Part shown: positions 1 through 7,066 of the stretch, piece after piece
How the letters are laid out: the number at the start of each line of letters is the position of its first letter
Position numbering within the stretch: position 1 is the first letter of the stretch
Made by a program: the position numbers and the translations under genes
IMG/VR virus record: IMGVR_UViG_2534682060_000010
From: a virus
Taxonomy: Duplodnaviria > Heunggongvirae > Uroviricota > Caudoviricetes
Length of the DNA stretch: 7,066 nt
Reading direction: 5' to 3' (one strand)
Notes under the pieces: generated by a model
Told to the model about the DNA's origin: nothing
The model's database searches: none
The model's input: the letters and a program-made list of their open reading frames with translations, nothing else

Positions 1-79
1 GTAGCAGACCTGCAATCAGCCCAACACCTCCACCAGCCCATACATCAGGTGACCCCAGTTCAGGAGGGAGATTTACCAT
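1..79 (-). CDS. Possible 5' end of a minus-strand gene running off the left edge (visible N-terminus MVNLPPELGSPDVWAGGGVGLIAGLL)
   Basis: ATG at 79-77 on the minus strand, AAGGA Shine-Dalgarno (complement of 86-90) 6 nt upstream, frame open to position 1. Gly-rich hydrophobic N-terminus. First 80 nt are 43/80 G+C by my count, visibly richer than the rest. Plus-strand frame 1 is also open over 1-141, so the strand call is uncertain. Confidence 0.25.
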   Translation of the reverse strand, partial: MVNLPPELGSPDVWAGGGVGLIAGLL

Positions 80-93
80 TAGCTTTCCTTGTA

Positions 94-191
94 AGACGCT
101 CTCAATCGCATCCTGACACAAAACAGTACCTGACCTTATAGTTGACCTGAAGAGTCCGCTTAACTCGTTACAGAGCGATTGAAGAGGTCTG
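94..191. repeat. Structured repeat, copy A: left arm 94-124, unique 35-nt core 125-159, right arm 160-191
   Basis: Arms are near-identical to copy B (27/31 and 30/32 by manual alignment). Right arm is an imperfect reverse complement of the left arm, including a perfect 9-bp CTCAATCGC/GCGATTGAG pairing. Confidence 0.8.
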
Positions 192-262
192 TGTGCAATG
201 CAATAACCATGTGACCAAATACATAGCCACGCCTTTTCTATTTTTCCCTCTCTCATAGAACC

Positions 263-292
263 ATTATATCACAGATGTTAATAAAATGTTAA
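263..292 (-). promoter_or_regulatory. Sigma70-like promoter on the minus strand, firing leftward
   Basis: On the minus strand: -35 TTAACA (complement of 287-292), 18-nt spacer, extended -10 TGaTATAAT (complement of 263-271). Back-to-back with the plus-strand promoter at 299. Confidence 0.45.
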
Positions 293-298
293 AAATAC

Positions 299-337
299 TT
301 GACATTAGTCTTTGAAAATGCTAGTATTGTATATATA
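299..337 (+). promoter_or_regulatory. Sigma70-like promoter P1 for the 185/92/66-aa operon
   Basis: -35 TTGACA 299-304, 17-nt spacer, -10 TAGTAT 322-327, immediately followed by TGTATATATA 328-337. Same architecture as the promoter at 2007. Confidence 0.55.
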
Positions 338-378
338 AGTTAACAGAATAATAACATCTTATGAGGGTCAGAACATGA

Positions 379-936
379 ATGAGAGACGCAGAATTTAGAG
401 CGATGCTTCAGGCATCGAGACAACGTAACAGATACAACTCCTACAGCTACACAGACACCCCCACCAGCTACGAATTACCCAAGCTCACCCAAAAAGAACG
501 CAAAGGCATTGACGAAGTAATTCGGGCAATTACACCGAGGAACCGTTACATGCCAACACGCAAAACAACAAAGAACAGCATCAGGAATTATCTGGCTAGC
601 TTTGACAGCTACGCGCAACTACCGAGCAAGCTTGATGATATTTTTATTGGATTTTGCAGAAGCGAGGGTCACCAGAAATACAATCAGAAGGTTTTTTATT
701 TACTGCGAAGTCTTGATGAAATTAACTCAGCCACCGTGACAAATCATCTTCAGCGTCAAGCAACCAGACTTAGCCATGAATTACCAAGCGATAAATATTG
801 CGCTTTGCTTGCTGTAATGTGCGCAAAGTTAATTGGTGTTGTTGAGCATCATATTGCCGCTGGAAATATTGAGACAATGGAAAACGAGCAACCAGATTTC
901 GAGTTTGACCCGTATTTAGTTACAGAGGAATTTTAA
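379..936 (+). CDS. Hypothetical protein, 185 aa, basic N-terminal region
   Basis: Long ORF in AT-rich DNA; GAGGG 364-368 upstream of ATG 379; in-frame TGA immediately upstream; stop TAA abuts the next start. No motif recognised. Confidence 0.8.
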   Translation: MRDAEFRAMLQASRQRNRYNSYSYTDTPTSYELPKLTQKERKGIDEVIRAITPRNRYMPTRKTTKNSIRNYLASFDSYAQLPSKLDDIFIGFCRSEGHQKYNQKVFYLLRSLDEINSATVTNHLQRQATRLSHELPSDKYCALLAVMCAKLIGVVEHHIAAGNIETMENEQPDFEFDPYLVTEEF

Positions 937-1215
937 ATGAAGAAACACACTTTGACCCGTATTTCAGAGGAAGCTTTTAACGAGCTTACCAGAATTAAAC
1001 GAGCTACTAACTTGCCTCATCAAACTGTTATGCAGCTTGCAATCTCTAAAGTGGTCACTGAGTCGGATTTACTTAGATATCCAGTCTCTAAAGGCCGCAA
1101 ACACATCCGAATTACTCAGGACGCTTTAGATACTTTGAAGGGACTAAACAACTTTAAAATTGATATTGCCCGTCTAATGAGTATCAAAATTCACAAATTA
1201 GCGATGGAGGTTTAA
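937..1215 (+). CDS. Putative ribbon-helix-helix DNA-binding protein with two RHH-like repeats, 92 aa
   Basis: Starts directly after the previous stop (TAA 934-936, ATG 937). Residues ~5-38 (TLTRISEEAFNELTRIKRATNLPHQTVMQLAISKV) and ~56-88 (HIRITQDALDTLKGLNNFKIDIARLMSIKIHKL) each follow a beta-strand/helix/helix pattern typical of Arc/CopG/MetJ-type folds. Assignment is by pattern only. Confidence 0.75.
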   Translation: MKKHTLTRISEEAFNELTRIKRATNLPHQTVMQLAISKVVTESDLLRYPVSKGRKHIRITQDALDTLKGLNNFKIDIARLMSIKIHKLAMEV

Positions 1216-1415
1216 TGCTATGCGTTACCTTTGAATACCACACGGATAAAATGATTCGCTACATCTCCGACCTCCTGATTGAAGGAAACGGATTCGGTGA
1301 CATCCATAACTCAAAAGATATCTTCATTCACGCCACCAGCCCAAGCGAAACATTAAAAACAGCAGTTACAACGGAATGGTTTGAACGAAATAAAGTAGAA
1401 TTAGGCTATTGGTAG
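1215..1415 (+). CDS. Hypothetical protein, 66 aa
   Basis: TAATG overlap with the upstream gene (stop 1213-1215, start 1215-1217); GGAGG 1206-1210. No motif recognised. Confidence 0.6.
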   Translation: MLCVTFEYHTDKMIRYISDLLIEGNGFGDIHNSKDIFIHATSPSETLKTAVTTEWFERNKVELGYW

Positions 1416-1451
1416 TCCGAGACTTTAAGAGAAATTAGAAAAACAGCTTCT

Positions 1452-1571
1452 CAGACGCTCTCAATCGCATTCTAACGCAAAAAACTATCTTATTTTAGGG
1501 TGGGAATACCACTGTACAGGCTACCCCTGAAAAAGACTATTTAGCTCGTTACAGAGCGATTGAGGAGGTCT
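1452..1571. repeat. Structured repeat, copy B: left arm 1452-1482, unique 56-nt core 1483-1538 (contains palindrome CTGTACAG), right arm 1539-1571
   Basis: Same arms, order and orientation as copy A; core unrelated in sequence and length. Lies between the 66-aa gene stop and the 107-aa gene ribosome-binding site. Confidence 0.8.
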
Positions 1572-1593
1572 GGTAAAAAGGAGATTTTAGGAA

Positions 1594-1917
1594 ATGAACA
1601 ACTTCCCATTACAAATTTTCGTTGATAACGACGCCGCTCTGATGATTCAGGCTTTCACTGATGCAGGTGTGGCAATTGATTTTGACAGGCTGTTAAAGCT
1701 AGTTGCTGAGAACTCAGAAGTAATTGAAGATTTTATTCAGGGAATTGAAACTGGTGAACCACGTTTTATGTTTCCCGTTACCGACTCAAACATGAAAAGG
1801 CTTGTTATCGAAGAAACGAATAAATACAGCATTAGCCCTGAAAAATATCTCAAGGCGGCTATAGTAATTTTGTATAGCGACAGTATTTTGGTGACGGATT
1901 CGAAGGTGGTGCATTAA
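1594..1917 (+). CDS. Hypothetical acidic protein, 107 aa
   Basis: AAAAAGGAG 1575-1583 precedes ATG 1594. By my count 17 Asp+Glu against 9 Lys+Arg. No motif recognised. Confidence 0.75.
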   Translation: MNNFPLQIFVDNDAALMIQAFTDAGVAIDFDRLLKLVAENSEVIEDFIQGIETGEPRFMFPVTDSNMKRLVIEETNKYSISPEKYLKAAIVILYSDSILVTDSKVVH

Positions 1918-1982
1918 TGGTATTGGTGATTATCTGTTTTGTATTGATTGGTATGATTGCAGGTGCATCTATTAAAGTATAA
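1917..1982 (+). CDS. Candidate micro-ORF encoding a 21-aa hydrophobic peptide (MVLVIICFVLIGMIAGASIKV), not in the supplied ORF track
   Basis: ATG overlaps the upstream stop (TAATG at 1915-1919); AAGGTGG 1902-1908 lies 8 nt upstream; peptide is almost entirely hydrophobic with one Lys near the C-terminus; stop TAA 1980-1982. Confidence 0.3.
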   Translation: MVLVIICFVLIGMIAGASIKV

Positions 1983-2006
1983 ATGTTACCAATCTGTTAA
2001 AAGCTG

Positions 2007-2046
2007 TTGACAAATAACCTTGAGCATGACATAATTGTATATATAT
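2007..2046 (+). promoter_or_regulatory. Sigma70-like promoter P2, paralogous to P1
   Basis: -35 TTGACA 2007-2012, 17-nt spacer, -10 CATAAT 2030-2035, followed by TGTATATATA 2036-2045. Confidence 0.6.
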
Positions 2047-2210
2047 GGAGAGCAATTCTCCTTGAATTAAACTATTAATCATCTCTACATCGATGATAAC
2101 TATATTCTGAATTGGAAAGTGCAATGCTTTTCGCTACATGACCTCTTATATAACTTGAGAGGTCATCTCGAAAAGTCTTTGTTCATTTGAATCCTTTAGA
2201 TGCTACCTTT

Positions 2211-2238
2211 GCCCTAATCATGAGTTAGGGCTTTCTTT
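2211..2238 (+). terminator. Intrinsic-terminator-like hairpin T1 inside the long leader
   Basis: Stem GCCCTAA (2211-2217) / TTAGGGC (2225-2231), 7-nt loop, then TTTCTTT (2232-2238). Confidence 0.45.
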
Positions 2239-2307
2239 AAGAGTTTTTAAACAGAGCTTTTAAAGAAAGTTTTCCTGAAACTTCGTTAACGTTATAAGCA
2301 AACCTCC

Positions 2308-2340
2308 AAAGCCCTTCACAGATTACGTTTAGGGCTTTTT
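2308..2340 (+). terminator. Weaker terminator-like hairpin T2, related to T1
   Basis: Stem AAAGCCCT (2308-2315) / AGGGCTTT (2331-2338), 15-nt loop, T-run 2336-2340. Shares the 3' half TTAGGGCTTT with T1. Confidence 0.3.
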
Positions 2341-2456
2341 CAATTCATAAAAGCACACTTGGCAAGTTCTTGTTCAGTCAGACTCTTCACCTCTGATTGC
2401 TGAGTGTGCTTCTACGAATTTGAAAATAAGCAATTACACTAAAGAGGTGAAAAATA

Positions 2457-3197
2457 ATGTCTATCCGTGATGAACATGAAGCGATTGTTGATAGAAAACC
2501 TTGTGCATATGATTTGCATTTTACTGATGAAGGAGATGAGTATGCACATATGAAACCTTATCACAAAATTATTGCCAAGCTTGCAGATGAAGAGGCCAAA
2601 AAAGAAAGGCTACGAAAGATTGTTCCAGCCAATAATCTTGAATTTATCAATCCTGAGCCTCTGGAAATGACTGATGTTTGCAAGACAGAAGCTCTGATTG
2701 CACTTGAGAGGAGGTACTATCCACTACTAAAAGAGCAGCGCATCAAGCTTGATAATGCTTATGATGTTGTCAAGAACTTCGAAGAAACTCAGAAACCTTC
2801 AGAATATGATATTGAATATGAGCTTAAGACAAACCCGTTTATCTATTACGAAGGAAATTACAACAATGGTTTCGGTACAGCAAGAGAGAATGTTCCAAAA
2901 GTGCTTCAAAGTATTCCTGACGGTTTTCGATTAATAGATGTCAGACAAGCTCCACGTGGCACAGGCTCATATATCCTGATGACTAACAAAACAGACGAAG
3001 AGATTATTCAGTTGGTTGAGGCTAATTTGACTAAGCATTACTCCGATAAGCTGGACAAGTTAAAGCAAAAGCTTAAAAAAGAGCTTGATACTATGAAAGA
3101 GCTTGTTAGTGAATATGAGTCGCAGAAGAAGGTTGCTATGCAGGGTGATATTGAGCAGCTTACTAAGATTTCTCAGAAATACAGCAAAGCACTTTGA
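2457..3197 (+). CDS. Hypothetical protein, 246 aa, charged and probably coiled-coil at the C-terminus
   Basis: AGAGGTGA 2442-2449 upstream of ATG 2457; long ORF. No Walker or catalytic motif seen. Confidence 0.85.
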   Translation: MSIRDEHEAIVDRKPCAYDLHFTDEGDEYAHMKPYHKIIAKLADEEAKKERLRKIVPANNLEFINPEPLEMTDVCKTEALIALERRYYPLLKEQRIKLDNAYDVVKNFEETQKPSEYDIEYELKTNPFIYYEGNYNNGFGTARENVPKVLQSIPDGFRLIDVRQAPRGTGSYILMTNKTDEEIIQLVEANLTKHYSDKLDKLKQKLKKELDTMKELVSEYESQKKVAMQGDIEQLTKISQKYSKAL

Positions 3198-3221
3198 TTA
3201 TGAATTAAGAAGAGGTGATTA

Positions 3222-3431
3222 ATGTTTGAAGAACGTTTAGAGACTATTCGGTCTGTTTGTGAAAACCTAAAGTTACAAACTAAACCAGCCTTAAGAATTA
3301 AAAACAAACGTCAAGTTATCACCTTACACAAACCAAAAACACGCAAGATTCCAAAGTGGTGCATTGACCGTATTCCTTCTGATGCTCAAATCATAGGTGA
3401 AACGGAATTACATTATCTTGTCAGGCATTAA
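3222..3431 (+). CDS. Hypothetical small basic protein, 69 aa
   Basis: GAGGTG 3213-3218 upstream of ATG 3222. By my count 15 Lys+Arg against 8 Asp+Glu. Same frame as the upstream gene but separated by three in-frame stops. Confidence 0.6.
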   Translation: MFEERLETIRSVCENLKLQTKPALRIKNKRQVITLHKPKTRKIPKWCIDRIPSDAQIIGETELHYLVRH

Positions 3432-3478
3432 AAAAATTGGTTGGGTATATGAGATAGGTTCTATCGAATCTATAGTAC

Positions 3479-3519
3479 GGGAGAGATTATCGAGTGGCAT
3501 CGGTAGCTCTCCCTTTTTT
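3479..3519 (+). terminator. Intrinsic terminator
   Basis: Stem GGGAGAG (3479-3485) / CTCTCCC (3507-3513), 21-nt loop, then TTTTTT (3514-3519). Ends 20 nt before the tape-measure start codon. Confidence 0.6.
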
Positions 3520-3539
3520 GTATGAGGTGAATATGAACA

Positions 3540-5588
3540 ATGAGCAAATTTACAGTTGATAGTTTTATTGTTGAGCTAGGCTTCAATGAAAACGTTATTA
3601 AGGGACTGCAAAGAGTTGAAAAGGCAGCTTTGCAGTCAGCACAAAGAATTGAAAAGAACCTAAATAAAGGTTTCAGGATAAATACAAAACAGCTTGATAG
3701 TAATTTGACAAGTTCTTTAAAGTCAATGGAAGGAAAAATTAATAAGACCTTTGACCGTCTGGAAGCTAGAGCAAAAAATACTAAAGCTTTCCGTTTCACA
3801 AGTCAGGTTAATGATGCTATTAATCCTCCAAAACAATCAAAGCCAAGAAGAGTTACTAGTGACCGAGCTATTACAGCGGCTTATTCAGCGAATATGACCA
3901 AACTGAAAGGTCTTAACCCAATTGTCGAGAAATACATTAAGAGTCAGTTTTACGCATTAAGTAGTAAAGCTGGTCAGATGGATAACACCAAGTTTAATGA
4001 AGCCCTTGCTAAACTAAATTCAAGTGTACGAGAAGCAATCACTAAAGCCAGAGGTCATACATCCACCAGCATTAATAGTGACAAAGCAGCTAGTTCTCTT
4101 GATAGTCTGTCTTCAGCAGCATTTAGAGCAGCAGGTGCATTTATCAGCTTTCAGGCTGTACTATCCGCTTATCAGCGAGTACTGGAAGTTGGTTTACAGC
4201 GTACATCATCGGAAAGAAGTATTGATTTCGTATTCGGTGACCAAAGTACACAGGTTAAAAAGTTCATTCAGGATTTAACTCAAGTCACGGGTATGGACAC
4301 GACCGAAACACAAGCTCAGTTTGCCTCATTCGGTGCATCTGCAAAGAATACGATGGGTCTTGAAGGCTCAGAGGAATTATTTAAAAACTTAACTGGATAT
4401 GCCCGTCTAATGGGGCGTTCAGATGAGCAGATTCAAAGAGCATTAACCGCAGTATCGCAGATGGCTTCTAAGGGGCAGGTGATGTCTGAGGAGTTGAAGG
4501 GGCAATTATCTGAAGCTTTACCGGGTGCTACTCAGGCATTTGCAAAGGCTTTAGGTCTGACTGAAAAACAGCTTTTCGATAAGATGAAAAATGGTGATGT
4601 TAAAGCCTCTGATGCACTCCCTAAGTTTGCTAAAGAACTTGGTGCACAGATTAATTCAAGAGGTGGCTGGAAAGCTATTCAGGACTCTACGCAGACAATG
4701 TTAGGGAACTTAAAGAATACCTGGAATAACTCATTAACGGATATTTTCAAAGGTTCTGAAAATGGTCTGCAAGATTTTACACGAAGCTTAACAACGCTTT
4801 TAAATAGTTTAGATGGAAGTGGTAAAACATTAGGTGAAAGTCTTGGTGGCTTGATGAGTGATATGTCATATGGTATCGATAACCTGACTTATATTAGTTA
4901 CAGGGTGAGAGCGTTCTTTGATGAGGTGACATTAGCTTATCGTGGTTTAACCGATGAACAAAAGAAAGTTGTTGATGCTTTAGGTTCTGGCTTGATTAAT
5001 AGTTTAAAAGTCTTGGCTGGTGTTATTGCTGTAAATAAAGTTGTTGGTGTAACTAGAAGTATTTACGGGCTTATGACTGCTATCACAAGATTAGGTCAGG
5101 TCGCTGATACTACAGCAGATAACGTAAATAAAAAGAACGGGAAACCATCAAGGTTTAATCTTGGGAATATGCTATTAACTGGTAGTGCAATCTATGCAGG
5201 TTATGAGAGATTAGCTTCTACGCCTGAACGAATGGAAGCACAAGCTAAATTACCAGAGCTAGCTAAAGAGTCTGGACTTAAACCCGCTTTCACTATGGAT
5301 GATGTTAAAGGGTGGTTTAATAGTGCTGCCATGAATCTTGCTAACTTCCAGCATCCAGAATTAAACAACATTAAGCAAGATTCAGCATTAACGAGTGCAG
5401 ATATCCAAAGCCTGAGAGATGAAATCTCCGCTTTGAGTAAACGTATTCAGGAGCCTGTGAAAGTTTCACTTGGTGGTGAAGTTGCCATTAAACCAGATGA
5501 AACCAGCTTTATGACCTTTAGCGGTAATATCTACGACCAATACGCAGAAGCTACGCTATTAAGTTCATCATTCCCAGAAGATGATTGA
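3540..5588 (+). CDS. Phage tail tape-measure-like protein, 682 aa
   Basis: GAGGTG 3524-3529 upstream of ATG 3540. Internal segment KGQVMSEELKGQLSEALPGATQAFAKALGLTEKQLFDKMKNGDVKASDALPKFAKELG fits, from memory, the conserved tape-measure domain pattern. Long helical low-complexity N-terminal half and a hydrophobic segment LINSLKVLAGVIAVNKVVGV. Confidence is high that this is a gene, moderate for the product. Confidence 0.7.
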   Translation: MSKFTVDSFIVELGFNENVIKGLQRVEKAALQSAQRIEKNLNKGFRINTKQLDSNLTSSLKSMEGKINKTFDRLEARAKNTKAFRFTSQVNDAINPPKQSKPRRVTSDRAITAAYSANMTKLKGLNPIVEKYIKSQFYALSSKAGQMDNTKFNEALAKLNSSVREAITKARGHTSTSINSDKAASSLDSLSSAAFRAAGAFISFQAVLSAYQRVLEVGLQRTSSERSIDFVFGDQSTQVKKFIQDLTQVTGMDTTETQAQFASFGASAKNTMGLEGSEELFKNLTGYARLMGRSDEQIQRALTAVSQMASKGQVMSEELKGQLSEALPGATQAFAKALGLTEKQLFDKMKNGDVKASDALPKFAKELGAQINSRGGWKAIQDSTQTMLGNLKNTWNNSLTDIFKGSENGLQDFTRSLTTLLNSLDGSGKTLGESLGGLMSDMSYGIDNLTYISYRVRAFFDEVTLAYRGLTDEQKKVVDALGSGLINSLKVLAGVIAVNKVVGVTRSIYGLMTAITRLGQVADTTADNVNKKNGKPSRFNLGNMLLTGSAIYAGYERLASTPERMEAQAKLPELAKESGLKPAFTMDDVKGWFNSAAMNLANFQHPELNNIKQDSALTSADIQSLRDEISALSKRIQEPVKVSLGGEVAIKPDETSFMTFSGNIYDQYAEATLLSSSFPEDD

Positions 5589-5600
5589 TAATAGTCGAAT

Positions 5601-5657
5601 GCTACGTGAATAAAGCAAAGTTAATACCCACACTAAAAAATTATTTTTCACGTAGCT
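5601..5657. repeat. Perfect 10-bp inverted repeat GCTACGTGAA / TTCACGTAGC with a 37-nt spacer
   Basis: Arms at 5601-5610 and 5648-5657 are exact reverse complements; located in the AT-rich gap between the tape-measure gene and the next gene. Confidence 0.7.
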
Positions 5658-5746
5658 CACGCTTAATAGAGAAAACACTTATATATTAAAGGATTAGTTA
5701 AAAATAGTTAAAATACACTAAGCCTTTGAAATCAAAGGAGAATTTA

Positions 5747-6517
5747 ATGATTTACACTAATCAGCTTCGTTACAGTGGCAAAGATGGTGTTTACTTCCAT
5801 CTACAAGGCCAACCAGATAATTTCTTGTCACTATCAGCTACTGAGAACATGGAATTTGATAGCCCTATGATGGTTACCACTCAAAATATGCAATCAGGGC
5901 AGGCTGTCACAGATAATGTAATGCGTTCACCCAGAACAATTACTATTAGTGGTGTCGTTGTAGTTGGCTATGAAGGAAGCTTATTATTGACTCGTCAAGG
6001 GCAATTAGTAGAAAACTTCATTGATACTCTGGAAAGCTGGAGAGACCAGAAACAGATTATTTCGGTCATCTGTAAAGATGGTATCAAAATTGACGATTCC
6101 ATTATTACAAACTTTAAAGCCTCTAAAGATGTTGGAATTTCTAATGGCCTAAGAATCCAGCTAACTTTTCAGGAAATTAACTTTAAAGCTATCGTAGGGC
6201 AAACTGATATTTCATCTGCAACTGGAAAGACCGCTACCACGAATGATGGCGGTGCTACCAGTAAAAAGAACACCGGAAACACTACAACGAGCCTTGGAAG
6301 CCCTATGCTGACCTGTAAAGAGCTTTTTAGCTATTCGGCAAGTGAGTTATCAGATGAAGCGCTAAAAGCCCGTGTAACGTGCTCTAAGAGCGTTAGCGTT
6401 AAAAATGGTGAGAGCACCTTCTCAGATGCCGCTAATGAGCAAGCTTCAAAGGTGCTTAAGCCGGGTAATGCTCTGCGAAAGTACTCTGTGAACCCTAACA
6501 AGAAGGGCACTTATTGA
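5747..6517 (+). CDS. Hypothetical protein, ~256 aa; possibly a tail component by position
   Basis: AAAGGAG 5733-5739 sits 7 nt upstream of ATG 5747; the track's TTG start at 5726 lies upstream of the Shine-Dalgarno and is less likely. Placement right after a tape-measure gene suggests a distal tail protein, but I recognise no motif. Confidence 0.8.
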
Positions 6518-6522
6518 GACAT

Positions 6523-6549
6523 AAAAAGGGGCTTCATAGCCCCTGAAAA
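6523..6549 (-). terminator. Intrinsic terminator between the convergent genes, mainly serving the minus-strand gene
   Basis: Stem AGGGGCT (6527-6533) / AGCCCCT (6538-6544), 4-nt loop. On the minus strand it is followed by a U-run (complement of AAAA 6523-6526); on the plus strand it is followed by GAAAATT, so it is a poor plus-strand terminator. Confidence 0.6.
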
Positions 6550-7065
6550 TTACAGTTGATAAGCGTCAATATCCAGTAGCTCTTTATCAGCAATTTCAAA
6601 GATTGGTGACCCATCATTTAGCGGTAACGGGTTTGTAGGTATGGTGATTTCAGTGTCGTTCTGTAGCGTTACAGTTACCGAATCCTTACCCAATGTAAGC
6701 CCTTTTAGATGCTTGGACAAAATCAACTGACACTCGACACGACCCGCTTTAGTCATAAGGTCAATATCTTTAAGTTGGGGTAATCCTTTGTCACTGAGTG
6801 AGGTTTTACGCTTCAGAGTGTCGATAGTAGTTTGTATTTCTGTACGCTTCTGGTTAAGTCCCTTCACCTGTGTTTTCAACTCTGTAATATCATCCATCTC
6901 AAGAAGTAGGGCGGTAGCTTTCTTGATTCTGGCTGTGACAATTTCAACCTCATGCTGTAACGCTGCAATCTTCCTCTCTGATTCTCCATCATTCCCCACG
7001 TCAATCATTCCTAGAAAATTTTCAAGCACCCACTTATCAAACGGTTTACGCTTCAACGGTTGAAC
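6550..7065 (-). CDS. Hypothetical protein with a central coiled-coil-like segment; N-terminus probably off-window
   Basis: Minus-strand ORF ends at stop complement 6550-6552. The track starts it at a TTG (7056-7054) but the frame stays open to the window edge. Balanced composition, unlike the Ser/Phe/Cys-rich antisense ORF 6788-7063. No motif recognised. Confidence 0.75.
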   Translation of the reverse strand, partial: VQPLKRKPFDKWVLENFLGMIDVGNDGESERKIAALQHEVEIVTARIKKATALLLEMDDITELKTQVKGLNQKRTEIQTTIDTLKRKTSLSDKGLPQLKDIDLMTKAGRVECQLILSKHLKGLTLGKDSVTVTLQNDTEITIPTNPLPLNDGSPIFEIADKELLDIDAYQL

Positions 7066-7066
7066 A

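Follow-up and report, generated by a model that had tools for sequence, protein, structure and literature searches.

The stretch of DNA analysed here (7,066 nucleotides, hereafter the window) begins with about 80 GC-rich nucleotides, beyond which lie AT-rich sequence, a palindromic repeat and two promoter-like sites that face away from each other. The question raised by this locus is whether at such an edge a resident gene meets an acquired cassette region rich in AT, as the earlier note proposed, or whether both sides belong to one and the same element. The second answer holds: positions 1–292 are a conserved internal control region of a mobile island, and not a junction of host and foreign DNA.

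Composition and placement of the left edge

The first 80 nt do stand out, as had been noticed from the letters: their GC content is 53.7%, against 39.1% for the window, and they are the most GC-rich 80 nt in it. The mean of all 80-nt windows is 39.0% (sd 5.4), and 0.07% of them reach the value of 1–80, all at 1–88. When the sequence was extended leftward and its GC profile computed, the flank beyond this short patch proved to be AT-rich again, an outcome that speaks against a junction. The patch belongs to a minus-strand ORF of 189 nt with 50.8% GC, and the next 1.45 kb leftward has 39.4% GC, against an island average of 40.0%. Within the ORF, GC amounts to 63.5% at first and 46% at third codon positions, and an excess at first positions reflects Gly, Pro, Ala, Val, Leu and Arg codons, not foreign origin. 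The GC-rich patch is the codon content of a small gene, whose amino-acid composition gives rise to the apparent boundary.

The island itself is 11.6 kb long with 40% GC and is inserted in the first codons of tonB, and the window begins 3.4 kb inside it. Its ends, at about 6178–6190 and 17782–17793 of locus L004, are marked by the shared core AATGACCCTTGA in those codons; the host genes yciI and tonB are found at a distance of 3.4 kb from window position 1 on the left and of 1.1 kb from position 7066 on the right. Around the supposed junction, neither a compositional shift persisting into a flank with host core genes on one side nor an attachment-site repeat was found, the shared core being outside positions 1–292. 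The picture of a resident chromosomal gene at 1–80, an array of acquired cassettes to its right and a boundary at about 80–292 can draw on the local fall of GC from 54% to 23–31% within 250 nt and on the direct repeats, copies A and B, that bracket a 1.36-kb block of small ORFs, but it is hardly credible, given that the DNA to the left is part of the same island and again 39% GC for 1.45 kb, that the real junctions lie within tonB, that the small gene accompanies the island in other genera and at other sites of integration, and that no integron integrase was called in any island locus. As recombinases, the island loci encode serine recombinases, some variants having instead a protein that weakly matches phage integrase; a search for an integron cassette array yielded no IntI in these loci, and the 3' arm GTTACAG does not fit the GTTRRRY core.

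In gene content, the island encodes a large serine recombinase and otherwise mostly orphan genes. It also carries its own tape-measure and Dit-like baseplate genes, which are related to tail genes of Felix O1-like phages: the Dit-like gene shows 86–90% nucleotide identity to Felixounavirus genomes, and the tape-measure protein 32% amino-acid identity to its Felixounavirus counterpart. The island has, as a phage satellite does, both an integrase and genes related to those of a helper phage. Its family is present in about 8–10% of complete E. coli genomes (409–531 of 5,426), and a literature search on the island, Felix O1 satellites, tonB-integrating recombinases and the core motif string found no paper on it. 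Its carriers include the strain of CP088890.1 and JNEC-KY203. By these comparisons, it appears to be an undescribed carrier of Felix O1-like tail genes. DNA of window 1–2100 had no match among phage genomes, nor did the 246-aa ORF at the protein level; Rfam models gave no match on the window and the 4 kb to its left, tRNA scans found none, and the orphan neighbours of the 62-aa protein described below matched no family in Pfam, PHROGs, NCBIfam or PADLOC. In some islands a methyltransferase takes the place of the small serine recombinase, and HNH ORFs occur at two different places.

Predicted divergent promoters, leader and gene for a putative small membrane protein

Several features that the earlier note had marked were recovered, namely the minus-strand start codon at 79–77 with its Shine-Dalgarno sequence, both of them conserved, the minus-strand promoter 6 nt from the -35 of the rightward promoter P1, and repeat copy A, placed at 94–191. 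Its estimate of a leader of about 175 nt, carrying copy A in antisense, agrees with the 177 nt obtained if transcription starts at A256. The features are collected in Table 1.

Table 1. Features of the control region and of the second repeat copy, in window coordinates.
Feature	Position	Strand	Basis
First 26 codons of the 62-aa protein (MVNLPPELGSPDVWAGGGVGLIAGLL...)	1–79	-	Gene calls and conservation
Shine-Dalgarno AAGGA, 6 nt upstream of ATG	86–90	-	Sequence and conservation
Repeat copy A, 101-bp palindromic indel	88–190	.	Presence/absence comparison; ends ambiguous by CT (88–188 to 90–190)
Invariant leader block TGTGCAATGCA	192–202	-	Same in every aligned island, Citrobacter and Kluyvera types included
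7-bp stem-loop near the 5' end of the leftward RNA (230–224 pairs with 217–211)	211–230	-	Pairing across variants
Predicted leftward transcription start, A256, 7th nt after the -10	254–256	-	Promoter geometry
Predicted leftward sigma-70 promoter: -35 TTAACA (292–287), 18-nt spacer, extended -10 TGaTATAAT (271–263)	263–292	-	Scan and conservation
Predicted rightward promoter P1: TTGACA-17-TAGTAT with upstream TG	299–327	+	Scan and conservation
Repeat copy B, ~125-nt hairpin between two rightward-operon genes	1447–1572	+	Folding and covariation

The leftward promoter has 11 of 12 consensus matches plus the upstream TG, and shares the best scan score in window 1–2500 with a plus-strand promoter at 2007–2035. 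Promoter-like matches as such are only mildly enriched (9 found, 6.2 expected from shuffled sequences) and hence not rare, so that the real support for the two promoters is their conservation. P1 is nearly invariant, spacer included, in all islands compared, and the -10 TGnTATAAT together with TAACA of the -35 of the leftward promoter is kept across genera. This holds even where islands of other genera have a small protein of only 67–75% identity, and conservation there is higher in the intergenic than in the coding DNA. Hexamers at a spacing of 16–18 nt, conserved in relatives, are what a sigma-70 promoter should present, and the leftward site does so; it thus appears as a conserved promoter back-to-back with P1. 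The leftward start and the activity of both promoters are inferred from consensus and conservation. The predicted start A256 coincides with an ATG in frame with the small ORF (121 codons open), in this lineage only. An extended ORF of 121 codons, or a leaderless upstream ORF, from this ATG was rejected, the frame being open only in L001 and L007 and replaced elsewhere by ORFs of 3–29 codons in varying frames. A further candidate promoter, inside copy A (CTGACA-18-TATAGT, 113–142), was likewise discarded, its -10 being lost in other variants.

In the leader, the stem-loop at 211–230 has all 77 of 77 cells paired (100%), against 26–51% in slid controls. Four of its seven pairs vary, one by a double change from AU to GC, and the G·U pairs of the majority are valid only in the minus sense, a pattern that points to a structure specific to the leftward RNA and, indirectly, supports the leftward promoter. 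Its loop accepts insertions of 30–50 nt in some islands. The stem-loop was flagged as terminator-like, but its tail is poor in T, and it is probably a stabiliser of the mRNA 5' end. In islands without copy A, the block TGTGCAATGCA stands directly upstream of the Shine-Dalgarno sequence. AGGAA is kept in E. coli-type variants with or without copy A, and a related GAAGG precedes the ATG in the Kluyvera- and Citrobacter-type variants shown. The site is predicted to be accessible (unpaired probability 0.78), and the 5' end of the leader (GAGAGAGGG) is predicted to pair with codons 4–7 (CUCCCUCC). Leader and repeats had no match to Rfam covariance models at E ≤ 1.

The small ORF runs 110 nt past the left edge of the window (L004 9513–9701), and gene callers as well as PGAP call exactly this 62-aa ORF from the ATG at 79–77 in homologous loci. 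It is intact in 18 distinct variants from Escherichia, Citrobacter and Kluyvera, with protein lengths of 58–62 aa, conservative substitutions and indels of 3 and 12 nt that are all in frame. The variable sites by codon position 1/2/3 number 13, 6 and 25 of 55. A frame open in diverged homologues, with in-frame indels and third positions most variable, is the mark of a protein-coding gene, and the pattern indicates purifying selection. The plus-strand frame over 1–141 was dismissed as a real gene: it has no ATG, opens only 9 nt left of the window, and the variation across islands follows the minus-strand codon phase given above. Homologues of the protein form 81 clusters, from Escherichia, Citrobacter and Kluyvera where the source names the organism, and the comparisons place the gene in the conserved core of the island family rather than among host genes.

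The protein has one predicted membrane helix, a hydrophobic segment of 19 residues (19–37; Kyte-Doolittle score 2.18), and ends with a hydrophilic tail of 24 residues; in the predicted topology, the N-terminus is probably outside and the C-terminus inside the cell. Its membrane insertion and its role are both inferred. Since the protein matched no family in Pfam, PHROG, NCBIfam or PADLOC, a role can be proposed by analogy: our best guess is a membrane protein of the resident state that would act at the envelope against incoming or helper phage, as small prophage membrane proteins can exclude superinfecting phages. A terminator scan found none passing directly after the ORF, the next strong minus-strand terminator being 1.2 kb further left (L004 8292–8269), so that the leftward RNA may extend further and serve the gene-free stretch there. 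This stretch contains 95-bp tandem repeats.

We consider it likely that positions 1–292 act as a conserved bidirectional control region of the 11.6-kb integrative island, whose leftward mRNA encodes the small membrane protein. The strong extended -10 sigma-70 promoter (292–263) would fire leftward, back-to-back with P1, and the mRNA would probably start at A256. It would then carry, in order, the stem-loop (230–211), the invariant block (202–192) and, in this lineage, copy A as a 101-nt inserted hairpin, antisense relative to copy B, followed by the free AAGGA Shine-Dalgarno sequence and the reading frame of the 62-aa protein with its one predicted membrane helix.

Repeat copies A and B

The two copies match over 88–138 with 1447–1497 (51 nt, 78% identity) and over 160–191 with 1541–1572 (32 nt, 94%), and their arm motifs occur twice in the 20.5-kb locus, against 0.08–0.21 expected. 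Copy B ends 10 nt upstream of the Shine-Dalgarno sequence of a 107-aa ORF, folds with a z-score of -4.5, and is nearly invariant in E. coli islands, while in distant islands it is diverged but structurally conserved. Over its 23 pairs, 88.3% of cells are paired, compared with 80.6% after shuffling (none of 500 shuffles attains 88.3%); six pairs have changes on both sides, about 4 independent lineages contributing to this covariation, the G·U pairs are in the plus sense, and slid controls reach 54% at most. Pairs kept through compensatory changes are the signature of a conserved structured RNA.

Copy A is located between the conserved leader and the Shine-Dalgarno sequence. Its arms (94–109 and 176–191, the right arm reaching 1–3 nt beyond the end of the indel) form a 15-bp stem with two single-nucleotide bulges, that is, imperfect terminal inverted repeats of about 16 bp. 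L015 and L016 lack exactly this copy and show the empty site TTTCCTGTGTGCAATG, and it is also absent from the intergenic region of about 197 nt in all six distant islands, L069–L074. The islands without it probably represent the ancestral state, and the comparison indicates an insertion or deletion that is dispensable for the small gene. Copy A folds better in the leftward sense (consensus energy -28.2 against -19.0 kcal/mol), and the structural evidence for it is weak, with few substitutions, some of which break pairs without compensation. If copy A acts at all, it would most likely do so as an RNA hairpin, placed 8 nt upstream of the Shine-Dalgarno sequence much as copy B ends 10 nt before that of the 107-aa gene; it could plausibly influence processing or stability of the RNA or insulate the ribosome-binding site. 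RNase III is known to cut hairpins between genes in phage early operons (T7 R0.3–R1.3, the lambda N leader), and the copies resemble these in being repeated, long, imperfect and similar hairpins a few nucleotides before a ribosome-binding site in polycistronic RNA. Unlike them, they hold a 24-nt core sequence conserved across unrelated mobile elements, which goes beyond what RNase III requires.

This hairpin core of about 24 nt, (C)TAAAACGCTCTCAA(T/A)CGC(A/T)TTCT(A/G)A, was found in the present island family, in T5-like phages, in Asteriusvirus jumbo phages, in two unclassified phage contigs and in small Mob plasmids, and its orientation relative to transcription differs between these contexts. 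In T5-like phages, read in T5 orientation, a core of 24–30 nt opens Non-coding Repeat Region 3, some 9.27 kb inside the terminal repeat; this region adjoins the proposed injection stop signal (Davison, bioRxiv 10.1101/866236). A block of about 70 nt around the T5-like core also occurs in an otherwise unrelated phage contig of 85 kb, and the island shares only the core with Repeat Region 3. When the most distant members of the family were folded with RNAalifold, only 8 weak pairs resulted, and one of these covaries. Four other explanations of the element were tried and rejected: a leader of a plasmid Rep gene (the 316-aa ORF that follows it on the plasmid resembles a methyltransferase and not a Rep protein), a boxA/nut-like antitermination signal (CGCTCTCAA compared with CGCTCTTA; the contexts disagree in orientation relative to transcription), a sigma-70 promoter made up by the core itself (no conserved hexamers), and a link of the repeats to HNH endonuclease genes (the HNH ORFs lie at two places, and copy B occurs without HNH).

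Among rival readings, copy A might be a selfish insertion of the MITE type, without function for the neighbouring gene and placed in its leader by accident. The precise presence or absence of 101 bp, the terminal inverted repeats, the CT dinucleotide at both junctions, the uncompensated arm substitutions in several variants of copy A and the occurrence of the core motif in unrelated phages and plasmids are all in keeping with such an origin. A MITE would be expected in many copies at different sites with target-site duplications, but only CT is common to the junctions, and the islands hold at most two copies, always at the same two positions, with no other insertion sites seen. E. coli genomes with any match have a median of 1 place and at most 6, the higher counts being, in our reading, due to multiple islands. 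No transposase is associated, copy A folds consistently better in the transcribed sense, and copy B is strongly constrained, with compensatory changes across genera, which argues for function and not junk. We therefore regard a functionless insertion as unlikely.

The repeats could instead be sites at which a protein binds DNA, serving either the small (183-aa) serine recombinase of the island, as res- or hix-like sites, or a tandem ribbon-helix-helix-like protein of 92 aa, as operators, with the 24-nt core and its (A/T)CGC every 10 bp as the binding array. The 10-bp periodicity of the core ACGCTCTCAATCGCATTCTAACGC, a 5' arm far better conserved than its pairing partner in distant members, the context-dependent orientation relative to transcription and the fact that the island and the unrelated contig L021 alike have a small serine recombinase at a distance of 1.5–1.7 kb from the element would suit this reading; it is rendered rather improbable by an inter-arm spacing that varies from about 50 to 90 bp, by compensatory changes and G·U pairs that indicate a folded single strand, and by islands in which a methyltransferase replaces the small recombinase and both copies are kept.

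It is quite improbable that the locus is a module of the type I toxin-antitoxin kind, in which the 62-aa protein would be a membrane toxin and its structured leader would be controlled by an antisense RNA, the candidate being the rightward RNA with copy B. Such loci (hok/sok, tisB/istR, zorO/orzO) have in common with the present one a small hydrophobic ORF, here with one predicted membrane helix, a long structured 5' UTR (177 nt) and predicted pairing between the 5' end, GAGAGAGGG, and the coding start, at codons 4–7. Moreover, copies A and B are alike over the two segments given above, and the duplex of leader and copy B has an energy of -127 kcal/mol, against -63 ± 6 for shuffled B. Type I loci differ in having an antisense RNA gene, whereas none was found here; no conserved antisense promoter came to light in the leader, where the site at 113–142 loses its -10 in other variants, and copy B, as the candidate partner, is dispensable. 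The gene occurs without copy A in L015, L016 and L069–L074, and copy A without copy B in L013, so that pairing between A and B cannot be essential. In addition, the protein matches no family in the libraries searched, and at 62 aa with a hydrophilic tail of 24 residues it exceeds most type I toxins, which are smaller.

Likeness to known systems and meaning

The reading that we prefer, a bidirectional control region with a leftward gene for a small membrane protein, has parallels in phage and satellite biology. Divergent control regions are known in phage satellites (SaPI stl-str) and in phage immunity regions. Like these, the present region belongs to an integrative element, its intergenic DNA is more conserved than its genes, and its back-to-back promoters would split a leftward 'resident' gene from a rightward multi-gene operon; unlike SaPI stl-str, its leftward product is a predicted 62-aa membrane protein and not a DNA-binding repressor, and no operator or repressor was identified. 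Phage 'morons' and small inner-membrane exclusion proteins of prophages, such as HK97 gp15 and T4 Imm, offer a second parallel: a short ORF with its own promoter in a mobile element, a compositional bump and one predicted membrane helix. The small gene departs from morons in that it is no optional addition but part of the core that the whole island family conserves, and from both morons and exclusion proteins in that no clear terminator closes the unit and no sequence similarity is found, its function being proposed here by analogy only.

As for the island as a whole, it resembles the PLE satellites of Vibrio cholerae, which are tied to phage ICP1, in its small size, its chromosomal location, its large serine recombinase and its preponderance of orphan genes, and in its tie, through shared structural genes, to a virulent myovirus. 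It differs from PLE in that no shared proteins were detected and that it has tape-measure and Dit-like baseplate genes of its own. A tentative and more far-reaching proposal is that the island, so far undescribed, either parasitises virulent phages of the Felix O1 type in the manner of PLE or defends against them and, by its insertion, would rewire tonB expression, and that the hairpin belongs to a likewise undescribed family of cis-acting elements, of RNA or single-stranded DNA, and would regulate the small membrane protein and the pre-tail operon. We hold this combination to be possible, and on the unlikely side.

That a mobile island should hold a small gene under a promoter of its own is an ordinary finding, which adds little alone; the by-products of interest are the undescribed island and a hairpin core common to unrelated phages and plasmids. 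The control region presents itself as a conserved regulatory hub of the island family and provides a handle on when the island switches on, by means of two outward promoters, a stem-loop of leftward sense, a small membrane protein and a portable hairpin that is present or absent by island. A possible interference of the island with Felix O1-like phages would be relevant to phage therapy and to phage typing of Salmonella and E. coli.

The small minus-strand gene and its control region

The earlier note read window 1–292 as the junction of a resident gene with an acquired AT-rich cassette region; its gene and promoter part is supported here, whereas the boundary is refuted. The first 80 nt are indeed GC-rich (53.7%, the top value among all 80-nt stretches of the window) and end at a minus-strand ATG preceded, at 6-nt spacing, by the Shine-Dalgarno (SD) sequence AAGGA. 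Extension leftward shows only a short GC-rich patch with AT-rich flank beyond it, the outcome that the note itself had set against its boundary: the 1.45 kb left of the ORF has 39.4% GC, like the rest of the island, and the actual island ends lie kilobases from 80–292, in tonB. The full small ORF has 50.8% GC, with the excess in first codon positions (63.5%), not third (46%), and therefore reflects a protein sequence rich in Gly, Pro, Ala, Val, Leu and Arg.

The minus-strand ORF is a genuine gene. It is called by gene callers and annotated by PGAP, and is intact in 18 distinct variants of 58–62 aa, in which substitutions are mostly conservative (V/I, F/L, R/K), indels of 3 or 12 nt are all in frame, and variable alignment columns number 13, 6 and 25 (of 55 each) at minus-strand codon positions 1, 2 and 3. 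The plus-strand frame over 1–141, considered as the real gene instead, is ruled out, as it has no ATG, begins just 9 nt beyond the window's left edge and misfits the codon phase. A database search returned 81 clusters of homologues, all named ones being hypothetical and those with a source organism coming from Escherichia, Citrobacter or Kluyvera; the protein-family libraries searched gave no match. Hydropathy predicts one membrane helix (residues ~19–37); the N-terminal segment is acidic, whereas the C-terminal tail is basic and hydrophilic. The analogy of small prophage membrane proteins favours a role at the envelope in the resident state, for example in excluding incoming phages or interfering with a helper phage; a role like that of type I toxins ranks below it and seems improbable. 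Elsewhere in the window, a 21-codon hydrophobic ORF (MVLVIICFVLIGMIAGASIKV), which overlaps the 107-aa gene at its stop codon (TAATG) and has a 17-nt inverted match to window 8–24 (the GLIAG segment of the 62-aa gene), may encode a second tiny membrane peptide.

No other DNA of the locus is as well conserved as the divergent control region. Both promoters described earlier were recovered by promoter scan, the leftward one as TTAACA-18-TATAAT with TG (11/12 matches) and P1 as TTGACA-17-TAGTAT with TG; these outward-facing sigma-70 promoters occupy a common 65-bp core. When the intergenic region was aligned with fetched loci L069–L074, in which the small protein is only 67–75% identical, the extended -10 TG(A/G)TATAAT and the TAACA of the -35 of the leftward promoter were conserved, as were the whole of P1, spacer included, and the block TGTGCAATGCA. 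P1 (299–339) and a second strong plus-strand promoter (2007–2047) are alike beyond the consensus hexamers (TTGACA..CTTGA..ATG..TA(T/A)TTGTATATATA), and the spacer and start-site sequence that they have in common points to a shared operator or to a specialised class of promoter. The 92-aa ORF has no database matches other than weak ones to DndE, below curated cut-offs; judged by its sequence, it looks like a tandem ribbon-helix-helix protein, and it is a candidate for a DNA-binding protein that regulates the control region or the repeats.

Coordinates of features in the window, the reference locus L004 (~20.5 kb, yciI-tonB) and other fetched loci
Feature	Position	Strand or note
221-aa orphan		leftmost gene of the yciI-tonB block
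183-aa small serine recombinase		second from left
Stretch without called genes, ~1.45 kb		between 183-aa recombinase and 62-aa ORF
62-aa ORF	L004 9513–9701; ATG at window 79–77	minus
Copy A, absent 101 bp	window 88/90–188/190	
Leader stem-loop	window 230–224 with 217–211	leftward RNA
Leftward promoter	window 292..263	minus
P1	window 299..327	plus
Promoter core	window 263–327	
185-aa ORF	window 379–936	
92-aa ORF	window 937–1215	
Copy B	window 1447–1572	
21-codon ORF	window 1917–1982	
Window plus-strand genes		six orphans, then 682-aa tape-measure protein and Dit-like baseplate protein
Tail genes	window 3540–6517	
Dit-like gene, 5' part	window ~5771–6297	
506-aa large serine recombinase		right end of block, adjoins tonB
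Island junctions	L004 ~6190 and ~17783	left and right
Core common to island ends	L004 6176–6190 and 17780–17793	outside window
Window position 1	L004 9623; window end at L004 16688	
Repeat core, ~24 nt	window 94–117 and 1453–1476	
Repeat core outside window	L019 820–849; L020 ~2001; L017 186–223; L021 6210; L046; L052; L068	

The predicted leader RNA and the palindromic repeats

With a predicted start at A256, the seventh nucleotide after the -10, the leftward leader measures 177 nt, close to the ~175 nt proposed earlier. Its 7-bp stem-loop is kept in 11 distinct leaders, where 77/77 cells pair and slid controls reach only 26–51%; four of the seven pairs vary, one by an AU-to-GC double change, and at two positions most sequences have G·U. 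Because a leftward G·U is a C·A mismatch rightward, the helix is specific to the leftward RNA, and thus offers indirect, independent evidence for use of the leftward promoter. The loop (window 217–224) carries a palindromic insertion of 30–50 nt (GGTTTATTCGATAAACC...) in loci L010, L013, L014, L016, L023, L027 and L036, which adds another small indel to this leader besides copy A. An ATG at 256–254, in frame with the small ORF, opens a 121-codon frame in this lineage; its equivalent in other islands opens frames of 3–29 codons whose phase varies, and the extension was dropped as a coding feature for want of conservation.

Copies A and B are genuine repeats; the earlier note described copy A. 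It is best read as an insertion that separates the invariant block of the leader from the SD. Two E. coli islands (L015 and L016) lack exactly this sequence, their empty site being TTTCCTGTGTGCAATG, and it is also absent from the ~197-nt intergenic region of 6/6 distant islands; the ancestral leader would therefore have been ~75 nt. On the gene side, the arm of copy A stops 8 nt before the SD, which is predicted to be accessible despite copy A (unpaired probability 0.78). The consensus folds with -28.2 kcal/mol in the leftward, transcribed sense versus -19.0 in the opposite sense, and 11 of 12 variants are individually more stable leftward. Substitutions are few and some are uncompensated, so that a conserved RNA structure for copy A alone is weakly supported.

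Copy B is near-invariant among E. coli islands, whereas the neighbouring genes are only 75–90% identical, and diverged B-like sequences occupy the same place in distant islands, just upstream of the SD of a 101–108-aa gene. Nine of these were aligned, giving a consensus hairpin of 23 pairs, six with changes on both sides, in which 88.3% of cells pair versus 80.6% in shuffles (0/500 reach the observed value), slid controls remain at or below 54%, and G·U pairs occur in the plus sense. Since only ~4 independent lineages stand behind the alignment, there is moderate evidence that copy B would form a hairpin in the rightward operon RNA, between two of its genes.

The 5' arm core, ACGCTCTCAA(T/A)CGC(A/T)TTCT(A/G)AC, or (C)TAAAACGCTCTCAA(T/A)CGC(A/T)TTCT(A/G)A in its ~24-nt form, also occurs in Asteriusvirus jumbo phages, in two unclassified phage contigs of 85 kb and 148 kb, ahead of a leftward operon in a viral contig of 46 kb, in small Mob plasmids and in T5-like phages (L019), within their terminal repeat. 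With T5-like phages the 85-kb contig has only a ~70-nt block in common. As the L019 record is flipped relative to T5, the core lies ~9.27 kb into the terminal repeat, where Davison's Repeat Region 3 begins beside a proposed injection stop signal (bioRxiv 10.1101/866236). Plasmid copies and copy A also have in common the left flank ATTTACCAT(A/T)A...TTGTA, which in the island contains the small ORF's SD and its codons 1–3. The core is preceded, at a distance of 5–9 nt, by a -10-like TAATAT or TAAAAT in several phages. For the island copies, an RNA hairpin ahead of the ribosome-binding site is the preferred reading; the main alternative is a protein-binding DNA array, which is favoured by the recurrence of (A/T)CGC every 10 bp in the core. 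Among distant core members, one helix position covaries (A-U, G-C, G·U), the consensus structure being otherwise weak.

An island in tonB with Felix O1-like tail genes

The 185-aa ORF is identical on many contigs, and the block carrying it sits between yciI and tonB in Escherichia-type chromosomes (6/6 places fetched). At the left junction, ATGACCCTTGA/ATAAAG comes after the former tonB promoter region, and at the right one intact tonB starts with ...ACAATGACCCTTGA/TTTACC, the core common to both ends being AATGACCCTTGA; the element therefore inserted in the first codons of tonB. The island is ~11.6 kb long, with 40.0% GC versus 48–50% in the chromosomal flanks. It has left a 4-codon stub (ATGACCCTTGAATAA) behind the native tonB promoter region, which is Fur-regulated in E. 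coli K-12, and because island DNA now precedes the intact tonB ORF, tonB regulation may be altered in carriers.

Related islands were found in 531 of 5,426 complete E. coli genomes, and the left-edge region in 409, sometimes at other chromosomal sites. Such islands also occur in Citrobacter and Kluyvera, some with a protein of weak phage-integrase match in place of the serine recombinase. The part left of the small ORF is variable, with the small recombinase in either orientation or replaced by an adenine methyltransferase or AP2/HNH gene. Small HNH endonuclease ORFs (42–95 aa), absent from the window, are inserted in many related islands (L009–L012, L014–L016), either between the 937–1215 and 1215–1415 ORFs or between 1415 and 1447. 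A minimal ~4.5-kb version at tonB in E. coli 2013C-4225 (L035 820–4815) retains nothing but two recombinases, the large one and a small one, together with a B-like element (71% identical) and one ORF; the operon is wholly gone, and this version may be a deletion derivative. Two tandem ~95-bp repeats, 74–85% identical (L004 9216–9298 and 9310–9393, ~230–400 nt left of the window), lie with further short inverted repeats in the gene-free stretch downstream of the small ORF, and could mark a replication origin or an array of binding sites. Leftward from here, the first strong terminator on the minus strand is at L004 8292–8269.

The tape-measure protein is 32% identical in amino acids to its Felix O1-like phage counterparts, and the 5' part of the Dit-like gene is 86–90% identical in nucleotides to Felixounavirus genomes, which points to recent exchange between the island and these virulent phages, and to a role like that of a satellite or in tail interference. 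No paper on island-encoded Felix O1-like tail genes was found, and the tonB-integrated island is apparently undescribed.

We infer promoter activity, start site and small-protein function, and propose that P1 would drive the rightward operon leading towards the tail genes, while the leftward promoter would drive an mRNA on which a protective 5' stem-loop and, optionally, an inserted hairpin precede the frame for a small protein with one predicted membrane helix. The small-gene finding is in itself ordinary; of more interest is its context, namely a tonB-integrated island, Felix O1-like tail genes, and a hairpin module with a core common to unrelated mobile elements.

Follow-up and report, generated by a model that had tools for sequence, protein, structure and literature searches.

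Two related, probable promoters of a phage-satellite-like Escherichia coli island share a variable start region and conserved TGTTA repeats that match ArcA binding sites

Two sites in a viral DNA record of 7,066 nucleotides (IMG/VR record IMGVR_UViG_2534682060_000010; the whole stretch is called the window here) read TTGACA, exactly 17 nt, a -10-like hexamer and then the identical 10-mer TGTATATATA. Is this 10-mer a regulatory element that ties together the genes behind the two promoters, P1 and P2? The original prediction had offered an operator over the transcription start, an extended discriminator or a phage-specific promoter element, and had concluded that both gene sets are co-regulated. 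The arrangement itself is exact on direct reading, with both copies on the plus strand (Table 1). We read TGTATATATA as the discriminator plus the first transcribed bases, i.e. as a variable start region and not a dedicated operator. The conserved cis-element shared by P1 and P2 is, according to our alignments and matrix scores, another one: a TGTTA-N6-TGTTA box that matches the binding site of ArcA.

Table 1. Features of the window, with positions counted from its first letter.
Feature	Position	Strand	Details	Basis
P_L, divergent promoter	263-292	-	-35 TTAACA 292-287; 18-nt spacer; TGaTATAAT; -10 268-263	promoter scan
ArcA-type box 5' of P1	275-292	+	direct repeats ATGTTAATAA 275-284 and ATGTTAAAAA 286-295, 11-bp spacing	24.9 bits
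P1 core	299-327	+	-35 TTGACA 299-304; 17-nt spacer 305-321; TGc 319-321; -10 TAGTAT 322-327	direct reading, promoter scan
10-mer TGTATATATA at P1	328-337	+	discriminator plus start region; predicted +1 A335 inside conserved TAT	
ArcA-type box in P1 leader	340-357	-	inverted, ATGTTATTATTCTGTTAA; about +6 to +23	17.9 bits
Genes after P1	379-936; 937-1215; 1215-1415; 1594-1917	+	185 aa; 92 aa; 66 aa; 107 aa	ORF list
ArcA-type box 5' of P2	1983-2000	+	ATGTTACCAATCTGTTAA	18.2 bits
P2 core	2007-2035	+	-35 TTGACA 2007-2012; 17-nt spacer 2013-2029; TGa 2027-2029; -10 CATAAT 2030-2035	direct reading, promoter scan
10-mer TGTATATATA at P2	2036-2045	+	discriminator plus start region; predicted +1 A2043	
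Hairpin at P2 transcript 5' end	2047-2061	+	GGAGA-GCAAT-TCTCC	-6.2 kcal/mol
Structured P2 leader	2062-2456	+	conserved block GAAAGGTGCAATGCTTTTCG at about 2114-2133; large hairpin 2126-2176	
Terminator-like hairpins in P2 leader	2211-2231; 2308-2338	+	first followed by TTTCTTT; second ending in TTTTT	folding
Further P2 leader hairpin	2351-2411	+		folding
Genes after P2 leader	2457-3197; 3222-3431	+	246 aa; 69 aa	ORF list
Structural genes after P2 leader	3540-5588; 5747-6517	+	tape measure, 682 aa; Dit-like baseplate	ORF list, homology
TTATATATT	5679-5687	+	not a promoter of P1/P2 architecture	

The window is a whole E. coli contig and forms part of a chromosomal island of about 11.5 kb, which has yciI on one side and tonB on the other, encodes a serine integrase/recombinase of 506 aa and has relatives in about 9% of complete E. 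coli genomes. Gene calls downstream of P1 are identical in the complete chromosome. The only structural genes of the island are a tape-measure gene and a Dit-like baseplate gene, both of the Felix O1 type: DNA identity of the Dit-like gene is 85-90% to Felixounavirus phages and 86% to Felix O1 ORF68, the tape measure protein shares about 32% protein identity with its Felix O1-type counterpart, and the order of the two genes matches ORF67-ORF68. Outside these two genes no homology to Felix O1 was found in the island's non-coding region and leader, and the promoter-region DNA has no similarity to any sequenced phage. The island resembles a phage satellite in being integrative, in having a recombinase of its own, in lacking the majority of virion genes and in carrying homologues of genes of a presumed helper phage. 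Proteins encoded downstream of P1 belong to no significant Pfam, PHROG, NCBIfam or PADLOC family, and searches with the island's unknown proteins (Pfam, PHROGs, NCBIfam, PADLOC, PDB sequence search) gave nothing usable apart from two weak matches. The 185-aa protein has a weak Ltp-like match; the 92-aa protein has an N-terminus that looks ribbon-helix-helix (RHH)-like by eye and a weak DndE match (E=0.005, far below the NCBIfam cut-off). Some related islands carry an alternative early module, with an HTH_36 protein as its only domain match. A species-level scan of genomes for the 107-aa protein gave only three further loci (Escherichia sp., Citrobacter sp. and E. albertii).

The putative E. 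coli phage satellites treated in section 24 of Barth et al. (PMC10055350) and the Vibrio PLEs are likewise small and integrative with an incomplete set of virion genes; further likenesses are a tape measure together with a baseplate component, a serine recombinase in some of them, modular early/replication regions and HNH endonuclease genes at module borders. According to that section, the E. coli set was found via Inny, Muut and Mt1B1_P17 phages and encodes capsid, decoration proteins and RepA_N, whereas the phage genes that match our island are Felixounavirus ORF67 and ORF68, and no Pfam domain of a capsid protein, decoration protein or RepA_N was detected in the window proteins. The same section contains nothing on promoters of the P1/P2 type. 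Literature searches on satellites of Felixounavirus and on the repeat region of Felix O1 returned nothing specific.

Are P1 and P2 promoters at all? A generic promoter scan placed both among its best four matches, each with a TG preceding the -10, and P2 came out on top (11/12 plus TG). Both have the anatomy of sigma-70 extended -10 promoters, i.e. a TTGACA-like -35, a spacer within 16-18 bp, a -10 with A2 and T6, and TGn. Conservation was assessed in 14 distinct P1 and 21 distinct P2 orthologs chosen without regard to the 10-mer. The -35 is invariant throughout (identity 1.00), spacer identity is 0.97 at P1 and 0.94 at P2, -10 identity is 0.94 and 0.92, respectively, and the TGn is invariant at P1 and invariant or nearly so across orthologs. 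Moreover, each promoter lies upstream of co-oriented genes, and both are kept as units in dozens of related islands. Judged by this architecture and conservation, P1 and P2 are very probably real, strong sigma-70 bacterial promoters of a phage-satellite-like island, and transcription would probably start at the A of the conserved TAT within the 10-mer.

The sequence around the two cores had been described as otherwise unrelated, which is wrong. Compared in register from -60 to +4, P1 and P2 are identical at 43 of 63 positions, including two TGTTA repeats 5' of the -35, the TGn and cTTGA..ATG in the spacer. This degree of likeness would also suit a duplication or gene conversion between paralogous promoter modules, the identical 10-mer being a relic without function even in initiation, and promoter plus leader do behave like a module that is mobile and sharply bounded at 1983 (matches H85, H86 and H90). 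Yet the -10 hexamers differ at three of six positions right beside a 10-mer that is identical at 10 of 10, and a T/TAT sub-pattern is retained in most versions of the 10-mer, which points to a start region under selection and not to neutral descent; a mere relic is therefore highly improbable.

How unusual is the 10-mer? With up to one mismatch, TGTATATATA occurs in the window at the two promoter sites only, but 0.64 matches are expected and 27 of 200 shuffles contained at least two, so that the 10-mer alone is unremarkable. The composite TTGACA-N23-TGTATATATA (up to three mismatches) does exceed random frequency, with two matches against 0.10 expected and two of 200 shuffles reaching that number. 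Among the orthologs the 10-mer is the least conserved segment of the core (mean identity 0.91 at P1 and 0.76 at P2). Five of its ten columns are invariant at P1 (T1, G2, T3, T7, A8) and two at P2 (T3, A4), and the exact sequence is found in 6 of the 14 P1 and 5 of the 21 P2 variants. P2 has three alternative versions in the family (A, B and C), namely TGTATATAT[A/G], TTTAATTAT[A/G] and GGTAATAGGG; the identity seen in the window isolate probably represents the common ancestral state of a fast-changing segment. The 10-mer is better kept than the adjoining downstream sequence (0.91 vs 0.77 at P1, 0.76 vs 0.59 at P2), and the variant promoter of the alternative early module shows TGTAGTATGA after its -10; there is therefore some sequence preference beyond a mere A/T-rich stretch.

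A start-site operator, bound by an island or host protein that co-regulates both operons, could explain why both copies in the window isolate have the same sequence and the same fixed register and why the P1 copy is fairly well kept. It would also agree with the self-complementarity of TATATATA, with the small RHH-looking protein encoded in the P1 operon and with TGTAGTATGA at the same place in the variant promoter. The family comparison makes such an operator improbable all the same. The three P2 versions look unrelated to each other, and P1 and P2 versions do not co-vary inside one element but differ within single elements (relative L015 carries TGTATATATA and TTTAATTATA). The P2 version is not associated with the variant of the 92-aa protein either, A and B occurring with both protein variants and C with one of them, and A, B or C are also present in islands with an entirely different early module. 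An operator should be kept above its surroundings and match between the promoters of one element, and the 10-mer does not behave in this way; nor does it co-vary with a cognate DNA-binding protein encoded by the element. The composite motif, which had been proposed as a query for a regulon, was scanned against 2.9 million IMG/VR viral contigs and found in 99 stretches. Among the 80 stretches listed, there is no enrichment outside the island family: four loci are relatives of the island by BLAST (L012, L015, L023 and L024), L024 has two matches, and all other stretches have one each. The 10-mer as a regulon signal was rejected on this count.

Recurrence upstream of helper genes, as for a promoter element specific to the helper phage, was not found in Felix O1, which is the type phage of the genus from which the tail genes of the island come and the only phage scanned. 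No Felix O1 promoter carries the 10-mer, which occurs there once (up to one mismatch) within the sheath gene; TATATATA is absent from the genome, against about six per strand expected from base composition, while TATAAATA, a T4-type late element, occurs three times. The idea of a phage-specific promoter element was dropped accordingly. The looser third copy, TTATATATT, is present upstream of the Dit-like gene, but it lacks an acceptable -35 at 16-18 nt and is not among the sites given by the promoter scan; nearby there is only a weak GTTA repeat (5695-5712, 11.3 bits). We also scored the 10-mer as a degenerate extra ArcA repeat and discarded this candidate (-10 and -14 bits in context). The flagged 10-mer is thus an ordinary part of a promoter and does not establish a new regulatory motif.

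Conservation points to the sequence 5' of the -35 instead. Both promoters have TGTTA-N6-TGTTA at about -60 to -43 from the predicted start, in the same register to the -35 (core starts at 276 and 287 for P1, at 1984 and 1995 for P2), and P1 has a further box on the minus strand of its leader. The ArcA consensus is ATGTTAAAAA-N-ATGTTAAAAA, with a TGTTA core and 11 bp from centre to centre. We rebuilt an ArcA matrix from 115 of the 128 published ChIP-defined boxes (Table S3, PMC3798270), which span 9-21 bits; the published cut-offs are 10 or 15 bits. The P1 upstream box scores higher than the best training box (21.5 bits) and higher than the maximum over 1000 dinucleotide shuffles (22.1 bits). 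The three boxes are the top three matches in the window, all at or above 17.9 bits, where 0.044 are expected and none of the 1000 shuffles had three. Throughout a 22-kb chromosomal locus the island boxes alone exceed 15 bits; the ompW site, a member of the training set, was recovered there at 14.5 bits, and the footprinted site of plasmid R1 PY, which lies outside the training set, reaches 22.1 bits. All three boxes combine at least two TGTTA direct repeats at 11-bp spacing with scores within or above the ChIP-defined range.

The boxes are also conserved. TGTTA cores are invariant at P1 (14 orthologs) and P2, while the bases between the cores vary. Both P1 boxes are kept in all 11 P1-bearing relatives scanned (E. 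coli, Citrobacter), the inverted leader box at 16.4-18.1 bits and with a varying spacer between its cores. For P2, 15 relatives were scanned, the P1-bearing ones together with Escherichia sp. and E. albertii, and the upstream box reaches 17.7-20.7 bits in 14 of them. The exception is L127, where no repeat pair but the -35-proximal one came up to the 14-bit threshold (14.1 bits). Most relatives have a third repeat at P2, cTGTTGAca, 11 bp further on and overlapping the -35. Second and third repeat together score 10.1 bits in most relatives and 1.3 bits in the window with its 10-bp spacing; that P2 of the window has no in-phase third repeat counts against the ArcA explanation. In islands with the alternative early module the variant promoter has four tandem repeats running from the -35 through the -10. 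Finally, the divergent promoter P_L (11/12 plus TG in the scan) has its -35 and spacer inside the P1 upstream box, and its TTAACA-18-TGnTATAAT is retained in 15 of 15 P1-bearing relatives. That ArcA is the protein at the boxes, and in which direction it would regulate, we infer from these matches and from the box positions.

Alternatively, the repeats could be genuine regulatory sites bound by a helper-phage or island protein instead of ArcA, and the promoters would then respond directly to infection. Felix O1 has 32 TGTTA cores in 1.1 kb of non-coding DNA, compared to 3.5 per kb genome-wide, often 10-11 bp apart; conservation of this region extends over 236 Ounavirinae records, and it is located within or beside annotated terminal repeats. 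TGTTAAG units occur in the island's own non-coding region as well, and tail genes are common to the island and Felix O1-type phages. Nevertheless we regard such a ligand as rather unlikely. On the full 18-bp ArcA matrix the P1 upstream box beats every chromosomal training site, and the promoter boxes are similar to an ArcA-P site footprinted on a different mobile element. On the 3' side they are flanked by A/T-rich sequence, as ArcA repeats are, whereas about 15 of the 32 phage units read TGTTAAG and 9 read TGTTAG. No candidate phage or island protein was identified, and the repeats stay constant while the early modules differ between islands.

Does a common box mean that both gene sets are co-expressed? 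A shared regulator of P1 and P2 is plausible, which leaves part of the co-regulation claim standing, but the leader that follows P2 is conserved and contains intrinsic terminators, so that expression of one operon does not simply go with expression of the other. This leader is present in 29 of 29 relatives with a length of 330-480 nt; its stems change sequence while pairing is retained, and folding z-scores range from -2.2 to -5.0. The consensus of the hairpin at the 5' end has six pairs, two of which show compensatory changes, and hardly any pair is broken across 18 relatives. The hairpin at 2211-2231 was also returned by the terminator scan. An Rfam search with leader and repeats gave no match near the gathering score. 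P2 transcripts would have to cross at least two intrinsic terminators, and the downstream genes would therefore need a further read-through signal.

A conserved leader with terminators in front of structural genes is the layout of an antitermination-dependent late promoter, and TATATA after the -10 might accordingly be a second -10-like element at which sigma-70 pauses and a Q-like antiterminator is loaded. Pause elements of lambdoid late promoters lie in the transcribed +1 to +10 region, whereas TATATA would sit at about -3 to +3. P1 shares the 10-mer but has a leader of about 40 nt without terminators, P2 versions B and C lose the -10-like hexamer and keep leader and terminators, and the island proteins showed no domain of a Q-family or any other antiterminator. 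Lambdoid PR' (with qut and tR') resembles P2 as a strong, constitutive-looking promoter followed by terminators before the structural genes. It differs in that the island has the downstream terminators of a Q-dependent late promoter but no Q homologue was found, and the putative pause element is not conserved and is common to the terminator-free P1. We give the pause scenario hardly any credence.

Taken together, we consider it fairly probable that P1 and P2 are related strong sigma-70 promoters in which the 10-mer is the start region and the TGTTA boxes are high-affinity sites of the ArcA-P type that hold the promoters down. The shared plan would consist of a TGTTA pair 11 bp apart, a consensus -35, a 17-bp spacer, a TGn extended -10 and an A/T-rich stretch for opening and start. 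At P1 the upstream box would cover the -35 and spacer of P_L, with the second, inverted box downstream of the start; at P2 the upstream box would be joined in most relatives by the third repeat over the -35. These positions suggest that a bound protein keeps otherwise very strong promoters down, by occlusion, by competition with the alpha subunit of RNA polymerase or by bracketing the promoter. The 246-aa, 69-aa, tape-measure and baseplate genes would be reached only past the small hairpin and at least two intrinsic terminators. ArcA sites 5' of a -35 can activate, as at R1 PY, and the sign of regulation may therefore be either.

A bolder extension is that ArcA-P, bound to consensus-strength TGTTA boxes at every strong promoter, silences a Felix O1-type satellite until the TGTTA array in the terminal non-coding region of the helper (about 30 copies) titrates ArcA-P as the phage genome replicates, or until a helper protein competes for the sites. 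We think this very improbable; if true, it would be an induction by repressor titration through phage DNA without any anti-repressor protein. The favoured reading, ArcA-P-type sites at strong promoters, would have consequences of its own. In a widespread, uncharacterised island family all strong promoters appear to be wired to TGTTA repeats which cannot be told apart from top-affinity ArcA sites. Should ArcA bind these repeats, the island would be, as far as known, the first phage-satellite-like element reported with gene expression tied to the oxygen/redox state of its host, the closest parallel that we found being ArcA control of the transfer genes of F-like plasmids, and the link could contribute to understanding when, in the gut, these islands are active and when they are silent.

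In sequence, spacing and number of repeats (two to four in the island) the boxes are like those of ArcA-P promoters of E. coli, and, as at repressed chromosomal targets, repeats overlap core elements in the variant promoter and in P_L. Unlike these, the island's putative ArcA sites are horizontally acquired, and their scores lie at the upper end of the chromosomal range or beyond it; at icdA, strengthening the repeats toward consensus made repression largely oxygen-independent. P1 further differs from known ArcA promoters by two boxes in inverted orientation that bracket the promoter, an arrangement for which a limited ArcA literature gave no description. PY of the tra operon on plasmid R1 and F-like plasmids is similar in that a mobile element has an extended -10 promoter with a footprinted ArcA-P site, TGTTAAGTAAATGTTAA, 5' of the -35, and TGTTAATAAAATGTTAA of P1 is identical to it at 15 of 17 positions. 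The PY box, however, lies at -76 to -60 and acts with TraJ to displace H-NS, which results in activation, whereas the island boxes abut a consensus -35 and are accompanied by extra boxes over or after the core, a combination that favours repression. The A-tract of the TGTTA repeat pair also resembles a proximal UP subsite.

By sequence, the conserved cis-element common to the promoters P1 and P2 is a direct-repeat box of the ArcA type, ArcA being the oxygen-response regulator of the E. coli host; it is not the 10-mer TGTATATATA on which the original prediction had focused. The predicted architecture of TTGACA, 17 nt, a -10-like hexamer and TGTATATATA is exact at both sites on re-reading of the sequence (see table). 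The 10-mer by itself is statistically unremarkable (two matches in the window against 0.64 expected, at least two being reached by 27 of 200 shuffles), and the composite motif is striking (two against 0.10 expected, two being reached in 2 of 200 shuffles). Both sites fall within the top four of a generic sigma-70 scan, a TG precedes each -10, and the promoter reading of P1 and P2 is supported by sequence and conservation. The flanks are not unrelated, contrary to what had been claimed: in register from -60 to +4, 43 of 63 positions are identical, including two TGTTA repeats 5' of the -35. The looser third site, TTATATATT at 5679-5687, is present but has no -35 at a usable distance, was not picked up by the promoter scan, and has only a weak GTTA repeat (11.3 bits on the ArcA matrix) close by.

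Promoters, repeat pairs and leader features of the window
Feature	Position	Strand	Sequence or remark	Basis
P_L	292-263	-	-35 TTAACA 292-287, 18 nt, TGaTATAAT with -10 at 268-263	promoter scan
P1 repeat pair	275-295	+	ATGTTAATAA-A-ATGTTAAAAA	
P1	299-337	+	TTGACA 299-304, 17 nt, TAGTAT 322-327, TGTATATATA 328-337	direct read
P2 repeat pair	1983-2003	+	ATGTTACCAA-T-CTGTTAAAAG	
P2	2007-2045	+	TTGACA 2007-2012, 17 nt, CATAAT 2030-2035, TGTATATATA 2036-2045	direct read
5' hairpin of P2 transcript	2047-2061	+	kept with compensatory changes	
Conserved leader block	2114-2133	+	GAAAGGTGCAATGCTTTTCG, almost invariant in 29 relatives	
Terminator-like hairpin 1	2211-2231	+	followed by UUUCUUU	
Terminator-like hairpin 2	2308-2338	+	ends in UUUUU, in nearly all relatives	
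Long hairpin of P2 leader	2351-2411	+		

Orthologous promoters were collected from IMG/VR contigs, from three further species or strains via the 107-aa protein, and from twelve E. coli chromosomes picked to span the identity range; conservation was calculated on the subset not chosen through the 10-mer, which comprises 14 different P1 and 21 different P2 sequences. At P1 and P2, respectively, the mean identity to consensus is 1.00 and 1.00 for the -35 hexamer, 0.97 and 0.94 for the spacer, 0.94 and 0.92 for the -10 hexamer, and 0.91 and 0.76 for the 10-mer, which has 5 of 10 invariant columns at P1 and 2 of 10 at P2 and reads exactly TGTATATATA in 6/14 and 5/21 sequences. At P2 it occurs in three versions (A, B and C) among orthologs, namely TGTATATAT[A/G], TTTAATTAT[A/G] (also TTTAAGTATG), and GGTAATAGGG, the latter behind a GATGAT -10, and versions are mixed within single elements (the relative L015 has TGTATATATA at P1 and TTTAATTATA at P2). 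Among the relatives compared, no association was found between P2 version and either the variant of the 92-aa protein, the sole small island protein resembling a DNA binder, or the type of early module. A role as operator was rejected on these grounds. The suggested phage-specific promoter element fares no better: the Felix O1 genome contains zero TATATATA, its single near-match to the 10-mer lies within the sheath gene, and its own TTGACA promoters have an upstream element of TTTTAAAAA type. Nor did a regulon emerge when the composite motif was sought across 2.9 million viral contigs. This search returned 99 stretches; among the 80 listed, four are relatives of the window's island, and two matches were found in one of these (L024) against one each in all others. 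Constant across most versions of the 10-mer are T at position 3 and TAT at positions 7-9. Start-site selection in E. coli generally follows the rule of a pyrimidine at -1 and a purine at +1, and since the constant bases fit this rule about 8 nt past the -10, +1 is probably A335 at P1 and A2043 at P2. The 10-mer is best explained as discriminator and start region rather than as a regulatory motif.

At P1 and P2 alike, the two direct repeats lie 11 bp apart and in the same register 5' of the -35. Among island relatives the TGTTA cores are invariant and the intervening bases vary (taaaa, cgaaat, ccaatc, tcagat, tcgggt), a combination that has the pattern of a protein footprint. The published minimal site for phosphorylated ArcA (ArcA-P) is ATGTTAAAAA-N-ATGTTAAAAA, with 11-bp spacing and a TGTTA core. 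An 18-bp ArcA matrix was rebuilt from the ArcA boxes defined by ChIP in PMC3798270 (Table S3), using 115 of the 128. In the window it scores highest at 275-292, where 24.9 bits exceed the 21.5 bits of the best training box; next come 1983-2000 with 18.2 bits and, on the minus strand, 340-357 with 17.9 bits. Across 1000 dinucleotide-preserving shuffles, hits of at least 17.9 bits averaged 0.044 per shuffle, three such hits occurred in none, and the top score was 22.1 bits. Within the 22-kb chromosomal locus no hit other than the three island boxes exceeds 15 bits; the established ArcA site of ompW, a member of the training set, ranks next at 14.5 bits. The DNase-footprinted ArcA-P site of plasmid R1 PY, TGTTAAGTAAATGTTAA, which is outside the training set, scores 22.1 bits and is identical to the P1 box at 15 of 17 positions. 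Both P1 boxes, upstream and downstream, are retained in 11/11 P1-bearing relatives scanned, a Citrobacter among them, and the upstream P2 box in 14/15 relatives scanned, including an E. albertii; the exception, L127, passes the threshold with its -35-proximal pair alone, at 14.1 bits.

Felix O1 itself has a non-coding array at 12.75-13.85 kb that packs 32 TGTTA cores, often at 10-11-bp spacing, into 1.1 kb, and in which four windows score 17.7-22.7 bits on the ArcA matrix. The region is conserved in 236 Ounavirinae records, in some of them within or adjoining the annotated terminal repeats, and no description of the array was found in the literature searched. Either a phage protein recognises TGTTA-like repeats and could act on the island promoters as well, or these phages likewise attract ArcA. 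The island boxes have A/T-rich, ArcA-like 3' flanks, whereas TGTTAAG and TGTTAG together make up about three-quarters of the phage units, which is a weak discriminator in favor of the ArcA reading.

The placement of the ArcA-type boxes bears on the sign of regulation. The upstream P1 box overlaps the -35 and spacer of the divergent promoter P_L, whose TTAACA-18-TGnTATAAT is kept in 15/15 P1-bearing relatives. The second P1 box is inverted and covers approximately +6 to +23, so that the P1 core is bracketed. At P2 most relatives have a third repeat, cTGTTGAca, in phase across the -35; its distance in the window is 10 bp instead of 11 bp. Some islands carry a different early module, encoding an HTH_36 protein, and its promoter has four tandem repeats (ATGTAAATGAG-ATGTTGACAAT-ATGTTAAATAA-ATGTTAAGAT) that contain the -35 and reach into the -10, followed by TGTAGTATGA. 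The same overlap of repeats with the promoter core is found at ArcA-repressed chromosomal promoters, and ArcA sites altered toward consensus cause repression even in air. By this analogy, repression of the island promoters is favoured, although they may instead be activated via counter-silencing, as at R1 PY.

P2 is separated from the first large gene by 330-480 nt in all 29 relatives, and its predicted transcript would begin about four bases ahead of the 5' hairpin. Next to GAAAGGTGCAATGCTTTTCG lies a large hairpin. The block is near-constant among the 29 relatives whereas the stem of this hairpin changes in sequence while its pairing stays, and GAAAGGTGCAATGCTTTTCG is a candidate recognition site for a factor permitting read-through of the leader terminators. 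Given the terminator-like hairpins, read-through is probably required to express the 246-aa, 69-aa, tape-measure and baseplate genes. The TATATA bases are unlikely to be a lambda-Q-type pause element: P1 has the same bases without terminators, versions B and C of P2 lack them, and domain searches of the island proteins revealed nothing Q-like. Co-regulation of the P1 and P2 gene sets had been proposed; a repressor shared by both promoters may exist, but the terminator-like hairpins of the P2 leader mean that the two sets are not simply co-expressed.

The window is the entire 7,066-bp contig AGIA01000101.1, and the same sequence is found in complete chromosomes (e.g. CP088890) between yciI and tonB, as part of an island of about 11.5 kb (approximately 3000-14600 of the chromosomal locus L100). 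The island's gene order starts with a 221-aa gene and a small serine recombinase, followed by repeat-rich non-coding DNA of about 1.9 kb; next come the genes encoding proteins of 185, 92, 66, 107, 246 and 69 aa, then those of the tape measure protein (682 aa) and a Dit-like baseplate protein, and last, on the opposite strand, that of a large serine recombinase of 506 aa. The Dit-like gene shares 85-90% DNA identity with Felixounavirus phages; the tape measure protein is about 32% identical to its Felix O1-type homologue, with 84% DNA identity over the first 76 nt of the gene. Their Felix O1 homologues, ORF67 and ORF68, are adjacent and in the same order, and the rest of the island bears no resemblance to Felix O1. 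The small island proteins have no family match in Pfam, PHROGs, NCBIfam or PADLOC. Of 5,426 complete E. coli genomes, 511 contain relatives of the first 2.46 kb; every copy is chromosomal, and a genome has at most three. The element therefore looks like a phage satellite or a tail-gene-bearing, possibly tail-interfering, island of Felix O1-type phages, and it appears to be of an undescribed type. The closest published description found (PMC10055350) is of putative E. coli satellites with tape-measure and baseplate proteins, which differ in also carrying capsid genes and RepA_N and in matching other phages.

Several neighbouring features deserve mention. P_L leads via a structured region of about 180 nt to a 62-aa ORF (1-79, minus strand, starting at 79 and exiting the window's left end) with a good ribosome-binding site and one hydrophobic segment, annotated by RefSeq in several relatives. 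Two copies of an element, at 95-190 and 1453-1575, have conserved arms (GACGCTCTCAATCGCAT ... GTTACAGAGCGATTGA(A/G)GAGGTC) that pair as a long hairpin round a variable interior; the second folds at -42 kcal/mol (z = -5). Both copies are present, as direct repeats flanking the P1 operon, in 6/18 loci scanned (7/18 if the divergent 5' arm of the second copy in L110 is accepted), and islands that carry the alternative early module lack the element. RNA structure, recombination site and module boundary are possibilities. Outside the window, the non-coding region of the island has two iteron-like direct repeats of about 60 bp, 90 nt apart (L100 6050-6200; GTTA(T/A)CTGTGAAG...TATATAT.GG...ATTACAACTTATTGAAAA), and the small recombinase gene is preceded by four CTATGCA repeats (L100 3820-4030); both could be origin or recombination sites. 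A hydrophobic 21-codon ORF (MVLVIICFVLIGMIAGASIKV, 1917-1982) overlaps the stop codon of the 107-aa gene (TAATG) and stops one base short of the P2 repeat box.

Residues 40-80 of the 185-aa protein (379-936) weakly match PDB 4eqq (E = 9e-4), deposited as 'putative host cell surface-exposed lipoprotein'. We take this entry to be the superinfection-exclusion protein Ltp, targeting a phage tape measure protein. In many relatives (L128-L137) the early operon includes a small HNH endonuclease gene, between the 92-, 66- and 107-aa genes, in varying position and sometimes truncated; the window's island is without one, and the pattern is consistent with homing-endonuclease traffic at module borders. 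Some 246-aa homologues (L128, L133, L134, L136; window 2457-3197) are named 'transposase' in RefSeq, a label that looks unfounded, as no transposase domain was found in Pfam for the window's protein or the L128 homologue, nor in NCBIfam for the window's. Between the tape-measure and Dit-like genes, whose homologues in Felix O1 directly adjoin each other, lies a 158-nt spacer (5589-5746) that shows about 80% conservation among relatives over its first 81 nt.

Follow-up and report, generated by a model that had tools for sequence, protein, structure and literature searches.

The three coupled genes at positions 379 to 1415 of the window (the whole stretch of 7,066 nucleotides that was analysed) appear to be the first cistrons of a leading, self-regulated operon, consisting of promoter P1, the 185-aa gene, the 92-aa gene, an exchangeable third gene (slot 3), a hairpin, a 107-aa gene and a 21-aa ORF. 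This operon would belong to a satellite-like island of the type of PLE, the phage satellite of V. cholerae. We assign a probability of roughly 55% to this reading. It combines three lines of evidence, namely the conserved gene order of an integrated chromosomal element, a predicted DNA-binding protein together with conserved sites at the promoters, and a partial tail module that is related to a lytic phage.

The island and its leading operon

An exact-sequence look-up identified the window as part of an 11,594-bp chromosomal island of E. coli, which lies between yciI and tonB. In comparison with K-12 it is an insertion flanked by 13-bp repeats (CAATGACCCTTGA) that contain the tonB start codon, and one of its ends is occupied, on the opposite strand, by the gene of a 506-aa large serine recombinase with the domains Resolvase, Recombinase and Zn_ribbon_recom. 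The left part of the island carries variable cargo (a 221-aa protein; a small serine recombinase or a methyltransferase); next come an ORF-poor stretch of 1.8 kb, a small hydrophobic ORF that is read leftward, and the operon. The genes after the leftward ORF encode proteins of 185, 92, 66, 107, 246 and 69 aa, a 682-aa tape measure protein, a 256-aa Dit-like baseplate protein and the recombinase. A tblastn map recovered this order, with slot 3 in third place and a facultative HNH endonuclease gene behind it, in 11 of 11 island variants.

Of 5,426 complete E. coli genomes, 478 (approximately 9%) contain related DNA, always in the chromosome; nevertheless, all genes of the operon are annotated as hypothetical. 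Island-related DNA or homologs of its genes also occur in Salmonella, Citrobacter and Shigella. The island family uses at least four integration sites (tonB, wrbA, yecE and a site next to dinB), and the islands at wrbA, yecE and next to dinB use other recombinases. We found no tRNA, and the search of Rfam returned only two sub-threshold chance matches. An identity of the island with SpLE2 of O157:H7 was considered and ruled out, since SpLE2 is a CP4-44-like element.

The three genes were taken from a mechanical listing of ORFs. All of them are on the plus strand and start with ATG: the 185-aa gene at 379-936, the 92-aa gene at 937-1215 and the 66-aa gene at 1215-1415. The first-pass annotation had described them as three ORFs without gaps, and direct reading of the sequence confirms this. 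The TAA of the 185-aa gene (934-936) abuts the ATG at 937, and the TAA of the 92-aa gene (1213-1215) overlaps the ATG at 1215-1217 within a TAATG, in which one A is common to both. Shine-Dalgarno-like sites precede all three starts (GAGGG at 363-367 for the 185-aa gene, GAGGAA at 924-929 for the 92-aa gene and GGAGG at 1205-1209 for the 66-aa gene). Homologs of the three proteins are numerous and differ mostly by conservative substitutions. The median dN/dS, determined for 32-48 pairs of homologous loci with codon alignments from 8-11 distinct loci, is 0.19 for the 185-aa gene, 0.16 for the 92-aa gene and 0.17 for the 66-aa gene; for the 107-aa gene, dN/dS is 0.21. The 185-, 92- and 66-aa ORFs are real, translationally coupled genes under purifying selection.

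That the trio has a promoter of its own also holds true. P1 (299-327, plus strand) is a near-consensus promoter of the sigma-70 type (TTGACA-17-TAGTAT with a TG extension), and its sequence is kept in 10 of 10 aligned island variants. There is no promoter directly ahead of the 92-aa gene, which follows the 185-aa gene in translational coupling. The proposal of a three-gene operon is right with regard to coupling, but too narrow, as the transcription unit runs past 1415 into the 107-aa gene and the 21-aa ORF. No terminator is predicted between the 66-aa gene and the 107-aa gene (1594-1917, plus strand), the next cistron of the ORF listing, which encodes an acidic protein. By eye, this protein appears to contain two strand-helix-helix-like stretches; its comparison with the 92-aa family by hhalign gave no significant match. 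The 107-aa gene overlaps in turn, again within a TAATG, with a hydrophobic ORF of 21 aa (1917-1982, plus strand). Such a coupled hydrophobic ORF exists in nine of nine variants checked, with 21 aa in two of them (the window and L021) and 25 aa in the seven others.

Two further promoters or promoter-like sites frame the operon. A leftward promoter-like site on the minus strand (263-292, TTAACA-18-TATAAT) stands back to back with P1 and is conserved in the variant alignment; its candidate target is the leftward hydrophobic ORF, which comprises 62 aa and starts at position 79. Downstream, P2 (2007-2035, plus strand, TTGACA-17-CATAAT) is a second strong promoter that heads a structured leader and the block of tail genes.

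The predicted tandem RHH protein, its candidate operators and the 185-aa protein

The structure predicted for the 92-aa protein is a single-chain tandem ribbon-helix-helix (RHH) pseudo-dimer with a DNA-binding fold. The AlphaFold2 model, computed from an alignment of 23 sequences, has a pLDDT of 91 and the pattern strand-helix-helix, short helix, strand-helix-helix. As in the single-chain tandem members of the RHH superfamily, the strands of both repeats are paired in the model into a DNA-reading sheet. Foldseek comparisons of the model with the PDB and with viral models are consistent with a tandem RHH and gave TraY, DndE and AvtR as the best fold matches. Since model and fold matches agree, the tandem RHH that the first-pass annotation had read from the sequence is supported. 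Among the 23 homologs the residues H4-S10, H56, R58 and I59 of the beta-strands are invariant, and T7, K55 and I57 are identical in at least 90%.

At the level of sequence families the protein stands apart. Searches of Pfam, PHROGs, PADLOC and NCBIfam gave nothing significant, and the PDB profile searches with the 92-, 66-, 185- and 107-aa families returned only noise. A match to the designed-repeat protein Bagel in these searches turned out to be an artefact of eight summed 2-bit stretches. TraY, the accessory protein of the F-plasmid relaxosome, and VirC2 are kin in fold, but share only 4-14% sequence identity with the 92-aa protein, which has no match to the TraY family of Pfam. The comparison with DndE, a protein of DNA phosphorothioation, gives 17.4 bits against an NCBIfam cut-off of 71.85, which places the protein outside this family. 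Neither relaxase, oriT and conjugation genes (near the operon or in the island) nor dndABCD genes (in the island) were found. AvtR and the related tandem-RHH regulators are from archaeal viruses and are without detectable sequence relationship to the 92-aa protein, and in the comparison with them the operator architecture on the side of the 92-aa protein is inferred only. Truncated RHH genes (P0088 and P0090) were observed in assemblies in which every gene is fragmented.

The candidate operators of the 92-aa protein are direct repeats of the form TGTTAA-N5-TGTTAA, whose half-sites are 11 bp apart. This motif, derived from two of the very sites that it describes, is found four times in the 20-kb locus, whereas 0.34 occurrences are expected. 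O1 (276-292, plus strand, TGTTAAtaaaaTGTTAA) covers -58 to -42 of P1, and its second half-site is at the same time the -35 element of the leftward promoter-like site. O2 (340-356) is inverted, with TGTTAttattcTGTTAA on the minus strand, and covers approximately positions +6 to +22 of the transcript from P1. O3 (1984-2000, plus strand, TGTTACcaatcTGTTAA) is located immediately upstream of P2, and the fourth copy lies within the ORF-poor stretch.

The positions of O1, O2 and O3 are fixed across the 11 variants, except that O3 was not detected in L021. O1 has the same position in all 11 and O2 is a perfect match in six of them. The half-sites are conserved while the bases of the spacers, also that of O1, differ among the variants. 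Such a pattern of conserved half-sites with variable spacers is typical of sites to which a protein binds. However, part of the conservation of O1 is otherwise explained, since one of its half-sites doubles as the leftward -35 element.

We propose that the 92-aa protein binds to the TGTTAA sites, because their half-sites are conserved, the strand residues of the protein are invariant and an asymmetric pseudo-dimer is expected on direct repeats. The last point is an inference by analogy with TraY, omega and AvtR, according to which an asymmetric tandem RHH would read asymmetric direct-repeat sites. The 92-aa protein thus proposed to act at these candidate operators probably controls promoters of the island. 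In this model, the host RNA polymerase would transcribe the operon from P1, and the tandem RHH, as an asymmetric pseudo-dimer, would bind the direct repeats at O1, which overlaps the leftward promoter, at O2 just past the start of P1 and at O3, which abuts P2. The protein could in this manner limit its own operon and link it both with the leftward transcript and with the operon of tail genes behind P2.

It is also conceivable, that the operon is an accessory module of DNA processing. In this case an RHH protein similar to TraY or VirC2 would bind and bend a site of the island and recruit an enzyme for the initiation of replication, for packaging or, as a directionality factor, for excision by the recombinase. 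It would have the 185-aa protein as a partner, for instance an initiator, and the sites at the promoters would be secondary. TraY and DndE are indeed accessory proteins of DNA processing rather than plain repressors, and the ORF-poor stretch just upstream of the operon carries 48-nt direct repeats and might be an origin. Moreover, since the island is without a recognizable gene for replication or packaging, some of its orphan proteins must supply or recruit these functions. The 185-aa protein itself, a core gene product of the island family, carries at its C-terminus an invariant acidic tail that ends in EEF and thus in a Phe, and such a tail is reminiscent of those of SSB and T7 gp2.5. Against this stand the location of the conserved sites at promoters, the absence of a TGTTAA pair or any other common motif at the island ends, and the fact that its sequence does not place the RHH protein in the family of TraY or of DndE. 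The RHH fold does not discriminate between DNA processing and regulation, because TraY also regulates promoters. Altogether we regard a module of DNA processing as rather unlikely. The TGTTAA sites bracketing promoters in the variants favor a regulatory role.

The role of the 185-aa protein is a guess, because its AlphaFold2 model failed: the model is all-helical, with a pLDDT of 47, and unreliable. The protein contains neither a P-loop nor a nuclease motif and has no family match in Pfam, NCBIfam, PADLOC, PHROGs or PDB profiles. An exhaustive search among 1.8 billion cluster representatives yielded only 23 clusters of relatives. The distant ones are from Pantoea (26-31% identity, 179-317 aa), and around one Pantoea locus with such a relative neither RHH nor tail genes are present; a genome scan with P0265 gave no matches. 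Their longer C-termini were suspected to be fused copies of the 92- or 66-aa protein, which was ruled out by hhalign. A weak match was found in Aeromonas phage 85AhydR10PP, where the gene sits among unannotated genes. An apparent pseudogene of the 185-aa protein in L011 is really an in-frame expansion of a 9-bp repeat and not a knockout.

Slot 3 and the hairpin elements

The third position of the operon is exchangeable. Most islands carry a gene of 66 or 71 aa in it, but L016, L017 and L021 have an unrelated gene of 119-128 aa, whose product ends in a resolvase-like helix-turn-helix and which is start-stop coupled to the RHH gene as well. In spite of this exchange the RHH protein is retained in the three islands with 62-65% identity. 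In many islands a gene for a 95-aa HNH endonuclease is inserted after slot 3, and the slot-3 gene then encodes 71 aa; no phage relative of this endonuclease was found. The 66-aa protein is represented by 36 clusters, all of them enterobacterial, and no relatives were detected elsewhere. Since slot 3 is exchanged, HNH genes are inserted and the operon continues downstream, the constant elements are the pair of 185- and 92-aa genes and the wider gene order, and not the trio.

These observations bear on the suggestion that the operon is a toxin-antitoxin system of type II or of a three-component kind, with the RHH protein as antitoxin, the 66-aa protein as toxin and the 185-aa protein as third component. 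There is a resemblance to ParD-ParE, MazE-MazF, TacA-TacT and omega-epsilon-zeta, insofar as the RHH gene has a small, overlapping neighbor on its downstream side. However, pairs of the ParD-ParE type differ from the operon: the RHH protein of the operon is a tandem in a single chain, its partner is exchangeable and belongs to no toxin family, and the operon is longer. In the model the two RHH repeats occupy all 92 residues, which leaves no C-terminal segment for the binding of a toxin. The 66-aa protein has no match in Pfam, NCBIfam, PADLOC, PHROGs or PDB profiles, in line with the earlier impression that neither it nor the 185-aa protein resembles a toxin family. A fixed pairing does not exist either, as L016, L017 and L021 swap the 66-aa gene and keep the RHH gene. 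The missing promoter of the RHH gene, the missing P-loop or nuclease motif of the 185-aa protein and the occurrence of homologs only within this island family also speak against such a system, and we consider it very improbable. Of the three kinds of module that the first-pass annotation had offered, regulatory, toxin-antitoxin or defense, the regulatory one is favored by the predicted RHH fold and by the TGTTAA sites at promoters, while the toxin-antitoxin one fails with regard to toxin family, pairing, architecture and promoter position.

It might also be that at least one of the three proteins, most likely that of slot 3, acts against the infecting helper phage in a similar way as Rta, CapR and NixI of PLE, and that the RHH protein is a regulator only. 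Slot 3 is a swap site with two unrelated alleles and a polymorphic HNH insertion, and swap sites of this kind are typical of arms-race loci. The island family is, in addition, mosaic in its identities (in L022, for instance, the 185-aa protein is 61% and the 92-aa protein 90% identical), and PLE possesses several small orphan anti-phage effectors (PMC12987554). On the other hand, searches of PADLOC, Pfam and PHROGs gave no match, the dN/dS values are ordinary (0.16-0.19) without a sign of diversifying selection, and no phage target is known. We regard effectors of interference as a quite unlikely explanation of the operon. A stand-alone defense module is not supported by the sequence comparisons, in which the 185-, 92-, 66- and 107-aa proteins matched no family of PADLOC-DB at E ≤ 1, but the island as a whole may interfere with a phage. 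Within the self-regulated operon of a satellite-like island, which remains our preferred reading, helper-phage sensing, replication and phage interference are candidate roles of the 185-aa and slot-3 proteins.

The trio had been described as bounded by two repeat copies. Both copies exist, with the repeated sequence at 88-191 and 1447-1572, but they are not the boundaries of a cassette. They are hairpin elements of approximately 105-130 nt with inverted termini of 16 nt (AGACGCTCTCAATCGC ... GCGATTGArGAGGTCT), in which AGACGCTCTCAATCGC and GCGATTGAAGAGGTCT close a variable interior. The upstream element (88-195, no strand assigned) lies within the 5' leader of the small leftward ORF. It is a clean presence/absence indel, missing from five of 10 variants, and is dispensable. 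The downstream element (1447-1576, plus strand) ends just 5' of the ribosome-binding site of the 107-aa gene, and its RNA fold has -42.1 kcal/mol (z = -4.8 in comparison with shuffled controls). In islands with an HNH insertion this copy is located after the HNH gene. In its canonical form it accompanies the 66/71-aa allele of slot 3 and is missing with the alternative allele. Judged from this distribution among the variants, the hairpin elements do not delimit a mobile cassette of three genes.

Two variants are informative with regard to the hairpin itself. L013 has kept a long closing stem with different arms in the downstream copy, and in the upstream copy of L020, after a two-base change, the long stem survives on the minus strand only, through G-U pairs. 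This retention of the stem suggests selection on the structure, probably at the level of RNA. The element is found in 404 E. coli genomes, all of them carriers of the island, with a median of one copy per genome; it is therefore specific for the island, and its interpretation as a genome-wide MITE was rejected. The idea that the hairpins are res-like sites of the small serine recombinase is likewise not supported, since the presence of the copies does not track the recombinase gene: L011 has both copies and no resolvase, and L009 and L013 have a resolvase and one copy.

Tail genes and comparison with PLE

The tail module of the island links it to lytic phages. Its two proteins carry the domains TMP_3 (tape measure) and Dit_like (baseplate). 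The Dit-like protein is 76% identical to that of Felixounavirus, and its gene shows 85-90% nucleotide identity along roughly 0.5 kb. The tape measure protein of 682 aa, whose phage counterpart has 747 aa, likewise has its best phage relatives in Felixounavirus, with 29-32% identity. There the genes follow each other in the order chaperone, tape measure, Dit-like, which is the same gene order as in the island; no homolog of the chaperone was identified in the island. Outside of the tail genes, the operon included, the only relative in the phage collection is the weak match of the 185-aa protein in the Aeromonas phage, and positions 1-2450 of the window have no nucleotide match in this collection.

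In our tentative extension of the main reading, which we hold at somewhat less than even odds, the operon would be the control module of a previously undescribed satellite family of Enterobacteriaceae (E. coli, Salmonella, Citrobacter, Shigella and E. albertii). Its members would parasitize lytic Felix O1-like phages, build chimeric tails in the manner of PLE from tape measure and baseplate proteins of their own, and possess a new kind of helper-sensing switch, in which the RHH protein on the phased TGTTAA repeats acts together with two orphan proteins. Should Felix O1-like phages indeed be the helpers of such a satellite, the operon is the obvious place for a switch that detects the phage, and the island would be the first enterobacterial counterpart of the chimeric tail strategy of PLE. 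Felix O1-like phages are widely used in biocontrol and phage therapy directed at Salmonella and E. coli. Even in a conservative reading, the operon provides a new example of a single-chain tandem RHH protein in a bacterial mobile element, together with a candidate operator layout, and adds two conserved families of orphan proteins. Our search of the literature found no description of the island or of an enterobacterial counterpart of PLE, and nothing on RHH proteins in satellites.

PLE of V. cholerae parasitizes a lytic myovirus and encodes, besides a large serine recombinase, a chaperone, a tape measure protein and a baseplate hub of its own, which give rise to chimeric tails (PMC12987554). 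The study of 2026 states that no other satellites encoding a tape measure protein have been reported (PMC12987554). There are clear differences between both elements. The host of the island belongs to the Enterobacteriaceae and its putative helper is Felixounavirus, and equivalents of RepA, TcaP and NixI were not recognized in the island, which is likened to PLE by description. The label satellite rests on analogy, because no gene for replication, packaging or control of excision was identified in the island.

The similarities are nevertheless extensive. Both elements are discrete chromosomal islands of 10-20 kb that are integrated by a large serine recombinase, which for the island follows from the recombinase gene at its end and the exact insertion in comparison with K-12. 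Both carry part of a tail module, with a tape measure protein and a protein of the baseplate-hub type of their own, whose similarity to the proteins of a lytic myovirus is distant to moderate (PLE11 in comparison with ICP1: 20% and 41%; the island in comparison with Felixounavirus: 32% and 76%). Finally, both consist of many small orphan genes in tight operons, interrupted by long non-coding stretches, and contain a region of structured non-coding RNA. Judged by this analogy in organization, PLE of V. cholerae is the closest known analog of the island.

Island insertion at tonB and divergence of the tail genes

The whole island occupies positions 5616-17235 of L004, the locus that contains the window (L004 9065-16130), and the 11,594-bp insertion is flanked on both sides by the 13-bp direct repeat CAATGACCCTTGA. 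This repeat contains the tonB start codon. At the left island junction, a stub of four codons is left (ATG ACC CTT GAA TAA), the native tonB promoter region is displaced by 11.6 kb, and it is island DNA that lies immediately 5' of tonB after the insertion.

The island is not confined to this site. In an O157:H7 strain it is located inside yecE, and the tape measure gene of this copy is interrupted by an IS1203/IS629 insertion (L029 11027-14418). Therefore, some island copies are in decay.

There are also pronounced differences between two adjoining tail genes in regard to their relatedness to Felixounavirus phages. The Dit-like baseplate gene (window 5747-6517) shares 85-90% nucleotide identity with the Felixounavirus genes, whereas the tape measure gene (3540-5588) reaches just 29-32% identity at the protein level; at 682 aa, its product falls short of the 747-aa counterpart in phage HK3 by 65 residues. 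Since the two genes differ to this degree, their sequences suggest that the baseplate gene was recently exchanged with Felixounavirus phages and that the tape measure either diverged from the phages over a long time or is deliberately different.

Variation within the operon

The gene encoding the 185-aa protein is expanded in strain JNEC-KY203 (L011 10432-10690, equivalent to window positions ~430-450), where about 26 additional copies of the 9-bp unit CAACTCCTA are inserted in frame. The resulting long Asn-Ser-Tyr repeat falls into a linker that follows the N-terminal helix and is modelled with low confidence. Automated annotation of this genome wrongly calls the gene a partial pseudogene. 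The 14-nt sequence TTTGACCCGTATTT is repeated exactly and in direct orientation, once at the 3' end of the 185-aa gene (904-917) and, 47 nt further on, once at the 5' end of the 92-aa gene (951-964). It is translated as FDPY in one gene and as LTRI in the other, and may be due to chance.

Between the third operon gene and the hairpin element, an island-specific repeat with inverted termini, a gene for a 95-aa HNH_3 endonuclease is present in some island variants (L012 11444-11731, L009 10491-10778, L014 and L029) and absent from others. It overlaps the third gene in the extended 71-aa form of the latter. No relative of this endonuclease was found in the phage collection, and the pattern resembles a polymorphism for a free-standing homing endonuclease.

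The 107-aa protein (1594-1917) may be a second tandem RHH protein of the same operon, because two strand-helix-helix-like stretches, LQIFVDNDAALMIQAFTDAGVAIDFDRLLK and RFMFPVTDSNMKRLVIEETNKYSISPEKYLKAAIVILY, can be recognized by eye; an hhalign comparison with the 92-aa family was not significant.

Non-coding regions and small hydrophobic ORFs

Upstream of the window, between the small recombinase gene and the operon, there is a 1.8-kb stretch without a convincing ORF (L004 7680-9440). It contains 48-nt direct repeats (L004 8693-8740 and 8788-8835; a short third copy is found at L004 6506), together with patches of high GC content and a single TGTTAA-type site; Rfam gave no match. This stretch could serve as an iteron-containing origin or encode a long non-coding RNA.

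A second near-consensus promoter, P2 (TTGACA-17-CATAAT), and a structured non-coding RNA were located at window positions 2007-2345. P2 closely resembles the operon promoter P1, and TTGTATATATA follows both. The approximately 300 nt downstream of P2 are strongly structured (-86.6 kcal/mol, z = -6.0), with blocks kept across the island variants and two terminator-like hairpins upstream of the 246-aa gene (2211-2231, followed by a T-run, and about 2312-2340). This RNA may function either as an sRNA or as an attenuating leader. The PLE satellite of Vibrio cholerae possesses a conserved regulatory sRNA, SviR.

Two short ORFs encode hydrophobic products: one of 62 aa on the minus strand, read leftward from the divergent promoter (window 1-79; L004 8955-9143), and one of 21 aa at the operon end (1917-1982). 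Their DNA shares a 17-nt inverted repeat (8-24 and 1948-1964) that codes for a similar GLIAG/GMIAG segment. Both products could be membrane-active peptides; a small lysis-timing membrane protein is present in PLE.

Follow-up and report, generated by a model that had tools for sequence, protein, structure and literature searches.

A conserved, structured RNA upstream of the tail genes of an E. coli chromosomal island: a probable regulatory leader with tandem terminator hairpins and an anti-Shine–Dalgarno loop

The viral DNA analyzed here (the whole stretch of 7,066 nucleotides, referred to as the window) contains an ORF-free region between a promoter, P2, and a gene encoding a 246-aa protein. 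The predicted folding of this region, together with the way in which its sequence varies among related islands, supports the conclusion that it is a conserved structured RNA of the plus strand. We consider it likely that it acts, as plus-strand RNA, as a double-locked regulatory leader of the tail-gene operon that follows, and that it also yields terminated RNAs of about 200–300 nt. An earlier note on this DNA had posed a small RNA (sRNA) and a controlled leader as alternatives; as we read the sequence, the two are not mutually exclusive. In general terms, the leader is a real and conserved regulatory RNA that belongs to no described family; its general kind is known, but the layering of its design is unusual. 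The features on which the argument is built are the following.

1983–2000, plus strand: upstream element ATGTTA-N6-TGTTAA, 6 bp before the −35 hexamer of P2
2007–2035, plus strand: promoter P2, with TTGACA at 2007–2012, a 17-bp spacer containing TG, and CATAAT at 2030–2035
2047–2061, plus strand: 5′ stem-loop GGAGA[GCAAU]UCUCC, at the transcript's predicted 5′ end, arms 2047–2051 and 2057–2061
2078–2097, plus strand: hairpin A2 (AUCAUC/GAUGAU), z = −5.9
2113–2133, plus strand: invariant core UGGAAAG(G)U[GCAAU]GCUUUUCG, predicted hairpin of 7–8 bp
2138–2166, plus strand: hairpin B, ATGACCTCT at 2138–2146 with AGAGGTCAT at 2158–2166
2211–2238, plus strand: T1, terminator-like hairpin GCCCUAA/UUAGGGC (2211–2231) followed by UUUCUUU, found by the terminator scan
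2229–2271, plus strand: hairpin C2, −19 kcal/mol, z = −4.6
2308–2340, plus strand: T2, terminator-like hairpin AAAGCCC...GGGCUUUUU, with AAAGCCC at 2308–2314, GGGCTTT at 2332–2338 and a U-tract reaching 2340
2337–2426, plus strand: hairpin E, an imperfect stem of about 26 bp with arms 2337–2365 and 2397–2426, beginning inside the U-tract of T2
2386–2394, plus strand: putative anti-Shine–Dalgarno sequence UUCACCUCU in the apex of hairpin E, complementary to 2443–2451
2443–2451, plus strand: Shine–Dalgarno (SD) region AGAGGUGAA of the 246-aa gene, the partner of 2386–2394
2457–3197, plus strand: 246-aa gene from the ORF list, the first gene after the leader
3479–3519: conserved further terminator just upstream of the tape-measure start

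Promoter P2, which had been proposed previously, proved to be both near-consensus and conserved. It agrees with the sigma-70 type at 11 of 12 consensus positions and is the top promoter-like site in the window. TTGACA is kept in 101 of 103 unique variants, and both the −35 hexamer and the spacer are invariant in a profile of 101 sequences. The upstream element recurs at 275–292, at an equal distance before another promoter, P1, and its columns are nearly invariant among 56 unique upstream sequences. In addition, at both promoters the −10 hexamer is followed by the stretch TGTATATATA. The shared upstream element and the shared TGTATATATA stretch suggest that P1 and P2 probably respond to one common regulator. 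From the position of P2, transcription would start near 2042.

The ORF-free stretch has matches in 471 of 5,426 complete E. coli genomes, that is, about one in 11 carries the island to which it belongs. The leader is also present in Citrobacter, E. albertii, IMG/VR records and metagenomes. The Citrobacter, E. albertii and IMG/VR copies were retrieved with the neighboring 107-aa protein as query, and an exact search with the 20-nt core added 13 stretches from IMG/VR and, of 99 matches counted in metagenomes, at least 80. Altogether we obtained 98–103 unique versions, in which the distance from the predicted start site to the ATG ranges from 281 to 480 nt. These matches follow a modular pattern, in which the first ~210 nt are commonest and later modules are swapped between islands. 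Conservation across relatives, on which the earlier note had made its proposal depend, was thus found for both sequence and structure in 98 unique variants.

Known RNA families did not account for this conservation. The covariance-model search that had been suggested for the region matched no family: with Rfam 15 and E-values up to 10, the best hits in the region of the window were to eukaryotic families with E-values of at least 0.17, far below threshold. Nine related islands searched at the gathering thresholds likewise had no match within the islands. The leader did not match RF01695 (C4/CI antisense RNA) even at E-values up to 10, and neither tRNA nor tmRNA was found. A comparison of the ORF-free region and the 246-aa protein with 50,697 phage records also gave no match. 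The leader is a candidate new family for RNA databases, and the roughly 100 natural variants suffice for a covariance model.

Nor does the region appear to encode a protein. It had been described as devoid of ORFs longer than about 6 codons; this holds for ORFs that begin with ATG, none of which exceeds 6 codons in the leader region of the window, but not for those that begin with TTG or GTG, since two ORFs of 23 codons are present on the plus strand (2007–2078 and 2119–2190). No conserved peptide was detected on either strand, the most widely shared one being present in 28 of 98 variants at most. A small gene hidden in the leader was rejected, as no ORF is conserved on either strand. We also considered a type I toxin–antitoxin arrangement involving a 21-aa hydrophobic ORF beside P2. 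This candidate was rejected because only about 10 of 56 upstream variants have the ORF; complementarity between the ORF and the leader RNA was not seen.

As a whole, the region folds far better than expected by chance. The plus-strand RNA from 2042 to 2470 (429 nt) has a predicted energy of −125 kcal/mol, compared with −85 ± 5 kcal/mol for shuffled sequences (z = −7.3), and none of 100 shuffles was as good. For the minus strand the z-score is −4.6. Single elements have z-scores from −2.1 to −7.0, except the core hairpin, which in isolation reaches −1.5. G–U pairs make up 17–22% of paired alignment cells and would turn into A–C mismatches on the opposite strand. Since these pairs fail on the other strand, the conserved structure is that of a plus-strand RNA and not of DNA or of an antisense transcript.

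The 5′ portion of the leader contains a series of small hairpins. The 5′ stem-loop (−6.2 kcal/mol), which the earlier note had already placed at the transcript start, is supported by covariation: three of its six pairs are changed on both sides (24 variants), giving, for example, GGAAGA/UCUUCC and GAGAG/CUCUC. This count, like those given below for other stems, comes from related sequences, with perhaps just three or four independent lineages per covarying pair. Hairpin A2 follows; in other island types its position is taken by a different small hairpin, consistent with the replacement of modules. Then comes the invariant core, the apex of whose predicted hairpin, GCAAU, is identical to that of the 5′ stem-loop. 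Retrieval with the core itself biases its apparent invariance, but sets obtained by other means agree: the 20-nt core is invariant in 12 sequences found by protein or BLAST searches, Citrobacter included, and exact in 12 of 12 IMG/VR leaders found by the promoter pattern. Because the core never varies, covariation is uninformative for or against its fold. The fold includes G–U and U–G pairs, so that the hairpin could form on the plus strand only. Apart from these two hairpins, the GCAAU type is absent from the plus strand of the island.

Hairpin B (−23.4 kcal/mol, z = −7.0), previously noted as a 9-bp hairpin, has four of eight pairs altered on both sides. It may be extended by an optional outer helix, in which 2127–2133 pairs with 2169–2175. 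In the alignment that covers the core hairpin and hairpin B together, 99.8% of cells are paired, compared with 38–65% in controls with slid partners, and the covariation score was reached by none of 500 shuffles. Hairpin A2, the invariant hairpin at 2113–2133, C2 and the anti-Shine–Dalgarno apex were all absent from the earlier description.

Downstream of these hairpins lie T1 and T2, which look like intrinsic terminators; that they terminate transcription is our inference from their form. T1 (−11.4 kcal/mol) is one of just three terminator-like sites that the scan detected. It belongs to module C, which is missing in about one-third of the variants. The scan missed T2 because its loop is longer than 8 nt. 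Nevertheless, T2 has the expected arrangement of an A-tract, a GC stem and a U-tract (UUUUU tail) and a favorable energy (−11.9 kcal/mol, z = −4.2). It is present in every variant (98/98). Two of its nine pairs are changed on both sides, and its GCCC/GGGC core is invariant. Looking simply for a GCCC/GGGC hairpin followed by a run of T, we found at least one in all 98 variants: two in 63, one in 33 and three in two. Both terminator-like hairpins described previously thus lie where they had been placed, and the pair is represented by at least one member throughout. Measured from the predicted start, the hairpins end at median distances of 194 and 294 nt. The scan revealed no terminator-like site between P1 and T1, which bears out the previous remark that the upstream operon has no terminator of its own; consequently, T1 and T2 would also end that operon.

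The U-tract of each putative terminator doubles as the first part of a bigger hairpin that follows it, C2 in the case of T1 and E in that of T2. The 5′ arm of C2 reuses the last GGC of the T1 stem together with the T1 U-tract, and in some variants U-to-C changes convert G–U pairs of C2 into G–C pairs. Hairpin E is the larger (−31 kcal/mol, z = −5.0). In the alignment, 96.3% of its cells are paired, compared with 35–49% in slid controls, and seven of 16 pairs are changed on both sides. A stem of 22–29 bp is retained in nearly all of the 98 variants, with a median energy of −34 kcal/mol. The pairing of AAGCACACT (2351–2359) with AGTGTGCTT (2403–2411), reported previously as a separate long-range 9-bp helix, is real but represents just the middle of this hairpin of about 26 bp. 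In length, hairpin E falls within the size range of RNase III substrates (nearly uninterrupted duplex RNA of at least about 20 bp), making it a candidate substrate of that enzyme.

The apex of hairpin E provides what we regard as the better supported of two layers of control. It is complementary to the SD region of the adjacent gene, with 9–13 contiguous pairs in 81 of 81 unique variants and at least 11 in 63 of them; when the SD region was shuffled, the median was 7, and 11 or more pairs were reached in 1.8% of shuffles. The two sides change together across at least three sequence families, and the complementary segment is always located in the apex of hairpin E. The pairs found in place of UUCACCUCU and AGAGGUGAA are the following.

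Other island type: apex UCUUCUAAGUGU with SD region ACACUUAGAGGA
Further island type: apex CCUCUUCUAAG with SD region CUUAGAAGAGG
Citrobacter: apex AUUCACCUC with SD region GAGGUGAAU, a shifted form of the pair in the window

Where the SD side has changed at one position, the change is a transition and wobble pairing is preserved, for example in AGGGGUGAA and UUUAGAAGAGG. The apex match is specific to the adjacent gene: it reaches past the SD sequence into gene-specific flanks, and the apex of the L013 type does not fit the site at which ribosomes would bind the tape-measure gene of that island. Pairing of the apex with the SD region would create a pseudoknot, a structure beyond the scoring of folding tools. 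We read these comparisons as direct evidence of a loop-to-SD interaction in cis that would mask translation initiation, and the co-variation of the anti-Shine–Dalgarno and SD sequences is what favors translational masking as the second layer. Tandem terminators combined with a co-varying anti-Shine–Dalgarno loop in a hairpin of RNase III size make the leader a compact example of layered RNA control.

The genomic context suggests what is being controlled. Its sequence is that of an E. coli assembly contig, AGIA01000101.1, with which the window is identical; in complete genomes the window is enclosed by a chromosomal island of about 11.5 kb. E. coli O55:H7 DEC5B, AR434 and JNEC-KY203 are among the carriers. 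The island occupies different sites, either the yciI–tonB interval or a position within yecE, and its gene order is constant across sites, with a large serine recombinase at one end.

First part: variable cargo, then about 2 kb of ORF-poor DNA with repeats spaced by 95 bp, then promoter P1
Second part: genes of 185, 92, 66 and 107 aa, then promoter P2 and the ORF-free stretch
Third part: gene of 234–246 aa, gene of about 69 aa, tape-measure gene (PF20155), Dit-like baseplate gene (PF21821)
End: large serine recombinase on the opposite strand

An ORF follows the ORF-free stretch in 101 of 103 unique variants and encodes 234–246 aa at the 11 loci checked. In the window, the 246-aa gene is succeeded by the 69-aa gene and then, beyond the further terminator, by the tape-measure and Dit-like genes. 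The Dit-like gene shares 86–90% DNA identity with Felixounavirus phages, the tape-measure protein is related to its Felixounavirus counterpart, and a 23-nt motif is common to the island and a Felix O1-type genome. The six small island proteins had no match in Pfam, PHROGs, NCBIfam or PADLOC, and neither did the 246-aa protein; family searches against the same four collections revealed no antiterminator or RNA-binding protein among the island proteins. For the 185-aa protein, a search against PDB sequences gave a weak match to the Ltp lipoprotein 4eqq (E = 9e-4) and nothing else, and an AlphaFold2 model built from a shallow alignment had a pLDDT of 46.7, too low to be of use.

Judging by its gene content (recombinase, tape-measure and Dit-like genes), the island appears to be a phage satellite. 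It is small, encodes a large serine recombinase and is without capsid or terminase genes, a gene content that would fit a PLE-type satellite. The PLE, itself bounded by a large serine recombinase and a satellite of a lytic myovirus, is the nearest described system, although it resides in Vibrio cholerae; in the literature on E. coli satellites of the Felix O1 type we found no description of such an island. The recombinase, the tape-measure and near-identical Felix O1-type baseplate genes and the shared cis motif suggest either a satellite or a tail-interference element, and its putative target is a phage genus with uses in typing as well as in biocontrol. The island itself deserves study, and the leader is the obvious control point for its phage-like genes.

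The promoter, the plus-strand structure, the terminator hairpins and the complementarity between apex and SD region, all of which the comparison of sequences demonstrates, are compatible with the following mechanism. The stretch would be the transcribed 5′ leader of the 246-aa, 69-aa, tape-measure and Dit-like genes. From P2, a strong sigma-70 promoter and presumably a paralogue of P1, RNA synthesis would begin near 2042, and the RNA would fold in order into the 5′ stem-loop, the small hairpin, the invariant GCAAU hairpin and hairpin B. Most polymerases would then stop at T1 or T2, producing RNAs of about 195 and 295 nt, and the upstream operon would end there too; the start site, the 3′ ends and the efficiency of the terminators are predictions. 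Read-through RNA would bear hairpin E, whose apex would pair with the SD region and block ribosome binding. Owing to T1 and T2 on the one hand and the apex–SD pairing on the other, the operon would be kept silent both transcriptionally and translationally. Just before the tape-measure gene stands another putative terminator, the third.

The locks would presumably be opened upon infection by a Felix O1-like helper phage, and both this link and the nature of the opening signal are what the context leads us to infer. Opening could proceed by antitermination, or by the opening of hairpin E or its cutting by RNase III. The presence of three terminators in one operon points to processive antitermination, and so long a stem as that of hairpin E suggests processing by RNase III. 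A pure cis lock fails to explain why 20 nt of the core hairpin are invariant, stem included, and it also leaves unexplained the ~160 nt of conserved structure ahead of the terminators.

Related arrangements are known. In phage lambda, late transcription passes from PR′ through the 6S RNA and tR′ by the action of Q, and the pL leader contains nutL, the site for N, and an RNase III hairpin. As in lambda, late or structural genes are preceded by a strong promoter and a short RNA with a terminator (here predicted), small hairpins near the 5′ end lie ahead of the terminators, and a long RNase III-type hairpin, here predicted to affect translation, is located right before the ribosome-binding site. 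On the other hand, there is no sequence similarity, we found no boxA and no homologue of N or Q, and the leader differs in its GCAAU apex, its tandem terminators and the anti-Shine–Dalgarno sequence that co-varies with the SD within the long hairpin. The CI RNA of satellite P4 and the c4 RNA of P1/P7 (RF01695) are leader-derived RNAs that control their own operon by RNA pairing and premature termination. The RNA considered here would likewise be derived from a satellite or phage leader and would control its own operon by pairing and termination, but complementarity of the repeated seqA/seqB/seqC type was not found in the leader.

In the repZ/repA systems of IncI-alpha and IncB plasmids, a loop pseudoknot activates translation, and an antisense RNA blocks the pseudoknot. 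The proposed interaction is similar in that a hairpin loop pairs with a ribosome-binding site tens of nucleotides downstream and the pseudoknot would set translation. However, the plasmid pseudoknot activates, whereas the loop of the leader covers the SD itself, and hence repression is expected; moreover, the plasmids have a known antisense partner and the leader has none. As in SD-sequestering hairpins in general, the leader carries a complement to the SD that is kept by co-variation.

The closest parallel for the terminated RNAs is SviR, an sRNA of the V. cholerae PLE that originates from an ORF-free intergenic region, has one start site and a rho-independent terminator, gives species of 160, 210 and 300 nt, is conserved throughout the satellite family, is induced by phage and has mapped targets in trans (Dunham, Angermeyer and Seed, bioRxiv 10.1101/2022.04.08.487710). 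The RNA described here resembles SviR in its location in an ORF-free intergenic region of what appears to be a satellite and in its predicted single start, terminator and several species in the size range of 160–300 nt. It differs in host and helper phage, in a promoter that looks like a constitutive sigma-70 promoter and in that no trans target was found here; furthermore, it forms one molecule with the operon that it precedes as a leader, and it is predicted to mask that operon's ribosome-binding site.

The parallel raises the question of whether a trans-acting sRNA of about 195–295 nt, extending from P2 to T1 or T2, is instead the main product, pairing with helper, host or island mRNAs or titrating a protein, with the downstream lock being secondary. 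We think this unlikely. In its favor, a promoter and a terminator from which a discrete RNA could arise are predicted and conserved, and in every variant the strong promoter is followed by terminators that have a U-rich tail. Conservation is widest over the 5′ 160 nt, which are common to islands with differing downstream modules, the invariant 20-nt core could serve as a seed or as a protein-binding site, and SviR likewise comes from an ORF-free intergenic region of a satellite. However, in the predicted fold the core is base-paired rather than free, and P2 has the look of a constitutive promoter, unlike SviR, which the helper phage induces. No convincing trans target emerged from one complete Felixounavirus genome or from the island: the best core duplex in the phage genome (−23.3 kcal/mol, compared with −21.0 kcal/mol for the next site) lies deep in coding sequence, and complementarity of at least 12 nt to the island's own operon is not conserved. 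Individual matches were examined and set aside. A 14-nt core match (Felixounavirus 30575–30588) is no energetic outlier, falls within the 3′ portion of a coding region and was taken as chance, as were an 18/18 match of one hairpin E apex variant (Felixounavirus 81455–81472), found for that single variant only, and a 23/26 match of the window apex to the Felixounavirus genome (E = 0.88). Pairing of the leader with its own operon was rejected too, since a perfect 15-mer (2067–2081 with 4993–5007) occurs in just three of 66 loci. Searching for long-range duplexes that would join hairpin E to the sRNA part yielded nothing informative. At the other extreme, the region might be a DNA-level element such as a replication origin or a packaging or recombination site, in which the inverted repeats act as DNA. 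Satellites need such sites, the region is ORF-free and rich in inverted repeats, and its minus strand also folds better than chance (z = −4.6). Yet the stems retain G–U wobbles that fail on the opposite strand, two of them in the core hairpin, a conserved promoter points into the region, and iterons are absent. The ORF-poor 2 kb to the left of the window, with its 95-bp-spaced repeats, and the 23-nt Felix O1-type motif are better candidates for such a role, and we regard a DNA element here as very improbable.

A further possibility refines the double-locked leader rather than excluding it. The two GCAAU hairpins might constitute a processive-antitermination cassette and, like lambda boxB (nut) or HK022 put, load a factor encoded by the helper or the island onto RNA polymerase, so that the enzyme would pass T1, T2 and also the terminator ahead of the tape-measure gene. 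Within one operon, three successive terminators do lie downstream of two hairpins whose five-base apex is identical, hairpins of this type occur nowhere else on the plus strand of the island, and the 5′ stem-loop is of boxB size, with a 5-bp stem and a 5-nt loop that is mostly of the form GNRA plus one base. For this stem-loop, whose stem covaries, a CAA triloop closed by a G–U pair is an equally good reading of the 5 bp and GCAAU. Against a cassette of this kind, boxA is absent from the leader: a search of 2036–2456 for CGCUCUUA-like sequences (YGCTCTTWA, at most one mismatch) found none. Searches of the six small proteins against Pfam, PHROGs and NCBIfam detected no N, Q or other antiterminator family, and the GCAAU loop is unlike the boxB loops known to us. 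The cassette is a doubtful proposition, if a somewhat less remote one than a predominantly trans-acting sRNA.

The double-locked leader also admits a more ambitious extension, which we put forward tentatively and consider improbable as a whole. The RNA might be the helper-sensing switch of a so far undescribed family of Felix O1-dependent satellites, in which the GCAAU hairpins and the core would be docking sites for a phage or satellite factor that overrides the three terminators, opens hairpin E, or does both, and in which the terminated RNA of 200–300 nt would have a role in trans. Such a role might consist in the titration of a protein or in the regulation of host or phage mRNAs.

The island takes in the whole window (1–7066) and spans about 11.5 kb; in L002, one of the island loci compared, it occupies about 3900–15700. 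Its gene content includes a large serine recombinase as well as tape-measure and Dit-like genes related to those of Felixounavirus; the island lacks capsid and terminase genes. Among the 5,426 complete E. coli genomes searched, 531 match parts of the window. The island has the appearance of a phage satellite or tail-interference element not described before.

The island and Felixounavirus also have in common a 23-nt motif, TATGAGATAG(G/A)TTCTATCGAATC, with the palindrome GATAG-N3-CTATC inside it. It has two copies in the island and only two in the complete Felixounavirus genome GEP101, both within the 1.7 kb gene-free stretch of that genome. Island and phage may share this motif as a cis site that serves packaging, replication or a phage regulator. 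Its positions, and that of the hairpin that separates it from the tape-measure start codon at 3540, are as follows.

Window 3448–3470: 23-nt motif
L002 6489–6507, minus strand: 23-nt motif
GEP101 71980–72002 and 72063–72085: 23-nt motif
Window 3479–3519: strong terminator-like hairpin, GGGAGAG...CTCTCCC followed by TTTTTT

This hairpin is kept in the other island types as well. A relative of the 23-nt motif, the ~29-nt insert ATGAGGATAGTCTTCTATCCGAAGTCTAT, varies in position: in some islands (L036, L043, L052 and others) it lies at the extreme 5′ end of the leader, between the P2 -10 and the 5′ stem-loop, whereas in others (L078, L084, L121) it directly precedes the tape-measure gene, after the 3479–3519 terminator. 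Within the leader itself, the short UUCA/CAUU repeat just 3′ of hairpin B (2183–2196 and homologous positions) is present in one to four copies among variants. At the position of terminator-like hairpin T2, a single variant (L075) has the hairpin interior inverted, with CCCTAAACATAATCTGTGAAGGG in place of CCCTTCACAGATTATGTTTAGGG, and retains the hairpin.

Promoter P2, ahead of the leader, and its paralogue P1 are preceded by the same element, which recurs inverted next to P1.

275–292 and 1983–2000: ATGTTA-N6-TGTTAA, 6 bp before the -35 of P1 and of P2, respectively
340–357: inverted copy of ATGTTA-N6-TGTTAA, just downstream of P1

This element resembles an operator or activator site common to P1 and P2. 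The 92-aa protein (937–1215), whose sole matches are weak ones to DndE, may be the DNA-binding regulator of both promoters. By eye, the protein resembles two ribbon-helix-helix repeats.

Each island also carries two copies of a second structured element (88–191 and 1447–1572 in the window), for which there is no Rfam family. The 42 unique versions found fall into two length classes, 101 nt and 124 nt; their conserved termini, AGACGCTCTCAATCGCAT ... GTTACAGAGCGATTGAGGAGGTCT, pair with each other, and the 5′ end resembles boxA (CGCTCTCAA). Since copy 1 lies behind a minus-strand promoter (292–263) and folds better on that strand, the two copies could make mutually antisense RNAs.

Two coding features of the region upstream of the leader deserve mention. 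Residues 40–80 of the 185-aa protein (379–936) weakly match the sequence of PDB 4eqq (E = 9e-4), the Ltp superinfection-exclusion lipoprotein; Ltp acts on tape-measure proteins. A 21-codon hydrophobic ORF (MVLVIICFVLIGMIAGASIKV, 1917–1982) and the stop codon of the 107-aa gene overlap in TAATG; of the 56 upstream variants, only about 10 have this ORF.

Follow-up and report, generated by a model that had tools for sequence, protein, structure and literature searches.

The window analysed here (the whole stretch of DNA under study, 7,066 nt) is part of a ~11.5-kb mobile island in which a phage tail tape measure protein (TMP) gene and a tube initiator gene, both with their closest relatives in Felixounavirus phages, are the only recognisable structural genes. 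By analogy with the PLE satellites of ICP1, the island is probably a satellite of these virulent phages that equips hijacked tails with a TMP and a tube initiator of its own. A fuller reading is that related islands in E. coli, Salmonella and Citrobacter form a previously undescribed satellite family that parasitises virulent Felix-O1-like phages, excises at the tonB start, swaps in TMP and tube initiator for shorter chimeric tails, and times both genes through its own cis elements (the hairpin, module C and a candidate ~190-nt RNA); we see about an even chance that this holds as a whole. A literature search found no description of the island (subscription-only papers were outside its reach). 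The window contains the following features.

1594–1917, + strand: o107, encoding an acidic protein of 107 aa; first gene of the conserved core o107-o246-o69-TMP-tube initiator
2457–3197, + strand: o246, a conserved core gene present in nearly all related loci
3222–3431, + strand: o69, encoding a small basic protein; last gene before the hairpin
3454–3473, + strand: module A, a small 8-bp hairpin found by folding; overlaps a weak promoter-like match at 3449–3476
3479–3519, + strand: intrinsic-terminator-like hairpin with T6 (13 pairs, one bulge, 6-nt loop), ending 20 nt before the TMP start codon
3524–3529, + strand: ribosome-binding site (RBS) GAGGTG of the TMP gene, identical in the aligned relatives
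3540–5588, + strand: TMP gene, 682 aa, with its ATG at 3540
5586–5594, + strand: three tandem in-frame stops, TGA TAA TAG
5601–5666, + strand: module C, an inverted repeat GCTACGTGAA (5601–5610)/TTCACGTAGC (5647–5656) around a variable 36-nt loop, then the conserved TCACGCTTAA
5747–6517, + strand: tube initiator (Dit-like) gene, 256 aa, with RBS AAGGAG at 5735–5740
6527–6544, strand not assigned: GC-rich hairpin lying where the tube initiator and recombinase genes converge, scored as a − strand terminator
6550–7066, − strand: C-terminal part of a large serine recombinase (506 aa in full; phrog_95 integrase), cut by the window end

Judged from its sequence, the ORF of 682 aa is a genuine phage tail TMP gene, as the preliminary description of this DNA had proposed. 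The protein matches Pfam TMP_3 (4.9e-18; 66 bits, cut-off 41), TIGR02675 (55 bits, cut-off 21), phrog_4036 (2.7e-82) and, within a solved tail, the TMP gp17 of Bas63 (PDB 9ndy_F, 3.4e-68), and its best matches are Felixounavirus TMPs. It aligns with the TMP of the helper-type phage HK3 over the full length (9e-78, 29% identity). The N-terminal 45 aa and the C-terminal LLSSSFPEDD are like those of the presumed helper, and the first 106 nt of the gene share 77% identity with the HK3 gene; the body of the protein is strongly diverged and 60–65 residues shorter than in Felixounavirus. Calling 682 aa short for a long-tailed phage was misleading, as Felixounavirus myophages, with genomes of 86 kb, have homologous TMPs of only 742–747 aa. 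Among relatives of the island, the TMP measures 677–725 aa and occurs in many alleles (47–100% identity), with residues ~497–651 varying most. It is under purifying selection (dN/dS = 0.15–0.48). Several complete genomes have IS elements inside the TMP gene, which is thus dispensable for the host and possibly for island maintenance.

The remark that no other tail genes are evident upstream was correct, yet it passed over the tube initiator gene directly downstream. Its product matches Pfam Dit_like (7.7e-19), phrog_3721 (4.8e-131) and the Bas63 tube initiator gp18 (PDB 9ndy_A, 2.2e-119), and shares 76% aa identity with the product of the gene that follows TMP in HK3. At the nucleotide level, 212 phage records, almost all of Felixounavirus-type Escherichia or Salmonella phages, are 85–90% identical to it. 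The tube initiator is likewise under purifying selection (dN/dS = 0.04–0.22). The order of the two genes is that of Felixounavirus, in which gp17 and gp18 are their direct homologs, with the TMP N-terminus and the hub-contacting C-terminal tip conserved (Bas63; PDB 9ndy; PMC12609058). In these phages, both proteins sit together in the baseplate hub, where they start and measure the tail tube; in Bas63, the gp18 hexamer starts the tube and the last 25 TMP residues touch the hub and the puncturing-apparatus protein gp21 (PDB 9ndy; PMC12609058). The gp17 and gp18 genes abut within a 24-kb structural operon of the phage, whereas the island has a 158-nt spacer with module C between them and non-structural genes on either side. 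Given the 76% identity to the presumed helper's protein, the need for a separate copy of the tube initiator is puzzling.

In four complete genomes, the island lies with the same architecture between yciI and tonB; in E. coli, its large serine recombinase inserts it at the start codon of tonB. The insertion cuts tonB off from its native promoter; iron uptake and the sensitivity to TonB-dependent phages and colicins may change. The large serine recombinase, complete in locus L001, has Resolvase, Recombinase and Zn_ribbon_recom domains. A match to the island was found in 531 of 5426 complete E. coli genomes (~10%), whilst a scan of genome contigs yielded only two loci. E. coli, Salmonella and Citrobacter also harbour relatives that have other integrases. 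Altogether, the 11–12-kb gene order repeats in dozens of loci with precise borders.

Excised forms were recovered as well. Three metagenome contigs close on themselves with terminal overlaps of 55 nt (L013), 30 nt (L012) and 141 nt (L086), L032 closes as a dimer of exactly 2 × 11,477 + 55 nt with identical copies, and L048 and L054 are permuted across the recombinase junction. In all of these, the recombinase gene meets the left end of the island with no chromosomal DNA between them. The junction in L013 is the sum of attR and attL of the integrated locus L003, which share the 13-nt core CAATGACCCTTGA. These circular contigs show excision, not packaging, and the samples are not known viromes. 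The island thus possesses the integrase, att sites and circular excised form that characterise phage satellites. Its incomplete virion gene set is a further satellite trait and points to dependence on a helper: a survey of the wider locus for tube, sheath, baseplate, capsid and terminase genes, which the preliminary description had recommended, returned nothing but TMP and tube initiator within the ~11.5 kb, and baseplate-wedge, fibre and lysis genes were not found there either. Among the unassigned genes of the island, we recognised no tail assembly chaperone, small terminase, capsid-size factor or helper-TMP inhibitor. One module type contains a replication-initiator-like (O-like) gene. Homology to Felixounavirus extends over four segments of the island; a phage-type promoter/leader and a small ORF, located away from the two tail genes, are among the shared sequences. 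The link between island and phage is drawn entirely from such sequence comparisons.

PLEs are the closest parallel. They encode a chaperone, a TMP and the baseplate hub protein BhuB; TMP and BhuB of the PLE replace those of ICP1 in the virions, and PLE11, with a TMP 95 aa shorter, has tails that are 10 nm shorter (PMC12987554). Like PLE, our island is small, chromosomal and equipped with a large serine recombinase, and in both systems the helper, presumed in our case, is a virulent myophage. Identity to the helper TMP is 20% in PLE and 29% here, and the shortening is 95 aa in PLE11 vs 60–65 aa here. In both, the hub-proximal protein encoded beside the TMP gene is closer to that of the helper (BhuB 41%, tube initiator 76%). 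The systems differ in size (~18 kb for PLE vs 11.5 kb), host and helper, and we recognised no counterpart of the PLE tail chaperone, TcaP, RepA/NixI or Rta among the island genes. For PLE, induction, packaging and the formation of chimeric tails have been proven, whereas here we infer them from the genes. In analogy to PLE and ICP1, infection by a Felix-O1-like virulent phage would trigger excision, circularisation and replication of the island, after which island TMP and tube initiator would displace the phage's own in otherwise hijacked tails. With a TMP body 60–65 residues shorter, the tails are predicted to be roughly 10 nm shorter.

Other satellites share only part of this layout. The EPIPs, satellites of a Mycolicibacterium prophage (PMC12822802), have a serine integrase and their own TMP as the island does, and the tail length of their particles differs from that of the helper; unlike the island, they encode a small terminase, head-tail connectors, scaffold and capsid protein, rely on a temperate helper and form longer tails (PMC12822802). 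P4-like satellites, PICIs and cf-PICIs of Enterobacteria are of similar size (P4, 11.6 kb), integrative and parasitic on phage virion assembly, but their helpers are temperate phages, whereas the presumed helper of the island is virulent. The legend to Extended Data Fig. 10 of PMC12987554 mentions putative tmp genes in some cf-PICIs. Pfam and PHROG searches of the scanned island proteins revealed none of the hallmarks of these groups, i.e., no tyrosine integrase, P4-type primase (alpha), terS, cpm or capsid/portal/protease set, and no match labelled sid, psu or delta.

The preliminary description had wavered between a prophage late operon, a tailocin and a satellite. The two tail genes together with the circular forms favour the last, and the lack of a head, tail and lysis gene set speaks against the other two, which were also rejected from the annotated neighbourhoods: sheath/tube, baseplate and fibre genes and a lysis cassette, as expected for R- or F-type tailocins, are absent from the island and its flanks (yciI/kch; tonB/yciA). 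That TMP and one baseplate gene are chance survivors of a decaying prophage, Felix-O1-like or otherwise, or belong to a tailocin, is therefore extremely improbable. RefSeq does annotate only a "tape measure protein" and a "phage baseplate protein" amid hypothetical genes, and some copies bear IS insertions, as would be expected for a remnant. Yet Felixounavirus phages are virulent and the HK3 record contains no integrase, a random remnant would hardly recur with one gene order and precise borders in dozens of loci or exist as excised circles, purifying selection acts on both TMP and tube initiator, and sheath, tube, fibre and lysis genes are missing.

More serious, although still unlikely in our view, is the possibility that the island is mainly anti-phage, its diverged TMP and near-identical tube initiator co-assembling with hub and tube of the phage as a dominant-negative decoy, so that tails are dead or missing and the island is not transduced in such particles. 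A competitor subunit would need just such a combination of helper-like docking ends and diverged body, and the many alleles as well as the variable segment of TMP suggest an arms race. Interference with tail assembly is a known defence strategy, exemplified by the Tai systems (PMC11364771) and by Rta of PLE11. These are carried on satellites or prophages and act at the same step, TMP-dependent tail assembly, but they are small inhibitors unrelated to TMPs, whereas the island protein is a full-length structural homolog. Moreover, a decoy would require neither a length kept within 677–725 aa nor purifying selection over the whole TMP_3 core, the TMP of the PLE satellite is a structural part of satellite virions (PMC12987554), and PADLOC detected no known defence system in the island apart from an orphan methyltransferase model. 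Poisoning of tails as a defence would be compatible with excision and replication.

Expression of the TMP gene raises a separate question. As the preliminary description had noted, a canonical terminator sequence ends 20 nt before the start codon; it has the features of an intrinsic (Rho-independent) terminator, i.e., a stable GC-rich hairpin, a U-tract and a gene upstream on the same strand, with the hairpin-T6 located 47 nt past the o69 stop codon. The outer stem pairs GGGAGAG (3479–3485) with CTCTCCC (3507–3513), the inner stem TATCGA with TCGGTA, and T6 follows at 3514–3519. Alone, the hairpin folds at −21.1 kcal/mol (z = −5.04), and none of 200 shuffled sequences folded equally well. A simple terminator scan skipped it because of the one-base bulge. 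A hairpin with a T-run precedes TMP in each of the 64 related loci whose 5′ region is intact, in 21 sequence variants that each fold at −16 to −24 kcal/mol. Their 5′ arm, GGGAGAGATTA, is invariant, whereas the apical stems are swapped for other complementary pairs. Conservation was judged from the individual folds of the variants; RNAalifold yielded few countable compensatory pairs, as indels spoil the alignment.

The earlier statement that no convincing promoter lies between hairpin and gene also holds, since no sigma-70-like site was found in the 20-nt gap. The only promoter-like match nearby (3449–3476, 9/12) is weak and upstream of the hairpin. It overlaps module A, which is placed before or after the terminator hairpin depending on the relative; this shifting argues against a fixed promoter role, and we rejected the match as TMP promoter on both grounds. 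In 30 of the 64 relatives, an extra ~70-nt element is inserted between hairpin and RBS. A comparable hairpin-T6-GT unit separates the tube gene of HK3 from its chaperone-TMP genes, and many hairpins of this kind stand immediately in front of other genes of the phage.

That expression needs antitermination, as had been claimed, does not follow from these features: the terminator-like hairpin and the promoterless gap are real, but HK3 has an analogous unit, 30/64 relatives have the extra element, and a leaky terminator accounts for the layout equally well. In the strict version, the TMP-tube initiator pair would be silent behind an efficient terminator until a phage- or island-encoded antiterminator, possibly o69, relieves it. 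The universal conservation of a strong hairpin with T-run and invariant 5′ arm would fit, as would the promoterless gap and the finding that PLE late structural proteins, including TMP, show up only as helper infection progresses (PMC13595925). Searches of family models and PDB revealed no antiterminator homolog, though, the hairpins of HK3 before its chaperone-TMP and other genes resemble leaky attenuators of long operons, and the extra modules between hairpin and RBS in half of the relatives could hold a start signal of their own; overall, we strongly doubt this version. Within the satellite interpretation, the hairpin with T6 would be an intrinsic terminator or attenuator that marks the end of the o246-o69 unit, limits the potentially toxic TMP to low levels while the cell is uninfected and determines its dose, mirroring the hairpin before the helper's own chaperone-TMP genes.

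Module C, the second putative cis element, lies between the TMP and tube initiator genes in all relatives but one, and in 30 of 64 relatives a second copy separates the hairpin from the TMP RBS. The folding energy of the module is −13.7 kcal/mol (z = −3.2). We rejected the idea of a borrowed phage promoter: neither HK3 nor 50,697 phage records contain a copy, and no sigma-70 consensus is readable in it.

The upstream genes of the core keep their order in nearly all related loci. For o107, no match was obtained in Pfam, PHROG, NCBIfam or PDB, and its AF2 model (pLDDT 49.5) was of low confidence and too poor for a fold search. In the AF2 model of o246 (pLDDT 73), long helices are accompanied by a small alpha/beta domain, and a fold search of PDB gave no match; some RefSeq records label this gene "transposase", which no family model supports. 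No match of o69 to protein families, PDB or the HK3 chaperones was detected. A role as tail chaperones is unsupported for o107, o246 and o69, which resemble neither the HK3 chaperones (BLASTP, hhalign) nor PDB sequences; in PDB, o107 and o246 gave no match at E ≤ 1 to 5IR0, the tail assembly chaperone (TAC) of PLE. A role of the candidate small RNA (~2042–2238) as a regulator of helper tail transcripts, like SviR of PLE, was dismissed, as its complementarity to HK3 is only at chance level. Rfam contained no family matching the window or the island.

Satellite-encoded TMPs and chimeric tails were first demonstrated in 2025–26, for Vibrio PLEs. If the island works likewise, this strategy would extend beyond Vibrio and be present in about one-tenth of complete E. 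coli genomes, giving PLE and ICP1 an enterobacterial counterpart whose host is tractable. Its targets would be Felixounavirus phages, which are widely used in typing, biocontrol and therapy of Salmonella and E. coli, and it could account for strain-specific failures of these phages. The choice of a tail between two TMPs could then be studied in a genetically easy system, for which Bas63 provides the atomic structure of the helper side.

Finally, the end of the TMP gene in three in-frame stops, gat-gat-TGA-TAA-TAG, was read correctly in the preliminary description. By our own estimate, two more in-frame stops are expected by chance in ~0.5% of genes at this base composition. A triple stop is present in 32 of 59 relatives (30 T[GA]A-TAA-TAG, 2 TAA-TAG-TAA), a double stop in 2 and a single stop in 25. 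The triple stop co-occurs with one C-terminal module (...SSSFPEDD) and is missing from the other C-terminal lineages of TMP, and thus is a lineage trait rather than a requirement; it is best read as a lineage-specific 3′ end without a required function.

The 682-aa ORF at 3540-5588, tape-measure-like in the preliminary description, was confirmed by domain models as a tape measure protein (TMP) gene: it matches Pfam TMP_3 (66 bits, cut-off 41), TIGR02675, thirteen PHROG families (eleven annotated as tape measure, best 2.7e-82) and, at 3.4e-68, PDB 9ndy_F, the tape measure gp17 in the cryo-EM structure of the Felixounavirus phage Bas63. Directly 3' lies a tail gene that had gone unmentioned, encoding a tube initiator, Dit-like by Pfam, which matches PDB 9ndy_A (Bas63 tube initiator gp18) at 2.2e-119.

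Sequence features at the two tail genes
3479-3485 / 3507-3513, + strand: outer hairpin stem, GGGAGAG / CTCTCCC
between these arms, + strand: inner stem TATCGA/TCGGTA with a 6-nt loop
3514-3519, + strand: T6 after the hairpin
3524-3529, + strand: TMP ribosome-binding site (RBS), GAGGTG
3540, + strand: TMP start codon, ATG
5735-5740, + strand: tube initiator RBS, AAGGAG
5747-6517, + strand: tube initiator gene, true start ATG 5747

In Bas63, the gp18 hexamer is the adaptor between the trimeric hub and the tube, and the last 25 TMP residues touch both the hub and gp21, a protein of the puncturing apparatus (PMC12609058).

Among complete E. coli genomes, 531 of 5426 chromosomes match the window; no plasmid does. 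In the four genomes examined, this region forms an insert of 11.4-11.7 kb flanked by yciI and tonB.

Gene order of the island, left to right
left part, variable: hypothetical gene, Dam-like methyltransferase or small resolvase (four genomes)
next: leftward 62-aa gene
next: o185, o92, o66; HNH endonuclease gene present or absent
next: o107, o246, o69
next: TMP, tube initiator
right end: 506-aa large serine recombinase, on the strand opposite to TMP and tube initiator

Members of this mosaic family, found in E. coli, Citrobacter and Salmonella, carry several early-gene modules, one alternative left-hand module encoding an O-like replication initiator, and two unrelated-looking serine integrases (~30% identity); o107-o246-o69-TMP-tube initiator is the constant core. 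Family-model searches gave no assignable function for six core/early genes. The HNH gene, present between o66 and o107 in many relatives, is absent from the window (1415-1594 vs L004:9419-9706 in a related locus), a polymorphism typical of homing endonuclease genes.

Several metagenome contigs that code for identical or related proteins represent the island in circularly permuted form.

Permuted contigs
L013: 11,429 nt, 55-nt terminal overlap
L012: 11,680 nt, 30-nt overlap
L086: 11,485 nt, 141-nt overlap
L032: 23,009 nt, exactly 2 x 11,477 + 55 nt, copies identical
L048, L054: permuted

In all six, the recombinase gene abuts the left end of the island, with neither tonB nor yciI between. The L013 junction joins the attR side and the attL side of an integrated copy (L003:16330-16400 and L003:4540-4628, attR just past the right end of the window), which share the 13-nt core CAATGACCCTTGA containing the tonB start codon. 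These contigs show that the island excises. Insertion leaves the native tonB upstream region at attL, 11.6 kb from tonB, and places island DNA with a -10-like TACAAT before the gene; carriers may thus regulate tonB differently.

Megablast of the window against phages returned the tube initiator gene as sole match, at 85-90% identity to 212 records, nearly all of them Felixounavirus-type phages of Escherichia and Salmonella. In the Felixounavirus HK3, taken as the presumed helper type, the TMP (747 aa) and a 265-aa protein adjoin in the same gene order as in the island. Local BLAST between one whole island and HK3 found four common segments, namely TMP at the amino acid level, the first 106 nt of TMP, the tube initiator, and a leader with a small ORF outside the window. 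The tube initiator shares 76% aa identity with HK3, whereas the TMP shares 28-29% over its full length (best protein matches: Felixounavirus TMPs, ~31%). The TMP ends are retained, with 77% nt identity across the first 106 nt, ~80% identity over the N-terminal 45 residues and a tip reading ...LLSSSFPEDD for phage ...LLSSSYPEEE; the interior is diverged, and ~47 residues near the N-terminus and ~43 near the C-terminus are missing. All 39 distinct island alleles (677-725 aa, most variable in the C-terminal third) are shorter than the phage TMPs (742-747 aa). With dN/dS at 0.15-0.48 (TMP) and 0.04-0.22 (tube initiator), both genes are evidently maintained as proteins. The three tandem in-frame stops described earlier are present, the ORF end at 5588 being followed by TAA and TAG in frame; they occur in 32 of 59 loci, linked to one C-terminal TMP module, and a single stop ends the other C-terminal lineages. 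In several complete E. coli genomes TMP is split by IS elements (IS2, IS100, ISEc12, IS3 family), which suggests that the gene is a burden to the host or that the host can do without it.

The leader, a non-coding promoter region left of the window (L001:13334-13720) containing CTTGACAAGGT, is 84% identical over 63 nt to HK3 28801-28861 and reads leftwards to a 66-aa ORF. This ORF has its homolog in an unannotated region (HK3 21254-21413) matched in 254 records, nearly all Felixounavirus-type phages of Escherichia, Salmonella, Shigella and Citrobacter. It may serve to sense infection by the helper.

As the preliminary description stated, a terminator-like hairpin with T6 ends 20 nt before the TMP ATG, and the consensus promoter scan of the window found no promoter-like site in this gap. 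Folded alone, the hairpin (3479-3513) reaches -21.1 kcal/mol (z = -5.04 against dinucleotide shuffles); the consensus terminator scan passed over it because of a one-base bulge. Hairpin and T-run are kept in 64/64 loci whose TMP 5' region is intact, in 21 variants of -16 to -24 kcal/mol with the invariant 5' arm GGGAGAGATTA and apical stems swapped among complementary pairs (TATCGA/TCGGTA, TAACC/GGTTG, TAGCC/GGTTA, TCTGGAT/ATCTAGG). The hairpin would be a putative terminator or attenuator, limiting TMP expression. That description went on to conclude that expression needs antitermination, which the comparison does not support: in HK3 a very similar unit (GGGGGAGAC...GTCTTCCCC-T6-GT, -19.7 kcal/mol) separates the tube gene from the chaperone-TMP genes, and many further hairpins stand immediately 5' of genes. 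A terminator-like hairpin right before a tail gene is thus the usual style of these genomes, and by itself does not call for antitermination; a strict form of it is possible but quite doubtful.

The T-run and the TMP ATG lie 20-142 nt apart across the family, and two elements, modules A and C, can occupy this space. Module A, a small hairpin, lies 5' of the terminator hairpin in the window. Module C (~70 nt) consists of GCTACGTGAA, 34-36 nt and TYACGTAGCTCACGCTTAA, that is, a 10-bp inverted repeat with a variable loop, followed by the invariant ACGTAGCTCACGCTTAA adjoining the RBS. It lies between hairpin and TMP RBS in 30/64 loci (e.g., L005:11780-11850) and between TMP and tube initiator in all loci but one (window 5601-5666); no copy was found in HK3 or the phage collection. 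Out of frame and 7 nt 5' of the TMP start, a further ATG begins an 8-codon ORF (MNNEQIYS, 3533-3559) overlapping that start; such ATG pairs are seen again in relatives (ATGAACAATG, ATGAATG). Another small hairpin, CCUUUG-AAAU-CAAAGG (5723-5738; -6.5 kcal/mol, z = -2.4), takes in the first four RBS bases of the tube initiator gene and may damp its translation.

TMP and tube initiator are the only structural genes recognised in the island, in which no gene for capsid, terminase, portal, sheath, tube, wedge, fibre or lysis was found. This excludes the ordinary prophage and the tailocin that had been proposed; a decaying prophage is contradicted too and hardly credible. The island is probably a satellite building chimeric tails, a reading we favour because the island shows the same pattern as PLE, the closest precedent. 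PLEs, satellites of the virulent myophage ICP1 in Vibrio cholerae, carry genes for tail chaperone, TMP and the hub protein BhuB, proteins 20%, 20% and 41% identical to their ICP1 counterparts; PLE virions hold PLE TMP and BhuB instead of those of ICP1, the PLE11 TMP is 95 aa shorter and its tails 10 nm shorter, and transduction falls by 96-99.9% when tmp is deleted (PMC12987554). The TMP of PLE belongs to the late proteins (PMC13595925). Common to both are a large serine recombinase, a virulent myophage helper (presumed here), and a diverged, shorter TMP with a better conserved hub-proximal protein. The main rival, a dominant-negative role in defence, is compatible with the satellite reading and seems to us unlikely; PADLOC found no defence system in the island.

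Mycobacterial EPIP satellites carry a TMP too (PMC12822802). A search of freely accessible full texts, by protein accession numbers as well, turned up no account of this island, nor of a satellite of any Felixounavirus. The principle is known; element, host and helper appear new.

Other elements of the window include a strong sigma-70-like promoter (TTGACA-17-CATAAT with TG, 11/12) at 2007-2035, a terminator ~190 nt further 3' (2211-2238) and a second hairpin with T-run near 2318-2345. This stretch (2007-2345) of the 540-nt o107/o246 spacer, kept in 58 related loci, is a candidate small RNA; it had no Rfam match, and its complementarity to the HK3 genome was at chance level only. Strong promoter-like sites stand back-to-back at 263-327 (+ strand 299-327 to o185, - strand 292-263 to the leftward 62-aa gene), a layout resembling a repressor/early-operon switch. 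Finally, a ~110-130-nt element edged by the inverted repeat AGACGCTCTCAATCGC / GCGATTGAGGAGGTCT occurs at 88-191 and 1447-1572 (second copy -42 kcal/mol, z = -4.0); both sites are kept in many relatives, and the element could be an origin, an operator or a structured RNA.
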